Assembly: GCA_031256725.1 (NCBI GenBank)
Contig: JAIRQE010000002.1
Location: 1-7,498 of the forward strand
DNA length: 7,498 bases
Direction of reading: 5' to 3'
From: Propionibacteriaceae bacterium
GTDB lineage: Bacteria; Actinomycetota; Actinomycetes; Propionibacteriales; Propionibacteriaceae
The notes below the pieces were generated by a model that saw only the letters and a program-made list of their open reading frames with translations, searched no databases and had not been told where the DNA came from. Numbering within the stretch: position 1 is the stretch's first letter; each line of letters begins with the position of its first letter. The position numbers and the translations under genes were made by a program. Of the stretch, positions 1 through 7,498 are shown one piece after another.

Positions 1-840
1 AAGATTTATGATAATGATGGCAATGTCTTGTGTGAGACTACGGTGAGGGCTGATCTGACATGGGAGTGCACACTTGAGGAGCCTCTTGATGATGGTGACT
101 ATGATTTCACTGCAACAGAGACAGACCAGGCTGGACACGAGTCTCCGAAGTCTGATTCTGTGAAGATCACGGTTGATACGGTTGCTCCGTCGAAGCCTGT
201 TGTGAACCCGACCAATGGTTCAAAGGTCAGTGGTACCGCTGATCCCGACTCCACGGTCACGGTCTACGATGAAGACGGTAAGCCAGTACCAGGATGTGTG
301 GACATTCAGCCTGACGAAACGGGTTACTTCGAGTGCACCCCAGAGGAGCCCTTGAAGCCTGGTACGGAAATCACTGTTATTGCTAAGGATGCTGCAGGGA
401 ACACCTCAGATCCAGTGGTCGTCACAGTCAATGCTATTTCGATTGTGATCGCCCACCCGACAAGGATGCCTGACCAGACTCAGGTCGTTACTGGGTTCAA
501 CTTCAACCCTGGCGAAAATGTATGTCTGGTCATCTATTCAGATCCGATGAAGGTTGGCTGTGCTGATGCTGATGCGGAAGGAAAGGTGACATTCAATGCC
601 ATCGACCTCTCTAAACTGGCTGTCGGTACACACACTGCCACCCTCACTGGCGAAGAATCCGGTGCAGTCTCCTCAACCTTCCAGGTTGTTCCGAAGCCTG
701 TCGTAAAGACCGGTGGTACCTCTTTGCCACAGGCAGCATTCCCCCTCGGGATCATGCTCCTGGCCGCAATGATGGTACTCTCCGGTGTGGTGATTCTTCC
801 TCGGGCCAGAAGGACAGAGTCGGTTAAGCAGTTCTCATGA
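1..840 (+). CDS. Cell-surface protein, C-terminal portion (5'-truncated by the window edge): tandem bacterial Ig-like domains plus a C-terminal hydrophobic anchor and sorting-signal-like tail
   Basis: Frame 1 is open from nt 1. The track's 'M' at 28 is a TTG (Leu) inside the ORF, and upstream codons read KIYDNDGNV, continuing the domain. There are two copies of an Ig-like repeat pattern (V-YD-x-DG...C...[W/F]EC-T..EEPL..G....A.D.AGN.S....V-TV), each with a Cys pair. A third beta-sandwich-like segment with two Cys follows. The tail is VVKTGG (700-717), a 23-aa hydrophobic stretch (733-801), then RARR (802-813). The stop TGA is at 838-840 and a strong terminator hairpin follows. Confidence 0.8.
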   Translation, partial: KIYDNDGNVLCETTVRADLTWECTLEEPLDDGDYDFTATETDQAGHESPKSDSVKITVDTVAPSKPVVNPTNGSKVSGTADPDSTVTVYDEDGKPVPGCVDIQPDETGYFECTPEEPLKPGTEITVIAKDAAGNTSDPVVVTVNAISIVIAHPTRMPDQTQVVTGFNFNPGENVCLVIYSDPMKVGCADADAEGKVTFNAIDLSKLAVGTHTATLTGEESGAVSSTFQVVPKPVVKTGGTSLPQAAFPLGIMLLAAMMVLSGVVILPRARRTESVKQFS

Positions 841-887
841 TAGAGGTTGGGTTCTTGTGATCCCCCTTGCTTGAACCCAATCAAAGT

Positions 888-924
888 CGCCCCCCAGGTT
901 TACCTGGGGGGCGTCATTCTATTT
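888..924 (+). terminator. Rho-independent terminator, possibly bidirectional
   Basis: Perfect 11-bp GC-rich stem CGCCCCCCAGG (888-898) / CCTGGGGGGCG (903-913) with a TTTA loop. It is followed by the T-rich TCATTCTATTT (914-924). On the minus strand the same hairpin is followed by ACTTTGATTGGGTT. Confidence 0.75.
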
Positions 925-943
925 GGTCCTGTACTGGTTACTG

Positions 944-1013
944 CTGTGATGCACAGAAATTGTTGATGCACCGGGATTGTGATGTAGAGATTGTGATGGA
1001 GAGCGTTGATGCA
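944..1013. repeat. Degenerate direct-repeat array, five copies of (G/T)TGATG-containing 8-10-mers
   Basis: Copies are CTGTGATG 944-951, TGTTGATG 961-968, TTGTGATG 977-984, TTGTGATG 991-998 and CGTTGATG 1004-1011. An identical 10-mer GATTGTGATG occurs at 975-984 and 989-998. TTGATGCA occurs at 963-970 and 1006-1013. The array is non-coding and lies in the spacer between two convergent genes. Confidence 0.4.
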
Positions 1014-1165
1014 TGGAGAGGGTGGGGGGACATCTTTCTCAAACACTCACGCAGTTGTTTCCTTGAGGAGCAACTCCTCCGTTCGGGGGATACCCAAACA
1101 CGAAGGGTTGAAGAACACGGCAAGCTTGCTTGACGATACCGAAACCAAGGTTTGGGTTGACTGAC

Positions 1166-2329
1166 TCAGTACCAGCCTCGGCTGAGGAAGAAGTTCCAGG
1201 CGCCGCAGGGGGTGGTATAGCGGCCTTTGATGTACCCTAGGCCCCATTTGATCTGGGTGGCGGGGTTTGTTTGCCAGTCAGCGCCGGCAGAAGCCATCTT
1301 GGAGCCAGGAAGAGCTTGGGGGATTCCATAGGCTCCAGAGTGGCGGTTTTGGGCGTTTACACGCCATCCTGACTCCTTTTGCCAGAGGTTCACTAGGCAT
1401 TGGAAGTCTTCGTCGCTCCAGCCACGCTCCTTGACCTGCTCGTAGGCAATCGCCTGGGCAGAGCCCGGGGCTACATCAGCGAGAACGTCGGGGGGTTTCG
1501 TACCCGTTGTTTGGACTTGGGTAACGGGCTCGGTGAGGATGGTTTCTTCAAGGACCTTTTCCTCGAATAGGACGCCATCATGGAAAACCTGGTCGACCGT
1601 TTGGTTCTTGGAACCCTTGACTCCTGCTACGGAGATGGTGACCACGCCCTTGGGCTTTGCTGAATCCTTGGTATCCTCGATCTCGAAGGGGATCTCTACA
1701 TCGCGGTTGATGGTGGTGATGTCGACTCGAGTGAGTGTGATTTCTAGGCCATCAGTGAGTTCTATGCTGGCATCTGGGGTGATCAAATCATCGTCATCCC
1801 AGATAAGTCCTAGCTCCTTGAGGGCTCCTGCGGCTGTACCGAAGCCATGCACCTCGTGGGTTTCACCATCGGCGATGACCACAACATCGTGACCGGTTTC
1901 AACGGTGAGTTCCATTCCTTCGCGGGGGATGGAGGATGTATGAGGGGTTGAGACACGCAAAGAGGATTCGGTGAGGCCAAGATCGTCGATGACGCCAGCA
2001 ACAGTGGTTGAGTAGGTCCAGTACTGCCCAAGCTGACCGTTCAGGGTGAGATCAACAGGGCGTGCATAATCAACCCAGATCACCATATTGTCGGTAACAG
2101 GATCCAGGATGTCGTGGGAGATTCGGTCACGGGGGTTGATGGAGATGTCCTGCTTGGCGAGTGCTTGGGATACTGAACCGTAGACTAGGCGCTGCGAGGT
2201 GGCTTGGCCTTCAACATAGACAGTGACCTCATTTCCGAAGGCCAGGTTGATTCCTAGACCTGCGAGATTGAGCGCCAAGAGCCCAGCGATTGATAAGGCT
2301 GCCGTTTTCACGACGGACTCGTAGGACAC
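1166..2329 (-). CDS. Membrane-anchored cell-wall hydrolase with RpfB-like architecture: N-terminal TM/signal anchor, 3x DUF348 (ubiquitin-like), G5 domain, C-terminal lytic-transglycosylase-like (SLT/GH23-type) domain
   Basis: 387 aa with a GTG start at 2329 preceded by AGGAGA (plus-strand TCTCCT, 2335-2340) at 5-nt spacing. Hydrophobic segment at aa 8-30. Three DUF348-like repeats (VTVYVEGQ..., VDLTLNGQ..., VVVIADGE...). G5-like segment at about aa 200-278, ending TEPVTQVQTTGTK. The C-terminal ~100 aa contain WQKESGW (Glu319 codon = 1373-1375) and SGAYGIPQ, typical of lysozyme-like transglycosylases. Stop at 1166-1168. Confidence 0.85.
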   Translation of the reverse strand: MSYESVVKTAALSIAGLLALNLAGLGINLAFGNEVTVYVEGQATSQRLVYGSVSQALAKQDISINPRDRISHDILDPVTDNMVIWVDYARPVDLTLNGQLGQYWTYSTTVAGVIDDLGLTESSLRVSTPHTSSIPREGMELTVETGHDVVVIADGETHEVHGFGTAAGALKELGLIWDDDDLITPDASIELTDGLEITLTRVDITTINRDVEIPFEIEDTKDSAKPKGVVTISVAGVKGSKNQTVDQVFHDGVLFEEKVLEETILTEPVTQVQTTGTKPPDVLADVAPGSAQAIAYEQVKERGWSDEDFQCLVNLWQKESGWRVNAQNRHSGAYGIPQALPGSKMASAGADWQTNPATQIKWGLGYIKGRYTTPCGAWNFFLSRGWY

Positions 2330-2384
2330 GTAGTTCTCCTGCTGCTTGAAAATTCTTAAGTATCCCCACGGGACTATCGACGAG

Positions 2385-2404
2385 TCTATCCTATTCTGGA
2401 TAGA
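2385..2404. repeat. 7-6-7 inverted repeat in the spacer upstream of the hydrolase gene (candidate operator or weak hairpin)
   Basis: TCTATCC-TATTCT-GGATAGA, with perfect 7-bp arms, located 56-75 nt upstream of the GTG at 2329. Confidence 0.35.
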
Positions 2405-2436
2405 AAGCCAAGAGAATCCTGAGAAATCCTCAGAAA

Positions 2437-2655
2437 CTAAGAGGTGAGGGGTTTCGCCGACAGGGTGTAATTCCCTGCCTCAGCAACAGCGACGGCCACA
2501 GTCTCGAAGTCTAAAGGTACGCCAGAACTGATGATCATGGTGCCATCAAGATTCACTGAAACTCCATCCACACCAGGCAACTCGCTGACCTCTTCCTGGA
2601 CATGAGCCACGCAATTCTTACAAGTCATACCCGTGACACTGTAAGTGGTTTCCAT
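2437..2655 (-). CDS. Heavy-metal-associated (HMA) domain protein, CopZ-like copper chaperone (72 aa)
   Basis: METTYSVTGMTCKNCVAHV... carries the GMTCxxC metal-binding motif (Cys codons at 2620-2622 and 2611-2613), and the length fits a ferredoxin-like HMA fold. ATG at 2653-2655 is preceded by AAGGAG (plus-strand CTCCTT, 2663-2668) at 7-nt spacing. The 106-aa version in the track starts at a TTG (2755-2757) with no RBS and adds a low-complexity leader, so I prefer the internal ATG. Confidence 0.85.
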   Translation of the reverse strand: METTYSVTGMTCKNCVAHVQEEVSELPGVDGVSVNLDGTMIISSGVPLDFETVAVAVAEAGNYTLSAKPLTS

Positions 2656-2854
2656 GGCTGTACTCCTTTGGTGATACTTCTGCTCAGAAATCCATGATAG
2701 TCGTTTGGTGGTACCGAATGTGGAAAAAGGGAGAGAAGAGCCAGAAAGAAAAGCCAAATAGGGAAAGGCAGGCAGTGAAAACCTCCACTATCACAGGGCT
2801 CAAATCAATGCAAGATCAGGACTAAAAGCGGTAGACAGTACGTGTGAAGCCTAT

Positions 2855-3140
2855 TGTGGATAACTTGTGGATAAGCGCAGGATTAAGCGGTTCGAAAGGG
2901 AAATCAGCTGGGTGGGTACACTTCCAAGTAACAGAATCCAAGGGAATGGACTTAGTGATCCACATGCTGGAATTACGCGTAAAACTTGAAGAATTGTGGA
3001 AATCCCGGCGTTTCCCCGAGTGACGCGGCGTGTCAGAAAAGTTTTCCACCGAGAATGAGGGAGTTATCCACAAGTCCTGTGGATAAGTCTGCGCTCAAGG
3101 GCAGATTCATCCACATCTTTGCACATCAGGGTGTGGACCG
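2855..3140. promoter_or_regulatory. DnaA-box cluster (oriC-like, DnaA-titration, or DnaA-controlled dnaB promoter region)
   Basis: Matches to TTATCCACA or its reverse complement TGTGGATAA. Perfect: 2855-2863, 2866-2874, 3064-3072, 3078-3086. One mismatch: TGATCCACA 2956-2964, TCATCCACA 3107-3115. Two mismatches: TGTGGAAAT 2995-3003, TTTTCCACC 3042-3050. Weak: TGTGGACCG 3132-3140. Confidence 0.8.
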
Positions 3141-3308
3141 TGGGTTAGGAATTTGGAGGGAATTCAGAGTAAGTTCTCTCACACTTGAGGTCATGGACGG
3201 CGAAGGAGAAAAACTGTCGGACCCCTGGTCGATACTTGACGATAGAGAAGAAACGATGGTGAAGGGCCGAACCCGACACCACCGTAACAGTGGAGGAAGG
3301 ACGAACTC

Positions 3309-4694
3309 ATGACATTAGCCCATGAGCTTTCGTACACCCGGGAGGACACTGTAGATCGGGTGCCCCCACAGGATGTGGCTGCTGAGCAGTCAGTCCTGGG
3401 TGCAATGCTGATGAGCAAGGATGCCATCGCAAATGTAATGGGGATCGTTAAAGGATACGATTTCTATAAACCGGCCCACGAAATGATCTTTGAAACCATT
3501 CTCAGATTGTATTCTCAGGGAGAACCAGCCGATGCCATTACAGTGGCCGCAGAATTAACAAAAAAAGGCGACATTGGTCGAGTTGGCGGCCACGGGTACA
3601 TCCACGATCTGCTTGCCACTGTCTCTATCGCAGCCAATGCAACTTACTATGCTGACATTGTTCGCGAGAAGGCCATTCTTAGACGTCTCGTGGATGCCTC
3701 CATTCGGATTGCCCAGTTAGGCTACGAAGGCAAAGGCGATGTTGATGAGATCGTCGACCTAGCCCAGCAAACGATCTTCGAGGTCTCTGATGGGGCCTCA
3801 GGTGAGGATTACCGGGTAGTCTCCGATCTGCTCCAAATCACCTGGGACGAGATGGATGCTCTGGCATCCCATGGTGGCCGATTCTCAGGTGTGCCAACAG
3901 GTTTCACAGAGCTGGATTCGTTGACCAATGGTCTTCATGCAGGCCAGATGATCATCGTTGCAGCTCGACCAGCCATCGGTAAATCCACCCTGGCTCTCGA
4001 TTTTGCTCGAAGCGCTGCCATCCAGAATCGGATGACCACTGCCGTCTTCTCACTGGAAATGAGTGCCTCCGAAATCATGATGCGTCTGCTCTCTGCGGAA
4101 GCATCAGTACCACTAGAAAACATTCGTACAGGCCGCCTTGATGACTATTGGGAGAACCTCGGGCAGGTGAGCTCCAGAATCAGTGCTGCACCACTGTTCA
4201 TCGATGATTCCCCCAACCTCACCATGATGGAGATCAGGGCAAAGGCACGCCGGCTCAAGCAACACCATGATCTCAAACTTGTCGTCATCGACTATATCCA
4301 GTTGATGACCTCGGGTCGCAAGGTCGAATCGAGACAGTTGGAGGTCTCGGAATTCTCTCGACAGATCAAACTGATGGCCAAGGAACTCGACATCCCTGTC
4401 ATCGCAATCTCACAGCTCAATCGTGGAACAGAAGCGCGTGCGGACAAGAAACCCATGCTTTCTGATCTGCGTGAATCCGGTTCTTTGGAACAGGATGCCG
4501 ACGTAGTCATCCTGCTCCATAGATCCGACTTCTACAACGAAGCAGATCGGCCAGGAGAAGCAGACCTGATTGTGGCCAAGCATAGAAACGGTCGAACGAA
4601 GACAGTACACGTCATCTTCCAAGGGCGAATGTCACGATTCGTTGATGACCCCGATTCCGGGTTCCGCGAAGCAGATGAACCCTTCGAGGAATAA
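3309..4694 (+). CDS. dnaB: Replicative DNA helicase DnaB
   Basis: 461 aa. N-terminal DnaB signature PPQDVAAEQSVLGAML. Walker A AARPAIGKST (GKST = 3978-3989). Walker B-like LVVIDYIQLM. Also ISQLNR and SDLRESGSLEQDADVVILLHR. ATG at 3309 is preceded by the purine-rich SD GGAGGAAGGA (3292-3301). TAA at 4692-4694. The protein is colinear with no intein insertion. Confidence 0.97.
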   Translation: MTLAHELSYTREDTVDRVPPQDVAAEQSVLGAMLMSKDAIANVMGIVKGYDFYKPAHEMIFETILRLYSQGEPADAITVAAELTKKGDIGRVGGHGYIHDLLATVSIAANATYYADIVREKAILRRLVDASIRIAQLGYEGKGDVDEIVDLAQQTIFEVSDGASGEDYRVVSDLLQITWDEMDALASHGGRFSGVPTGFTELDSLTNGLHAGQMIIVAARPAIGKSTLALDFARSAAIQNRMTTAVFSLEMSASEIMMRLLSAEASVPLENIRTGRLDDYWENLGQVSSRISAAPLFIDDSPNLTMMEIRAKARRLKQHHDLKLVVIDYIQLMTSGRKVESRQLEVSEFSRQIKLMAKELDIPVIAISQLNRGTEARADKKPMLSDLRESGSLEQDADVVILLHRSDFYNEADRPGEADLIVAKHRNGRTKTVHVIFQGRMSRFVDDPDSGFREADEPFEE

Positions 4695-4695
4695 A

Positions 4696-5613
4696 CTAAT
4701 ACAAGACCTTCGCTAGAGCATCCACAGCAGGAAGGCAGTGCCAGAATTGGTGGCCCAAACCGGCCACAGTCGCCGTTGTACCTCGAATCTTTCTGGCAGC
4801 TAAACGTGAGCTGAGGGAAGTGAAAGAATCCTGGGGGCACAACTTGGATACAGATCCACGCACAAGATGTGTAGTCGGCAGGGTAAGATCCTCCAGGCGT
4901 ACCCCTGTGTCATCCCCTGAAAGCATGGTGACTGAGGCTAGGAAGTCTGGGAAGATGTAGCGAATCGAGGGTTCCTTGAACTGCTGGATGCTCGCCTTTC
5001 GTACCCAGGAACTCGGATAATTGGGGGGCACAGTCTTGAGGAGACGTACATAATCTGCCGCATTATGGAAAGCCAGACGCCCAATGGAACGCATAGCCAA
5101 GGTGACTGGTTCCATGAAGGTAACCTGGGAGACCTCATAGGAGGCCTGGACCGCAGGAAGTACGGCCGCAGCAAGGGAGCAGCCCGTGGAGAAGGCTAAA
5201 ACATCGACAGTACTATCACCATCAATATCAACAGCCTCAATGGCAGCATTGAGATAGGACAGGGTGAGCAGGCCCCAGGAAGAGGGATCACCATCAAGGA
5301 GGTCCTGGCGTACCGCAGTGGAAAGAGGCTGACCATAGCGAGAGAACCCAGGAAGTTCACAGGTCACAATGATGCGACGACTATGCGCAGCCCATACCGC
5401 TAGTTTGGCTGCCTCCCACGGGCCCATGGCTTGGTTAAATCCAATAAAATGCAGGGTGATGCCCAGGGGGTTATCGGGGAAAGCGACTAAAGCATCAACG
5501 GGAGGAACCCCCCTGGGAGCAACAGTGATGCGGCGTACACGACCACGAGGTTGTTCGATAGCAGAAAGAATGGGTACTGTGATGGTTTCTAGGCGGCGCA
5601 ACGAGGTCTCCAT
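4696..5613 (-). CDS. Uncharacterised alpha/beta-hydrolase-fold protein (305 aa)
   Basis: Long ORF with normal amino-acid composition. Motif order fits the alpha/beta hydrolase fold: LHFIGFN (oxyanion-hole region, aa 54-60), nucleophile elbow VLAFSTGCS (A-F-S-T-G; Ser142 codon 5188-5190), acidic residue in PQDS (aa 260-263), and GLGHQFW (His288) near the C-terminus. ATG at 5611-5613 has only a weak or distant G-rich RBS. Stop at 4696-4698. The family call is from motif reading only, with no homology search. Confidence 0.65.
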   Translation of the reverse strand: METSLRRLETITVPILSAIEQPRGRVRRITVAPRGVPPVDALVAFPDNPLGITLHFIGFNQAMGPWEAAKLAVWAAHSRRIIVTCELPGFSRYGQPLSTAVRQDLLDGDPSSWGLLTLSYLNAAIEAVDIDGDSTVDVLAFSTGCSLAAAVLPAVQASYEVSQVTFMEPVTLAMRSIGRLAFHNAADYVRLLKTVPPNYPSSWVRKASIQQFKEPSIRYIFPDFLASVTMLSGDDTGVRLEDLTLPTTHLVRGSVSKLCPQDSFTSLSSRLAARKIRGTTATVAGLGHQFWHCLPAVDALAKVLY

Positions 5614-5774
5614 GACAAAAGTCTACCCCCATTAATTGAGGGGCCGGTTCGACTTTGACGTTTTCGTGTCAGGAGGGACAGGTTAACACCCTTTCCCTGT
5701 CAGCTACTGAGGTAGGTGGAGAATTTCTGGAAGAATAGGTACACCGCCACAGTGGCGGCTCGGGAAGGAAAGCA

Positions 5775-7498
5775 ATGCCTGGTACTAACCTCACACGTGT
5801 GGAAGCGGAAGAGCGAGCGGGGATGCTCGCTGTACATTCCTATGAGATCAATCTTGACCTCACGGGTGGGGGGGAATACTTTAATTCGACGACTACGATT
5901 CGTTTTTCGTGTAGCCAGCCAGGGACTTCGACCTTTGTGGATCTGATTGCTCCCGAGGTACGTCGGGTGGCACTCAATGGGGTGGAGCTTGACCCGACGG
6001 TGGTTTTTGAGGATTCACGGATCACGCTGGAAGGATTAGAGCCAGAGAACACGGTGGTCGTGGAAGCTCTGGCGGAGTACTCCCACACGGGGGAGGGGTT
6101 GCATCGGTTCACTGATCCGGTGGATTCGAAGACCTATACATATTCCCAGGCTGAGGTTGCGGATGCTCGCAGGATCTTTGCTTGCTTTGAGCAGCCTGAC
6201 CTGAAATCGCGGTTCACCTTCCATGTGGTGGCCCCAGCCGACTGGACGATCATCTCCAATCAGCCCACTCCACAGCCTCAGGTTGATGGGGATAAGGCCA
6301 CATGGGTTTTTGCTGAAACCCCCATCATGTCCACATATCTTGTTGCGATCATTGGCGGGCCTTACGCGCGGTGGATCGACTCCTATCTGTCCACTGATGG
6401 TCGTGTGGTTCCCCTGGGTCTGTTCGTGAGGGAATCCATGGCGCAGTACATGGATGCCGACGAGATCTTCGACATCACCCGTCGCGGATTCGAGTTCTTT
6501 GAATCCGCCTTCGAGGTTGCGTACCCGTATGAGAAATACGATCAGATCTTTGTTCCACAGTACAACGCGGGAGCGATGGAAAACATTGGTGCTGTGACCC
6601 TGACCGAGGATCGCTACATCTTTAGGTCCAAGCCGGTTGAGGCCCTTGTTGCGGCTCGGGCGAACACGATCCTCCATGAGCAGGCCCACATGTGGTTTGG
6701 GAACCTTGTCACGATGAAGTGGTGGAATGATCTGTGGCTCAATGAGTCCTTTGCTGAGTTCATGAGCCACCTGGCTGCTTCATCGAACACCCGCTGGACT
6801 GATGCGTGGACCGACTTCCTGGCTTCACGCAAGATGGTGGGGTACCAGCAGGATCAGCTTCCCACGACCCATCCGATTGTTGCTGAGATTCGTGACCTTG
6901 CTGATGTGTTCGTCAACTTCGACATGATCACGTACGCCAAGGGTGCATCTGTACTACGCCAACTCGTCGCCTGGGTGGGCCAGGAATCCTTCCTGAAGGG
7001 TGTCCACAACTACCTCATTAAGTACGCGGAATCCAATGCAACCCTGGAAGACTTCCTCGCCGAGGTTGGTCAGGCATCAGGGCGTGACCTGAAAGCCTGG
7101 TCGAAAGTATGGCTGGAGGAGGCTGGGGTCACAACCCTGCGTCCGTTGGTTGTCGCCAACTCGGAGGGTGTTTATGTCAAGGGCGGGATCACTCAGGAGG
7201 CTGCCAAGGTCTATACCCGTTTCAGCGAGATCCCCCACAGGGACCTTCCTGAGATTACGGTGAACCCCAGTCTGCGTCCCCACCACATTGCGGTCGCTGG
7301 CTATAACCTCATTGACAAGGGTTTGGTACGTTCGTGGTCCTATGAGGTCGATATTGCTGGTGAGTCCACAGATATTGATGAGTTGACTGGGCAGGTGATC
7401 CCAGACCTGTTGATCATCAATGATGGAGACCTCACCTATGCGAAGATCCGACTGGATAAGGGAAGTCAGGCGGCTTTGCCTCGGCTGATTACTAAGAT
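5775..7498 (+). CDS. pepN: Aminopeptidase N (M1 family zinc metallopeptidase), N-terminal ~574 aa, 3'-truncated by the window edge
   Basis: Absent from the supplied ORF track because it has no stop in the window. Frame 3 is open from 5739 to 7498. ATG at 5775 is the first start after the in-frame TAG at 5736-5738, with GAAGGA (5764-5769) 5 nt upstream. Translation begins MPGTNLTRVEAEERAGML. It contains the exopeptidase motif GAMEN (6570-6584) and the zinc site HEQAH (6675-6689) followed 18 residues later by the Glu of NESFAE (6744-6746). Confidence 0.93.
   Translation, partial: MPGTNLTRVEAEERAGMLAVHSYEINLDLTGGGEYFNSTTTIRFSCSQPGTSTFVDLIAPEVRRVALNGVELDPTVVFEDSRITLEGLEPENTVVVEALAEYSHTGEGLHRFTDPVDSKTYTYSQAEVADARRIFACFEQPDLKSRFTFHVVAPADWTIISNQPTPQPQVDGDKATWVFAETPIMSTYLVAIIGGPYARWIDSYLSTDGRVVPLGLFVRESMAQYMDADEIFDITRRGFEFFESAFEVAYPYEKYDQIFVPQYNAGAMENIGAVTLTEDRYIFRSKPVEALVAARANTILHEQAHMWFGNLVTMKWWNDLWLNESFAEFMSHLAASSNTRWTDAWTDFLASRKMVGYQQDQLPTTHPIVAEIRDLADVFVNFDMITYAKGASVLRQLVAWVGQESFLKGVHNYLIKYAESNATLEDFLAEVGQASGRDLKAWSKVWLEEAGVTTLRPLVVANSEGVYVKGGITQEAAKVYTRFSEIPHRDLPEITVNPSLRPHHIAVAGYNLIDKGLVRSWSYEVDIAGESTDIDELTGQVIPDLLIINDGDLTYAKIRLDKGSQAALPRLITK

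What the first reader, a model, noticed from the sequence alone, without database searches (positions are those of the whole stretch)
2855..3140. Dense cluster of consensus DnaA boxes directly upstream of the replicative helicase gene
Four perfect 9-mers matching TTATCCACA/TGTGGATAA lie within about 290 bp of non-coding DNA, starting about 170 bp upstream of dnaB. They are accompanied by two one-mismatch boxes and three weaker ones. With equal base frequencies a perfect box in either orientation is expected only about once per 131 kb (4^9/2), so four in 232 bp is not chance. Clusters of this density are known from oriC, from DnaA-titration or reactivation loci (E. coli datA/DARS, the B. subtilis DnaA-box clusters) and from DnaA-autoregulated promoters. 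In actinobacteria oriC is normally placed between dnaA and dnaN, so a cluster abutting dnaB is not the textbook arrangement. It could be (a) a displaced or second origin, (b) a DnaA sink or chromosome-organising cluster, or (c) direct DnaA control of helicase supply. I cannot tell which from this window. I found no convincing DnaA-trio array or strongly AT-rich unwinding element.
Basis: partly seen in the sequence, partly recalled or inferred. Interest (0 to 1): 0.75.

Follow-up and report, generated by a model that had tools for sequence, protein, structure and literature searches.

The report
DnaA-box-controlled promoter of helicase gene dnaB
The cluster of DnaA boxes is real and conserved, but it is most likely not a replication origin: it is the DnaA-binding control region of the promoter of the helicase gene dnaB, an arrangement already shown experimentally in mycobacteria.

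Summary
Four perfect TTATCCACA boxes lie at 2855, 2866, 3064 and 3078, against 0.06 expected. One-mismatch boxes lie at 2956 and 3107, and weaker ones at 2995, 3042 and 3132. All sit in the 653-bp copZ-dnaB spacer.

The window comes from an uncultured Propionibacteriaceae bacterium; the nearest MAG has DnaB 90% identical. In 80 species of Propionibacteriales, perfect TTRTCCACA boxes are about 125-fold enriched in the 750 bp upstream of dnaB. They follow dnaB whatever the neighbouring gene is.

55 of 81 loci share one layout. An inverted box pair is followed, in 49 of them, 28-30 nt later by a TAnnnT -10 hexamer. In the window this is 3107-3115 / 3132-3140, then TAAGTT at 3170. The perfect boxes lie further upstream of this core.

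I found no AT-rich unwinding element, no DnaA-trios, no dnaA gene nearby and no GC-skew switch, so the origin reading is unsupported.

Published data show that the spacer upstream of dnaB is the strongest DnaA ChIP peak in M. smegmatis and a top in-vitro site in M. tuberculosis. A DnaA mutant that binds it less also expresses less dnaB.

Verdict: a DnaA-regulated dnaB promoter, a new member of a known kind. An added DnaA-sink role remains open.

The parts
2437..2655 (-). copZ-like heavy-metal-associated gene. It is the divergent left neighbour and not part of the dnaB module.
   Evidence: Pfam HMA, E=9e-11. Called as a 72-aa gene on the matching Logan contig. ATG with AAGGAG RBS and MTCxxC motif read.
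2719..2727 (-). One-mismatch DnaA box (TTTTCCACA), the outermost. Whether it belongs to the module is uncertain.
2855..2874 (-). Distal tandem of two perfect DnaA boxes (TGTGGATAActTGTGGATAA), with starts 11 bp apart.
   Evidence: The same tandem is present in the nearest MAG, L002, at 9216-9234, and in L084. Minus-strand boxes 225-260 bp upstream of the promoter pair recur order-wide: 33 such boxes among 53 loci.
2956..2964 (+). One-mismatch DnaA box (TGATCCACA).
   Evidence: The core ATCCACATG-TGGAATT block is conserved between the window and L002.
2995..3003 (-). Weak DnaA-box-like site with 2 mismatches.
3042..3050 (+). Weak DnaA-box-like site with 2 mismatches.
3064..3086 (.). Perfect inverted pair TTATCCACA-N5-TGTGGATAA, a 23-bp palindrome. 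Proposed high-affinity DnaA anchor.
   Evidence: It is the best-conserved block in the four-way alignment with L002, L083 and L084. It has the same sequence form as the order-wide consensus GTTRTCCACA-N5-TGTGGAYAAC.
3107..3140 (.). Promoter-proximal inverted pair of weaker boxes: TCATCCACA (3107-3115), a 16-bp spacer, then TGTGGACCG (3132-3140).
   Evidence: It occupies the canonical position, ending 29 nt before the -10. L002 has the same pair with the canonical 5-bp spacer.
3145..3150 (+). Predicted weak -35-like hexamer TTAGGA of promoter P1.
   Evidence: Conserved in the window, L002 and L083. Prediction only.
3170..3175 (+). Predicted -10 hexamer TAAGTT (TAnnnT) of promoter P1. The inferred TSS is near 3182.
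   Evidence: TAnnnT starts 28-30 nt after the right-hand box in 49 of 55 loci, against a background of 0.39 per offset. The aligned hexamers are GTAAGTT, GTACGTT and GTACCTT in L002, L083 and L084.
3215..3236 (+). Second promoter P2, RecA-NDp-like (PafBC-type, DNA-damage-inducible): TGTCGGAC-N8-GATACT. It has one mismatch, at the first base of the -10. A 2-mismatch LexA-box-like sequence overlaps it at 3217-3232.
   Evidence: The motif TGTC[AG]G-N10-TAnnnT lies upstream of dnaB in 53 of 81 loci, at 1.88/kb against 0.008/kb elsewhere. The published consensus is tTGTCRgtg-8nt-TannnT (PMC5656591). SOS-like match.
3292..3300 (+). Ribosome-binding site GGAGGAAGG of dnaB.
3309..4694 (+). dnaB, the replicative helicase and the regulated gene.
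   Evidence: Pfam DnaB_C E=5e-103 and DnaB N-terminal domain E=2e-33.

Best explanation
The boxes form the DnaA-binding control region of the dnaB promoter.

Proposed anatomy. A weak-(-35) promoter P1 (TTAGGA 3145-3150, TAAGTT 3170-3175, TSS near 3182) is directly flanked upstream by an inverted pair of weaker DnaA boxes (3107-3115 and 3132-3140). The right-hand box ends about 5 bp before the -35 region, so the pair covers roughly -75 to -42. Twenty bp further upstream lies a perfect palindromic pair (3064-3086). More boxes follow at 2956 and at 2855-2874.

Proposed mechanism. DnaA occupies the perfect boxes at all times. As active DnaA accumulates, binding spreads cooperatively onto the weaker promoter-proximal pair. 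From there DnaA contacts RNA polymerase and stimulates dnaB transcription. Helicase supply would thus be coupled to initiation potential.

A second promoter, P2, is of the RecA-NDp (PafBC) type. It lies downstream at 3215-3236 and would add DNA-damage induction.

What is shown: the boxes, their enrichment, their conservation and their fixed spacing to a -10-like hexamer.

What is shown only in other organisms: DnaA binding at the orthologous spacer, and the positive correlation with dnaB expression.

What is inferred: DnaA binding in this organism, the promoter assignment, activation rather than repression, and the anchor-and-spread mechanism.
For: 1. The boxes are real and far above chance.

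2. Among 80 species-level genomes of Propionibacteriales, perfect TTRTCCACA boxes occur 93 times in the 59.5 kb lying 750 bp or less upstream of dnaB. They occur 18 times in the remaining 1.43 Mb. That is 1.56/kb against 0.0126/kb. 57 of 80 loci have at least one perfect box within 700 bp upstream of dnaB.

3. 58 of 81 loci have an inverted pair with box starts 13-15 bp apart. The aligned consensus is GTTRTCCACA-N5-TGTGGAYAAC. In 49 of the 55 aligned loci, TAnnnT starts 28-30 nt after the pair; in 6 more it starts at 38-39 nt. The background is 0.39 per offset.

4. The left neighbour varies: a divergent CopZ/CopA-type gene in Propionibacteriaceae, and an ABC transporter or MatE gene in Nocardioides. 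The boxes therefore travel with dnaB.

5. The closest relatives (L002 at 90%, L083 at 87%, L084 at 76% DnaB identity) keep the boxes and the -10 while the sequence between them has diverged and carries indels.

6. Single boxes elsewhere in the module are conserved only over the 9-10-mer. This is expected for monomeric DnaA recognition.

7. Published data (Hicks et al. 2020, PMC7738170). M. tuberculosis DnaA pulled down five top regions in vitro, including the one upstream of dnaB; the most enriched windows lie 195-220 nt upstream of dnaB. In M. smegmatis ChIP-seq the dnaB-rplI spacer is the strongest peak, at 225-fold against 44-fold for oriC. DnaA I282T binds the dnaB promoter less, and dnaB (Rv0058) falls by log2 -0.70 (padj 1e-46). 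The authors cite Hottes et al. 2005 for DnaA acting upstream of dnaB in Caulobacter.
Against: There is no binding or transcription-start data for this organism or any Propionibacteriales member.

The E. coli-type sigma-70 scan finds no promoter in 2600-3350. P1 therefore rests on conservation alone, and its -35 is poor.

In the window the promoter-adjacent pair is degenerate and its spacer is 16 bp instead of 5.

The four perfect boxes lie 84-315 bp upstream of the -10. That is further than a simple activator needs, and there are more boxes than regulation alone requires.

Boxes next to a -35 could repress as easily as activate; I recall E. coli dnaA and nrdAB as examples of both outcomes.

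I could not fetch a mycobacterial sequence, so homology of the site itself to the mycobacterial one is inferred from gene, phylum, motif and distance. It was not aligned.
Confidence: 0.7

Rival explanations
1. DnaA sink or titration locus, of the datA or B. subtilis DnaA-box-cluster type. On this reading the main role of the cluster is to hold DnaA away from oriC, or to modulate its nucleotide state, and so set initiation timing. Proximity to dnaB would be incidental or secondary. This could coexist with promoter control.
For: The window has four perfect boxes plus five to six weaker ones, more than a promoter needs. It sits at the high end of its order: only 1 of 80 relatives also has 4 perfect boxes. 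In M. smegmatis the dnaB-rplI spacer binds more DnaA than oriC, at 225-fold against 44-fold. Deleting the six non-oriC clusters in B. subtilis causes early initiation (PMC3245932 abstract). Relatives show boxes at about 65-bp intervals over some 250 bp, which suggests a higher-order DnaA complex.
Against: The strict 28-30 nt spacing between the pair and a -10 hexamer in 49 of 55 loci points to a transcriptional role. In M. tuberculosis, lower occupancy goes with lower dnaB mRNA.
Confidence: 0.2
2. A displaced, second or bipartite chromosomal origin (oriC) placed next to dnaB.
For: Only the density of consensus DnaA boxes. The spacer is also slightly less GC-rich than its surroundings: GC is 0.44-0.47 in 200-bp windows against about 0.53.
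Against: The most AT-rich 20-bp stretch of the spacer is 70% AT, while coding DNA in the same window reaches 80%. No run of three or more DnaA-trios exists on either strand. GC skew is positive on both sides (+0.07 left, +0.05 right), so there is no switch, though this is a weak test on 7.5 kb. No DnaA signature was found within 10 kb of dnaB in any of 81 related loci. In two complete relatives, dnaB lies 267 kb and 124 kb from the end of the record. The same module is present in dozens of species and is aligned to a promoter.
Confidence: 0.03
3. The palindromes are operators of a dimeric transcription factor other than DnaA, and merely resemble DnaA boxes.
For: The conserved pair is an extended palindrome, GTTRTCCACAGG-n-CCTGTGGAYAAC, with some conservation inside the spacer. 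That is typical of dimeric helix-turn-helix operators.
Against: Most other sites in the module are single, non-palindromic 9-mers that match the DnaA-box consensus exactly. Palindromic pairs of DnaA-box-like sequences are bound by DnaA in M. tuberculosis at Rv0010c-Rv0011c. The orthologous mycobacterial spacer is a proven DnaA site.
Confidence: 0.05

Closest known systems
DnaA-binding site upstream of dnaB (Rv0057 / rplI-dnaB spacer) in Mycobacterium tuberculosis and M. smegmatis (Hicks et al. 2020, PMC7738170)
   Same: Same phylum, same downstream gene and the same kind of element. The distance is similar: the top IDAP-seq windows lie 195-220 nt upstream of dnaB, and here the perfect pair lies 223-245 nt upstream. 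Lower DnaA occupancy goes with lower dnaB mRNA, which fits activation.
   Different: The left neighbour differs: rplI/Rv0057 there, divergent copZ here. The box sequences and their layout in mycobacteria were not available to me, so homology of the site itself is not shown. No experiments exist for Propionibacteriales.
DnaA regulon of Caulobacter crescentus, which includes dnaB (Hottes, Shapiro and McAdams 2005, as cited in PMC7738170)
   Same: DnaA acts upstream of the replicative helicase gene, linking the initiator to replisome supply.
   Different: A distant phylum, so this is probably convergent or very ancient. I did not read that paper and know nothing of its box layout.
DnaA-box clusters outside oriC in Bacillus subtilis (Ishikawa 2007, PMC2533591; Okumura 2012, PMC3245932)
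   Same: These are intergenic clusters of several consensus boxes. Some regulate neighbouring genes, and together they restrain initiation (abstracts).
   Different: Their neighbouring genes differ. No effect on initiation has been tested for the dnaB cluster.
E. coli datA and DARS loci
   Same: Non-origin clusters of DnaA boxes (abstracts).
   Different: They change the nucleotide state of DnaA with the help of IHF or Fis (abstracts). They are not promoters of replication genes (my own knowledge). Nothing here indicates such an activity.
RecA-NDp / PafBC-dependent DNA-damage promoters of Actinobacteria (Gamulin 2004 motif as quoted in PMC5656591; PafBC work in PMC6789036 and PMC8223512)
   Same: The motif TGTCRG-N10-TAnnnT lies between the DnaA-box promoter and dnaB in 53 of 81 loci. 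M. tuberculosis dnaB is DNA-damage-inducible.
   Different: In the window the -10 reads GATACT, one mismatch. This element is separate from the DnaA boxes that the finding is about.

Membership tests
DnaA-regulated promoter of a replication gene (dnaB-upstream DnaA site of Actinobacteria) | Consensus DnaA boxes (TTRTCCACA) clustered upstream of the gene, above chance | tested here: met
   4 perfect boxes against 0.06 expected, and 8 sites with at most one mismatch against 1.35 expected.
DnaA-regulated promoter of a replication gene (dnaB-upstream DnaA site of Actinobacteria) | Boxes conserved in orthologous dnaB upstream regions, independent of the neighbouring gene | tested here: met
   About 125-fold enrichment in 80 species. 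Neighbours differ. Boxes are kept in close relatives despite diverged flanks.
DnaA-regulated promoter of a replication gene (dnaB-upstream DnaA site of Actinobacteria) | Boxes positioned in fixed register with core promoter elements | tested here: met
   TAnnnT lies 28-30 nt after the right box in 49 of 55 loci, and at 29 nt in the window. The promoter itself is predicted, not mapped.
DnaA-regulated promoter of a replication gene (dnaB-upstream DnaA site of Actinobacteria) | DnaA protein binds the site in vitro or in vivo | not testable with these tools
   Shown only for the mycobacterial counterpart.
DnaA-regulated promoter of a replication gene (dnaB-upstream DnaA site of Actinobacteria) | dnaB transcription changes with DnaA occupancy | not testable with these tools
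   In M. tuberculosis, DnaA I282T binds less and Rv0058 falls by log2 -0.70.
Chromosomal replication origin (oriC) | AT-rich DNA unwinding element next to the boxes | tested here: not met
   The spacer maximum is 70% AT over 20 bp, which coding DNA of the same window exceeds.
Chromosomal replication origin (oriC) | DnaA-trio array (repeated 5'-TAR-3' triplets) beside a box | tested here: not met
   There is no run of three or more, and no stretch with 3 of 5, on either strand of the spacer.
Chromosomal replication origin (oriC) | Location at the dnaA-dnaN region, as is usual in Actinobacteria | tested here: not met
   The window genes are a surface protein, an RpfB-like gene, copZ, dnaB, an unknown gene and a peptidase M1 gene. 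No DnaA signature lies within 10 kb of dnaB in 81 loci.
Chromosomal replication origin (oriC) | GC-skew sign switch at the site | tested here: inconclusive
   Window skew is positive on both sides, but 7.5 kb is too short. Skew in the relatives is too weak to read.
Chromosomal replication origin (oriC) | Autonomous replication, or a marker-frequency peak | not testable with these tools
   Experiment needed.
DnaA titration or inactivation locus (datA / B. subtilis DBC type) | Several high-affinity boxes in a non-origin intergenic region | tested here: met
DnaA titration or inactivation locus (datA / B. subtilis DBC type) | Deletion or amplification alters initiation timing or the DnaA-ATP level | not testable with these tools
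   Experiment needed.

The most novel reading that the evidence does not exclude
The dnaB-upstream array may be more than a promoter operator. It could be the main non-origin DnaA reservoir of actinobacterial chromosomes, a functional analogue of datA or the B. subtilis clusters in a phylum where I know of no described equivalent. On this reading it sets initiation timing and at the same time reports DnaA status to the helicase gene. Three things hint at a large, ordered DnaA complex: the excess of perfect boxes in this window, the roughly 65-bp periodic boxes in relatives, and the fact that the orthologous spacer out-binds oriC in M. smegmatis ChIP-seq.
Probability: 0.2. Interest if true: 0.6.

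Novelty: new member of a known kind. Interest (0 to 1): 0.33.

Why it matters
DnaA acts both as the replication initiator and as a transcription factor. A conserved link from DnaA to the gene for the helicase it later helps load would be a simple feed-forward coupling of initiation potential to replisome supply.

The comparison made here extends a single experimental observation in mycobacteria to a whole second actinobacterial order. It also gives the element a defined anatomy: an inverted box pair abutting a weak -35, upstream anchor boxes, and a downstream DNA-damage promoter. Each part can be mutated and tested directly in a cultivable relative such as Cutibacterium or Propionibacterium.

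For genome annotation, this is a warning. Dense DnaA-box clusters next to dnaB in Actinobacteria should not be called origins by box-counting tools.

Tried and rejected
- **Rfam.** A scan of the whole window at E<=1 found nothing. The 5' UTR 3182-3320 folds no better than shuffles, z=-0.67. A structured leader RNA therefore does not explain the conserved blocks.
- **Promoter and terminator scan.** The E. coli-type scan of 2600-3350 found no sites. I do not treat this as evidence against a promoter, because, as far as I know, actinobacterial promoters usually show only TAnnnT.
- **GC skew in relatives.** Over 59 loci with long flanks it was uninformative: means of +0.006 and 0.000 with mixed signs.
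- **tRNA scan.** None found.
- **Full-genome placement.** The exact-protein look-up returned only one 7.3-kb contig.
- **Pairwise alignment.** The first MAFFT alignment with L002 misaligned the perfect pair and the RecA-NDp motif. I corrected this by anchoring on motifs.
- **Which pair is canonical.** I first took the perfect pair 3064-3086 as the counterpart of the order-wide promoter pair. The fixed 28-30 nt distance to the -10 shows instead that the weaker pair 3107-3140 holds that position.
- **ORFs in the spacer.** The ORFs 2822-3073(-) and 2986-3312(+) have no Pfam hits. They cross regions with non-triplet indels in relatives, so I rejected them as genes.
- **Regulation of copZ.** Rejected as the main role of the boxes, because the module persists where the neighbour is an ABC transporter or MatE gene.

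Full report
**Observation.** The window holds four exact TTATCCACA/TGTGGATAA 9-mers: 2855-2863(-), 2866-2874(-), 3064-3072(+) and 3078-3086(-). Dinucleotide-preserving shuffles give 0.06 on average, and none of 200 reaches four. Allowing one mismatch gives eight sites against 1.35 expected. These include 2956 (TGATCCACA) and 3107 (TCATCCACA) inside the stated interval, and 2719 outside it. Two-mismatch sites lie at 2995 and 3042, and a further weak box, TGTGGACCG, lies at 3132-3140.

The flanking genes are a copZ-like HMA gene on the minus strand and dnaB on the plus strand. The true copZ start is ATG 2655 and dnaB starts at 3309. The spacer is therefore 653 bp, 2656-3308.

**Origin of the window.** The exact DnaB protein is on record only on a 7.3-kb Logan contig. 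The nearest genome is a Propionibacteriaceae MAG (isolate Lab288P4bin17), with DnaB 90% identical. The next 79 hits are all annotated to Propionibacteriales taxa (Propionibacteriaceae, Nocardioidaceae) or only to a broader rank such as Actinomycetota.

**Conservation.** I scanned the 80 species-level loci for perfect TTRTCCACA boxes. There are 93 in the 59.5 kb lying 750 bp or less upstream of dnaB. There are 18 in the remaining 1.43 Mb, a roughly 125-fold enrichment. 57 of 80 loci have at least one perfect box within 700 bp upstream of dnaB.

The left neighbour is not constant. It is a divergent HMA/P-type ATPase in Propionicimonas and Cutibacterium, an HMA gene in the nearest MAG, and an ABC transporter or MatE gene in Nocardioides. 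The boxes therefore belong to dnaB.

**Anatomy.**
- 58 of 81 loci carry an inverted pair with box starts 13-15 bp apart.
- Aligned on that pair, 55 loci give the consensus GTTRTCCACA-N5-TGTGGAYAAC. A poorly conserved -35 region and a conserved gTAnnnT follow.
- TAnnnT starts 28-30 nt after the right box in 49 of 55 loci and at 38-39 nt in six more. The background is 0.39 occurrences per offset.
- The right box therefore ends about 5 bp upstream of the -35 position of a promoter with a weak -35.
- In the window this canonical position is held by the weaker pair TCATCCACA (3107-3115) and TGTGGACCG (3132-3140). Then come TTAGGA (3145-3150) and TAAGTT (3170-3175), the latter at offset 29.
- The nearest MAG has the same pair with the canonical 5-bp spacer. 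The window, L083 and L084 have 16-17 bp, about one helical turn more.
- The perfect pair 3064-3086 lies 43 bp upstream of the proximal left box, an arrangement shared with L083 (87%) and L084 (76%). It is the best-conserved block of the four-way alignment.
- The distal tandem 2855-2874 is present in L002 and L084. It corresponds to minus-strand boxes seen 225-260 bp upstream of the pair across the order.
- Single boxes are conserved only over the 9-10-mer, as expected for DnaA.

**Origin reading.** I found no support for it.
- The spacer has no AT-rich element. Its richest 20 bp is 70% AT, and coding DNA in the window reaches 80%. It has no DnaA-trio run on either strand.
- GC skew is positive on both sides of the spacer.
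- A DnaA-signature scan of six-frame translations found no dnaA within 10 kb of dnaB in any of 81 loci.
- In two complete relatives, dnaB lies 267 kb and 124 kb from the record end.
- A module that is aligned with a promoter in dozens of species is not a displaced origin.

**Literature.** Hicks et al. 2020 (PMC7738170) pulled down M. tuberculosis genomic DNA with DnaA and found five top regions: oriC, rpmH-dnaA, Rv0010c-Rv0011c, Rv3843c-RVnc0040 and Rv0057 'upstream of dnaB'. M. smegmatis ChIP-seq gave homologues of the same five regions.

Their supplements show three further points:
- The top IDAP-seq windows lie 195-220 nt upstream of dnaB.
- The dnaB-rplI peak is the strongest in M. smegmatis, at 225-fold against 44-fold for oriC.
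- DnaA I282T, which binds the dnaB promoter less, lowers Rv0058 by log2 -0.70 (padj 1e-46).

The authors note agreement with Caulobacter (Hottes et al. 2005). They also show that a palindrome of two box-like sequences at Rv0010c-Rv0011c is bound by DnaA. DnaA binding upstream of dnaB is therefore a known feature of Actinobacteria. What I add is its conservation and anatomy in a second order.

**Mechanism.** I propose that DnaA sits permanently on the perfect boxes. At high active-DnaA levels it extends onto the weaker promoter-proximal pair and activates P1. Helicase synthesis would then follow initiation potential. Activation rather than repression is inferred from two things: the position of the boxes upstream of a weak -35, and the mycobacterial correlation. 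The direction is less certain than the binding.

A sink function is not excluded. This window has more perfect boxes than 79 of 80 relatives, and the mycobacterial site out-binds oriC.

**Other elements in the spacer.** Between P1 and dnaB, 53 of 81 loci carry TGTC[AG]G-N10-TAnnnT, at 1.88/kb against 0.008/kb elsewhere. This matches the published RecA-NDp consensus tTGTCRgtg-8nt-TannnT (PMC5656591), which PafBC binds. The window has it at 3215-3236 with one mismatch.

LexA-type SOS boxes with at most one mismatch are also enriched upstream of dnaB in some relatives: 6 in 28 kb against 9 in 1.47 Mb. The window has only a two-mismatch match, at 3217-3232. M. tuberculosis dnaB is DNA-damage-inducible.

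These elements, together with the DnaA module, account for the unusual length of the spacer. No Rfam family and no stable leader fold were found.

**Verdict.** The element is real, functional-looking and conserved. It is best read as the DnaA-controlled promoter region of dnaB. It is a new member of a known kind, of moderate-to-low surprise. The sink question stays open, and the origin reading is rejected.

Noticed in passing
window 3215-3236; loci L002-L081, 40-200 bp upstream of dnaB: A RecA-NDp (PafBC-type DNA-damage) promoter motif, TGTC[AG]G-N10-TAnnnT, lies between the DnaA-box promoter and dnaB in 53 of 81 loci. That is about 230-fold above the rest of the loci. The window copy reads TGTCGGAC-N8-GATACT, one mismatch. 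dnaB therefore seems to have tandem promoters, one cell-cycle and one DNA-damage.
   Followed up: partly
window 3217-3232; e.g. L024 -74, L048 -85, L071 -115 relative to the dnaB start: LexA SOS boxes (TCGAAC-N4-GTTCGA) with at most one mismatch are enriched upstream of dnaB in some relatives: 6 in 28 kb against 9 in 1.47 Mb. The window has only a 2-mismatch match, which overlaps the RecA-NDp-like motif and is not significant on its own.
   Followed up: partly
loci such as L036, L063, L076, L044; positions 0, -65, -130 and -197 relative to the promoter pair: In Nocardioides-type loci (L036, L063, L076, L044), plus-strand boxes recur at about 65-bp intervals upstream of the pair. 36 of 55 loci have the -65 box. 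A palindromic TTTGTCGACAAA sits at about -197. The window lacks this spacing. The periodicity suggests a wrapped or looped DnaA complex, or a second factor.
   Followed up: partly
window 3116-3131 versus L002 9680-9684: The spacer of the promoter-proximal box pair is 16-17 bp in the window, L083 and L084. It is 5 bp in the nearest MAG and across the order. The difference is about one helical turn, so the two boxes stay on the same face of the helix.
   Followed up: partly
whole window versus L002: The window is about 53% GC, while the nearest MAG locus is 61% GC, although DnaB is 90% identical. The relatives are mostly 63-73% GC (range 61-74%). This suggests marked AT drift in this lineage. 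It may also explain why its boxes are all the A-form TTATCCACA rather than TTGTCCACA.
   Followed up: no
L002 about 9740-9980: The nearest MAG has roughly 240 bp of extra sequence between the predicted P1 -10 and the RecA-NDp motif that the window lacks. The leader length is therefore very plastic while the motifs are kept.
   Followed up: no
window 4696-5613 (-): A 305-aa ORF converges on dnaB with a 1-bp gap to its stop codon. It is also a called gene on the Logan contig but has no Pfam hit.
   Followed up: no
window 28-840 (+), 1166-2329 (-), 5775-7498 (+): Other genes in the window. The first is a fragment of a surface protein with bacterial Ig-like domains (Big_6, Big_13). The second is an RpfB-like protein (DUF348-G5-SLT). 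The third is an M1-family aminopeptidase that runs off the right end. In other Propionibacteriaceae a copA P-type ATPase sits divergent to dnaB; the window and L002 keep only the small copZ-like gene.
   Followed up: partly
window 1-197 and 7471-7498: The window extends 197 bp to the left and 28 bp to the right beyond the only public contig found to encode the identical DnaB. It was therefore taken from a different assembly of the same organism.
   Followed up: no
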